A stretch of DNA of 64,000 nucleotides from Mobula hypostoma (Eukaryota), in NCBI RefSeq assembly GCF_963921235.1, contig NC_086097.1:165418001-165482000 (forward strand), written 5' to 3'. How positions within the stretch are numbered: the stretch's first letter is position 1; each line of letters starts with the position of its first letter. The notes under the pieces were generated by a model. That model had not been told where the DNA came from and did not search any database. It saw only the letters and a list, made by a program, of their open reading frames with translations. Positions 1-64,000 of this stretch are shown here, one piece after another. A program made the position numbers and the translations under genes.

Positions 1-149
1 GTTTGGTGCCATTAGTTCTCATCTTCTGCAACCTGATCTGTCTGTCTGTATCCCAGGAGTCAAATTATTCTCTGATATCCTTTAACAGTGTGACTCTCAC
101 CACTCCCTCCTGGGCCCCCAGTCATTTACTAGGATGCAATTCCATTCTT

Positions 150-1060
150 GTTTCCTCTGCCTCTTCTGCATCTATTCTCATGAGACTTTCTATTCAGAAA
201 GTGGAGTTCCCCCTCCTCCCACTGTTAACAAGGTAAACACTACTTGCATCTCTTGTATTTCCCACAAAACTGGTATTGTCCAATCACCCCCAGACATAAT
301 AGGGGTAGTTCCCCTTGTCCTCACCTATCAGGTGTGGCCTCTTCTATATTGGTGAGACCCAACACAGACGGGGGAATTGCATTGTTGAGCACCTATACCC
401 CGTCTGCCTTAACAGCCAGCGTCTCCTGGTGGCCAGTCTTTTTAATTCCACTTCCCATTCCCACACAGACATGTCTGTACACAGGTTCCTCCACAGTCAA
501 GGTGCAGGTGAGAGGAACCGCACCCTGTATTCCACCTTTGTAGGCAGGAACATCCATTTCTTCAACTTCCCTTAGTCCCTATCCTCCCACCCCTTATTTT
601 CTCTTGTCTCATTGGTCCCAAAGCCCTTCTCTTTTCCCTCCAGCCTTTCCATCTGCCCATCACCCACACCTTCACCTTTTTCTCTTCAGCTTATGTCCTT
701 ACCCCCTTCTCTTTTCCATGGGACACTGTCCTCTCTTCTATCAGGTTCGATCTTCTTCAGTCCTTTGAGTCTTCCAACAATCATCTCCCAGCTTCTTGCA
801 TCATTCTCACTCCCTTCTCCCCCACCTGCCTATCTTCCCTCTCTTGCTCACCACCGCTCATCACCTGCCACTCACCAGCTCTTGCTCTAACCCTTCCCCA
901 GGTGCTTTTATACCGGCTGTTGTCCCTCTTTCTTAAGAGTCCTGATGAAGGGTCTCGACCCAAAACATTGACTGGCCATTTCCCACTATAGATGCTGCTT
1001 GACATGCTGAATACCTCTAGCATTTTTTGTGTTCCACCAGATTTCCAGTACCTTCAGGTT
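150..1060 (+). mobile_element. Penelope-like element 3' fragment (GIY-YIG remnant plus pseudo-LTR)
   Basis: ORF 315..575 contains RCGLFYIGETQ...VEHL...FNSTSHSHTDMS. It is followed by a pyrimidine-rich tract and a decayed hammerhead motif ctgatga...caaaac at 942-966. Confidence 0.8.
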
Positions 1061-2599
1061 CATATCTATTGAAAATAATTTTCTTTGGCTCAGTTTTGTA
1101 GATGAACATCAATACCAGATATCTTCAATTAAGTTGGAACTTACAGTGAAATTTCTGTGGTCTTCTGCATGCTTTTGGTGTTATAAAATCAGGCTCAGTA
1201 ACAAAACAATTCAAACTGGGTTAATATTGGAATCTGGGATTTGTTGCACAAACAACTTTGAAACCAGTTTTCACCAAGTTTTTTGAGGCAGCCTCAACTG
1301 AGTGGTTAAAGAAGCACTGGCAGGCATGTTTTGATTTCGGAAGGTATTTGACAACATGCCTTTTGAAGGATAAAGTCACAGAATTTGAGCACATGATTTT
1401 GGAGGTGTCTTAGTGACATGGATAAAGATTTTGCTAATGAGCAGGAAAAACACAAGAAAATAGGTGTCCCTCAAGCCTAACTTGCCATTTCTTGTGAATG
1501 TGGCCTTAGCTCTTCTGTGCAGTATCTCTGTAGCTCTCAGTTCCCTGAACTTCCAAAAAGTTAAAAAGTCAGAGTCTACGCTATTAACCTCTTTAAAGGC
1601 TCAAGTAATCTAGCCTCCACAACCTTCCAGATTAGAGAATTCCATATGTTCTCTACTCTCTGTCAGAAGAAATTTGTTGTAAATGACTGTCACATTATCT
1701 TGTAACTATGTTCCCTTATCGAAGACTCTCTCATCATTGGGAACACCTCAGCAGGTACCTTATCATATCCCCTTAGGATCTTGCAAGTTTTAATAATGTC
1801 GCTCCTCATTCCTGTAAATTCCAAAGAAAGTTGCTCATAACTGTATCACCTTTTCACTTAAGAAATTAGCCTGATGAACTCCGATGCTACTACATCGTTG
1901 TATATGGGGACCAAATTCTCCAGGTGTTGCCACTTGTAACAGTACCTTTCTATTTCTAACTTCACCCCCTTACGATAAAGGCAAATATACCATATGTTTG
2001 TCTTAACTATTGCTGAGTCTGCCTGCAAACCTCCCGTGATTCACTCACCTAGGTCTCCCTGTACTTCATTCATTTGCAATTTCTCACTATTTCCAACAAT
2101 GAATGACTTTGCATATGCCCATTTTCTACCTGTGTATATTCTGGGTCAGTGTTCTAATATCTTCATCATAGCGAATTATTATTGTGAAGAAAGCACAGCA
2201 GCACCTGTACTTCCTCAGGAGTCTGTGCATGTCATTGAAAACCTTGGCAAACTTCAGCGGATGTGTGGTGGAAAGTGTGCTTTCATTATGGTCTGGTATG
2301 GAAATGTCAATGCCTTTGAGCAGAAAATTCTACAAAAAGTAGTGGATCCAGCCCAGTACCTCACAGGTAAAACCTTCCCAACCACTGAGCACATCTACAT
2401 GAAAGGTTGCTGTAGAAAGGCAGCATCTATCATCAAAGATCCTCACCACCCAGGCCATGGTCTTCTCACTGCTCCCATCAGGTAGAACAGTGGTCTCCAA
2501 CCACCGGGCCGCAAAGCATGTGCTACCGGGCCGTGAAGAAACGATATGAGTCAGCTGCACCTCTCCTCATTCCCTGTCATGCACTGTTGAACTTGAACA

Positions 2600-3724
2600 T
2601 AGGGTTGTCAACTGTCCCGTATTTGCCGGGACATCCCATATATTGGGCTAAATTGGTTTGTCCCATACGGGACCGCCCTTGTCCTTTTTTTTTAGATTAT
2701 GAAGACACTCAGTCCTCTTTTATTGTCATTTAGTAATGCATGTATTAAGAAATGATACAATATTTCCTCCGGTGTGATATCACAAAACACAGGACAGAGC
2801 AAGACTGAAAAAACTAACAAAACCATATAATTATAACATATAGTTACAACAGTGCAACAATACCATAACTTGATGGAGAAGTCCATGAGCACAGTAAAAA
2901 GTTCAAAGTCTCTCAAATGTCCCACATCTCACGCAGACGGGAGAAGGAAGAAAAACTCTCCCTGCCATGCCGACCACAGTCCGACTGAGTCATCCAAAAA
3001 CTTCAAGCCTCTGATCAGCTCTCCGACACTGAGTACTGAGCGCCATCTCTGTCCGAACGATTCGACCTCAATCTCGGTCGCCAACAGCAGGCAAAGCCGG
3101 GGATTTTGAGGCCTTCCCTCCGGAAGATTCCCGACCGCACAGTAGCAACAGCAGCGAACTGGCGTTTCAGAAATTCTCCAGATGTTCCTCTGTGCTTTCA
3201 CGTCTGTCTCCATCAAATCAGAATTGTCCACGGCTCCTATTTCCCCCGCTAAGGTAGAGCATTCCTATGAAACCTTTCATGCCAAAGTGGCGTGAAGCAA
3301 AGAAGCAGTTACCATTAATTTATATGGGAAAAATTTTTGAGCGTTCCCAGACCCAAAAAATAACCTACTAAATCATATCAAATAACACATAAAACCTAAA
3401 ATAACACTAACATATATTAAAAGCGGGAATGATACGATAAATACACAGCCTATATAAAGTAGAAATAATGTATGTGCAGTGTAGTCGGGAAGATGAAGGC
3501 AAAACCGATTTGTGGGGGAAAAGATTGGGACGTACGCGCATGTGCATATCACATGAGCACGTCACGCATGCGCACACAGGTGCCCGCGCAAGGCTTCATG
3601 GTCATGGTAGTCTTTCCTGGGGTTAAGTGTCCCGGGATTTGACTGCTACTTTTGTCCCTTACTTGGGAGTGAGAAAGTTGACAACCCTAACTGTAAAAGA
3701 CATGTTGAGGTGAGTTTAACCCTA
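2600..3724. mobile_element. Second non-autonomous hAT nested in the first
   Basis: Left TIR TAGGGTTGTCAACT; matching AGTTGACAACCCTA ends at 3689. The 8-bp TSD CTTGAACA lies at 2592-2599 and 3725-3732, after a second AACCCTA end. Confidence 0.8.
2685..3235 (-). mobile_element. Non-coding retroposed element (SINE-like or LINE 3' UTR) nested in the inner hAT
   Basis: On the minus strand it ends ...AATGACAATAAAAG...ATAATCTA(A)n, seen as a poly-T run at 2685-2693. No credible protein. Confidence 0.55.
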
Positions 3725-4409
3725 CTTGAACACCTCCCCCCCCCCCCAGGTTGGCCGGTCCGTAAGAATATTGTCAATATTAAACCAGTCTGTGGTGCAA
3801 AAAAGGTTGGGGACCCCTGAGGTAGAAGGTACAAGTGCCTTAGTGCTCACATCACCAGGTTCAAGAATGGTTATTACCCCTCAATCCTCAAGCTCTTTAG
3901 CAAAAGGAGATCACTGCACTTATTTAAGGACTCTTTTATTGTAATTTCATGCTTGTTATTTATTGCTGTTTACTTATATCTGCATATGCACAGTTTGTTT
4001 ACATTTAACAGTTTACAATATTCAATTACTATTCTATAGATTTGCTCAGTGTGCCACAGAAAAAGAATCTCAGGGTTGTATGTGGTGACATATGTACTCT
4101 GATAATAAATTTTACTTTTACCCTTGATAGCAAGGAGGGATAGGGTGGTTGTTTTTGGGTTGGTGAATGGGGCTCCATGCTGGGACATTTTACTGGCTTG
4201 GACCAGAGAAAAGTTGATTGATCGGTAAAAGAATCAAGGGTTATGGTGAAAGGGCAGAGCGGTAAACTGAAGAAAACTGGATCAGCTATAGGTGGAGCGG
4301 GCTTGAGCGGCATAGCCAACTCTTGTTTTCACCATTTATGATCTTGTGTACTGCACAATCAAAAGATATCCTTTTAGGCCCTAATAATTGTTACTTATAA
4401 GTTCAAACT

Positions 4410-4765
4410 CGTTCTGAAGCTGTGCCACACTGTCAACTGTGGTGTCTTCTGGGAGCAATGTTACAATGAGGTTCAGTCAACTGTCTTGGATGTAGGTAGA
4501 AGATCCTGTCCCATTGCACTATTTTTAAGTGCAGGAGGTCCTGACAGCCTAAACTCCAACAGATTATTTGATTGCAATTTTGTTTTTTGTGGAATCTTGC
4601 CGTCTATAGAAGTAGAAGCAGGATTAGATAGTTTTGGACCTTATTCCTGCTGTACCCTTCCACAGAGTTAAGGCTGTTTCTTGCATTTCAACAGTGGCTA
4701 CACTTCACCACTGCTGACTGATCTGAAGAAGTGAAAGGCATATATAAACGCAAGTTGTTGTTCTC
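4410..4765 (+). mobile_element. Old Deu-domain-like SINE remnant
   Basis: Recognised from memory by degraded motifs (gatcc..attgcactattt; tgtggaatcttgc; acagtggctacacttca) and the tail gtgaaaggcatatataaacgcaagtt. Confidence 0.45.
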
Positions 4766-4879
4766 AGAGTGGGTTTATGGTTAGCTTAATGTCGTATTTG
4801 ATCAGACTTTGATGCATATCTTAGATTAGTATAGCATGAAACAGGGCTATACCAACTACAGCATCCTCTCTGCTGGTCA

Positions 4880-6070
4880 TAGCCATAGAAAAGTACAGCT
4901 GAGGAGTAGGCCCTTTGGCCCATCTAGTCCGTACTGAAGCATTTAAACTGCCTACTCCCATCAAACTGTACCGAGATCATAGCCCTCCATACCCTTACCA
5001 TCCATGTACATATCTATACTTCTCTTGAACATTGAAATTGAGCTTGCATGCATCATTTGTATTCACAGCTCCTTCCACACCCTCACAATACTCTGTATGA
5101 AAAAGTTTCTCCTAATGTTCCCCTTAAACTTTTAACCTTTCACCCTTAACCCATGACCTCTGGTTGTAGTCCCGCCCAAACTTAGTCGAAAGAGCCTGCT
5201 TGCATTTACCCTGTCTACACATATCATCATTTTGTATACCTTTCTCAAATTGCCTCTCAATCTTTGATGTTCCAGGGAATTAATTCCTAACCTACTCAGT
5301 CTTTCCCTGTAACTCAGGCCCTCCAGACCTGGCAACATCCTTGTAAATTTTCTCTGTACTCTTTCAACCTTACTTACGTCTTTGATCCCCATTGCCTGCA
5401 TTTAACACATAACCCTCCATGCTTCTCCCCTTCACATACCTATCCAAATGCCTCAATCATTTCCTCTGGCATCTCGTTCCAGGTATTCAACTTCCCTTTG
5501 TGAAAAGAAGTTACCTCTCAGTTCCCTTTTAAATATCTCCCCTTTTGTGTTTCTGTTCCCCCCTCCCAAGACATAGAGACCAACTTCTTCCCATGACTCA
5601 GACCCAGGCAGCGTCGTCGTAAATCTCTTCCACATACTCTCCAGCTGAAACAATGTCTTTCCTATAACAGGGTGACCAAAACCATACATGATACTCTGTA
5701 CTCCGAGTCTGGCCTCACCAATGACTTAGATAACTGCAGCATAATGTCCCTACTCCTAAACTTCGTGTCTTGACTGAGCTCCTCCCCCACCCTGTCTGCT
5801 TGCATGGCCGCTTTCAGTGAACTATGCACATGTATTCCTGGGTCCTCTGTCCCACAATATTCATCAATGACCTGCTATTCACTATATAAGTCCCACCTTG
5901 TTTTGAATATTCAAAGTGCATTACATCACTCTTAACTGATCAAGATCTCTTTGTAATTCATTATAACTTGTTTCATTATCAACAAGATTCTCTAATTTTG
6001 TATCATCAGCAAACTTGCTAATTGTGCCACATACATTCATATCTAAATCACTTGCATAAATAATGAATAG
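4880..6070 (-). mobile_element. CR1 LINE ORF2 3' fragments (two adjacent copies)
   Basis: ERVQRKFTRMLPGLEGLSYRERL (5132..5401) and ISKFADDTKL (5921..6178). Confidence 0.85.
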
Positions 6071-6076
6071 TAGGAG

Positions 6077-7365
6077 TATATGGATTTTAGCAAGGCATTT
6101 GATAAGGTACCCCATGCAAGGCTTATTGAGAAAGTAAGGAGGCATGGGATCCAGGAGTGGCTTGCCCACAGAAGGCAAAGAGTGGTTGTAGATGGGTCAT
6201 ATTCTGCATGGAGGCTGGTGACCAATGGTGTGCCTCAGGGATCTGTTCTGGGACCCCTCCTCTTTACGATTTTTATAAATGACCTGGATGAGGAAGTGAA
6301 CAACAGGAATTCTGCAGATGCTGGAAATTCAAGCAACATACATCAAAGTTGCTGGTGAACGCAGCAGGCCAAGCAGCATCTATAGGAAGAGGTGCAGTCG
6401 ACGTTTCAGGCCGAGACCCTTCGTCAGGATGAGGAAGTGGATGGGTTAGTAAATTTGCTGATGACACAAAGGTTGGGGGTGTTGTGGATAGTGTGGAGGG
6501 CTATCAGAGGTTACAACGGGACATTGATAGGATGCAAAACTAGGCTGGGAAGTGGCAGATGGAGTTCAACCCAGATAAGTGTGAGGTGGTTCATTTTGGT
6601 AGGTTAAGTATGATGGCAGAATATAGTACTAATGGTAAGACTCTTGGCAGTGTGGAGGATCGGAGGATCAGAGGATTCTTGTGGTTCGAGTCCATAGGAA
6701 ACTCAAAGCTGTTATGCAGGTTGACTCTGTGGTTAAGAAGGCATATGGTGCATTGGCCTTCTTCAATCGTGGGATTGAGTTTAAGAGCGAAGAGCTAATG
6801 TTGCAGCTATATAGGACCCTGGTCAGACCCCACTTGGAGTACTCTGCTCAATTCTGGTCTCCTCACTACAGGAAGGATGTGGAAGCCATAGAAAGGGTGC
6901 AGAGGAGATTTACAAGGATGTTGCCTGGATTGGGGAGCATGCCTTATGAGAATAGGTTGAGTGAACGCCTTTTCTCCTTGGAGTAACGGAGGATGAGAGG
7001 TGACCTGATAGAGGTGTACAAGATGATGAGAGACATTGATTGTGTGGATAGTCAGAGGCTTTTCCCCAAGGCTGAGATGGCTAGCATGAGAGGGCACAGT
7101 TTTAAGGTGCTTGGAAGTCGGTACAAAGGAGATGTCAGGGGTAAGTGTTTTTACGCAGAGAGTGGTGAGTGCGTGGAATGGGCTGCCGGTGGGGGTGGTG
7201 GAGGTGGAAGCAATAGGGTCTTTTAAGAGACTCCTGGATGGCAACATGGAGCTTAGAAATATAGAGGGCTATGGGTAAAGCCTAGGTAGCTCTAAGGTAG
7301 GGACATGTTTGGCATAGCTTTGTGAGCCGAAGGGCCTGTATTGTGCTGTAGGTTTTCTATGTGTG
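6077..7365 (+). mobile_element. CR1 LINE RT-to-3'UTR fragment
   Basis: [40 protein letters not shown] and ERVQRRFTRMLPG motifs, with frameshifts. Confidence 0.92.
6299..6426 (-). mobile_element. Short Penelope pseudo-LTR insertion with 13-bp TSD
   Basis: Flanked by GGATGAGGAAGTG at 6286-6298 and 6427-6439 inside the CR1 RT. Carries the hammerhead core on the minus strand. Confidence 0.85.
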
Positions 7366-9009
7366 CCAGCATTGACCCTTGGGGGAAATCCGCTAGTCAA
7401 ATGCCTCTGGTTGGAGAATTTACCTTCAACCATCAACCCTCTGCTTCCTAACATTGAGCCAATTGTGAATCCACCTTACCAGCTCTCCTTGAGGACTATG
7501 TAATCTAATCTTCCAGATCAGTCTGCCACGCGAGACATTGTCAAAAGTCTTATATTCCAAAAGGTCCATAACGTCCACTGCCCTACCTTCATCTATCCCA
7601 TTAGTTATCTCTTAAAAAACTCACAAAGATTTGTCAGACTTGATCTCCCATGTGTAAAATCGAATGAACTACTTTATCCTATGGCAATTTTCTCCCCGGC
7701 CTCCCATAAGGTCTGGGGATGCACTTGATGGTCTTTAAGAGGATCTAGTCTCTCCCTAGTTAGCCTTTAACAGTCAATGTAACTGAAGGACGTTTTCGGA
7801 TTATTCTTTGTGTTCTGGCTGGCCCAGTCAATACAAGGAGAATTGAAATGTCCTCCAACTTGTATAATGACCTCTAGCTGTTTGCACTCCCCCCTTGAGA
7901 ATTTTCTGCATGACATTGGGAAGAATAAGAGATTGCTGGAAATATTTAATGAGTCAGACAGAATCTGCAGAGAGTAAAATGGTTAAAGCTTTGGTCTGTA
8001 ATATTTCATCTGATTAAGACCTGAAGCTTCGGATTTTCTGCAGCTATAGTAGCTTGCTTTTCTGAGATGGGCCCTTATGATTGCACAGTGTTGCTTGGAG
8101 TGACTTCCAGTTTAATCTGCATCTAATGGAGGGTATTGTTTTTTATGAAGTTCATTTAAGTGAAGAAAAGCCTTTTGTGGTCTGTTGTTTTAGTCCGGAT
8201 GTTGCTGCTAGGGATAGCAGTAGGGGAAGATTCCACTGTGGCACTAAAAATGAAGCTGGATAAGTGTCTGAAAGGAAAGAAATTGCAGAGTGTAGGGGAG
8301 ATGGCAAGGGAGGGGGATAACGGGATAAAATTTACAAAAGGCCAGTTTGAACTCAACAGACTGACCTACTTCTTTGCCTTTCTGTGAAATATTTGTCAAA
8401 CTATCTTACAGCTGTTACTTTTGACCAACCAGCTGCTGTTTGTACTTTATACAAACAAAGCCATGACTAGCATTACATTTCAAATAATGCCTGTCGTATC
8501 TGTGTTCCATGACTAATGCTTTGAGTGCATATTGCGTGACTAGTTCAGCAAGTGTGTGCCAAATGTTTGAAAAAATCTGCCTGAGACATGGAGTTCCAGG
8601 TGCAACTCCAAGAAAAGAGTTACTCATGTTTGATGTTTGGCTGGTGGTATTTTGTGCAGACTTTTGGATTGATGAGATAAAACTGAAGTACAGCTGTGTT
8701 GGCTTCAGTTTCCTGGCATAATTACGGAATTGTGGATTAAATGCTGGCAACTCAAGCAATGTTGCTTCAGCCGAGAATTGTTTGCTGGTGCCAGATTCCC
8801 ATCCCTTGCTGTTGCCTTCCTCCTTCACTGGTCTGCATTGCTTTGGATTAAACTGAGTCTCAAAGTAAAAGGGAGATTTTCTCGCTCATCTGAAGGACAG
8901 TGCTGTTGAATACATGGATATTCATTGAACACTAAATCATTGATTTGAATGAGAGAGCTTCCTGATTGAAGTTTTCCGTTCATCCTCTGCTGCTTTCTAG
9001 CCATCCTAA

Positions 9010-9495
9010 CCCATAAAGCTATAAGTTACAGGAGCAGAATAATGCCATTTGGTCCATCGAGTCTGCTCCGCCATTTCATTACGGCTGATCTTTTCCTTCT
9101 CAGCCCCAATCTCCTGTCTTCTCCCTGAACTCTTTCTGCCCTGTCTAATCGAGAATCTACAATGAATTCTGCGGATTCACCATACTCTGGCTAAAGAAGT
9201 TCCTCTTCATCTCTGTTCTATAATGGACATCCATCTATTCTGAGTCTATGCCCTCTGGTCCTAGACTCTTCTCCCTCTCCCCCCACCAATAGGAAAGATC
9301 CTTTTTACATCACTGTCGAGGCTTCTCAACATTCAATAGGTTTCAATGAGATCCCCCCCTCATTCTTCTGAATTCTAGTGAGTACAGGCCCAGAGTCATC
9401 TCATGTTTCCCATATGGTAACCTTTTCATTTCCAGAATCATTCTCATGAACCTCCTCTGAACCCTCTCCAATATCAACACATCCTTTCTTAGACC
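9010..9495 (-). mobile_element. CR1 3' fragment
   Basis: Reverse complement of the CR1 ORF2 end and 3' UTR, similar to other copies in the window (for example 23470-24000). Confidence 0.75.
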
Positions 9496-9523
9496 TAATG
9501 AGTCAAATCAGATTTATTGTCAC

Positions 9524-9792
9524 TGCAACACACATAAAAGTTGATGGTGAACACAGCAGGCCAGGCAGCATCTATAGGAAGAGGTACAGTCAACGTTTTG
9601 GGCCGAGACCCTTCGTCAGGACTAACTGAAAGAAAAGCTAGTAAGAGATTTGAAAGTGGGTGGGGGAGGGGGAGATCCGAAACATCAACTATACCTCTTC
9701 CTATAGATGCTGCCTGGCCTGCTGCATTCACCAGCAACTTTTAGGTGTGTTGCTTGAAATTCCAGCATCTGCAGATTTCCTCGTGTTTGCGT
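9524..9792. mobile_element. Inverted pair of Penelope pseudo-LTR fragments
   Basis: About 9525-9600 is the reverse complement of about 9678-9753 (gcaacacac...cagcaggccaggcagcatctataggaagaggta / tacctcttcctatagatgctgcctggcctgctg...gtgtgttgc). Confidence 0.85.
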
Positions 9793-10047
9793 TTATTGTC
9801 ACTTACACATGCCATGAAATTCCTTGTTTTGTGGCAGTAGTACACTGCAAGACATTAAAAAAACTATATGTTATAATAAGTGTGAAAGAGGAATAGTGAA
9901 GTATTGTTCATAGGCTCCTCAGCAATATGATGAAATCTGAGAAGAAGGCATGTCCCAGATGCTGAGCATCCTAGTAATGGATTCCATCTTCTTGAGACAT
10001 TGATTTTTGACATTGCTGCCTTTTGAAGATGTCAGAAGGTAGGAAGG

Positions 10048-10265
10048 GGTGCTGTGGTAGAATCGCGATTAGCTTAACATTATTCCAGAACCAGCAACCC
10101 GGATTCAGTTCCACTGTTGTCTATAAAGAGTTTGCGGCTTCTCTGGGATGCTCTGGTTTTCTTCCTCATTACAAAGACATATCGATTAGTAGGTTGATAG
10201 GTCGGTCACATAAGTGTATTTGGGCCTGTTGGCCCACAAAGCCTATTGTTGTGCTGTATCTCCAA
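10048..10265 (+). mobile_element. tRNA-derived V-SINE-like remnant
   Basis: tRNA-like head followed by the V-domain-like ggatgctctggttttcttcctcattacaaagac. Confidence 0.5.
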
Positions 10266-11039
10266 ATACATTATGTCCTCAATAGTGGGGAGGCTTAATG
10301 AAGGTGGATAAGTAAAACTATTTAAAGGTAATGGCAAAAAGGAGGCTGCCTCCCTCCCCACCCCCACCATTCCCTTCCCAGTACATGCCAGCTTTCCATA
10401 GCTGGTACCACTTCCCTCTTCCCTTCCTGTACCCATGGAATTCTTCCCTTCATTTACTGATCCACTTTGAAAACCACAATTGAATCTTCCTTCGTCAACT
10501 TGTCATGCAAGCATTCCATCTGCTTACTACTTGCTGCGTTGAAATACTTAGAAACCCTTTTTATTCCGCCTTGGGTCACTGTTAGTTCTTAAACCAACAT
10601 CATAAATCTCACTCTTCTTGTTCTCAACTGGAGCACCAATGAGAACAATTCATCTTCATCAAGGCCTGTCATTACTTAAAATGCCTCTATACTCCTGTGC
10701 TCTGGCCAGTCGAAATACATGAGTGGCTTATCCCAAGGGCTCCCAGTTCTAGGGGCTGTGCATTAAGCATGCACCAAAGTTCATGGCCTCACACCCCCAG
10801 ACATAGATGAAATGTTAAGAAGTTTTAATTTCAGGATTTCAGGACTTTTCAGTCATGATCTTAATGAATTGGTTGAGCAGTCATAAGGTCAGTTGAATGG
10901 CCTTCCCTTCTCCTGGTTCTATCAATGAAAATTTATTATGTTCTTAAAATGTCTTTTGAATTCTTTATTTCTGTGTTTTTATTTCTCTCCCATCCTTGCA
11001 ATCTCCAAGCACTCCCCATTCTTCTACCCCCAGTGTATA

Positions 11040-11560
11040 TGGTATACTTACCTTTATCGGCTAAGGTACTGAGTGGGAGTTGCAACTATTAGCATTGTAC
11101 AATGGTTCTGCCGCCATTGGAGAATTGGTGCACAGTTCTGGATACAGTGTTATAAGCTGGATGTGATTAAGCAGAGGTTGGAAAAAAGATTCTCAGGAAT
11201 GTTCCCTGGTCTGGAGGTGTTAAGTTATAAGGATTGGTTGAATAGACTGGGACTGCTTCCCTGAAGTGAATGATGACCTTATTGACCTTTATTATGAGGG
11301 CATAGAAAGGGTAGGAGCTCATTTTCTTTCTCCCCATTTGATGTGAGAGAGGAAATATTTAAAAGCGACCTGAGGGTTAAGTTTTTTCACATAGAGGTGG
11401 TAGATATAACAATATTAAAATTACATTTGGACAGGTACACGAATAAGAAAGGTTTATAGGAATACAGGCCAAATGCAGCCAAGTGGTATTAGCGTAGATG
11501 GGTATATTGGTCAGCATGTACTAGTTAGGCTGGAGGGCCTGTTTTCATGCTATAGAATGT
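11040..11560 (+). mobile_element. Old CR1 3' fragment
   Basis: QFWIQCYKLDVI...KRFSGMFPGLE.LSY (ORF 11073..11264). Confidence 0.7.
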
Positions 11561-11730
11561 TCTGAATCTTCCCATTCCTTTTCCCATATTGGTGACTTCT
11601 ATTTACCTTGTTCTTGCATACTTGAATTTCTTCTATTCCTCTAACAGTTCTCCTCTCTTTCCTTACACCTTTCATGTCTCAAGCTTCATTTCAGGCTCAG
11701 CTGTGATCAAATGCTTCCTGATATCTACGT

Positions 11731-11831
11731 AAGCAACACACACAAAATGCTGGTGGAACGCAGCAGGCCAGGCAACATCAATAGGAAGAAGTACAGTCGA
11801 CGTTTTGGGCCAAGACCCTTCATCAGGACTA
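11731..11831 (-). mobile_element. Penelope pseudo-LTR fragment with decayed hammerhead
   Basis: Same family as 6299-6426. The minus strand reads agtcCTGATGAagggtcttggcccAAAACgtcgactg. Confidence 0.8.
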
Positions 11832-12015
11832 TTATTTATTGATTGATTGAGATACAGCACGAAATAGTCCCTTCTGGCCCTTCAACCCATGCCGTCCAGT
11901 AATCCCCCAATTTAATCCTAGCCTAATTATAGGACAATTTACAATGCTCAGTTCTCCAACTGCTACATCTTTGGATTGTGGGAGGAAACCTGAGTGGCCA
12001 GAGGAAGCTGGCATA
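11832..12015 (-). mobile_element. V-SINE-like 3' half
   Basis: The minus strand contains ggtttcctcccacaatccaaagatgt and a CR1-like tail gggctatttcgtgctgtatctc. Confidence 0.55.
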
Positions 12016-12049
12016 GTTGCGGGATTTCAGCAGTCAATTTTTTTTCATG

Positions 12050-12580
12050 ATCATTTTGGACCCCATGACTAAGGAATGACGTGCTGGCATTGGAAAGGGT
12101 CCAGAGAAGGTTTTCAAGATTGATCCCAAGAATAAAACAATATGATCAGTGTTTGATGGCCTTGGGCTTGTACCGACTGGAGTGTAAAAGATTGAGAAGT
12201 GGACTCATTTAAACCTGTTGAATATTGAAAGCCCTGAATAGAGTGGACGGTGGAGAGGATTTTTCCAGTAGTGGGAGAGTCTAGGACTAGCCTCAGAATA
12301 AAAGGATGTCCCTTTAGAACAGAGATGAGGGGGAATTCTTTAGCCAGGGAGTGTCGAATCTGTAGAATTCATTGTCAGAGACGACTCTACAACCTTGGCT
12401 ATACTTGGCTATATAAGTGGAGTTAATAGATTCTGAATTAGTAAAGGTGTCAAAGGTTATAGGGAGAAGCCAGAGAATGGAGTTGAGGGGAATGTTAGTC
12501 AGCCATTATTGAATGGCAAAGCAGACTCAGTGGGCTAAACGGCCTAATTCTGCTCCTGTGCCTTATAGTCTTCTGGTCTG
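12050..12580 (+). mobile_element. CR1 3' fragment
   Basis: Degenerate ...KDVLALERVQRRF... coding remnant and the 3' UTR ggcctaattctgctcct. Confidence 0.75.
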
Positions 12581-12869
12581 TGAGCTAATGTTTTAATCCA
12601 GTGTTTCAGTGAACAAGTTAATTTCTAAGAAAGTAGAGGCACTGCCATGCTTTCTTTGTAATGGCACTTGTGTGCTGGATCCAGGACAGATCTTCGAAAA
12701 TGACGAAGCCAACGAATTTAAAGTTGCTGGCATTCTCCACCTGTGATTCTCCAGTGAGGACTGGCTCATGAGCCTATGGTTTCCTCCTGCTGGTCAATGA
12801 TCATCTACTTGGTCTTGCTGTCATTGAGTGAGATGCTGTTGTTGAGGCACCGTTCCGCCAGATGTTCAG

Positions 12870-14382
12870 TTTTGCTTTTTTTGACACTGATCAACAGAAA
12901 AAGACTCTTCCAAGTCAAAGTGAAAACAAATCTCTACAAAATGATCTAAATAGAGACACAAAATATTTGATAGTATAAGTATTCACCCTTTTAAGTCAGT
13001 ATTTAGTAGATGCACCTTTGGCAGCAATTAAAGCCTTGGGTCTGTGTGGATAGGTCTCTATCAGCTTTGCAAATCTGGACAGTGCGATTTTCCTCCATTC
13101 TTCTTTATAAAACTGCTCAATCTCTGTAAAATTGCATGGGGATTGTGAGTGAACAACCCTTTTCTAATCCAGCCACAGATTCTCAATTGGATTGAGGTCT
13201 GGACTCTGACTTGGCTACTCCAAGACATTAACTTCATTGTTTTTAAGCCTTTCCAGTGTAACTTTGGCTTTTGCTTGGGATCACTGTCTTGCTGGAAAAC
13301 AAATCTTCTCCCGAGTCGCAGTACCTTGCAGACTGCATCATATTTTCCTCCCAGATTTCCCTGTATTTTACTGCATTCATTTTATCCTTTACTTTCAAGC
13401 CTTCCAGGGCCTGCTGCATTGAAGCATCCCCACAGCATGATGCAGCCACCACCATGATTCACAGTAGGGATGGTGTGTTTTTGATGATGTGTGGTGTTTG
13501 GCTTACGCCAAACATAGCATTTAGTCTGATGGCCAAAAAACTCAATTTTGGTTTCATAAGACCATAGAACCTTCTTCCAGGTGACTTTCGAGTCTCCCAC
13601 ATGCCTTCTGGCACACTAGCTGAGATTTCATATGAGTGTTTTTTGAACAGCGGCTTTCTCTTTGCCACTCTCCCATAAAGCTCAACTGGAGAAGCACCAG
13701 GGCAATAGCTGTGTTTGCAATCTCTTCCATCTCAGCCACTGAAGCTTGTAACTCCTCTAGAGTTGTGATAGGTCTCTTGGTAGCTTCCCTCACTAGTCCC
13801 CTTCTTGTACGGCCACTCATTTTTGAGGATGGCCTGCTCTAGGTAGATTTACAGCTGTGCCTTATTCTTTCTATTTCTTAATGATTAATTTAACTGTTCT
13901 CCAAGGGATATTCAGTGACTCAGAAATTTTCTTGTATCCATCTCTGGACTTGTGCTTTTAAATAACCTTCATGCAGAGTTGCTTGAAATGTTCGTTTGTC
14001 TTCATGGTGTAGTTTTTGGCAGGATACTGACTCACCAGCAGTTGGACCTTCCAGATACAGGTGTACTTTTACTACAATCAATTAAAACACCTTGACTTCA
14101 CATGACGATCTCCATTTAACTAATTATGTGACTTCTAAAACCAATTGGCTGCACCAATGATGATTTGCTGTGTCATATTAAAGGGGGTGACTACTGATGC
14201 AATCAATTATTTTGTGTTTTATATTTGTAATTAATTTAGATCACTTTGTAGAGATCTGTTTTCACTTTCACAAAAGAGCCTTTTTCCATTGATCGGTGTC
14301 ATAAAAGCCAAATTAAATCCACTGTGATTCAGTGTTATAAAACTTGCGGGGGGAGTGGGGTAAATACTTTTTATAGGCATTG
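12870..14382 (-). mobile_element. Tc1-family DNA transposon (IR/DR type), left TIR truncated
   Basis: The right end reverse-complements to TA|CAATGCCTATAAAAAGTATTTACCCC. Long imperfect inverted repeats lie at about 12870-12992 and 14180-14382, each with an aagtattcacccc-like DR. Confidence 0.9.
12996..14005 (-). pseudogene. Tc1 transposase pseudogene
   Basis: Starts MKTNE and ends GASTKY*. Motifs WKKVLWSYETK (catalytic D replaced by Y), PTVNHGGGCIMLWGCF and PDLNPIENLW. Multiple frameshifts. Confidence 0.9.
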
Positions 14383-15719
14383 TACATGCTGACTTGTCAG
14401 CACCTTTGATTTGATCAGTGATAGTGGTGTCGAGAGAGCAAACATAGATATGGCATTGGATGTTTGCCTAGTCTCACAGTCATAAGTATAAAGTACGTAG
14501 AGCAGGGGACTAAGTACACAGCATTGTGGTGTACCTGTAGAGGAGATGTTACCAAGCTATGCCATCTGAGGTCTGCAAGTGAAGAAATTGAGGATTCTGT
14601 TGCAAAGAGGATATATTGAGACCAAGGTACTGAAGCTTATTGATTACTTTTAAGGGGATGGTAGTATTGAATGCTGAGCTGAAGTCAGTGAAGAGAATCC
14701 TGGTGTATGTATCTTCCCTGTCCAGATGTTCCAGGGTAAAGTGAAGAGCCAATGAAATGGCATCTACTGTTGACCTGTAGTGTAGATGATTTGGCAAATT
14801 GGAGTGGTTCCAAGTTGCTCCTCAGGCAGGAGTTGATATGTTTCATCACCACCCTTCAAACCTACATTACAGTGTATGTAGGTGCTACTGGATGACAGTC
14901 ATTGAAGCAGGTTATCTTGTAGCAGGTGGGTACCACAGACTGCTGAAGCGGAGGGTTAGAGATATCAGTGAACACTCCAGCCAGTTGATCAGCATAGGCC
15001 TTCAGTACTCAGCCAAATATCCCGTCTGGGCCGGATGCTTTCTGTGGACTCTGACGGATGCTCTCGGGTTGGCCTCAGAGACTGAAATCACAGGGTCATC
15101 AGGGGCTGTGGGAGTTCATGAAGGTGCCTCCATGTCTTTTTTGTGTTAAAGTGAGCATAAAAGGTATTGAGCTCATCTGGGAGCAAAACCTTGTTGTCAC
15201 ATATGTCACTTGGTTTTACTTTGTAGGAAGTGATAGCATTAAAGCCCTGCCACATCTGGTGAGCATCCTCTGTGATTCTAGTTTGATCCAGAATTGCCAC
15301 CTCATGCGAGATGATCTTCCAGAGGTCATACCTGGGCCTCTTGTATTTTATTTGGTTGCCAGTGTGAACACCACTGATCTGGTCCTCAGCAGATTGCAGA
15401 TCTTTTGGTTCAACCACGGATTCTACTTGGGGAAGACCCGAAATGATTTTGTGGGGGTCATGCATGTCTACGACTGACAGTACAACACAGGAACGGGTGC
15501 TTTGGCCCATGGTGTTGTACCAGACTAAATGCCTATCTAAATTCAGCCCTTCTGCCAACACAATGTCCATATTTTTCCATTCTCTGCACATCCATGTGAA
15601 GACTATTTTAAACACGCTGTCATAGTTGCTTCCATTATCACCCTGGCAGGAAATTCCTGCTATCGACCACTTCTGTGTTTAAAAAAAAAGTCTTGCTACA
15701 CACATCTTATTTGAACTTG

Positions 15720-17176
15720 CCCCCTCTGATCTCCAGCACCCAGGACATGCCCTTTTCTCACTGTTACCATCAGGTAAGAGATACAGAAGCCTGAAGGCAC
15801 ACACTCAGCGATTCAGGAACAGCTTCTTCCCCTCTGCCATCCGATTCCTAAATGGATGTTGAAGCTTTGGACATTACCTCACTTTTTTTTAATATACAGT
15901 ATTTATGTTTTTGAGTGTTTTTTTAATCTATTCAATATACGTAATTGATTTAGACCATAAGACCATAGGATATAGGAGCAGAAGTAGGCCACTCGGCCCA
16001 TCGAGTCTGCTCTGATTCAATCGTGGGCTGATCCAATTCTTCCAGTCATCCCCACTCCCCTGTCTTCTCCCCATACCCTTTGATGCCCTGGCTAATCAAG
16101 AACCTATCTATCTCTGCCTTAAATACACACAATGACTTGGCCTCCACAGCTGCTAGTGGCAACAAGTTCCATGGATTTACCACCCTCTGACTACAGTAAT
16201 TTCTCCGCATCTCAGTTCTAAAAGGACGTCCTTCAATCCTGAAGTCGTGCCCTATTGTCCGAGAATCCCATGCCATGGGAAATAACTTTGCTATATCAAA
16301 TCTGTTCAGGCCATTTAACATTCTGAATGTTTCTTTGAGATCCCCCCTCTTTCTCCTGAACTCCAGGGAATACACCCCACGAGTTGCCCGACGTTCCTCA
16401 TATGGTAACCCTTTCATTCCTGGAATCATTCTTGTGAATCTTCTCTGAACCCCCTCCAATGTCAGTATATCCTTTCTAAAATAAGGAGCCCAAAACTGCA
16501 CACAGTACTCCAAGTATGGTTTCACAAGTGCTTTATAGAACCTCAACATCACATCCCTGCTCTTATATTCTATACCTCTGGAAATGAAAGCCAATATTGC
16601 ATTCGCCTTCTTCACCACAGACTCAACCTGGAGGTTAACCTTTAGGGTATCGTGCACAAGGACTCCCTAGTCCCTTTGCATCTGTGCATTTTGAATTCTC
16701 TCTCCATCTAAATAATAGTCTGCCTGTTTATTTCTTCCACCAAAGTGCATGACCATACACTTTCCAACATTGTATTTCATTTGTCACTTCTTTGCTCATT
16801 CCCCTAAACTATCTAAGTCTCTCTGCAGGCTCTCTGTTTCCTCAACACAACCCGCTCCTCCACCTATCTTTGTATCATTGGCAAATTTAGCCACAAATCC
16901 ATTAATCCCATAGTCCAAATCATTGACATACGTCGTAAAAAGCAGCGGTCCCAACACCAACCTCTGTGGAACTGTACTGGTAACTGGCAGCCAGCCAAAA
17001 TAGGATCCCTATTTCCCCATTCTCTGTTTTCTCTTTTACTCTGTTTATTTATTATGTTTTGTTTTAATTATTATTATTTTTTCTCTCTGCTAGATTATGT
17101 ATTGCATTGAACTGCTGCTGCTAAGTTAACAAATTTCACATCACATGCTGGTGATAATAAACCTGATTCTAATTCT
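15720..17176 (+). mobile_element. Rex1/Babar 3' end split by CR1 insertion
   Basis: 15720-15950 plus 17030-17176 together match the contiguous copy at 40060-40402, which has an (ATTCTG)n-type tail. Confidence 0.75.
15950..17030 (-). mobile_element. Relatively young CR1 3' fragment
   Basis: 203-aa open ORF 16046..16657 (KKANAILAFISRGIEYKSRDVML...QFWAPY) and a (tcttatgg)n tail. Confidence 0.92.
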
Positions 17177-17189
17177 ACCTATACTACTC

Positions 17190-17764
17190 ATAACCTGCTT
17201 CCAGTGGCCACACATTTTAATTCCACATCCCATTGCCATTCTGACATGTCTATCCACGGCCTCCTCTACTGTAAAGATGAAGCCACACTCAGGTTGAAGG
17301 AACAACACCTAATATTCCGTCTGGGTAGCCTCCAACCTGATGGCATGAACATTGACTTCTCTAACTTCCACTAATGCCCCACCTCCCCCTCGTACCCCAT
17401 CCATTATTTATTTATATACACACATCCTTTTTCTCTCTCTTCTTTTTCTCCCTCTGTCCCTCTGACTATACCCCTTGCCCATCCTCTGGTTCCCCCCCCC
17501 TTGTCTTTCTTCCCGGACCTCCTGTCCCATGATCCTCTCGTATCCCCTTTGCCAATCACCTGTCCAGCTCTTGGCTCCATCCCTCCCCCTCCTGTCTTCT
17601 CCTATCATTTCGGATCTCCCCCTCCCCCTCCAACTTTCAAATCCCTTACTCACTCTTCCTTCAGTTAGTCCTGACGAAGGGTCTCGGCCTGAAACGTCGA
17701 CTGCACCTCTTCCTACAGATGCTGCCTGGCCTGCTGCGTTCACCAGCAACTCTTATGGGTGTTC
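17190..17764 (+). mobile_element. Penelope-like element 3' end (GIY-YIG C-terminus plus pseudo-LTR)
   Basis: Translates PVATHFNSTSHCHSDMSIHGLLYCKDEATLRLKEQHLIFRLGSLQPDGMNIDFSNFH*, followed by a pyrimidine-rich UTR and a hammerhead motif. Confidence 0.9.
17662..17703 (+). ncRNA. Minimal type-I hammerhead ribozyme motif
   Basis: Stem I AGTC(17667-70)/GACT(17699-702); core CTGACGA 17671-77; stem II AGG/CCT; GAAAC 17691-95; GTC triplet 17696-98; palindromic ACGT stem III with no loop. Confidence 0.75.
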
Positions 17765-18680
17765 TACAGAGGTTGTTTCTGGGACCACTTCTTTTCATAT
17801 TATACATCAGTGATTTGGATGACTGACTTGATGGCTCTGTGACCATTTGCAGGTGAAACGAAGATAGGTGGAGGGTCAGGCAGCGTTGAGGAAGCAGGGA
17901 GTCTGCAGAAGGACTTAGACAGATTAGGAGAATGGGCACAGAAGTGGCAGATGGAATATAGTGCAGGGAAGTGTATGGACATGCACTTTGGTAGAAGAAA
18001 TTAAAGTCCTGTCTTTTAAACAGGAAGAAAATTCTGAAATCAAAGGTGCAAAGAGATATGGAAGTCCTTGTGCAGTGTACTCTAAAAGTTAACTTGCTGG
18101 TTGAGTCAATGGTAAGGAAGGTAAATGCAATGTTTGCATTCATTTTGAGAGGACTAGAATACAAAGCAAGGGTGTAAGGCTGAGGCTTTATTAGGCATTG
18201 GTCAGACAGCACTTGAAGTATTGTGAGCAGTCTAGGGCCCCTTATCTAAGAAAGGAAGTGCTGGCGTTGGAGAGGCTCCAGAGGATCTTTATGAGAATGA
18301 TTCCATGAATGAAAGTGTTAATGTGTGAGGAGTGTTTGATGGCTATGAGCTTGTACTCACTGGAGTGTAGAAGAAAGAGGGGAGGATCTCATTGAAACCA
18401 TTCGAATATAGAGTGGATGTGAAGAGGATGTTTCCGATAGTGGGAGAGTCTAGGGCCAGAGGGTGGTAAATCCTTCCCAAAGACAGCTATGGAGCCAGGT
18501 CACAGGTATATGTAAAGCGGAGGTTGGTGGCTTCTTGGTTAGAAAAGGTGTCAAAGGTTACGGGGAGAAATCAGGAGAATGCTGTTGAGAGGGACTATAA
18601 ATCAGCCTTGATGGAATAGCAGAGCAGATTTGAAGGGCTGAATACCCTACTTCTGCTTCTATGTCTTATGGTCTCTTTTA
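17755..18680 (+). mobile_element. CR1 RT-to-3'UTR fragment
   Basis: Degenerate LQKDLDRLGEWAQKWQMEY and RKVNAMFAFILRGLEYK, plus the CR1 tail. Confidence 0.8.
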
Positions 18681-19929
18681 GCACATGCCTTCTCACCCAG
18701 GCAGTACGCTGATAAACCTCTTCTGCACCCTCCTCCAAATTCTCCATATCCTTCCTATAATGGGGCAACCAGAATTTAATGTGGTATTCCAGATGTATAA
18801 AGCTGTAACAAAGCTTCCTGGCTCTTGCCATTAACTAATGAAGGTATCATGCTATACACCTCCTTTATACAATCTTTACCACCCTATCAACCTATGCAGC
18901 CAACCCTGTTCCATAAACTCCTAGCTTGGACCAATGGTTATCCTGGTTCAGAGCTGTAACACTCTGTTTCAGATAGAATGTTGAACAGAGCTTCATTTGC
19001 CTTTCCTGTATTTCAGCTACATGTTAAACTTCATTTAGCTTCTGATTTCCTCCCAGTTTCTTAGCCTAAGATATCTTTCCAGTCACTTCCACATAAAAAG
19101 AATAATTAGTCAGTCAGTTGTTCATGGGACTGCACGAAATGCAGAACAGATTGTTATTTACTTGTTGTCATGTGGTCAATATGTCTCTTCACCATTTCTG
19201 GGGTGCCTCTAAATGCTGAGTTCAGGCTTGCAAGGTTATTGCAGGGGTGGGACTAGAAATAGGAGAGAGCTGTGTGTTTGTTTTATTACCAATTGTTAAC
19301 ATTTGAAATACTATTCAAAAAGGGGAAGAGAATGATCATTAAAGAACAGAACCTTTTTCACTAAGTTTCTACTTTGATGCATTTATATTTTGCACAGAGT
19401 TAAAAGTTTCTTTTCAAAATGCCTTCTTTAAATTTACTATTATTTTTTGTAATCTGATAGCTTACTCTGGTAAGTGGCTGCCACATTTATTTATCAGGAC
19501 AGTAATTCAGTGCTCAAATGGCTTTTCCCCCCTCTTAGAGTTGATGAAACATGATCATTATGCCTCTTGGCTAATTTAATATCTGACTTCAAATCTTACA
19601 AGGACTTGTGGGTTCCAGACATGTAGAATCAGGAATGTATTTTTTGACTGTGGTGAATTCTACTGCAGAAATTTGACCAAAAGATTGAGGTCATCGCACT
19701 GTGCTCACACTACACATAAGAAGGAGGCTATTGTTTGCTAAGGAAAGGATTAGGGTCATGTTCATGTTTAATGAAAATTTAGAACAGCAAAATTATTACT
19801 ACTCTGGACATGTTCATCAAACTGAGAGCTTTTTGTCTGATCTGTTGCGGATGATAGAAAATAATTCTAAAAATTCTTATCTTACTGAGTGTTTATTAAT
19901 AAGTGTTACATCATCACAATTACAGTTTG

Positions 19930-21880
19930 AATGCCTATTGCAGTTCTTGGATCATTGGGATCTCTTCTGAGGGAGGGGTATGACCTGCTCAAAAGTGAAG
20001 GGTTGCACCTGATCCCGAGGGGGACCAATATTCTTGCGGGCAGGTTTGTTAGAGCTGTTGGGGAGGGTTTAACCTAACTTGGCAGGGAGGTGGGAACCAG
20101 AGTGAAGGGACTCAGGATAGGATGGATGGTGAAAAAGTAAAGATAGCGTGCTGTCAGATTGTCAGGAAGGGCCGACTTAGTTGCAGCAGGCTGAGTATCA
20201 AGTCATTAGGGGTGTAGAATCAGAAAGGATAGCAAATATGGTACTCAAAGTGTTGTATCTAAATGCACATAGTATAAGAAATAAGGTGGATGATCTTATT
20301 GCAATATTACAGATTGCCAGGTATGATGTGCCCATAGTGCATATAGTGACTGAAGGATTGTTGTAGTTGGGAGCTGAATATCCAAGGTTACTCGTTATAT
20401 CGGAGGGATAGGAAGGTAGGTAGAGGGGGTGGTGTGGCTCTACTGGTAAAGAATGGCATCAAATCAGTAGAAATATGTGACATAGGATCAGAAGATGTTG
20501 AATCCTTGTGGGTTGAGTTAAGAAACTGCAAGGGTAAAAGGACGTTGATGGCAGTTAGATGCAGGCCTCCCAACAGTGGCTGGGAGGTGGACCACAGGTT
20601 ACAACAGGAAAGTCATGGGAGATTCTAACATGCAGGTCGATCGGGAAAATCAGGTTGGTAATGGATCTCAAGAGAGTGAGTTTGTTGAATGCCTAAGAGA
20701 TAGCTTTTTACAGCAGTTTGTCATTGAGCCTACTGGGGGATCAGCTATACTGGATTGGGTGTTATGTAATGAACCAGAAGCGATTAGGGAGCTTAAGGTA
20801 AAAGAAACCGTAGGAACCAGTGATCGCAATATGATTGTGTTCAACTTGAAATTTGATAAGGAAAAAGTAAAGTCTGATGTAGCAGTATTCCAGTGGAGTA
20901 AGGGAAATTACAGTGGTATGAGACAGGAGTTAGCCAAAGTAAATTGGAAGGAGCTGCTGGCAGGGATGTCAGCAGAGCAGCAATGGCGTGCGTTTCTGGG
21001 AAAACTGAGAAAGGTGCAGGACATCTGTATTCCAAAAATGAAGAAATACTCAAATGGTAAAATAGTACAATGGAAGTCAAAGCAAAAGAAAGGGCATACA
21101 ACAAAGCAAAAATTAGTTGGAAGATAGAGGATCGGGAAGTGTGTAAAAACTTACAGAGAACTCAGCCTTTTCCCCTTGGAGTGACGGAGGATGAGAGGTG
21201 ACCTGATAGAGGTGTATAAGATAATGAGAGGCATTCATCATGTGGATAATTAGAGGCTTTTTCCCAGGGCTGAAATGGCTAGCAAGAGAGGACACAGTTT
21301 TAAGTTGCTTGGAAGGAGGTACAGAGGAGATGTCAGGGGTAAAAAATTTTTAAGCAGAGAGTGGTGAGTGTGTGGAATGGGCTGCCAGTGACGGTGGTGG
21401 AGATGGATACGATAGGGTCTTTTAAGAAACTCCTGGACAGGTACATGGAGCTTAGAAAAATAGAGGGCTATGTGTAACCCTAGGTAACTTCTAAGTTAAG
21501 GGTATGTTTGGCACAGCTTTGTTGGCCGAAGTGCTTGTATTGTGCTTGGGTTTTCTATGTTTCTTTGACAAGAGGACACAGCCTCAGGATAAAGGGGCGC
21601 TCTTTCAAAACAGAGATGTGGAAAAAATTCTTTAGCCAGAGGATGGTGAATTTGTGGAATTTGTTGCCACACGCAGTGGTGGAGGCCAGGTCGTTGGGTG
21701 TATTTAAGCCAGAGATTGATAGGTTCTTGATTGGACATAGCATCAAAGGATATGGGGAGAAGGTCAGGAACCGGGGTTGAGGAGATTAAAAAAAAGATCA
21801 GTCATGATTGAATAGCGGAGCAGACTCGATGGGCCAGATGGCCTAATTCTGCTCCCTTCCCTTATGGTCTTATGGTCTTA
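19930..21880 (+). mobile_element. CR1 with ORF1 esterase end, ORF2 endonuclease, internal deletion and 3' end
   Basis: FLDHWDLF...GLHL (SGNH block), LKVLYLNAHSIRNKVDDL and ILDWVLCNE...TSDRNMI. A second CR1 3' piece sits at about 21160-21565. Confidence 0.85.
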
Positions 21881-22269
21881 TCACCATGGAGTGAAGCGAT
21901 GCAAAATGGAAATAGTGAGAATAGGGTAATATTTTTGGACCCAGTTGGGTGGTCATGATGTGTCACCCAGGGACTTTCCTGAGGCCTCAGTTTATCACTA
22001 GTTACCAAAAGATGACTTTGTATCTAATTTGCTGATGGCACTAAGGCAAGTGACAGAGTGAGGAGGAAATGGAAATTTGCAAAGGGATGTTGATGAGTTA
22101 CGTGAATAGGCAAGACTGGCAGATGGAATTCAGTCCAGCCAAGTGTACTAGACCCAAAGAAGGTGATCAGAGATGGGAAGGGAGATCATAAGAAGTTTTG
22201 GATATCCACCGGAATTGATCACAAAGACATATGAAATGTAGACCTTCAGTGGAATTCCTACTTTGTTCC

Positions 22270-25200
22270 TACATGATGGTGATGGACATTCCCACCTGCT
22301 TTAAAAGAGCCTCAATCAAAAAGGTGCCCAAGAAGAGCAGGATGAGCTGTCTCAATGACTATTGCCCGGTAGTACTCACATCTAATGTGATGAAATGCTT
22401 TGAGAGGTTAAGTCATAGTAATGTAAACATGGACCAAAAATGACAACAAAGCAGTAGAACATAGAAATCTACAGCACATTACAGGCCCTTCAGCCCACAA
22501 TGTTGTGCCGACCACGTAACCTACTCTCGAAGCTCCCTAACACATTAGCCCTCTATTTTTCTAAGCTCACTTACCTATCTCAGAGTCTCTCAAACGGTCC
22601 TATTGTATCCGCCTCTACTTACATTGCTGGCAGTGCATTCCATACACCCATCACTCTCTGTGTGAAAAACTTAACTCTGACATCCCCTACTTCCAAGCAC
22701 CTTAAAACTATGCCCCCTCATGTTAGCCATTTCAGCCTTGGGGGGAAATAGCCACTGGGTATCCGTATCCACATGATCAATGCTTCATTAAATATTTTTA
22801 AGCTTGTTAGCCATGGTACACACTGGACAATTTACAGTGTGGTAGTGACAAACCAACCTCTCCAAGACAAAAAAAAGCTCACTTGAAAGTCCGCCCAAAA
22901 AGAGAGCGTCTCCCACACATGTAGGAGGTCCAGTCAATTATCTCGAGGTGAATTGGCCACATGCACACTTGCCACATTCTTGCAATTGATCTGACATGGT
23001 TTAGGACATGGCTGGAATCAACTCCTGCCTAAGCAAGGACTCACAATTTACCTAATGCCACTACAGGTGTCTGGTGGATGCAATCTAATTGGTTTTCCAT
23101 TCAGCCTCAGACCTCCTGGACAACAGCAATATCTACGTGTATCAATCTGCTGTTATTGATTACAGCTTAGCTTTCAATAGAATCATCTCCTCAGTACTGA
23201 TCAATAAGCTTGCAATCCTAGGCTGCTGTACCTCCCTCTGCAACTGGATCCTTTACTTCCTCATGGAGAACACAGTCAGTGCAGATCAGTTGCTGGCTGA
23301 CAGCTAGCGTTGGTGCACCTCAAGGATGCATGCTTAAGCACATTGCTCTTATCTCTACACTTGTCACTGTGCCATGGTACCGTTGAAGCATCATCTGTAA
23401 GTTTGTCAGTGGCACAACTGTTGGCAGAATCGCAGGTGATGACGAGGAGGCATACTGCAATGAGACAGATGACCATAAGAGATAGGTACAGAATTGGGCC
23501 ATTCAGCCCCTCGAGTCGGCTCTACCATTCCATCATGGCTGGTTTATTATCCCTCTCAGTCCCATTCCCAGTAACCTTTAACACCCTGACAAAGCAGAAA
23601 CCTACCAACCTCTGCTTTAAATATTCTCAATGATTTGGCTTCCACAGCTATTTGTGGGAAGGAATTGCACAGATTCACCACCCTCTGGCTAAAGTAATTC
23701 ATCCTCATCTCTATTCTAAAAGGATGTCCCTCTATTCTGAGGCCTTTGGTTCTAGACTCACCCACTATAGGAACCATCCTCTCCACATCCACCCTTTCTA
23801 GACCATTCAATATTTGACAGGTTTCATTAAGATCCCCCCTCATTCTTCTGAACTCCAGTGAGTACAAGCCCGGAACCATCAAATGCTGTACAGATGTAAA
23901 CCCTTTCATTCCCAGAATGATTCTCGTGAACCTCCTCTGGACCTCCTCCAATGCCAGTGTATCTTTTGTAAGAGAGGGAGCCCAAAGCTCCTCACAGTAC
24001 TCCAAGTGCAGTCTGACCAATGTCTTATAAATCCTCAGCATGACATCCTTGCTCTTATATTCTAGTCCTCTTGAAATGAACGCTAGCATTGCATTTGCCT
24101 TCCGACTCAATCAGCAAGTTAACTTTTAGGGAATCTTGCACAAGGTCTACCAAGTCCCTTTACACCTGATTTTTGAATTTTCTTCTTGCTTAGAAAATAA
24201 TCTGTGCCTTCATACCTTCTTTCAAAGTGTACCACCATACACTTTCCTACACTGTATTCCATCAGCCAACCCTTTGCCTTTTGTCTCAATCTGTTTAGAT
24301 TCTTCTGTGGTCTCCCTTTTTTCTCAACACTACCTGCCTCTCCACCAATCTTTGGGTATTATCTGCAAACTTGGCCACAAAGCCATCAATCCATTATCCA
24401 GATCATTAACATGTAACCTGTGAAGAAGCGGTCCCAACACCAACCCCTGCGGAGCACCGTTAGTCACCAACAGCCAACCAGAAAAGGCCCCTTTTATTCT
24501 CACTGTTTGCTTCTTGCCAGTCAGCCAATCTTCTGTCCATGCTAGTATGGCTCTTACCTTGTTAAGCAGCCTCATTTGCTTGTCAAAGGCCTTCTGAAAA
24601 TACAAGAAAACAATATCCGTTGACCCTCCTTTGTCTATCTTGTGTGTTTCGCCTATTTTACTGTGTGCCTCCAAGTACCTTGAAACCTTGTCCTGAATAA
24701 TGGATTCTAACATCTTCTCATCCACAGCAGTCAGGCTAACTGGCCTATAATTTTCTTTTTCCTGCCCCCCTCCCTTCTTAAAGAGTGGAGTGACATTTGC
24801 AATTTTCCAGTCCTCCAGAACCATTCCAGAATCTAGTGATTTTTTGAAAGATCATTACTTATGTCTCTGCAATTTCTTCAGCTACCTCTTATAAAACACT
24901 ATGGTATAGACCATTTGATCCAGGTGACTTAGCTATCTTTAGACCTTTCAGTTTCCTAAGCACCTTCTTTTAATTGATAGCAACTACATTCAGTTCTTCC
25001 ATCGACACTTGAATTTCTGGCATACTGCTAATGTCTTCCACAGTGAAGACTGATGCAAAATACTTATTAAGTTCATTTGCCATTTCTTTGATCCCCAATA
25101 CTATTTCTCAAGCCTCATTTCCAGCAATCCGATATCTACTCTCACTGCTCATATATTTTATACTGTATATATATCTGGTAAAACTTTTGTATCGTTATTT

Positions 25201-26950
25201 TATTGACTAGCTTTCCTCATAGCTTTCCTTTTCTCTCTTGATGGCTTTTTTTGGTTGCCTTCTGTTGGATTTTAAAAGCTTCCTAATCCTCAAACTTCCC
25301 ACCCATTTTTGCTATACTATATGCATTCTCTTTTGCTTTTATGCTGTTTTTGACTTTGCTTTTCCAACCACAGTTGCCTCATCCTCCCTTTAGAATACTT
25401 CTTAATCTTTGAGATTCATCTATCTTGTGCCTTCCAAATTGCTCCCAGAAACCCCAGCCATTGCTGCTCTGCCATTATCCCTGATAGAGTTCCTTTCCAT
25501 TCAATTTTGGCCAGCTTCTCTCTCATGCCTCCATAATTCCCTTTACTCCACTGATACATCTGACTTTATCTTCTCCCTCTCAAACTGTAAGGTGAATTAT
25601 GTCATATTATGATCACTGCCTCCAAGGGTTCCTTTACCTAAAGCTCACTAACAAATCTGGTTCATTACACAACACCAGTTCAGAATTGCATTTCCCCTAG
25701 TGGGCTCAACCACAGGCTGCTCTAGAAAGCCACCTCATAGGCATTCTACCAATTCGCTCTTGGGATCCAGCATCAACCTGATTTTCCCAGTCTGTCTGCC
25801 TTTTGAGACCCCCCCCCACCCCCAATGACTATCGCAACATGCCTTTTCTACCTCCTATTGTAATTTGTATCCCACATTCTAGCTACTGTTCGGAGGCCTG
25901 TATATAGTTTCCATCAGGGTCTTTTTATCCTTGCAGTTTTTAAACTCAACCTACAAGGATTCTACATCTTTCAATCCTATCTCACCTATTTGTAAGGATT
26001 TGGTTTCATTTTTTACCAACAGAGCCACTCACTCCCTCTGCTTATCTCTCTGTCTTTTCAATACAATGTGTATCCTTGGATGTTAAGCTCCCAACTATGA
26101 TCCTCTTTCAGAGACAACTCTGGTGCCCACAATGTCGTACCTCTAACTGCACTACAAGATAATCTACTTTATTCCGTATTCTGTGTGCATTCAAATATAA
26201 CACCTTCAGTCCTTTTTCATTGCCCTTTTCGATTTTGTTACCCATGTTCAACTCATTGCACTGACTGCAACTTTGCCCCATCATCTGCCTGTCCCTCATC
26301 ACACTCCCACTGCACACCACATCTACTTGTATACCAACGGCCCTATCACTCTGGTCCCCATACCCCTATCAAATTAATTTAAACCCTCTCTCAACAGTTT
26401 TAGCAAACCTGCCCACAAAGATATTTGTCACCCTCGGGTTCAGGTGTAACCCGTCCTTTTTGTACAGGGCATAACTTCTCCCGAAGAGATCCCAATGATC
26501 CAGAAATCTGAAACATTGCCCCCTGCACTAAATCATCAGCCATGCATTTATCTGCCAAATCATCCTATTCCTACCCTTACTGATATGAGGCACAGTGAAG
26601 TGTCAGAACAACAAGCTTACTCTCAAAGTCAGTAAGACTGAGGAATTGATTGTGGACTTCAGGAAATGGAAACTGGGAGAATACTTTGCTGATCTCATTG
26701 ACGAGTCTGCAGTGGAAAAGGTGAACAGCTACTTGTTCATGGGTGTCAGCATCTCAGAAGATGTATCATGGGTACAACATAGAGATGCAATTACAAAGAA
26801 AGCACGCTAGTGTCTATCGTTCATTAGGAGTGTGAAGAGATTTGATATGTTATCTAAAAATGTACCTAGAAAGCACTCTGATTGGTTGCATCACTGTCTG
26901 GTATGAAGGCCCCGATGCACAGGATTGGAAAAAGCTCCAGAAGGTTATGC
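22270..26950 (+). mobile_element. Rex1/Babar fragments interrupted by CR1 copies
   Basis: [13 protein letters not shown]...[19 protein letters not shown] (22231..), DYSLAFNRI (23089..) and NNKLTLKVSKTEELIVDFRK (26595..). Confidence 0.7.
23470..26595 (-). mobile_element. Large CR1 copy (ORF1 end to 3' UTR, deleted and frameshifted)
   Basis: LKVLYLNAHRIRNKVD (26108..), EDWKIANVTPLFKKG..NYRPVSLT (24330..) and RKANAMLAFISRGLEYKSKD (23556..). Confidence 0.9.
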
Positions 26951-28549
26951 CAGACATTCAGTCTCTCTACCACAAATTCACCATGGCTGCAGGATGTATC
27001 ACCTACTGGATGCTAACTCTGAAACTTGTATCCTGAACCATCTGGAATGTTGCGGACAATAGATGCCTAAGAACATCATTAGCTCCAAGTGCACAGGACA
27101 CTACACACTATCCTGGCTTGGAAATGTTATTGATCCTTCATAACCACAGGTGAAAATCTCAAAAACCCTGCTCGCCCTTTAGGAGTATTCTTACAACATG
27201 GAGTGCAGTAGTTCAAGAAAGCAGCTCACACTGGCTAAAATGTGGGATGTCATTGGATTATCTCCTCCCCTTTACTGAGTCAAAGAGAACCTGGATTCTC
27301 TTTGAAAAAAGGTCTTTTATCCCATACATTTCTAAATCTTTTCACACAGATTCTGTTTGACCTCTGCTACCAACATTTTCTTTCTCACATTGTGGCCTTT
27401 AGAAGTTAAACTAGAACCATTTAATTTTTTTAGTTGGAGGTGGCAAGGAAGGAAGTTCCTGTCAACGAATACAGATAATGTAACTCTCTGGGCTTTGGGC
27501 TTTGCCAGTCTGAGTGTCTTGTATATTTTTGGTTGTTTTGATGGTCATCAAGTAAAGAGAAACTATATTCTGAGAACATCTTTGAGAAAATGGACTGAGC
27601 AAGTTCTATTGTTGTCAGGGGAACTGGACAATCTTGACGAAGATTTTGAACTTTCTGGTGCTCATTTCTAATATCCTCCACAATACACTATTTGATGCAA
27701 AATTCATCCATATTTAAGAGATTTCCCTCTGAGATTGGTGCAGGCTTGAGTCCTCTGATGTTGAATTTGTGTTCTAATCAGGCGGGGGATGCCAAAAAAC
27801 TGCACTAAGTAAGTGTGACTTACTGGCTGTGTTGTGGGTAGGAGGTAGGAAGAGTTTAACAGTCAAATATTTATTAACCGTGCTGGGCAAAGAGGCATGA
27901 AGACAAAATGGGAAGTAATTAGTTTTGCTGGAATTGAGGATTAAAATGTGTTGAATTTTAATATGGTTTAACATGCAAGTATTAAAGGCTGCAATAAATT
28001 TAAGGTGGTTTCAGAACTTTGCTGACAATAAATGTGGAAAAATAGCTGAAATGCAACTTAAAGTGCATGGTTTAAGTTCTAAATCTGCAATTAAAAACAG
28101 GCAGGTACTAAATGTTTTTAGGCTTTTCGCTATAAATTTTAGTTATTTCATGCAGGTTCTGTTTCTGGGACAGATGGTGCAATGGTAATCTTGAGTCTTG
28201 GATGTGGAGTTTCCATGGTGGGGTTTGCCATACCTGGCACTATGCACCCGGCCCAGTTTGAACTTTTAATTAAGTTAGTGGAGCATGAAACATGTGATGG
28301 CTTCTCTGTTGTATTTGAAATTGAAGCTCATATGCAGAAAAACTTCATTAATGCACTAAAGTTGAATCAGGCAGCAAAGTTAAAGGGCATGACTGCAGCC
28401 ATGTTTCCTTCTCCCAAAGCAGCTGAATGACTTAAAACACTATCAATGTTTTTTTCCTGAAAGCATTTTATCAGGCAAATAGTCTTGTATTAAGTGCCTT
28501 TTGCAACTTGGAGTATTCCAAAGAATTTATAGACACGGTTGTAGCGTAG

Positions 28550-28784
28550 TGTTGTAATGTGAGCATTATTAAAAGTAAGTTAGTACTAATTAGGATAATT
28601 TGGGGGGTCGGGGTTTACTTCCATTCTTTTTACTTCCGGTGTGCTTTGTATATGGTGTTCCTGCCATGCCATACGGGTTGCAAAAGCCTCTGTATATACA
28701 TATTGGCTTTGATGATCGAGATAAAGTTGTTTCTTTGGGCATGAAGTTGTCGAGTGTGCCTTTTTCAAAGTAGAAGTTACCACA
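28550..28784 (+). repeat. 5' LTR
   Basis: Direct repeat of 32707-32934, with TG...CA termini. Confidence 0.95.
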
Positions 28785-28874
28785 TATTTTTGGCGATGAG
28801 GTGAACTGGTTTTGTGGACGTGGTGGCACGTTTCGAACGGGAGCAGCAGCGCCAATAAGGGGCCTCATGTTTGG

Positions 28875-31800
28875 ATGGCTACGTTTGGGACTATCGTTGA
28901 TTTTGTGGAGGTAATGGAGGACTGGCAGGAATCTGAGGAAAGGTTGGGACACTTTTTCTGTGCTGATGGAATTACTGAGGAGGCTTTAGGCTTCTGAGTG
29001 TGTATGGGGCAAAGACTTACAAGCTAATAAGGAATTTAGCCACACTGCGGAAACCGGGGGACATTCCATATGATAAACTGGTCAAGCTCGTGCAGAACCA
29101 CTACAATCCAAAACCTTCTGTGATAATCCAATGGTGTAAGTTTCACAGCTGTTTCAGGAAGCCAGGTCAGTCTGTGGCCAATTTTGTGGCCGAGCTTCGG
29201 CAGCTGTCAGAGCATTGTGATTTCGGAGCGGTGTTGGGTGACATGCTCCGTGATAGATTGGTATGCGGCATTAATAATGACGGCATACAACACTGCCTGT
29301 TAGGGAATCCCCACCACTGACTTTCAAGAAAGCCTTAGAGATTGCCCAATGCATGGAGATGGCTGCTAATAAAAGAAAGGACATGGGGGGTCGCATTTGG
29401 TGGCAGTGCACCAAGTCAGGAGGGAGACTGCTAAACAAGCAAGGCGGGCAGAATGTTTCCAGTGTGGAGGGGACGCACTATGCAAATGATTGCAAATTCA
29501 AAGATGCTGTCTGCATGCTTGTCGCAAAAAGGGACATTTAGCTAAAAAGAGCAGAAGTTGATAGGGTAAGATTAAGCCTGGGCAGGGGAAGCTCAACAGG
29601 GTCAGGCAGCCACGCACCATCTAGAAGAAGCAGATGGAGAGGCAGCGTGTGCCTACAACGTGTTTGCAGTGGAAACAGATGAGGAATCACCTGAACCATA
29701 TTATGCCACAGCCACAGGGGAAAGGACATTAAGTTTGAGATTGATTCAGGGGCTACTGCATCAATCATTAGTGAGGAGACCTACAGGAGGACATGGGGGT
29801 CCAACCTGCCTCCCATTAGACCGTCAAAGCTCAAACTTAGGACCTATACGGGGCAGCCCATACCTCATTTAGGGGTGTTATGTGTGGACATTTCAGCCGG
29901 GGGTCAGAAGGCTGAAGCCAGACTAGTGATAGCTAAGGGCAGGGGGCCCAGTCTTTTGGGTTGCGATTGGCTTCGCAAAATCCGGCTAGACTGGCATGAA
30001 ATTAAGTATGTGCACACGACGGAGAACATTCTGCATCGGTATAGTGGAGTTTTCAGGGACGAGCTGGGCACGTTGAAGGGTGTGACAGTGAAACTCCATG
30101 TCGACCCTGAGGCTACACCATGTTTTTTTAAGCCCAGGTCGGTGCCCTATGCCATGAAAGGCAAAGTCGAGGAGGAACTGGAACATTTACAGAGGCTGGG
30201 CATTATTGAGCCTGTCCAGTTTTCAAGGTGGGCGGCTCCCATTGTTCCAGTTTTGAAGGCAGACAAAATGGTGAGAATACGTGGGAATTATAAGCTTACT
30301 GTAAATCAGGTCTCTAGGCTGGAGGAGTACCCGTTGCCACGGGTGGATGACCTGTTTGCGACCCTGTCGGGGGTAAGCTGTTCACAAAGCTGGACGTGAA
30401 CCACGCTTACCAACAGCTGCTGCTCGACGAGGATTCAAAGGAGTACGTCACAATTAATACGCTCAAGGGATTATTCAAGTAAAATCGCCTGGTGTTTGGA
30501 GTGGCTTCCAGCCCTGCCATTTTCCAAAGGACATTGGACACTTCGCTGCAGGGGATTCCGCACGGAGCAGTGTACCTTGATGATATTTTGATCACAGAGG
30601 TGGAGCATCCGGCTAGTTTAGAACGGGTGCTGAAGAGGCTCTCAGACACAGGGCTGCGGTTGAAGCGCAGAAAATGTGTGTTCCTGGCATCGAGTGTGAC
30701 TTACCTGGGACACAAGATCACAGCTGAGGGGCTTTGCCCTGTGGAGGACAAAGTGAGAGCTATTAAAGAGGCCCCAAGCCCCAAAACCGTCACTGAACTC
30801 AGATCATTTTTGGGCATGGTGAATTATTATGGCAAGTTTCTTCCTGACCTCTCAAGGGTATAAGCTGCTTCAGAATGACACTAAGTGGCAGTGGCGTGAA
30901 GAGCAGGAGAAAGCTTTCAAGGAAGTGAAAGAATTCCTCCACTCAGCGATGCTGCTTGTTCACTATGACCCAGACAAGGAGATCACCCTTGCATGCGATG
31001 CCTCACCCTATGGAGTCAGGGCAGTTCTCTCACATGTAATGGAGGACGCTCAGAGAAGCCTATTGGTTTTGCTTCACGTACCCTGACAGCTGCTGAGAAG
31101 GGATATTCACAGCTAGACAAAGAAGGTCTGGCCATTGATTTTGCAGTCAAACGCTTTCATCAGTACCTTTATGGACGCATATTTACAATTTATATGGACC
31201 ATAAACCACTGATGAAAGTGAGACTAGCTGCATCCCACCGCTAGCCTCAGCCAGGATACAGCATTGGGCTCTTACATTGTCAGCCTACCAGTACACTATA
31301 GTGTACAGAGCGGGTGAGGATAATGCAAACGCTGATGCACTGAGTCGACTACCTTTACCTGAGACACCTGTTACTACACATGTGCCTCCAGAGACTGTGT
31401 TTTCATTGGAGAGGCTGTCAGAGACACCTGTAAGGGCAACCCAGATCAAGCAGTGGACAGAGAGGGACCCAGTCCTGTCCCAGGTCAAGACTTTTCTTTT
31501 ACAAGGTTGGCCCAGAGTCGTGGAAGGAGAGGGACTGAGGCCTTATGCCAAACGCAAGACAGAACTCAGTCTGCAGGATGGCTGCATTTTCCGGGGCGCG
31601 AGGGTCATTGTGTCTCCCACTGGCTGTTCACAGATTGTGGAGGAAATTCATGAGGTCACCCAGGGGTGTCTCGAAAGAAAAGCCTTGCACGATCCTACAT
31701 TTGGTGGCCAAGAATGGATCAGGATCTGGAGAACAAAGTAAAATCATGCACGCAATGTCAGACTTATCAGAATATGCCACCACCAGCTCCTTTGCACCCA

Positions 31801-32513
31801 TGGGAGTGGTCAGACCACCCCTGGTCTAAGCTACATTTAGACTTTGCTGGCCCTTTTATGGGGCAGATGTTTCTTGTAATGGTAGATGCGCATTCTGAAT
31901 GGATTGAAGCTCACATCACGAACAACATCGCAGCCCCTTCAACCACAGACAAACTCAGGCAAGTGTTTGCAGTCCACGGATTACCTGACACTCTGGTCAC
32001 TGATAATGGCCCGACATTCACCAGTGAGCTGTCCAGTGAGTTCATGCAGCAGAATGGCATTCATCACATTCGGACGGCCCCTTTCCACCCAGCCTCAAAT
32101 GGTTTGGCTGAGTGGGCTGTTCAGATAGTGAAGGAAGGCCTAAAGCCGATGGCATTTCCTGTTTAAATACCGCCTCACGCCACAGGCTACGACTGCCCGC
32201 ACTCCAGCAGAGATGCTGATGGGGTGTAGGCCCAAGTCAAGATTGGACCTGCTGCGCCTGGACATGAAGGCAAAAGTGAGACAGACTGGTGGAAGCATGT
32301 CCACCAGTGACTTTGCCAGAGGGTGAGACGCTGGCAGAAGGGTCGGGGTCCCCTGAAGAGGATGGATATTCTCACACAGACACACAGACCCCTCTCATGC
32401 CCCCAACACCAGACCCACCCAAAACACCATCACCAGTGGTGCCTTCTGGGTCACCGCGGGTAGTGCGCAGATTACGGCGCACTTGTAAACCCCCTGACAG
32501 ACTGAATCTTTGA
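28875..32513 (+). pseudogene. Gypsy gag-pol pseudogene
   Basis: gag LRDRLVCGI with two Zn-knuckle remnants, protease EIDSGA, RT YLDDILI, RNase H DASPYG, integrase CTQC / DFAGP / TDNG. Many frameshifts and stops. Confidence 0.93.
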
Positions 32514-32706
32514 TGGGACAGATTTTTGTTGTTGTTGTTGTTAGATTGAATGTTGAATCTGACATGTTTTCCAGATGTTTTGTATTGATAAACTGTTGCT
32601 GAGATACTAGTATAAGTTTTCAGGGGTACGCAAGTTAATAACACCACTATTTTTGTTTCCTAGTTTTTTTACGTTTGGGGAATGTTGGATTTTAAAGGGG
32701 GGGAAG

Positions 32707-32934
32707 TGTTGTAATGTGAGCATTATCAAAAGTAAGTTAGTACTAATTAGGATAATGTTTTTTTTTACTTCCATTCTTTTTACTTCTGGTGTGCTTTGTA
32801 TATGGTGTTCCTGCCATGCCGTACGGGTCGTGAAAGCCTCTGTATATACATATCAGCTTTGATGTTTGAGATAAAGTTGTTTCTTTGGGCATGAAGTTGT
32901 CGAGTGTGCCTTTTTCAAAGTAGAAGTTACCACA
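32707..32934 (+). repeat. 3' LTR
   Basis: Preceded by a polypurine tract and followed by the TSD CGTAG. Confidence 0.95.
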
Positions 32935-32939
32935 CGTAG

Positions 32940-33200
32940 GGAGTGGAGTAGCCAGTTTCACAGTAAGCTTCAATGAACAGCAATGTGATAATCAGAGATT
33001 ACTTTGACAGAAGGACAAATTGTGATGAGTATTCCTCAGCTTTTTGAATAGTGTGATGGGATCTTTTGCAGCCATCTGGGAGAAGTGGCCTCGGTTTAAT
33101 GTTTCACCCAGTGGATGACACCACCAAAGATGCACCACTATTTGCAGAATGGCACTAGGATGACAACCCAGATTTTCTGCTGAGGTCTCTTCACTGAATA
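32940..33200 (-). mobile_element. Old Deu-domain-like SINE remnant split by the Gypsy insertion (other part about 28490-28549)
   Basis: Motifs tgggatctttt, ggcctcggtttaatgtttcacc and cagcaatgtgataat, recalled from Deu-SINE consensus sequences. Not verified by alignment. Confidence 0.5.
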
Positions 33201-34451
33201 TAGGTGCAACTTACATGGAGTTGTTGGCCTCCTGTAGTAAATACTTTTCACATTATTTTGTATCCCACCACCCCTATAAATATTATTGCAATGAACAGCA
33301 GCTCGATTGACTTATCCCGCTGTTTCATGAGGCCAAGGTACAACTCCAGCTAACTTGACTATCCGTGCAGTGATGTAATTAAAACCAAAAGCTTGTTGCA
33401 TCTACACATGCCAGCACACATCTGTTTAAGGACTACTTGAGCACTTTCTCCAGGAAATGTAGCTAGTCATTTTATCCTTTATTCTTTTAACAATTCTTTA
33501 ACCCCTTCCAATATAAATCTGACCTAGTTGCCTTAGAAACATAGGGCTATGTTAAGATCCTTGGGGAGTGAGAGGTTAATTAAAACCAATACTCTTGGCA
33601 AAATCTGGAAAGTATTGTAAAGTTCTGTTTTCAGTTATTGGAGCTGGGAGAATGCATTTTTCCGCTACCTCCTTTGTTGCAGGGTCTTTCTCTAAAAGCT
33701 CTCAACCAGCACTACAACCAGAGGTTTGCAAGTGATGATTGTCCTTCCCCAAATAGTCATTCGCACTTACAAATATAATCACTGAAACTTGCAGGGTTTT
33801 TGGTTATGGATATAATACGTTTTGGGCAATAAATAAAATGAGTCTCTTGACATCTGCATATAAACTGCTTTTCAAGCCTAGTGGTCCTGCATGGCACCGT
33901 TGATTTGCTTTTCTCTAATTCTGAATTTGGCAATTATGCTTAAAGCTGTTTAACTGTTCACTACCCTGTTGTTGGTTTAGAATACATGGAAGGGCAATTT
34001 AGAGTTGCCACTACAGCCAATTTAGAGTTGATTTCTTCTGGAGTGATTTACATATTCACTTATTTCACTAATTAGTTTTCACTATCAAACAAACAAAAAG
34101 AAAGAGGAAAACTCTATCCCACAAAGTTCAAAGTGAATTTATTATCAAAGTATGTATATGTTACTCTATACTACCTTAAGATTTATTTTCTTGCATGCAG
34201 GCGGTTAGAGAAAAAGTGAAGAGCAATAGGATTCTTTATGAAAAATTATACATAAACGAAGACTGACAAACAACCAATGCATCAGGCCTCAGGCTGAAAT
34301 GAGAAATGTCTTCACTTGTAGTAATGAGTCTGGAGAATGGCAAAGGCTCAGTAAAGGATTTAATTTGAAACTGAGGTTCATACATTATTAGATAGTGGAG
34401 GAATGAAGAAATATGGGTTTAGAGCTGGAAATGAAGGATAGAGTAGGATAA

Positions 34452-37400
34452 TGTAATGGGTTACTGATGACATATATTGTTCATAGTAGAAACTGTTCTA
34501 CATAATTCACAAACATTGTCATTGAGTTTTTGTGTTCTCTTTAAGAGCTGGCGTCTAACATATGATGTTAGTGTAAGGCGACTACTTTTGGTTTTGTTCA
34601 TAACGGAAATAAAGAGTTGCAGTTTCTGTTAAGCACATAAACAACTCTCGCATGTTCTGTTCACAAAATCCTACATTGGTGACCCAGATGCTGCCTGACG
34701 TTTCCAGAATTGCTCAATGACATGTCAACCAACGTAGTAACTTTGATACTGCTGGAGTTTTGGGAGCAGCACGTAATCGTGTGGTTTGCACAGACGGAAG
34801 CCCAATTTGTGCTGCAAGAAATCACCATGGTCAATACCAAATTTCACTACATTGTAGCATCGTTAAGTAGTTCCACTGCAGCCAAAGTGGTGTGTTTACT
34901 AGAAGACTCACCAGCCCACTCTGAAAACTCACCTATTACAGATGTTTAGACTGTCAGAGCCTAAGTGTGCCCAACAGTTGCTCTCCTTGCCTGGCCCTGG
35001 GGACACTAGGCCTTCAGAACTAATAGACCACGTACTATCTCTCCTGGGCAAGCACCATCCATCAAGTGTGCTCAGCCTTCGCTAGTACACCGATGAATGT
35101 TTATAGGGGGCTTGCTAAAATGGTCGATAGTCTACACTCAACCAGGCAGAGATGCTCTGTTTCTCTTCCTTTCCTTGGCTCAATAAGCCCCATTAGAAAA
35201 GCCTCCAGCGTACTTACACCCACAGCTCCAAACCAGATAATGCTGGGTTTATGTTTTTACCATGCACACTTCGACATGAACACCATAGATTCCAGCTGCC
35301 GTGATCATCTATTGTTCGTTACAGACTCCCTTTCAGGGTGAAGCTTCCTGTGATACACAGGCGCTTGATTGTGCTGCCAACATCACCCATGGATTGTAAT
35401 GCTGAGAGTGGCGGACCCTCACTGGAGGCCACCACCAGCAGAAGGATCCAAACATATGGGACATGATGAGTTACAATGCTTGAGTGGACAACACCACAGG
35501 TGAGACTTTGTCTTCACTTAAGCTGCTAGACCTCTGCTTGGTGCAGATTTCCTGTGCACGAATGCAAAGGACTGTATCCTGTTAAGTTCCCCACAATGAC
35601 TCTGTTGCATGCATCGACATGTGAATTCACTCGCCTGCTGGGCAAATTCCCAAACCTCGCCAAGCCCACATTTCACTGCAGTCACAAAGCATGGGGTCGA
35701 GCACACACTTCCACAACTGGTTCACCGGTCCACGCCCGTGCATGTAGGCTGGACTCAAAAGCTGAGTTTGCTAATGTGGAAATGCTTGGCATTGTACACA
35801 GGTCGAATAGTCCTTGGGCTTTACCCAAACACATGGTCCCTAAGCCCGATAGTGTTTGCTGTCCGTGCAGTGGTTACCACCATCTTAACAAGGCCACCAC
35901 ACTGATTGTTGTCTGCTACCACATATGCAAGACTTCTCGGCACATTTAGCCAGAAAGATATTTTTTTCTAAAATGGATTTAGTCAGGAACTATCATCAGA
36001 TGCCTCTGTGCACTGAGGACATTCCCAAAACTTCTGTTATAACCCCATTTGGCTTATTTGAGTTTGTGCACATGCTGTTTGGGCTGAAAAATGCAGCACA
36101 GACTTTCCAGCGGCTAATGAACTCTGTTGAAACACTTAGATTTTCTTTTTGTTTACTTGGAAGATATACTTGTCACCAGCGCATCCAAAACCAAACACTT
36201 ACCACATGTCTGCACACTCTTCAAGCACTTAAGCCAACGTGGACTGATTATTAACCCCACTGAATCCCAGTTCAGGTTGGCTACTATTGACTTTCTAAGC
36301 CATTGCATCTCTGCAGAAGGTACAATACCCTTGCCATCAAAAGTTGCTGCTGTTATGGACTTTGCACGGCAAGAATTTTTAAGTATGGTGAATTTCTATC
36401 ACTTTTTCATTCCATGAGCTGCTAAACTTATGGTCTCCTTGTATAGTGCCCTTAAATGCAGTGCCCATTATCGCATGCTTGAGTGGTCAGTGGGCATGAC
36501 CAGTGCATTTGAAGACACCAGATAAGCTCTTTTGAACGCGACCCTACTGGCGCACACACTCCTCAATGCACCTATAGCCATCACTACTGACACGTGGACA
36601 ATGCTGTGGGTGCTGTGCGTGAACAGTTGGTTGGAGGTGTGCCTTCTTCAGCCATCAGATCCCCCCACCCCAGGAGGAAGTACAGCATGTTTCACCGCGA
36701 GCTTCTTGATCTCTATCTGGCTATGCTCCATTTTCATTGTCTACGGGATGATCAGGGTTTCAAGGCGTTCTCTGACCACAAACCCCTTGTGCACACAATG
36801 GCGAAAGCGTCAGACCCTTGCAGCAATGACGCCTGGCCTACGTTTCAGAATTCATGACTGTCATACAGCATGTTGAAGGGAAAAATAATGCTGGTGGCCT
36901 CTCATGGCCCGCCATCAATGCCATACACACCGACGTTGGCTATGCCGGCATGGCAGCCAACCAAGCCGCTGACCCAGAGGTCCAGGTTTACCGGACAGCA
37001 CTCACGGGCTGATGTCAGGTTCGGGGATGCAAGAGTTTCTCTCCTGTGCAATGTCTCAAACGGTAGCCTTTGCCCCATTGTGTCTGCAAAATGAAGGCAA
37101 ACTCCATTGCATCCAGGTGGGAAGGCTTCAAAGAAACCAGTTGCTTTTAAGATTGTGTGGCACGGCCTTAGGAAAGACTTGTGAGACCGGAGTGCAGCCT
37201 GTTTTGTGTGTCAGCGGGTGAAAATTTCCTGTCACCTTTGGGCACCATCAGCACTATTCAAGGTCCCTGAGCAACGGCCTGACCACATCAATGTGGACCT
37301 AGTTAGTCCTGTTTCCACCCCACCCCTCCTGCAATTTCACACATTTCCTTACCATTGTGGACTGTGCCACCAGGTGGCCAGAAGTTGTCCTCTGGCATTG

Positions 37401-38285
37401 ACCACAGCTGTGGGTGTGGCTCATGTGTTCATTAATACCCGGATCGCTTGGTTTGGCACGCCATCTGATACTTCTTCCTACCACGACCGCGGTCCCCAAT
37501 TCACGTCGGATCCCTGGGCCACGATGGCCCAAAACGTCGGTGTCAGAGGTAAGTTTTTCACACAGAGAGTGGCGGGTGCATGCCATGCACTGCCAGCAAC
37601 AGTGGTAGAAGCGGATACAATAGGGTCTTTTAAGAGACTCTTAATTAAATACATGGAGCTTAGTAAAATAGAAGGCTATGTGATAGGGAAATTCCAGGCG
37701 GCTTCTGGAGTAGGTTACATGGTCGGCACAACATTGTGGGCTGAAGGGCCTGTAATATGCTGTAGATTCCGTGTTTCTGTGCTAAACTGCATCACACCAT
37801 GACATATCACCCACGGACCAATGGGCTGCTCTGAGGCCATCCTGACGGACAAGTGTTGACACAGTTGTCTCCCATGGGTCCTACGGGTGCTCATAACAGC
37901 TCCAAAAGAGGACCTGCAGTCCTCTGCGGCTGAGTTGATGTACAGGCAGCTGCTACGGGCGACTTTATTCCTGACGTCACGAACCTCCTCAGTAAATTCA
38001 ATAATTTTACACCTATTGCTACTTCCCATCATGGCACACCGCACCCCTGGGTTCCAGTTGACCTACCTTGTTCGTTTTTGTCCACTGTGCTGCCGATAAA
38101 CACCCCCTTAAGCCCCCTTACGATTGCTTGTTCAGCATTTTAGAACAGGGTGAAAACACCCTACACAGGCCCCCATGTAGGGTAGGAAGGTTAAGCCTGA
38201 ATGTATTACTTTGGATACTTTAAGTTGGCCATCCAAGACCTGGATGGTTTCACTATCGTATCCCCTGTACCACGACAGGTCCATG
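34452..38285 (+). mobile_element. Decayed CsRn1/Kabuki-like Gypsy element, 3' LTR not found
   Basis: Putative LTR 34452-34675 (TGTAA...CTACA); PBS TGGTGACCCAGATG (tRNA-Trp type); gag VWFAQTEAQF and CFYHAHF; RT ITPFGLFEF..M.FGLKNAAQTFQR and YLEDIL; RH SDHKPL; INT DRGPQFTS. Confidence 0.88.
37540..37783 (+). mobile_element. CR1 3' end inserted in the Gypsy integrase
   Basis: Integrase ...MAQNVG breaks into CR1 RGKFFTQRV... and resumes as KLHHTMTYHP. Confidence 0.8.
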
Positions 38286-38450
38286 ACAGTCGATATTTTG
38301 CATTGAGGCCCTTCATCAGAACTCGTGAATCCTGGTGAAAGATCTCGCACTGAGACATCGACTCTTTATTTCTCTCCATAGGTGTCGCTGGACCCACTGT
38401 GTCTTGCTCAAGATTTCTAGCATCTGCAGAATCCCTTCCTTTCATTCTGT
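38286..38450. mobile_element. Penelope pseudo-LTR-derived inverted remnant
   Basis: Two decayed hammerhead-like motifs in opposite orientations, plus the ctagcatctgcag tail. Confidence 0.6.
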
Positions 38451-38797
38451 TCTCAAAACTACACAAAAAAGGGGGTGAAGCTCTTTAAGACAGTGTGGAA
38501 TAGATCCACAAGATCCTCGTTGATGGGGATTTGAGTAGGCTGCGGGCCAAATCATATAAAAGGAGCCACAAAACAAGAAGATATTGTCAGATAACTCTCA
38601 CTCTCCCAGACTTAGCCAGGTGGATGGTTTTATGTGTTCCAAGCCATTCAAAGACTTGTAAGATGCCTTAAAGAAAATTTGTGTTCTTTTCTTTAAAATG
38701 ATATATTCTAAAATTAAAATTGCAAGCTGCTTTGTTTTATCTTTTTTGAAATAATAAACTATGCTTAATAGTCCTAAATTACCAAATACTTGATATA

Positions 38798-39112
38798 TGA
38801 GGGATGATTGATAAGTTTGTGGCCTAAGGTAAAGGAGTCAATTTTAGAAAACCTTGCACATTTATTTTTCAACATAGTCCCCTCCTACATTTACACACTT
38901 AGTCCAGCAGTCGTGGAGCATACGGATCCCTTCATTGTAGAAGTCAGCATCTTGGACCTCCAGAAAGTGGTCCACAACAGGGGTGATTGCTAAGTTCGTG
39001 GCCTAAGTAGAAGGAGTTAAGTTATTAACTTCAAAATTTCTGCATAATCACTCAAAGAGTTGAACTGCACGTGCATGTAACGAGGGCTGTATAACTCATC
39101 TCTTTCTACCTT
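38798..39112 (-). mobile_element. Mariner-derived non-autonomous element
   Basis: The minus strand encodes the mariner C-terminus EGIRMLHDCWTKCVNVGGDYVEK*. The TIR-like gatgattgataagtttgtggcctaagg follows a TA and is repeated internally at about 38980. Confidence 0.75.
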
Positions 39113-39859
39113 TTCTGAAAATCTTTTAGGAGTCACAAATAGTGGTACAGTGGTACAGCTGCTGCATTCAATCCTGACCTCTTCCATCTGTGGGTATTTT
39201 GTACGTCTGGGCACTGACCGTATTGGGTTCCACCAGGGTGCTGTAGCTCCCTGACACACACCAGAGTCATAGAGTAGTACAGCCAGCACAGGGACAGGCT
39301 CTTTTACCAAACTAATCCACGGTGGCCATCCAGCTAGTCCCATTTGCCACATTTAGCCCATGTCCCTCCAAACCCCATGTTGTATCCAGATGTCTTAAAT
39401 GTTCTTGTATCTGCCTCCGCCACTTCTTCTGGCACCAGCATTTGCGTTAATAAGTTGCCCCTCAACTCCCTTTTGAGATTTTTTCAAATTTCACCATAAT
39501 AATATGCCCTCAATCTTTCATTTCCCTTCGTTGGGAAAAAGACTGTGTCAGTCTAGCTAAGCCCTGGGTGATTTTATACATCTCTATAAAGTTACCCTTC
39601 AGTGTCCAGTGTTCCAAGTAGAGTCCTCACCTGCTCAACTTCTCCATATCACACAGGCCCTCAAGTCTTGGCAGCAGCCTTGGAAATCACCTTTGCACTC
39701 TTCCCAGTTTAATGATATCTTTCTTATAACTGGATGACCAAAGCTGTAACCAATATTTCAAGTGTGAATTGGCTTCTACTGACCTGCCACAGATGCCAAT
39801 TTAAATGCTTCCTCAGTGAGGAGAGGGGGCAAAACAATCATAGGGGAGGGTAAACAAAT

Positions 39860-40402
39860 ACACTCAAAAACATATACAGTTGTACCGTGGAGAGCATTCT
39901 GACAGGCTGCATCACTGTCTGGTATGGAGGGGCTACTGCACAGGACCAAAAGAAGCTGCAGAAGGTTGTAAATATAGTCAGCTCTATCTTGGGTACTTGC
40001 CTACAAAGTACCCAGGACATCTTTAGGGAGCGGTGTCTCAGAAAAGCAGTGTCCATTAATAAGGACCTCCAGCCCCCAGGGCATGCCCTTTTCTCACTGT
40101 TACCATCAGGAAGGAGGTACAGAAGCCTGAAGGCACACACTCAGCAATTCAGGAACAGCTTCTTCCTCTCTGCCATCCGATTCCTAAATGGACATTGAAT
40201 CTTTGGATACTAGCTCACTTCTTTTTAATATACAGCATTTCTGTTTTTGCACGTTTTTTAAAAATTTATTCAATATATGTAATTGATTTATTTGCTTATT
40301 ATTATGTTTCTCTGCTAAATTACGTATTGCATTGAACTGCTGCTGCTAAGTTAACAAATTTCACGTCACATGCCGGTGATAATAAACCTGATTCTGATTC
40401 TG
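39860..40402 (+). mobile_element. Rex1/Babar 3' fragment
   Basis: ESILTGCITVWYG...HALFSLLPSGRRYRSL (39887..40198) and an attctgattctg tail. Confidence 0.88.
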
Positions 40403-40604
40403 AAATAAGTCTCTGAGCTATAGCAAAAGCAGAGGGTGGACTGATGTGTTTCTTCTGTTGGAGGCTGGCATCTACCTGATGGAACAAATGGACCTTATTA
40501 CAGTGAAAACAACAGAATCACAAATTTTTGTTTTGTATGGTAATTACAGCAAAGGCCTCTATTTTTGTCAGTGTTCCACAATACCAGTTATCTCCTCCAA
40601 AAAA

Positions 40605-40790
40605 CAAGTTGCTTGAGGAACTTAGTGGTTTAGGCAACGTCTGTGGATGGAAATAGGCAGTTAGTGTTTGGAGTCGTGATGAAGGGCTCGACCCAAAATA
40701 TCGACTGCTCATTTCCCTCTATAGATGCTGCCTAACCTGCTGAGTTCCTCCAGCAGTTTGTTTCTTCTTGTTCCAGATTCAAACATCTAT
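40605..40790. mobile_element. Old palindromic Penelope pseudo-LTR remnant
   Basis: gaggaacttag..ggtttaggcaacgtctgtgga is the imperfect reverse complement of tctatagatgctgcctaacctgctgagttcctc. A decayed hammerhead lies in the middle. Confidence 0.65.
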
Positions 40791-40906
40791 AGTCCAGTTA
40801 TCTCTATGTCTAAAATGGCACTGAGATCTTTTTCTATGCTGTGTGCTGATGATATTTTAAGTTCTTTATTTGCTTGTCTGTTCTCTTACGTATGTTTTTC
40901 CTGCAG

Positions 40907-41006
40907 GAGCTCTGTCAGTGTCGCCCCGTGGACGGAAACTGTTCGTGCTGCAAGGAATGCATGCTTTGCTTGGGGACCCTGTGGGACGAGTGCTGCGACT
41001 GTGTGG
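40907..41006 (+). CDS. TWSG1: Twisted gastrulation homolog 1, internal coding exon (100 nt, phase 0 to 1)
   Basis: Acceptor tttttcctgcag|GAG and donor GTGG|gtgagt. Translates [33 protein letters not shown](G), matching the N-terminal cysteine-rich domain of vertebrate TWSG1. Not represented in this frame in the ORF track. Confidence 0.97.
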
Positions 41007-41257
41007 GTGAGTCATCTTTTGTCCTCAGGCATTTGTTAGTTTAATCTCTGTGACGCTGATTGTTAAACTGCAATTGTAAAGAACAAGAAAAGTACAATGT
41101 ACTATTATCTGGGTTGTGTTTTTATTGGAATAATTGCAGCTTGCTTAAGTTTAGTTTGGCATTCCCCATATTGGATTTAGAGTTTAAAATTTCGCTGTAC
41201 TAACTGTTAACTTGGCTTTAGTGACATTCTACTGTTAATCTTATGAGTTTGGCAATT

Positions 41258-42212
41258 ATAGACAATAGATATAGGTGCAGGAGTAGGCCATTCGGCCCTT
41301 CGAGCCAGTACCGCCATTCACTGTGATCATGGCTGATCATCCACAATCAGTATCCAGTTCCTGCCTTATCCCCATAATCTTTGATTCTGCTATCTTTAAG
41401 AGCTCTATCCATCTCTTTCTTGAAAGCATCCAGAGACTTGGCCTCCACAGCCTTCTGGGGCAGAGCATTCCACATATCCACCACCCTATGGGTGAAAAAA
41501 ATTTTCCTCAACTCCATTCTAAATGGTCTACCCCTTATTCTTAAACTGTGGCCTCTGGTTCTGGACTCACCCATCAGTGGGTACATGCTTCCTGCCTCCA
41601 GCGTGTCCAATCCCTTAATAATCTTATATGTTTCAATAAGATCCCCTCTCAGCCTTCTAAATTCCAGAGTATACAAGCCCAGTCGCTCCAATCTTTCGAC
41701 ATATGACAGTCCCGCCATCCTGGGAATTAACCTTGTGAACCTATGCTGCACTCCCTCAATAGCAAGAATGTCTTCCTCAAATTTGGAGACCAAAACTGCA
41801 CACAATACTCCAGGTGTGGTCTCACCAGGGCCCTGTACAACTGCAGAAGGACCTCTTTGCGCTTATACTCAATTCCCCTTGTTATGAAGGCCAGCATGCC
41901 AGTAGCTTTTTTCACTGCCTGCTGTACCTGCATGCTTGCCTTCAGTGACTGATGTACAAGAACACCTAGATCTCATTGTACTTCCCCTTTTCCTAATTTG
42001 ACTCCATTTAGATAATAATCTTCCTTCCTGTTCTTACCACCAAAGTAGATAACCTCACATTTATCCACATTAAACTGCATCTGCCATGCATCCGCCCACT
42101 CTTCCAGCCTGTCCAAGTCACCCTGCATTCTCATAACATCCTCCTCACATTTCACACTGCCACCCAGCTTTGTGTCATTTGCAAATTTGCTAATGTTACT
42201 TTTAATTCCTTC
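41258..42212 (-). mobile_element. CR1 RT-to-3'UTR fragment
   Basis: ORFs 41347..41805, 41727..41933 and 41973..42155 (QGDLDRLEEWADAWQMQFNVDKC). Confidence 0.92.
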
Positions 42213-42625
42213 ATCGAAACCATATGCAATTAAACAACTTAGCTTTATAATTAATTTGACTAAAGGGTTAATAAAGAAAAAGCAAAAAGAAAAGGCCCTA
42301 TTTTAATGAAACAGTCTAATGTGCACAAGTTGGAGCTCACGGTTTCCCTTTTGCTGATCCTTCATCGATTTCCCTGGGCTTCGTCAAATCCCGGCCCCAC
42401 TCCAAGTCCACTCCTATGATCTCTCCTGTCCAGCGTCTTCTCTCTCCATCTCCCACGGAACAAAAGACCCAGGTCACCTCAGTGTCAGGCACACAGCACG
42501 AAAACACACTCTCTTCATTGGATGGCTCACATTCCAAAACACCCATTATCTCTAACCACAGCCCAAACACTACTTCTACAGAAAGACCATTACATTAGCA
42601 GTGAAACCTTTCCTAGGGTGTTACA
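42213..42625 (-). mobile_element. Possible solo or partial LTR
   Basis: The minus strand starts TGTAACACCC and is non-coding. The other terminus and a TSD were not found. Confidence 0.35.
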
Positions 42626-42725
42626 TATAGATTATATATTATACCAAAACTGGAATTTTAAAATGTGCATGATATTGCAAAAGTTAATACTTGGGTAACA
42701 CTTCCAAATATTGTATAATTCTACA

Positions 42726-43442
42726 CAGTGGATTCTGGTTAATTGGGACACATCAGGACCGGTACGTTTTGGCCCAATTAAGTGGCTCTCCAATTAGCCG
42801 AAGTTTGATGGAAATAGGGATAAAAAAGACAAACTGCCAACTGAGAACCAATTCATGTCCTTAAATGAAATACGGAACAAATTAGAACACTACCAAGACC
42901 TATACAGTGCTATAAAACTGTGTATTAGTTCCTAATACTTATCAACAGAGGAATTCATCTGCTGTATTCTTATAATTGACTGTAAATGGACTAACATCAG
43001 CATGGACACCTCCTGCAGGTAATGGACTGCCTTCATACACTACTTTAGACAACTGCATCCTCCAAATCTTCATTTTCATTGTAATATCTTTAAATCTTTG
43101 TAATTTCTAACTTGTTGAAGTAGTGGAATTGTTTCATTTTCTCTTCTGGGCCTTTCTGGCATCTCCAAGTCTGAATGCTTGATACTGCAGTGAGCAAAAC
43201 CATTCCCAATTTTCTTACTGTTTCTCACCAACTATCTGTGCCAAAACGCACTGCTTTTTGAACACAAACATACACAGTGACACTATTTTAGAACTCTGCT
43301 CTAAGCACAGTGTAGTGTCTAGCGGCCAAATGACTGACACTAGTTAGAAACTAGCAACAGTCTCTTCCTCCAACTAAGTGGCCCCTGTCCCAATAAATGG
43401 CTGCCCCAATTAACCAGTGGCCCAATTAACAGGAATCCACTG
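42726..43442. mobile_element. Tigger/pogo-like MITE
   Basis: TIRs CAGTGGATTCTGGTTAATTGGG / CCCAATTAACAGGAATCCACTG. TA follows the right end; the left flank reads CA. Subterminal cccaatta repeats. Confidence 0.8.
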
Positions 43443-43679
43443 TATTTGGAAAGGAAAGTTCTGGTGCATTTACAGGTAAAAGAAAGAAGGACATGTACAA
43501 GGACGTTTGTTAGTTCAGGGCATCCCAATGTTTTGCACCTATTAAAGTATTCTAGAGGATACTTTAGAGTATTTCAATGTACTCCAAAGAGTTCTTTCCA
43601 TCCAGTTCAGTCTCTAGCTTACAGGGCAGTCACTTTCCCACTTTCTCTGTGTACTGTTCTCCCCATACTTTCATCAACT

Positions 43680-43885
43680 CTGCAGATTCTACCTCTGACC
43701 TACACAGCCAGGGGCAATTTACCGTTTCCTTGTTCACCTACCAACCTTTGATGTGAGAGGAAACCTGAGCACTTGGGGGTACCTGTCCAGTTACAGTGGG
43801 GGCGTGGAGTGCGCACACACCGAGTGCCAGATGCCAGGATCGAAGCTGAGATGCTCGAAGCGGTGGCAGCAGCTCTATGAGCTGT
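43680..43885 (-). mobile_element. V-SINE-like remnant
   Basis: The minus strand has a tRNA-like head (ggcacagc...ttcgatcctg) and gtgctcaggtttcctctcacatcaaag. Confidence 0.5.
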
Positions 43886-46096
43886 GCCTCTCTGCCACAA
43901 ATCACAAGTGAAAATTGTTGTACCAGTTTTGCAGCCTTGCTTCAAGGAAATTCAGGACGTTGGGGCTGGCTGTCCTGTGCCTTGAACTAAGATCTGAGGT
44001 TTATGTAGCGGGGAAGGCAGATGTGTAGTTCCACGTGGACATGGTAGGCTGAGAGGCCTGTTTCCGTGTTGCATGATTCTGTGACCCTACAGCCGCCTTT
44101 CTGGTAATAGAGGGATGCAGCATGAACAGGCCTCACTGACTATCAAGCACCTATTTATACCAATTCCAAAGTTCAAAGTACATTTATTATCAAAGTGTGT
44201 ATACATTATACAGCTCTGAGATTCGTCTTCTTGCAGACAACCACAAAAAAAAGAAACCCAAAAGAACCCACTTTAAAAAAGAGACTGTCCAACACTCATT
44301 GTGCGGGGGTGGGGGGGGGGAAACAAATCATGCAAACAATAAACGCAAGGAAATAGCATTCTAAACTGAAGTCCACAAAGAGAATCTGCCCACAGACCTT
44401 AGTTCATGCAGAGCCGAATTAAACTTCTTGGAGCAGTGAGTCTTCCCCTCGCCTGGGACCCCGTCTCCCTGACCTTTTCAATCTGGCTTGGCGCATAAGT
44501 TGTCCAAACATTGGGTTCAGTTGCTTCAATATGCTCTGGGGCCTGGACCCCGCCGCCCTGATAGCACCTTGTACCCAAGCCTATTCTCCTCAACCCCTGA
44601 CCTTCCCCCTCCATTCCTCAGGTTCTGCCATTCGCTTACACTCGGGGCATCTTACAGTGTCCATTTCACCTCCCAAGCCAACATCTTTGCCCATCACAAG
44701 GAGAACGTGCAACCTCCACACAACCAGCACCAGAGGTCAGGATTGAAGTGGGTCTCTGAAGGTGTGAGGTATCTCATGGAAGGTTACATTTCTAACTGTG
44801 TAGGATTTTGTGCTTACATTATTGCGGGGGGAGGGCAACTTGGAGTTCTGGGAAAGACTGTTACCTAAGGACCAATATCTGACACAACAATGAGCGAATT
44901 TTGATTTCTTTGCAAAATTCAGCAGTGTTGTGTCTGCAAATAAGCATTCTATTTTCACTTACTTTGCAAATTACTGAGATATCTTTGTTATTTATAAATC
45001 CTGATTCCTGCAATGTTTGAGCAGAAGGTAACAAATCACGCACAGTTGGTGATCTGGTGTGCAAGGAATTTAACTCTTAAATTAAGCTATTTGATGCTCT
45101 TACATTGTTAAAGGGGATGGGATTTGAAACTGAGAGAAAAGAGAGGGTAAATAGAGGGGCTTTGTCAAAGACCTTGGAACAGTTACTTTTTGTCTTTTGC
45201 AATTTAACTATTTTTCTCATTCGCTCTTCAGAGACTATCTGTGTGTGTCCAATGTCCACCACAGTATAAGCATTTATACGTGTTAACTTGTATATTCAGA
45301 AGGGTTTAATAAGTGCAGAAGTTCTTCTTAACAAGGACCTAACTCCTCATTGGGATTGGTTTATTATTGTCACATATACTGACAAACTATGAAAAACTTG
45401 TCTGCAGAATAACAAATAGCAACTTGTGAGAAAAACCAAGCCCTAAAAATATTATTAAAATGTGCAACAAGTCAGGCTTCATCCTTTGAGAGGTAAAGCT
45501 TTACATCCCTGTTGGATGGCCTTTCATCATCAGAATTATTTTAAAATGTGGTTTTGAGGATAATATTAGAACCAATTAGAATTATGGAGAGATGAAAATC
45601 TACATATTTCCACTTAACATCAGAATGTAAAATCAGGAAACACATGTTCGGTGGTGGTACATTTGGAATATTCTTCCTTATACAGCTGTATACAGATTAT
45701 TGATTGTTAATTTTTAAGCTATTCTTATTGATCAAAGATACTAAGGAGTCATATAACAGACCAGTCACAATCTGACTGAATAAACTTGAGTACTTAAATG
45801 ACTTACTCTTGTTCCTCTGAGGGACTATTTGTTTTGAGCCTTTGTAAGTTCTGCTGTTTCATTTTTTCCCTCTGGTCCTGTCTTTGTTCCTTTGATCACT
45901 CTTTCAATGAAGTTTTGGATTTCTTTATTCATTGCTTTTCTGCATGAAGATTTGTAAAGATAAGTTTCCTCTTAATGTTACACAATAGCTAATGCAATAA
46001 GAGATTGCTGATCCCAGCAGACTGAACTAGCATCCTCTAGAGAAAGTGAAATGTGATAGGTTAATGCTGTGATGTTAATTTTTCTTTAATTCCTAG

Positions 46097-46363
46097 GAAT
46101 GTGCAACCCTAGAAATTATAGTGACACACCACCCACATCAAAGAGTACTGTAGAAGAGCTACACGAACCCATCCCATCTCTCTTCCGTGCTCTGACAGAA
46201 GGTGAAACTCACCTGCATTGGAACATCGTCTCATTCCCTGTCTCAGAAGAGCTCACTTATCATGAGAACCTAGTCTCCTTTTTGGAAAGCCTGGACATGT
46301 CTCCACTTCAGAATATATCACTGCCTGTAAACAGCCCCCATGTAGAAGTCGTGACTGAGAAAG
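46097..46363 (+). CDS. TWSG1: TWSG1 internal coding exon (267 nt, phase 1 to 1)
   Basis: Acceptor ttcctag|GA and donor AAAG|gtaacg. Translates (G)MCNPRNYSDTPPTSKSTVEELHEPIPSLFRALTEG...VVTEK(E), in frame with the flanking exons. Corresponds to the start of ORF 46099..46539. Confidence 0.97.
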
Positions 46364-48379
46364 GTAACGATACCATTTGTTGTTTGGTTGTGTTGAGCTC
46401 GGTAACTCTTTCCTTTTGTCTTGTCAGAACAGGTCATTTCTGCTTGTTATCTGCCTTTGATTCTGGCACAGTTTCCTTTTCATTCACAAAGACTGGCCTG
46501 CCGACATGGTCTATAGCTTTGCTAGTAGTAACAAGCTGATTATAACTGTTACATTGGCTCATCTGATATTAACCTGTCACAGATATTCCCTTTACTCTAC
46601 TCATTCTTGCCGCCTCTTCTCTGCCACTAAAGGCTCTATTGTACTCACACCCAGTTCCGATGAAGGGTCTCAAGTCAGAAACATTAACTCTGTTTCTCCT
46701 TCCACATATGCTGGCTGACCGGCTGAGTGTTTCCAGCTATTCTTGGTAAATTTGTTTATTACTGTCACATATACCAGGGTATCGTGAAAAACGTGTCTTG
46801 CATACTGTTCAATTCGCTACAACAGTGCTTTGAGATAGTACAAAGTAAAACACTAACAGAGGTTTCTTAGCTATGGAGTCAACATGATTGGACCAGAACA
46901 GATTATTGGTGATGGCCACTCCTAGGAACATGAAACTCTCAACCCTCTTAAATTCAGCACCTTTGATGTAAACATGAGCATGTGTACCAGCTGCTAGCCT
47001 TTCTGCTTTTCAAATCTTTCCTATCAGTTGATATAAAACAACAGTGGTTAAATTACTTCAGTTTGTATACTTCCTTTGCCGTACGCAATTGGAGCAAAGG
47101 TTGTAAAGCCTGTTCTGAAGGATGACACACTTTGGCTCCGTCACAATGTATGACAGAGACTCTTTGCTTAAGGTGTTTGTTTGATGATGCGGCTGGGTGG
47201 AGGCTAGAGCTGGAGAATAGTGGTTCGGCAAGAATTTTACAGTGACAAACTTAAATATGGAAACTTTAATATGTATAGTGCAGTTAATTAAGAAGTTACA
47301 GAAAATGCTGTAATAGAAGTTGCAACACCTGTCTTTCACCTCTTCCCTTTTCACCATCAGGGACTAACAGGCTCTCCAGCTTCCTGTCCCTGTCTCTCTA
47401 CCTACTCTTCCTTCATCCTTCAGCCCCCTCCGTTCAGCTGAATGTGTTGTGTGAAACATTCATCATGCTTGTTTACAATGCTCAATAAAACTTTGGAATA
47501 TTGCCAGCACTTTGTAGTTATTCCAATTCCAGAGTTCATTGCCTCTTAAAAGATAATCTGATGGGTCAATTATGTTGCAAGCACTTAAATTAGTGTTGGA
47601 TTAGTAAGACAATAGTGTATTAATGCTTTTGGAATTAATGCTTCCTTTAATTTCCCACTCAGAGTAGCTGATACCTTGTACAGGTGACCCCTGCATTATT
47701 ATCTTACAGACTTCAATATTCACTATGAAAATCATGGCTATGAAATAAAATTTCACTCCGATGAAATTTATTTAAAAGGATAGAAAGTAAATAATTTAAA
47801 CTTTTTCCCCAACTTGCGCCTTTTGCCAGATGAAGATGACATGGCTTTGCACAATGCAAGCGTCACCTGTATTATGCGAAGTGCAATAAGATGCTTTTCT
47901 CCATGGAGAAGGGCATCGGTTTATGGTAAGGGGAAAGAAATTGAAGGGGATCTGGGAAAGAACAGCATCCCATCGTTTTCTCATCACCACTTTATCTGTC
48001 TGTGCTGCTATCAATGTGGATCTTTGTATTTGTACACCAAGGTCCTATTGGTCTTCCTAAAGTCCTACTGATGGTTGTGAATGTCCCACCCATTTTAGAC
48101 CCCTCCCCCCTCCAAAATGCATCACCTCACAATTATCAGGATTAAATTCCATCTACCATTAGGAAATCTAAAGCCTTTGTCTTTAGTTCCCTATTCTGTG
48201 TCCTAGCAACTCAGTGCAATTCTGGTATCCTGGTTGATGCTGAGTTCACCCATACTAAGACCATTAATTTTCAGAATGAGATTTATTTTCCATGACTTGG
48301 ATAATGTGAAATTTGTTGTTCACTTTCACTACATTGCCTCATGCGATTTGCTAAAAACTTTGTTTATATTGTTAATTAC

Positions 48380-48825
48380 TTTAGTCATACCACTGAGCAT
48401 CATCTCGCTCTACATCCTTGCTAAGCTTGAGTTGAGCAAAAATTCTGCTGCTCAATTTCTATTAACCATGTATCTGTCGACCTTTACTTATCTATTTTGC
48501 TGATGTTTCCTCTTTTTTTCAATTATTATTCTCACTTTCAGATTCCTCCACAGCCTTGTCCCATCCTATCTCTGAAATATCTTATAGCCTATACATCTAA
48601 GATCACTGCTTTTTCGGTTCTGGGTCTCCTGCCCAGTCCCAGCCTAACTTCTCTCCTTATTACTCAAAAACGTCTTCTCCTTTAAATGCATATTAAAATC
48701 TACCTTTTTGAGCAAGCTTTTTCACATCTCTTTGACTATTTCTGTCCCAGTATCAAGTTTTGTGTGCTAACATTTGTATGAAGCATGTTTTAGATGTTCT
48801 GTTTTGTCAGAGGCATGTTTTTGAA
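48380..48825 (+). mobile_element. Very old L2/CR1-clade LINE 3' remnant
   Basis: KLELSKNSAAQFLLT resembles L2 KLQLVQNSAAR. The end reads ttaaaatctacctttttgagcaagctttt (LKT.LF..AF-like). Confidence 0.4.
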
Positions 48826-48856
48826 ATTTTATTGACTTTGAAAAAATATTTTGCAG

Positions 48857-49038
48857 AGCCTCTGTGCACCGTGGTCTACTTCAATGAATGCATGTCAATC
48901 CATCAATGTAAAAATTCATGCGAGTCCATGGGTGCCTCGAAGTACAGATGGTTTCACAATGCCTGCTGTGAATGTATAGGCCCAGACTGCATTGATTATG
49001 GCAACAAAGTGGTCAAATGCATGAACTGCACCTTTTGA
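48857..49038 (+). CDS. TWSG1: TWSG1 last coding exon (182 nt to TGA)
   Basis: Acceptor ttttgcag|AG. Translates (E)[59 protein letters not shown], the C-terminal Tsg domain. Confidence 0.97.
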
Positions 49039-49455
49039 AGACAGAACTGTAATGTGAAGGTAGCATGTAATCGCTGTAGAGCTAACAATATTGACCGTCT
49101 TTTCATGTGAAGTTTAGAGTTTTGCTATTTTTTTTGTTAAAGTTCTGCACTTCATGCTTAAGAATGTATTACGGATGTTGGAACTTTGAAGTGACGTGAG
49201 AGTTGAAACTGCAGCTTTTTTATATGGTGTAATTTACTGCTGATGTGTAATTTAAAAAAAAGCATTCCTTTAAAATCATACTGACATGTAGATATATGGA
49301 ATAAATCAATTGTATCTTCTGTTTTTTAATTGATGTACTCCTGCACCTGCTTACATAGTTCTATGAATAAACTATTCTTGTAGGAGTGACAAGGGTGTTT
49401 AAGAGTTAGTTCTACTTTTCTCTCTCACTTATGTAAGTAGCACTTCAACAATAAA
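49039..49455 (+). promoter_or_regulatory. TWSG1 proximal 3' UTR with candidate polyadenylation signals
   Basis: AT-rich and repeat-free after the stop codon. AATAAA at 49300-49305, 49366-49371 and 49450-49455. The true 3' end cannot be determined from sequence alone. Confidence 0.5.
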
Positions 49456-50099
49456 AATGAATCAAAAGATCTACCTGTAGATCAGGATGGAAATGATCCA
49501 GTGGGAACATTCATATTGCACAGGGTATTCCGTTGGCTTGGGCAACCCAGGTTGCTTTCTTAGTAATTTTGGGAAAAACTAAGTGGTTTGTATGAAACCA
49601 AAGTAGGTGTTTCAGTCCCCTGATTGAATTCTGATCTGTCTTTTTAAAATTGCTTCACCCTTGCTCCCCTGAGCAGTCTAATGAGGAGCAGAATGCAAGG
49701 CCGGCTCTTGGTAGAGAGTTGTACTGACATGTAAAAAAACTATTTATTTCATCATGCCAAAATACTTTACAGTGAGTTCCTCCCTGTGCTCTGAGCCAAT
49801 AATAGCCTTGATTTGGAACTCCTGCATAATCTCATGAAAATAATTAGACATACCTCAGTGATTTACAGAGATGTTTGAAATGCAAATAAGGTGCAAGTAT
49901 CAAGTCTGCTCCATTATTCAGTTAAATCAGAGCCAAGGTGCATCTCAACTCTATTTATCGGCCTTTGCCCTCACTGTTTGAAAGAGTTTTACTTCCTTCC
50001 CCTCATTCAGCCCACATGGTTCCTATGTTAATGGCTGGAGTGCCTAGTGTGAGCTGTGGCTGAGCTAGGAGCACTTGCACCTGGGTGCACAGGTACTAA

Positions 50100-51612
50100 C
50101 CTGTGTCAAGCAGGCTTCAATTACACCAGTGCCTAAAAAGAGCCTGGTGTCCTGCCTCAATGACCATCATTCAGTTGCACTTATAGTCACTGATGAAATG
50201 CTATGAGAGGTTTGTGAGGAAACATATCAACTATGGCTGAGGAGAGACTTGGACATGCTCTCATTTGCTTACCATCACAACAGGTCAACAGCAGATGCCA
50301 TTCATTGGCTCTTCACTCAACCCTGGAGCATGTGAACAGTGAAGATGCATACTTCAAGATGCTCTTCATTGGCTACAGCTCAGCATTCGATAGTATCATT
50401 CCCTCAAAACTAACCAATAATCTTGAAGACCTAAGCCTCAATATCTCCTTGTGCAATTGTGTCCTTGATTTTCCCACTTGCAAACTCCGGTCGATTTGGA
50501 TTGGCAACAGCATCTCCTCCACAATTTCCATCAGGACCAGTGCACCACAAGGTTGTGTGCTTAGCCCCTTGCTGTACTCACTATATACTTATGACTGTGA
50601 GACTAAGCACAACTCTAATGCCATATTTAAACTTCTTGACGACACCACTGTCGTTGGGCAAATCAGCACGTAGGGTGATTGAAAATCTAGCTGAGCAGTG
50701 CCACAACAACAACCTCTCACTCAGTATCATCAAGACCAAGGAGATGATTATTGACTTCAGGAGGAGGAAAACGAAGATCCATGAGTGAGTCCTCATCAGG
50801 GGATCTGAGGTGGAGCAGGTCAGCAACATTTCAGAGTATTTGTCCTGGGCCCAACATGTAAGTGCCATTATGAAGAAAGCACAGCAGCGCCTTTACTTTC
50901 TTAGAAGTTTGCGAAGATTCGGAATGACATCGAAAACTCTTGACAAATTTCTATAGATGTGTGGTGGAGAATATATTGACTGGCTGCATCACAGCCTGGT
51001 ATGGAAACACCTATGCCCTCAAATGGAAAAGCCTACAAAAAGTAGTGGATACAGCCCAGTCCATCATGTGTAAAGTCTACAAAATGCAGTGGATATGGCA
51101 CAGCCCATCACAGGTGAAGCCCTCCCCACCATTGAGCACATCTGCATGGAGTGCTGAGGCAGGACAGCAGATCCATCATCAAGGAACACATCATCCAGGA
51201 CATGCTCTCTTCTTGCTGCTGCCATTAGGAAGGAGGTACAGGAGCCTCAGGACTCATACCACCAGGTTCAGGAACAGTTATTTCTCCTCAGTCATCAGGC
51301 TCTTAAACCAGAGAGGATAATTTCACTTGCCCCATCACTTGAACTGTTCCCTCAACCAATGGGCTCACTTTCAAGGACTCTGCATCTCATGTTCTCAATA
51401 TTTATTGCTTACTTATATATAATTATTATTGTTATTTCTTTTGTTTTCCTTTCTTTCTGTATTGCCTTTGTATAATGGTTATATGTCTGTCCGGTTGGAT
51501 GAGGCTTTTTATTGATTCTATTGTGTTACTGTGAATGCCCACAAGAAATTTCATCTCAGGATTGTATATGGTGACGTATATGTACTTTGATAATAAATTT
51601 ATTTTGAACTTT
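50100..51612 (+). mobile_element. Rex1/Babar LINE RT-to-tail fragment
   Basis: LFIGYSSAFDSI, PQGCVLSPLLYSLYT, DDTT, KTKEMIIDFRR and ENILTGCITAWYG motifs; tail ataataaatttattttgaactttga. Confidence 0.9.
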
Positions 51613-53934
51613 GAGTTAGATGAAAGGTTCAAGAACCAATGTAAAGGCTTGAACTTAAAAATATTAGATGTGCATTCAATTGTAGTACAGAGAGAATGAA
51701 TGCTGCATTCCTGAAAGGCTTCCATTCCTTGTTTGCTCCCTCAGGTTAGAAGAAAAGTTCCAATCCTGATCAGATTTTACAACTAAAACAGATTAGCCAC
51801 TGTGTACAAATCAACTGCCATGTTTCCTTCACTACAGCAGCAACACAATATTATGAGAGATGTGGTAAAAATCCAGATCCTTTTCAAGTCTCAAGCAACC
51901 CAATATTGGACAGAATTAAAGAAGCTTTGTTTGAGAATTGCAATAGCAGGTAAAATGGGATGAAAGACTGGAGTATTATCAGCTGAAATATTTCCTCCAA
52001 CATTCATACCCAGACAGTCTTGATATGGAGCTCTTGTGAAACATAATGCTAATATCTGATATATTTACTTTGGAGAGAAAACTGGTCCCAATAGTTCCTT
52101 ACCATATATGTACCATCTTTAAGGTGGAATGTTTTTCTTGTCTGCTCACAGTGTTCTCAGAGCTGGTAAGGATCCCTTGTGTTGGTTTCTGTGTGATGGT
52201 TATGCATAGGCATTTGGTTCTTCACTCCAGCTTGTAAGACCACTGTTCCACATGTCCTAAAGGTTTTCTGTTGCAAACAGTACTCCTCTCCTAATAACTT
52301 CAATGAATTGTTTTAAAATTTAATTTGTAATTACATGGCATATTACAGTAAAGTTCATCACCAACTCTAAATCAACAAATATCATTCAAATGAATTTCAT
52401 TCCTCTTTACTTTAGAATTTATTTAAATCTTCAATGCATCCAATGTGAGGGAGTAAAAATCTCTGTGTTGAGACTTCGTTGCAATGTACAGACATGTGAG
52501 TAAAAGTCTAATGGCTTGTAGAAAGAAGTTGTCCCGTAGCCAGCTTTTGTGTTTGTTTGTGACCAGACTATTAGCTTGATTCTAATCTTAGAATCTAGAT
52601 CACTTGTTAATGCTGCAATTTTACGGAAAATTCACAGTTACGACAGTAAGGGTGGTTTTATTTAAGCCCAACAGGAAAACTATTTGGTGTAAATAGACTG
52701 CAAATTGAACAACCATTAACAGCAATGAATGAAAGACAGGCAACCATGAAACATTTATAATTGCATAAAAATATTCCATGGGTTTGCAAATTTAATGATA
52801 TTTTTGTGGAAGTTTTATTTTAAAATGATCTTAATACTTTTCCCTTAGATCACAACAAAACATGAAAATATGACAGTTCACAATTTATATAATTTTTCAC
52901 TAAAAAATCATTGGATCTTAGAAGCACATTGACAAAACTGTTTTTGACTTTAACACTGTTCTCCACACACTGGAATGTTCTGTTTTAATCTGCTTTCATT
53001 CATTTGTCCTTAACTTTTTTATTTCTGAAATGTTACTTGGCGTTTTCCAGGTACATGTGTCTGTCATAAATCAGGGGGTTGTAGAGAGCTCGGTTTAGTA
53101 ATCTTTTTATACACACATCTCACCTCAGTCATTTTAGGACCATAAGATATAGGAGCAATATTAGGCTATTTGGCCCATTGAATCTACTACACCATTTGAT
53201 AATGGCTTACTTATTTTCACAGCATAGTGGATAATCAACCTGTCAATGATTCCTTCCATCATAAAGAACATATACCAACTTTAATGTAGTAGAAACTTCT
53301 CAAAACATTTTGTCAGTGTGTTGTTTGGCTTGATAATGAGAGTGGGATGCACGTATGTTGGGAAGGACAACCAAAAACTTGGAGAGTTTTAGGCAGTATC
53401 TGAAAGTTGTGTATTCTCGAAGGTAATTCCAGAGTTTAGTTTTGACACCTGAAGACAGTTTCCAATGCTTCCAAAGTTTCCAGTACTTAAGCTTGTGATG
53501 GCAGGATCAAGGATCAGCTTTATTCGCCATGTACATGTATTAGAAATTTGCTGTGCTGTGTTGGTTCTGGGTGTGACATGCAACAAAAAAAAATTCAACA
53601 ATCATAAAAAAAATTATATAAAAACAAAGTTAGGTTAAAATAAGGATAGATAATAAACTGTGCATAAATACATAATAAAAGTGATTTAAAGTGTTTACAG
53701 TACAGTGACAAGGGTAATAGGGGATTGGGGGCTAACTAAAATGGTTGATCAGATTAATTGCCTGGGGGAAGAAACATTTAAAATGGTGTGATTTTTTTTG
53801 TTGTTGTTTTAGTAGTCCTATAGCCCCTTTCAGAAGGGAGCTTTTGACGAAGGGAATTTGCAGGGTGAGTAGTGTCAGAACCAGGAGACCAGAATTTGAG
53901 GAGTAAAGATATCTAGACAGGATGTCAGAAATTT

Positions 53935-54420
53935 GAAACATAGAAACATAGAAAATAGGTGCAGGAGTAGGCCATTTGGCCCTTCGAGCCTGCACCACCA
54001 TTCAGTATGATCATGGCTGATTATCCAACTCAGAACCCTGTACCAGCCTTCCCTCCATACCCCCGATCCCTTTAGCCACAAGGGCCATATCTAACTCCCT
54101 CTTAAGTATAGCCAATGAACTGGCCTCAACTGTTTCTTGTGGCAGAGAATTCCACAGATTCACCACTCTCTTTGCGAAGAAGTTTTTCCTAATCTCAGTC
54201 CTAAAAAGCTTCCCCTTTATCCTCAAACTGTGACCCCCTCGTTCTGGACTTCCCCAACATCGGGAACAATCTTCCTGCATCCATCCTGTCCAATCCCTTT
54301 AGGATTTTATACATTTCAATAAGATCCCCCCTCAATCTTCTAAATTCCAGAGAGTATAAGCCTAGTCGATCCAGTCTTCCAGCATATGAAAGTCCTGCCA
54401 TCCCAGGAATCAATCTGATG
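53935..54420 (-). mobile_element. CR1 3' fragment
   Basis: MIPGMAGLSY..RLDRLGLYSLEFRRLRGDLIE and a (tttctatg)n tail. Confidence 0.9.
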
Positions 54421-55189
54421 AAAGATGGGAAAAGTCAAAGATAAAGTTTTTGGCTGTGGCATCAACATGGTTGGACCAGGAATGTAATTGCTGTGAGTTA
54501 GGACCAATGCAGTAGAGTTTGAATCACATTAAATTTGCAATGCTGTGGGAGCCTGAACAAAGTCAATTGGAGAGTAAACCAGAGGTCAACAATAGAGAAG
54601 TTGAGGAAGCGAGAGTTAAACAATGTTATTGAGATGGAAATTGGCAGTCTTACTGATGTTAGAAATATGTAAATTATAATAAGTTATAATTTCACATGGC
54701 TGCAGGGGGAGAGAGAGAGAGGGTTGAACAGCTAGGGAATAGAATTTGGACAGGATCCAAAAACATGAAGGTGATGGATTCAGTCTTCCAATTTCTGTTT
54801 GCTCAGTGTTGGATGTTGTCCAAATGTTTCTAATATTTGAGTTTAAATAAATGATTTTCTTTTAATCTAATATGGAACTTTGTTGAAAGAATTTTCATAA
54901 TGCTGCTCTCTTGTTTGAAGCATTTGTAATCACTGGATTAGCTTTAAACATAAACACTAGAAACTCCCATGCCATCTTTATACAGACACGGCCACTGAAG
55001 TATACTCTTAAAATAGTTTGAGGACATGAATAGTAGAAAGTACATAGATCAGTATGGCACAGGAACAGGCCCTTTAGCCCACAGAGTCTGTGTTAAACAC
55101 AATGCCAAATCCCTTCTGCCTGCACGTGATCCATATCCTTCCTGCATATGACGAGACAAGGTGAGGAGGTCCTAAAGAAAACTGAAAAA

Positions 55190-57945
55190 CAGGACCTCCG
55201 GGTAGTAATCTCTGAATTGCTGCCTGCGCCACGTGCCAGTGAGGGTAAGAATAGGATGATTTAGTGGGATGAATGCATGGCTGAGGAACTGGTACAGAGG
55301 GCAGAGGTTCAGATTTGCGGATCATTGGGTTCTCTTCTCGGGAAGGTATCATCTGTACAAAAGGGAAAGGTTACACCTGAACCCGAGGAGACCCAATATC
55401 CTTGCGGGCAGGTTTGCTAGAGTTGTTCAGGAAGGTTTAAACTAATTTGGTAGGGAGATAGGGACCAGAGTGATAGTGCTGAGGATGAGGGCTGATGATA
55501 GAGCAAAACTGCAGTCAACAGGCTGAGTTGCAATGTAAAAGGTGGACAAAATTGAAAAGGATGAATACAGGACAGAAGGTGTTATATTTGAATACACACA
55601 ATATATGGAATAAGGTAGATGTAGCACCACTGGGCATGAATCATGGCTGAAAGAAGATTATAGCTGGGAGATTAACGTCCAAGGATACATATTGTATCAA
55701 AAAGACAGGCAGGTATGCAGAAGGGCTGGTGTGGCTCTATTGGTAAAAAATGAAATCAAATCATTAAAAGCAGCTGACGTAGGATTGTAAGGTGTTGAAT
55801 TGTGGTTAGAGCTAAGGAACTGCAAGGGTAAAAAGATGCTGATGGGAGTTATAGACAGACCCCCAAACAATAGGAAGGATGTGGTCTATAAATTACAACA
55901 GGAGAGAAAAAATGCATGCCAAAGGGCAATGTTACAATAGTCATGGGTGGGGGTGGTTCAATATGGAGACAAGATTAGGAAAATCAGGTTGGTGCTGGAT
56001 CCCAAGAGAAGGATTTTCCAGAATGCTGACGAGATGGGTTTTTATAGCAGCTTGTAGGGCACCAGCTATTCCAGACTGAGTGCTGTGTAATGAACCAGAG
56101 TTGATTTGTGAATTTAAAGTAAAAGAACTCTTAGGAGAAAGTGATCATAATATGATTGAATTCATCCTGAAATTTGAGGAAAAGCTGAAGTCAGATGTAT
56201 CAGTATTACAGTGGAGTAAAGGGAGTATAGTGGAGGCATGAGAGAGGAGTTCGCCAGAACTGATTGGAAATAAACACAGGCAAGGATTTCTGAAAGCAAT
56301 TCAGAAGGCGTAGGATTGATTCATCTCAAACATGAATTATTTTTAAAGAACCATGACATGGGAAGTCAAAGACAGCATAAAAGCAAAAGAGAGGGTATAT
56401 AATACAGCAAAAATTAGTGGGAAGTTTGTGAACTGAGAAGCTTTTAAAAAGCAACTAAAAAGTCATTAAGAAGGAAAAGATGGAATAGAAAAGTAAGCTA
56501 GCCAATAATGTTAAAGAAGATACTAGAAGTTTCTTTAGAGACATCAAGCGTAAAAGAGAGGTGAGAGAGGATATTGGACTGCTGGAAAATGATGCCGGAG
56601 AGTAGTAATGGTGGACAGACCAAATAAGTATTTTGCATCGGTATTCATAGTGGAAGACACCAGCAGTGTGCTAGAAGTTCAAGAGTGTCAGAGGTCAGAA
56701 GTGTGTGAAGTTGCCATTACTAGGGAGAAGGTTCTTGGGAAACTGAGAAGTCTGAAGCTAGATAAGTCACCTGGACCAGATGTTGTGCACCTCAGGGTTC
56801 TGAAAGAGGTGGCTAAAGAGATTGTGGAGGCATCAGTAATGATCTTCCAAAAATCACTAGATTCTGGAATGGTTTCAGAAGACTGGAAGACTGCAAATGT
56901 CACTTCACTCTTCAAGAAAGGAGATGGACAGATGAAAGGAAACTATAGGCCAGTTAGTCCGACCTCAGTGGTTAGTAAGATGTTGGAGTCGATTTTTTAG
57001 GATGTGGTTTCAGGATGCATGTTAAAATAGGACATAACATGGTTTCCTCAAGGGAAATTTTGACTGACAAATCTATTGGAATTCTTTGAAGAAGTAACAA
57101 ACAGGATGGATAAAGGAGAATCGGTGGATGTTCTGTACTTGGATTTTTAGAAGGACTTTGACAAGATGCCACAACATGAGGCTGCTTAACAAGTAGAAAA
57201 TTCAAGAGAATTCTTGAAAATTCAAAAATCTGATGCACAAAGGGACTTGGGAGTCCTTCTGCTGGATTCACTAAAGGTTAATTTGTAGGTTGAGTCGTTG
57301 GTGAGGAAGGCAAATGCAATGTCAGTATTAATTACAAGAGGATTAGAATATAAAAGCAAGGATGTAATTTTAAGGTTTTATAGAGCACTGTGAGGCCTCA
57401 CTTGGGGTATAGTGAGCAGTTTTGGGCCCCTTATCTTAGAAAGGTTGTGCTGACACTGGACAGGGTTCAAAGGAGGTTCATGAAGATGATTCCAGTATTG
57501 AACTGCTTTTCATATAAAGAGTGTTGTTTGATGGCTCTCGGCCTGTATTCATTGGAATTCAGAAGGATGAGGAGTGACCTAAATTGAAACCTATTACATG
57601 TTGAAAGGCCTTGATAGAATGGATGAGAAGAGGATGTTTCCTATGGTGGGAGAGTCCAGGACCAGAGGACACAGCCTCAGAAAAGAGGGTGTCCTTTTAA
57701 AACGGAGAAGAAGTGGAATTTCTATAGCCAGAGAGTGGTGAATCTATGGAATTCTTTGCCACTGGTGGCTGTAGAGGCCAAGTCTTTATGTATATTAAGG
57801 CAGAAGTTGATAGATTCTTGATTGATCAGGGCATGAAAGGATACGGGGACAAGGCAGGATATTTGGGCTGCGGGGGAAAGTGGATCAGCCATGATGAAAT
57901 GAAACAGACTTGATGGGCCAAATGGTTAATTTTGTTCCTATATAT
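55190..57945 (+). mobile_element. CR1 (ORF1 end to 3' UTR, internally deleted)
   Basis: KSPGPDVVHLRVLKE...DWKTANVT..NYRPVS (56608..7000 region) and RPHLGY.EQFWAPYLRK. Confidence 0.88.
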
Positions 57946-58249
57946 TATAGTTTTGCATCTGTTTACTAATAATCTCAAACACCAGTTTTGTATCTGCTTC
58001 TACCGTTACCCCTGACAGCCTGTTCCAGGCATCTAGCACTCTCCTTATAAAAATAAACTTGACCCGCACATCTCCCTTAAAACGACCTGCCTCCCACCTT
58101 AAAGCAGTCGTAATGTTTCTGAACTTGAACAACCACTTGTGTTCGCTCTATGGATAACACCATAAGGCATAGTGTTAATGTGTGTAAGGAAAGGGTGTGG
58201 TTACATGTGCGAATCTGTCTTTTGATTAAAGCCATCTGTATGTTCACTG

Positions 58250-58890
58250 GAACACACACAAAATGTTGGAGGAACTCAGCAGGCCAGGCAGCATCTATGG
58301 AAAAAAAGCATAATCGATGTTTCGGGCCAAGACCCTTTGGCAGGACTGGAGAAAAAAAAGCTGAGGAGTAGATTTACAAGGTGGGTGGAGGGGAGAGAGA
58401 AACACCAGGCGATAGGTGAAATCCGAAGGGGGAGGGAGGAAGTAAAGAGCTCAGTAGCCTCCAACCTGATGACATGAGCATTGATTTCTCAAACTTCCGG
58501 TAATGCCCCCTTCACCATTCCTCATCCCCTTTTCCTTCTCTCATTTTATCTCCTTGCCAGTCCATTGCCTTGCTCTGTTGCTCCTCTCCCCTTTCTTTCT
58601 TCCATGGCCTTCTGTCCTCTCTATCAGACTCCCCCTTCTCCAGCTCTGTATCTCTTTCACCAATCATCCTCCCAGTTCTTTACTTCAACCCTTCCCCTCC
58701 CAGTTTCACCTACAACCTTGTGCTTCTCTCTCCCCTCCCCCCACCTTTTAAATCTATTCCTCAGCGTTTTTTCTCCAATCCTGCCGAAGGGTCGCAGCCC
58801 AAAACGCCGGCTGTACTTTTTTCCATAGATGCAGCATTTTGTGTGTGGTACTTGGATTTGCAGTATCTGCAAATTTTCTCTTGTTTGTGT
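58250..58890. mobile_element. Penelope 3' fragment with inverted upstream pseudo-LTR
   Basis: Minus-strand pLTR at 58250-58455, then the plus-strand GIY-YIG end (SLQPDDMSIDFSNFR*) and pLTR. Confidence 0.85.
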
Positions 58891-59059
58891 ATGTTCACTG
58901 ATTAGGTTTTGTCTGCATAATATGGGCAGTGTTAAAGTGATCCGTGGATGCCCAGGAATTGAATCTATTTGAGACACATTTAGCTTTTAGTTCTTGGTAT
59001 TGATTACTTCCATATTGTTTGGCAAACATCAGGAAATTGGCCCAGGTACTTCTGAGTGC

Positions 59060-60020
59060 AAATCACAATAGCATAAATGATGGCAACACACACAGTGTAT
59101 CCAAGGTAGCTGGAAGGTGTGATTTTATATGATCCATTACCAGCCGCTCAAAGCACTTAAGTGCCACTGGGCGGTGATCATTTAGGCCAGTGACCGCTGC
59201 GGCCCACGAGAATGATTTTGACTGCTTTGAGCATCCTGTCCCCCGATTTGAAGGCAGCATCCCGCTTCCTAAAAAGTGCAGGAACCTCTGCAGTCAGCCT
59301 TGGTTTCTGGTTTGTCCTGGCAGTGTAGTGTTGAATCACGGTAATGTCCTCAATGCACTTTCCTATGTTGCCAGTCACCAATTCCGCATATTCATCAATG
59401 TTGACGTGAAGATCATAGGTAGCCACCTCCCTGAATATGCTCCAGTCTGTGCTTTCAAAGCAGTCCAGCAGCGCTGAAGTGGGACCTTCTGGCCAGGTCC
59501 TGACCACCCTGTGAATTGATTTGACTTGGTTAACTAGCGGTCTGTATGCAGGGTTTAGCAAAATGGACACGTGGTTTTGCATTTGAGGTGAGGATGGGGG
59601 CATCCTTATTGGCTCTACAAACATTGGTGTAAACCAGGTCTAATATATTTCCTCCTCTGGTTGCAAAGTTGGTGTGATAGTAGAACTTCCACTGGACTGT
59701 TTTTAAGCTGGCATTACTGAAGGCACCATTGGGGTGAGTGGCTTCGTGGTCACAAATGGTGCCGTGGACCTCGTGCACTGCTTCCCCAGCACTTGTATGG
59801 GGGGAATGTAAGCAACAATAATCACAATGGCTGCGAACTCCCTCGGTAAGTAGAAGGTCATACACCTCACTATTAATAACTCTACCTGTGCTGAGCTGTG
59901 GGTTCTTACTACCAAGGCGTTCGTACACCAGTTCTTATTGATGTGGACACATAGACCTCCTCTGCAGGCCTTGCTGGAGATAGTATTTCTGTCCACTCAA
60001 AAGGTTAGATTAGGCAGCAA
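59060..60020 (-). mobile_element. Rex1/Babar endonuclease-region fragment
   Basis: RGGLCVHINKNWC, FYLPREF..VAYIPP, TRGGNILDLVYTN, DCFESTDW and LKCFERLV motifs. Confidence 0.85.
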
Positions 60021-60064
60021 TATTGATTTCTGCAGGCAGTTGCTGTCAGGAACCAAGGAAGTTT

Positions 60065-60985
60065 GAAGAGAGAAACTAGGGATGCTGGAATCTGGAGCAA
60101 CACAGAAGGCTGGAGGAACTCGGTGGGTCAGACAGTTTTTATGGAGGGAAAAGGACAGTGGATAATCTGGCATCTGGACACGCATATAGCCAATATTAAA
60201 AGGTAGAGGGAAGGAGTAAGGGATTTAATAGGCAGACTGGGGAGGGATAAATGGGAAGAGTGCCAGAAGCTGGGAGGTGATGAGGGAAGTGACAAAGAGC
60301 TAAAGATAATGGAACTTGATAGGAGAGGAAGGTGGTGTATGGAATAAAGGAGGGAGGAGGGGAAAGAAACGGTGAAGGGAGCTGGTTAGTTCAGTAGAGA
60401 GAAAAGGAATTGAAGCAGATCAGTTTACTAGAAGTTGGAGAATTCAATATTCCTGTTTCCAGGTTGTAGCCTACCCAGTCAGAATATAAGGAACTATTGC
60501 ATGAGTTTGCATTTAGCTTCATCTAGACTCGTGGCAGTGAAGGAGACTGAGCACACACAAGTCAGTGTGGGAATGGGGAGGAGAATTAAAATAGCTGGCA
60601 ACTGGGAGATCAGATTGCCACTACAGATGGAACATAGGTGAGGTCAGTGTCTGGTCTAGACGTGGAAAGGTTACACTGGGAGCATCCGATGGTATAAATA
60701 ACTCTAAGAGTACAGTACATGCATATGAAAGACTGCCTCACCCGGAAGGGCTGCACTGGACCCTGTGTGATGGTGAGAGAGGTTCTGTCGAGACAGGTGA
60801 TGCCCTTTTTCAGGTTACGGAGAGAGTGCCTTGGGGAGGTGGGGTGGATGGTGGGTGAGTGAGTGGACCAGGGAATCATGAAGAGAGTGATCCCTGTAAA
60901 AAGTGGTGGGGAGGAGAGGTGTATTTGGTGCTGAGATGACATTGAAGCTGGCAGAGGTTGCCAAGAATAAAATGATGAAAGTAAA
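60065..60985 (-). mobile_element. Old Penelope 3' fragment
   Basis: ITQGPVQPFRVRQSFIC..VIYTIGCSQC (GIY-YIG N-part, ORF 60610..60942), plus a purine-rich UTR on the + strand. Confidence 0.7.
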
Positions 60986-61164
60986 GTTTTAATACAAGGA
61001 ACAAGCTGAAAATCTTATTAATTATTAACCAATTGCTTTTTGCTTATTTTGTGAAGTTTCTTCTAAATTTTGTATAGGGCGTTTCATTTGGGTCAGCCGA
61101 TCTTTGCACCAAAGTGGATGAACAATTTCTGGCAATTATGTTTAAAAACATCTCAGTTCCTTAT

Positions 61165-62965
61165 AGAGCACAGAACATAGAACAGTACAACACAGGAACA
61201 GACCCTTCAGCTCACAATGTTATACTGAACCAATTCAATTAGTAATCAAATGACTAACTAACCTAATCTCTTATGTCTACACAACATCCATATCCTTCCA
61301 TTTTCCTCACGTTCACATGCCTATCCAAACTGTCTCTTAAAGTCCCAAGTGTTGCCTCAACCACCAACCCAGGCAGTGCATTCCAGGCACCCACCACTTG
61401 TTGTGTTACAACTTGCCCCTCTTATGGCCTTTAAAATTACCTCCTCTCACCTTAAATGTATACTGTCTGGTATTAGACATTTCAACTCTGGGAATAAGAT
61501 GCTGTCTACTCTATCTATGCCTCTAATAATCTTATAATCGTCTATCAGATCTCCCCTCAGACTCTGTCACGTCAGAAGAAAAACAACTCAAGTTTGTCCA
61601 GCCTCTCATTATAGTGCATGCCCTATAATTCAGGCAGCATCCTAGTAAACCTCTCTTCCACCCTCTCCAAAGCTTATAATGGGGCAACCAGAACTGCATG
61701 CAATACTCCAGATGCAGCCTAACTACAGTTTTGTAAAGTTGCAACATAACATCCTGAACTCAATGCCTCAACTAATAAAGACAGGCATGCTATCTGTCTT
61801 CTGAACCACCCTATCAACTTGTGTAGCCACTTTCAGGGAGCTGTGAACTTGGACACCAAGATCCCTCTGTTCATCAACACTGTTTAGGGTCTTGTCCTTG
61901 ACAGTGTCCGAGATCCCTCTGTTCATCAACACTGTTTAGGGTCTTGTCCTTGACAGTGTCCGAGATCCCTCTGTTCATCAACACTGTTTAGGGTCTTGTC
62001 CTTGACAGTGTCCGAGATCCCTCTGTTCATCAACACTGTTTAGGGTCTTGTCCTTGACGGTGTCCGAGATCCCTCTGTTCATCAACACTGTTTAGGGTCT
62101 TGTCCTTGACAGTGTCCGAGATCCCTCTGTTCATCAACACTGTTTAGGGTCTTGTCCTTGACAGTGTCCGAGATCCCTCTGTTCATCAACACTGTTTAGG
62201 GTCTTGTCCTTAACAGTGTCTGAGATCTTTCTGTTCATCAACACTGTTTAGGGTCTTGTTCTTAACAGTGTACTGTCTCTTTCTATTTGACCTACCATAG
62301 TGCAACATTTCACATATGGCTGGGTTAATCTTCATCTGCCACTTCTCCATCCATATCTGTAACTGATCTATATTCTGCTGCATCCTTTGAGGACTCGATC
62401 CACAATACCACCAATCTTTGTATTATCTGCAAACTTACCATCTAAATTTTCATCCAGGTCATTTATATAGTACATTACAAACAGCAGAGGCCGCAGTACA
62501 GTTAACTACAGAACACCACCTAATCAGACCTCCAGCTAGAACAAGTCCCTTTGACCACTACCCTGTCTTCTAGGGGCAAGCCTTGTCTTCTATGGGCAAG
62601 CCAGTTCTGAATCCAAATGGCCAATTCACCATGGATCCCATTCATCTTAACCTTCTGGATGAACCTCCCCGAGGGACCTTGTCAAAGCTTACTAAAATCC
62701 ATGTACGTAACATCCACAGTTCAACCTTCATCAATTACCCTTGTCACCTCATAAAAAATATCAATCAAGTTAGTAAGACACAACTTGCCCTGCACAATGC
62801 CATACTGGCTCTCCCTAATTAATGCTATAGCTTTCCTATCCCTAAGAATTCTCCCCAGTAACTTCCCTACAACTGACATGAGACTCACCGGTCTATAGTT
62901 TCCAGGATTATCCCTGGTTCCCTCCCTGAATAATGGAACAAGATTAGCTACCCAGAAGTCCTCTG
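61165..62965 (-). mobile_element. CR1 fragment containing a minisatellite
   Basis: MLQLYKTVVRLHLEYCMQFWLPHY (61532..61747), with RT remnants on both sides of the array. Confidence 0.85.
61856..62271. repeat. Tandem array, 8 x 52 bp
   Basis: Unit CCGAGATCCCTCTGTTCATCAACACTGTTTAGGGTCTTGTCCTTGACAGTGT. Period 52, no spacers. Confidence 0.97.
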
Positions 62966-63329
62966 GGAGGATTTGAAGCAGTCATGATTTTTGAAATCTG
63001 AAGATGAGTCCAAAGCTTTTGGAGGTTGGGGTGGGACCGGTTGGTGGTTCAAACACTAGTGGCAGGGACCAACTACCATGACTAAAGGATTCCACCAAAT
63101 GTGGAGTTGATGACTGGAGTATTTATTTGCTAAAATAGTATTTATATAAAATGAAACAATGTGCCAGCCATTTACCATAGAAGAGCAGTTGTGTAAAACT
63201 TGCATTAGCATTTCTTAGGAGTGGTAATTCATTATTCTTCAACATTTGTCAAAAATAAAACAGAACCTACAGGAACACACAAAGGGCTAGAAAGTCACGA
63301 GTGATTCTGTGGATGTTACAAAGCTTTGA

Positions 63330-63460
63330 GCAACACACATAAAATGCTGGAGGAACTCAGTGGGTTAGGCAGCATCTGGGGGGGGGATGCAGAGTGAATA
63401 TTTTGGGGTGAGACCCTCCATCAGGATGCTGCCTGACCTGTTGAGATCCTCCAGCATTTA
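63330..63460. mobile_element. Palindromic Penelope pseudo-LTR remnant
   Basis: aaatgctggaggaactcag..ggcagcatc is the reverse complement of gatgctgcc..gagatcctccagcattt. Confidence 0.65.
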
Positions 63461-64000
63461 AAACGTATTGACAAAGATAATGTGTGTGGCATATATTTGA
63501 GGCATGTTGCTCAGCAACCTAGAAATTTAAATCTTGGCATTCCTAAACCAGATGAAGGTGAGATTAGATTTATATTAAATAGCCCACTGACACTCACTGT
63601 TTATTTGTTTATGATCAGTGGTCAGTGCTGATGCCTTCAGGAAAAGTGCAGACAAAAAAGAAAGGAAAATGTAGAACAATTCATTCATCATAATCATCCC
63701 TGAAGGTGTCCTGTCTTAAGCTAATGAAACATATCACCAAGAGAAGATGGAGTTTATAGGTCATTAGGCGGAGGTGGGGGAGTGCACGGGGAAATTAAAC
63801 AATTAATGGAGTAACAAACAATCTGCTGGAAAAACTTAATGGCTCGAGCAGCATTTGTGAGAGGAAGGAATTGTTGACATGAAAGATAGAGAATCTGTTG
63901 GGTTTTTAGACCAATTGTTGCTAGGGTTATTTCTTTCTCTGCTAATCTAGAAGCTATCAAGTTAGTTTAATTTAAAATCTGCTGTGGTGGGATTTTAGCT

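What the first reader, a model, noticed from the sequence alone, without database searches (positions are those of the whole stretch)
17662..17703. Intact minimal hammerhead ribozyme, sense-oriented inside the TWSG1 intron
Seen: AGTC-CTGACGA-AGG(gtctcgg)CCT-GAAAC-GTC^GACT has every core element of a type-I hammerhead, with a loopless palindromic ACGT stem III. It lies just downstream of a Penelope GIY-YIG ORF end and on the same strand as TWSG1. Established: Penelope-like elements carry minimal hammerheads in their pseudo-LTRs, and palindromic stem III forms are thought to cleave as dimers. Inference: this copy could cut the TWSG1 pre-mRNA after 17698 or define PLE RNA ends. It is the only intact sense copy I see, so it would need a partner in trans or would be weak.
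Basis: partly seen in the sequence, partly recalled or inferred. Interest (0 to 1): 0.75.

Follow-up and report, generated by a model that had tools for sequence, protein, structure and literature searches.

The report
Penelope transposon's stray hammerhead in intron
This is a known, stripped-down hammerhead ribozyme motif at the end of a broken Penelope-type jumping gene, one of about 33,000 identical copies in this genome, and although it lies on the transcribed strand of a TWSG1 intron it is likely an inactive passenger rather than a cutter of that gene's RNA.

Summary
The motif is real (17666-17703, + strand) and lies sense in a 42-kb TWSG1 intron. It is the published minimal hammerhead of Penelope-like elements, here in the 3' pseudo-LTR of a 5'-truncated Neptune-type copy (17198-17763). 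The same 36 bases occur 32,886 times in the genome, and two more exact sense copies lie in the next gene. Stem II is better drawn with an extra A and a G-U closing pair. A cut in TWSG1 pre-mRNA is not supported. No intact sense partner lies in the gene, folding predicts inactive shapes, and published monomers of this kind do not cleave unaided. Spliced TWSG1 contigs exist, though the join across this intron was not shown. Copy ends do not mark the cut site: 0 of 72 non-inverted copies start there and 16 start 27-36 bases upstream, so templates were likely uncut. The scan has reported this motif and this end pile-up before, in this genome and in others. Cleavage itself is untested. Ordinary; interest 0.15.

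The parts
17198..17763 (+). 5'-truncated copy of a Neptune-type Penelope-like element (ORF end plus 3' pseudo-LTR, short form without the tail)
   Evidence: aligns from -502 to +65 relative to the cut site on the near-full-length copy L082 at 94%; median 93% identity to 135 alignments of 520 bases or more among fetched loci; no convincing target-site duplication (best 6 bases)
17198..17374 (+). last ~58 codons of the RT/GIY-YIG ORF
   Evidence: same C-terminus as the 766-aa and 889-aa ORFs of L082 and L081
17375..17763 (+). 3' pseudo-LTR
   Evidence: same sequence stands before and after the ORF in L082, unit 3,511 bases
17645..17666 (+). pyrimidine tract ending in CAG/TCAGTT: looks like a splice acceptor or an initiator, and is predicted to pair with the 5' half of the hammerhead core
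   Evidence: sequence; predicted hairpin; function untested
17666..17703 (+). minimal type-I hammerhead motif
   Evidence: fits the published consensus
17671..17678 (+). core C3-A9 plus the extra A before helix II
17679..17690 (+). helix II, 4 pairs closed by G10.1-U11.1, 4-base loop
   Evidence: U11.1 is the majority form of the family
17691..17698 (+). G12-A14, palindromic ACGT (helix III only in a dimer) and C17; predicted cut between 17698 and 17699
   Evidence: cut site inferred from hammerhead numbering
40907..41005 (+). TWSG1 coding exon that closes the 42-kb host intron (end approximate by 1 base)
46096..46361 (+). TWSG1 coding exon (ends approximate by 1-2 bases)
48855..49391 (+). TWSG1 last coding exon and start of 3' UTR, as far as contigs reach

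Best explanation
The motif is the minimal hammerhead carried in the pseudo-LTR of a very abundant Penelope-like retroelement, left in the TWSG1 intron by a truncated insertion, and it is likely a catalytically silent passenger there. Shown: it sits in a 566-base element fragment; the same motif flanks the ORF on both sides in a near-full-length copy; it has 32,886 identical copies; it has no intact sense partner in TWSG1. Inferred: the element's enzyme started copying at an internal site about 65 bases past the motif, read through an uncut hammerhead and fell off in the ORF end. Predicted: in the intron the RNA folds so that the core is paired up, and it would need a second copy or the element's protein to cut. 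This copy ends before the tail region where, by analogy with the anole element, that protein starts copying. Any real job of the motif likely belongs to the element's own tandem RNA, not to the host gene.
For: Copy number 32,886 with no strand bias in the assembly. Partial tandem pLTR-ORF-pLTR with the motif at both ends, RT and GIY-YIG matches and an 11-base target duplication. 3' ends of 149 sampled copies fall in two groups, +54 to +78 (83) and +93 to +117 (66), the one-sided 30-40 base tail of PLEs. 141 of 149 copies run across the cut site; 0 of 72 non-inverted copies start at -1 to +3 and 16 start at -36 to -27. Of 33 long copies, 25 cross the upstream cut site, 8 start at +21 to +111 and none starts at the site. 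Isolated 38-mer: core-locking helix probability 0.98; in 90-300 bases of context the hammerhead helices have probability 0.0; the double-hammerhead fold scores -11.5 against -22.0 kcal/mol for two locked monomers. In 100 copies, changes at non-CpG core positions (8 of 900) do not differ from non-core positions (20 of 1300; p 0.25). Published: a single min-HHR showed no cleavage and dimers only low activity (PMC4209133); the anole element's hammerhead cleaved only with its protein, and no RNA-seq reads ended at the site (PMC11167929). Spliced TWSG1 contigs are present in 4 of 4 runs of one study.
Against: All catalytic bases are intact in this copy. ViennaRNA does not score the core's tertiary contacts, so its energies understate the active fold. 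No copies starting at the cut site does not show there is no cutting: cut RNA could be degraded, circularised or not used as template. Under a uniform spread only 1.9 such starts are expected among the 30 non-inverted copies ending between -60 and +19, so the zero alone is weak. 3 of 77 inverted arms do start at -1 to +2, and 3 of 70 read-through copies start at -6, -5 and -2. The runs are RNA only by guess, and the splice across this very intron was not shown. The review PMC6765202 cites dimer cleavage by such motifs, so a partner in trans is possible among thousands of transcribed copies.
Confidence: 0.85

Rival explanations
1. The copy is silent alone but cuts TWSG1 pre-mRNA at a low rate when a second copy's RNA pairs with it in trans or when the element's protein binds, for instance in the germ line. 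The effect on the gene would be incidental damage, not regulation.
For: Intact core; tens of thousands of identical copies could supply partners; protein-assisted cleavage is shown for the anole element (PMC11167929); dimers show low cleavage (PMC4209133); intronic ribozyme cutting can lower splicing (PMC10274809 passages citing Fong 2009).
Against: No intact sense partner in the same transcript; the double-hammerhead fold is predicted to be far less stable than competing folds; this copy stops at +65, before the tail; 141 of 149 copies came through the site uncut even though the element's protein made them.
Confidence: 0.1
2. The copy has been adopted by the host to tune TWSG1 splicing or output, like the conserved intronic hammerheads of amniotes or the CPEB3 ribozyme.
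For: Sense orientation in an intron; the 36-mer is unchanged while the fragment is 4-7% from its sisters; precedent in PMC6155905 and PMC10274809 (passages).
Against: 37 of 100 sampled copies are equally unchanged, so no selection is needed. Two more exact sense copies lie in the next gene. It lacks helix III, unlike the canonical adopted ribozymes. A TWSG1 + ribozyme search gave one unrelated paper.
Confidence: 0.02
3. In this young subfamily the motif has stopped being a ribozyme at all, and is kept only as part of the promoter, splice or replication signal at the front of the element's RNA.
For: The most numerous form has U in place of the consensus C11.1 (at least 32,886 against 6,207). 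Copy ends ignore the cut site and pile up at the motif's front edge. Hammerhead mutants did not affect insertion in vitro for the anole element.
Against: Every catalytic base and the palindrome are kept in the source copy. G-U at this place occurs in several published min-HHRs, among them Schistosoma mansoni (1), Xenopus (1) and cichlids. This reading overlaps the best explanation for the window copy and differs only on the family.
Confidence: 0.03

Closest known systems
Minimal hammerheads (min-HHR) in pseudo-LTRs of metazoan Penelope-like elements (Cervera and De la Pena 2014, PMC4209133; main text parts 1-2 of 4 and supplement parts 1-2 of 3 read)
   Same: Same core, extra base between 9 and 10.1, short helix I, no helix III, palindromic 15.2-16.2, present in both flanking repeats, mostly found as single motifs of truncated copies. 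The Acropora digitifera Neptune entry has nearly the same layout.
   Different: No cartilaginous fish in the table and alignment I read. Copy number here (32,886 exact) exceeds the 4,000-9,000 per genome reported there, and copies are far more uniform. Helix II is short (4 pairs) and closes with G-U in the main subfamily.
PAc, Poseidon element of Anolis carolinensis (Frangieh et al. 2024, PMC11167929; parts 1-2 of 4 read)
   Same: Hammerhead in the pLTR; two copy-start sites downstream of it that define a 30-40 base tail; uncut RNA is the main template.
   Different: Different clade: this element has the linker zinc finger that Poseidon lacks. Its likely ORF start lies about 140 bases after the cut site (read), not inside stem II. 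Nothing here has been tested biochemically.
Neptune clade of endonuclease-bearing PLEs (Craig et al. 2021, PMC8557442; passages read)
   Same: RT followed by GIY-YIG with cysteines between the two triplets, CX4CxxC linker, partial tandems, inverted 5' pieces, tail.
   Different: No tree was built, so Neptune versus Nematis rests on motif and host group.
Conserved intronic hammerheads of amniotes (RECK and others) and the CPEB3 ribozyme (PMC6155905, PMC10274809; passages read)
   Same: Self-cleaving motif on the transcribed strand of an intron.
   Different: Those are few-locus, conserved across species and can fold as monomers. This is one of tens of thousands of young transposon copies and has no helix III.
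Non-LTR retrozymes (Li, Clavereau and Pollet 2026, bioRxiv 10.64898/2026.07.22.740005; parts 1-2 of 5 and passages read)
   Same: Derived from PLE pLTRs with type-I hammerheads; reported in one chondrichthyan genome.
   Different: Defined by tandem units; the window copy is solitary and carries ORF sequence. The array at L229 fits that definition better.

Membership tests
min-HHR of metazoan PLEs | Core CUGANGA ... GAAA ... NUH | tested here: met
   consensus
min-HHR of metazoan PLEs | Extra base between positions 9 and 10.1 | tested here: met
   A at 17678; that register has probability 0.87-0.97 against 0.02
min-HHR of metazoan PLEs | Helix II closed by G10.1 with a pyrimidine at 11.1 (C in the consensus, U in several published members) | tested here: met
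   G-U here; the strict G-C consensus pair is absent in this copy and present in 6,207 sister copies
min-HHR of metazoan PLEs | No helix III; palindromic 15.2-16.2 | tested here: met
   ACGT at 17694-17697
min-HHR of metazoan PLEs | Lies in both pseudo-LTRs flanking an RT-endonuclease ORF | tested here: met
   L082 positions 2808 and 6319
min-HHR of metazoan PLEs | Weak self-cleavage as dimer or with protein | not testable with these tools
   needs in vitro assay
Canonical type-I hammerhead (Rfam models) | Helix III and loop-loop contacts that allow monomer cleavage; match to an Rfam model | tested here: not met
   no helix III; no Rfam hammerhead match
Neptune-type PLE | Single ORF with RT then C-terminal GIY-YIG | tested here: met
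   RVT_1 E 1.6e-5 and 7.3e-5, GIY-YIG E 1.5e-4 and 2.3e-3, all under Pfam's cut-offs; RYIDD motif visible
Neptune-type PLE | CX2-5CxxC zinc finger in the RT-endonuclease linker, plus CCHH cysteines in the endonuclease | tested here: met
   CX4CxxC linker and CxxC between the GIY and YIG triplets
Neptune-type PLE | Partial tandem pLTRs, inverted 5' pieces, one-sided 30-40 base tail | tested here: met
Neptune-type PLE | RT groups with Neptune rather than Nematis in a tree | not tested
   no reference proteins were fetched
Host-adopted intronic ribozyme (RECK type) | Rare, locus-specific motif outside an active transposon family | tested here: not met
   32,886 identical copies; part of a PLE fragment
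Host-adopted intronic ribozyme (RECK type) | Conserved at the orthologous site in other species | not tested
   no related genomes are held for this window
Non-LTR retrozyme | Two or more consecutive hammerhead-bearing tandem units | tested here: not met
   solitary copy; met at L229

The most novel reading that the evidence does not exclude
The tens of thousands of identical half-working hammerheads form a latent, transposon-switched intron-cutting system. When the element is expressed, its RNA (as a dimer partner) or its protein switches on sense copies in host introns such as TWSG1 and the neighbouring RhoGAP gene, cutting many pre-mRNAs at once.
Probability: 0.06. Interest if true: 0.75.

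Novelty: new member of a known kind. Interest (0 to 1): 0.15.

Why it matters
For TWSG1 it most likely does not matter: it is one ordinary transposon relic. The family has modest value as test material for an open question, what PLE hammerheads do. It offers tens of thousands of young uniform copies, a natural 4-unit tandem (L229), two identical sense copies 6.1 kb apart in one gene, and copy ends that pile up 27-36 bases before the cut site instead of at it. If activation in trans were shown, a large share of long genes in this animal would carry switchable cut sites, which would be surprising.

Tried and rejected
Rfam at gathering score over the window and at E up to 10 over 17300-18000: no hammerhead match; expected for a motif without helix III. 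Pfam on the short ORF remnant: no match; identity came from longer copies instead. The idea that U11.1 is a private CpG decay of this copy was rejected: the U form outnumbers the C form at least 5 to 1 and the mirror decay product G12A 23 to 1. The idea that U11.1 is a new variant was rejected: G-U closes helix II in several published motifs. The idea that copy ends mark the cut site was rejected. The idea that short copies come from RNA spliced at the upstream AG found no support: their upstream flanks share no exon and many are target duplications. No target duplication was found for the window copy. The look-up of sequencing runs: no RNA holder listed on record, only runs guessed to be RNA. 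The join from the first coding exon across the hammerhead's intron was not shown, and no reads were laid on the motif; contigs could not show RNA ends in any case. Lunse et al. (PMC5785218) is not held and was not read; I know it only through the review passage. A sense/antisense bias test in introns was not run, because no gene annotation is available. The first script timed out.

Full report
Observation. The sequence is as described. On the + strand, stem I is 17666-17670 with 17699-17703, the core CUGACGA is 17671-17677, GAAA is 17691-17694, the palindrome ACGT is 17694-17697 and C17 is 17698. Rfam gives no hammerhead match at gathering score or at E up to 10. The bare core pattern is not enriched in the window (11 matches, shuffle mean 6.49), but the whole 36-mer is no accident: it occurs 16,386 + 16,500 = 32,886 times in the 3.48-Gb genome, with 0 for the reversed control. 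The register GGGU/GCCU with an unpaired A has 0.87-0.97 and matches the published layout, which has an extra base between positions 9 and 10.1 (PMC4209133).

Host gene. TWSG1 is on the + strand. Pfam Tsg matches lie at about 46.1 and 48.9 kb. Tsg_N positions 1-17 match an exon about 1.1-1.2 kb before the window and positions 18-49 the exon at 40907. The motif is therefore sense in an intron of about 42 kb. Ten related copies lie in the window. The other sense copies in the gene (938, 9679 partial, 38328, 40672, and one at L001:3424) have lost core bases, so there is no intact partner in the same transcript. The host is likely a cartilaginous fish; that is my recollection of these repeats, not a tool result.

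What it is part of. The motif lies in a fragment at 17198-17763 that holds the last ~58 codons of an ORF and a pseudo-LTR. The protein end had 142,807 first-look candidates in the genome. Among 20 longer copies fetched, L082 shows the classic partial tandem: ORF end, pLTR with hammerhead, 766-aa ORF, second pLTR with hammerhead. Its unit is 3,511 bases and it has an 11-base target duplication. The ORFs match RVT_1 and GIY-YIG, below Pfam's cut-offs. They carry a CX4CxxC linker, which marks Neptune and Nematis (PMC8557442 passages); no tree was built. A downstream anchor occurs 57,460 times and a marker near the ORF start only 624 times, so about 99% of copies are truncated like this one.

Subfamilies and decay. 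The U11.1 form (32,886, 36-mer) outnumbers the C11.1 form (6,207, 31-mer) and the G12A form (1,421, 31-mer), so U11.1 was in the source element. It is not new: G-U closes helix II in several motifs of the published alignment. Of 149 anchored copies, 104 span the motif and 4 with more than 8 mismatches were dropped. Of the remaining 100, 37 are identical to the window motif, and non-CpG core positions change no less than non-core ones (8 of 900 against 20 of 1300, p 0.25). An unchanged motif therefore needs no selection. All 4 G12A changes are in C11.1 copies and none is in the 71 U11.1 copies, because U removes the CpG.

Do copy ends mark the cut? I aligned 149 copies anchored 20-52 bases past the cut site. 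They came from the window, 20 neighbouring loci and 90 loci in the first 5.2 Mb of contig C1, with duplicates removed. 3' ends fall at +54 to +78 (83) or +93 to +117 (66), the tail known from PLEs, which in the anole element equals the two reverse-transcription start sites (PMC11167929). The window copy ends at +65. 141 of 149 run across the cut site. Of 72 non-inverted copies, none starts at -1 to +3 and 16 start at -36 to -27. That is 16 of the 30 ending between -60 and +19 (binomial p 9e-8, 6e-6 after allowing for the chosen window). Many of these stubs have 10-16 base target duplications. The 77 inverted arms are often two halves of one insertion and are not independent; 3 of them start at -1 to +2. 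Of 70 copies that read into the ORF start, none starts at -1 to +3 and three start at -6, -5 and -2. Of the 33 that run 900 bases or more, 25 cross the site and 8 start beyond +20. Alignment ends are uncertain by a few bases, and only 1.9 starts at the site are expected by chance, so the strong result is the read-through and the upstream pile-up, not the zero. The templates were likely uncut. Why ends gather at the front edge is unresolved. An initiator-like TCAGTT, an acceptor-like AG and a predicted hairpin loop all lie there. In Drosophila virilis Penelope an intron ends at the same place.

Can it cut TWSG1? Alone, the 38-mer is predicted to pair its core with the cleavage triplet (probability 0.98, -11.0 kcal/mol). 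The double-hammerhead fold scores -11.5, against -22.0 for two locked monomers and -30.3 for the best dimer. In 90-300 bases of context the hammerhead helices have probability 0.0. These energies omit tertiary contacts and are only suggestive. Published tests agree: a single min-HHR gave no detectable cleavage and dimers little. The anole hammerhead cut only with its protein, was not needed for insertion, and left no read ends at the site. In four runs of one study, RNA by guess only, single contigs join 41005 to 46096 and 46361 to 48855 at GT-AG and extend 163-595 letters further 5'. Their match begins at 40904, as expected if the upstream exon ending in CAG is joined, but that join was not shown. 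Two more exact sense copies lie in the next gene, one between two RhoGAP exons (L012:8847, L013:4991; the name RALBP1 is recalled from gene order). An intact sense copy is thus commonplace.

What is known. This is a member of the min-HHR group of Cervera and De la Pena 2014 (main text parts 1-2 of 4, supplement parts 1-2 of 3 read), which already describes thousands of single motifs from truncated PLEs. I saw no cartilaginous fish in its table or alignment. The 2026 preprint (parts 1-2 of 5 and passages) covers one chondrichthyan genome; I did not see its supplements, which may list this family. Searches found no paper on this locus or, from titles and abstract starts, on this family. Lunse et al. 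was not available. Earlier notes of this scan report the same motif and the same end pile-up in this genome and others (a look-up by sequence found nothing). My counts came before those look-ups, and the notes are not independent support.

Verdict. A real feature and a new member of a known kind. Passenger reading 0.85, conditional cutting in trans 0.10, motif no longer a ribozyme in the family 0.03, host adoption 0.02. Interest 0.15.

Noticed in passing
L229:4474-5736 (G000:C2, about 157.816 Mb): A 310-base unit repeated 4.1 times at 99% identity, made of this element's hammerhead-bearing front end: a retrozyme-like array and a natural substrate for a dimer cleavage test.
   Followed up: partly
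L012:8847 and L013:4991 (window-equivalent 82,847 and 88,991): Two exact sense copies 6.1 kb apart in the next gene (RhoGAP domain, likely RALBP1), one between two RhoGAP exons; a better place than TWSG1 to look for cis dimer cleavage.
   Followed up: partly
window 6335-6429 (- strand) and genome-wide: Short stubs of about 95 or 135 bases that start at the hammerhead's front edge with 10-16 base target duplications; the window example has 13 bases and sits inside another repeat. The cause of the pile-up is unresolved.
   Followed up: yes
window 17645-17666: Pyrimidine tract with CAG that resembles a splice acceptor at least as well as TWSG1's own three (by eye); in sense orientation it could be a cryptic acceptor, a more ordinary risk to the host gene than the ribozyme.
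   Followed up: partly
window 9527-9751: Head-to-head fold-back pair of two element ends, both with the G12A change.
   Followed up: partly
L082:2975-2985: The element's likely start codon overlaps the stop of a short upstream frame that runs through the hammerhead region (TGATG); read by eye.
   Followed up: no
window 38288-38363: Two diverged hammerhead-like copies of older families back to back.
   Followed up: no
family-wide, position 17690-17691: The U11.1 change removes a CpG and so shields the catalytic G12 from methylation decay: G12A in 4 of 29 C-form copies and 0 of 71 U-form copies.
   Followed up: yes
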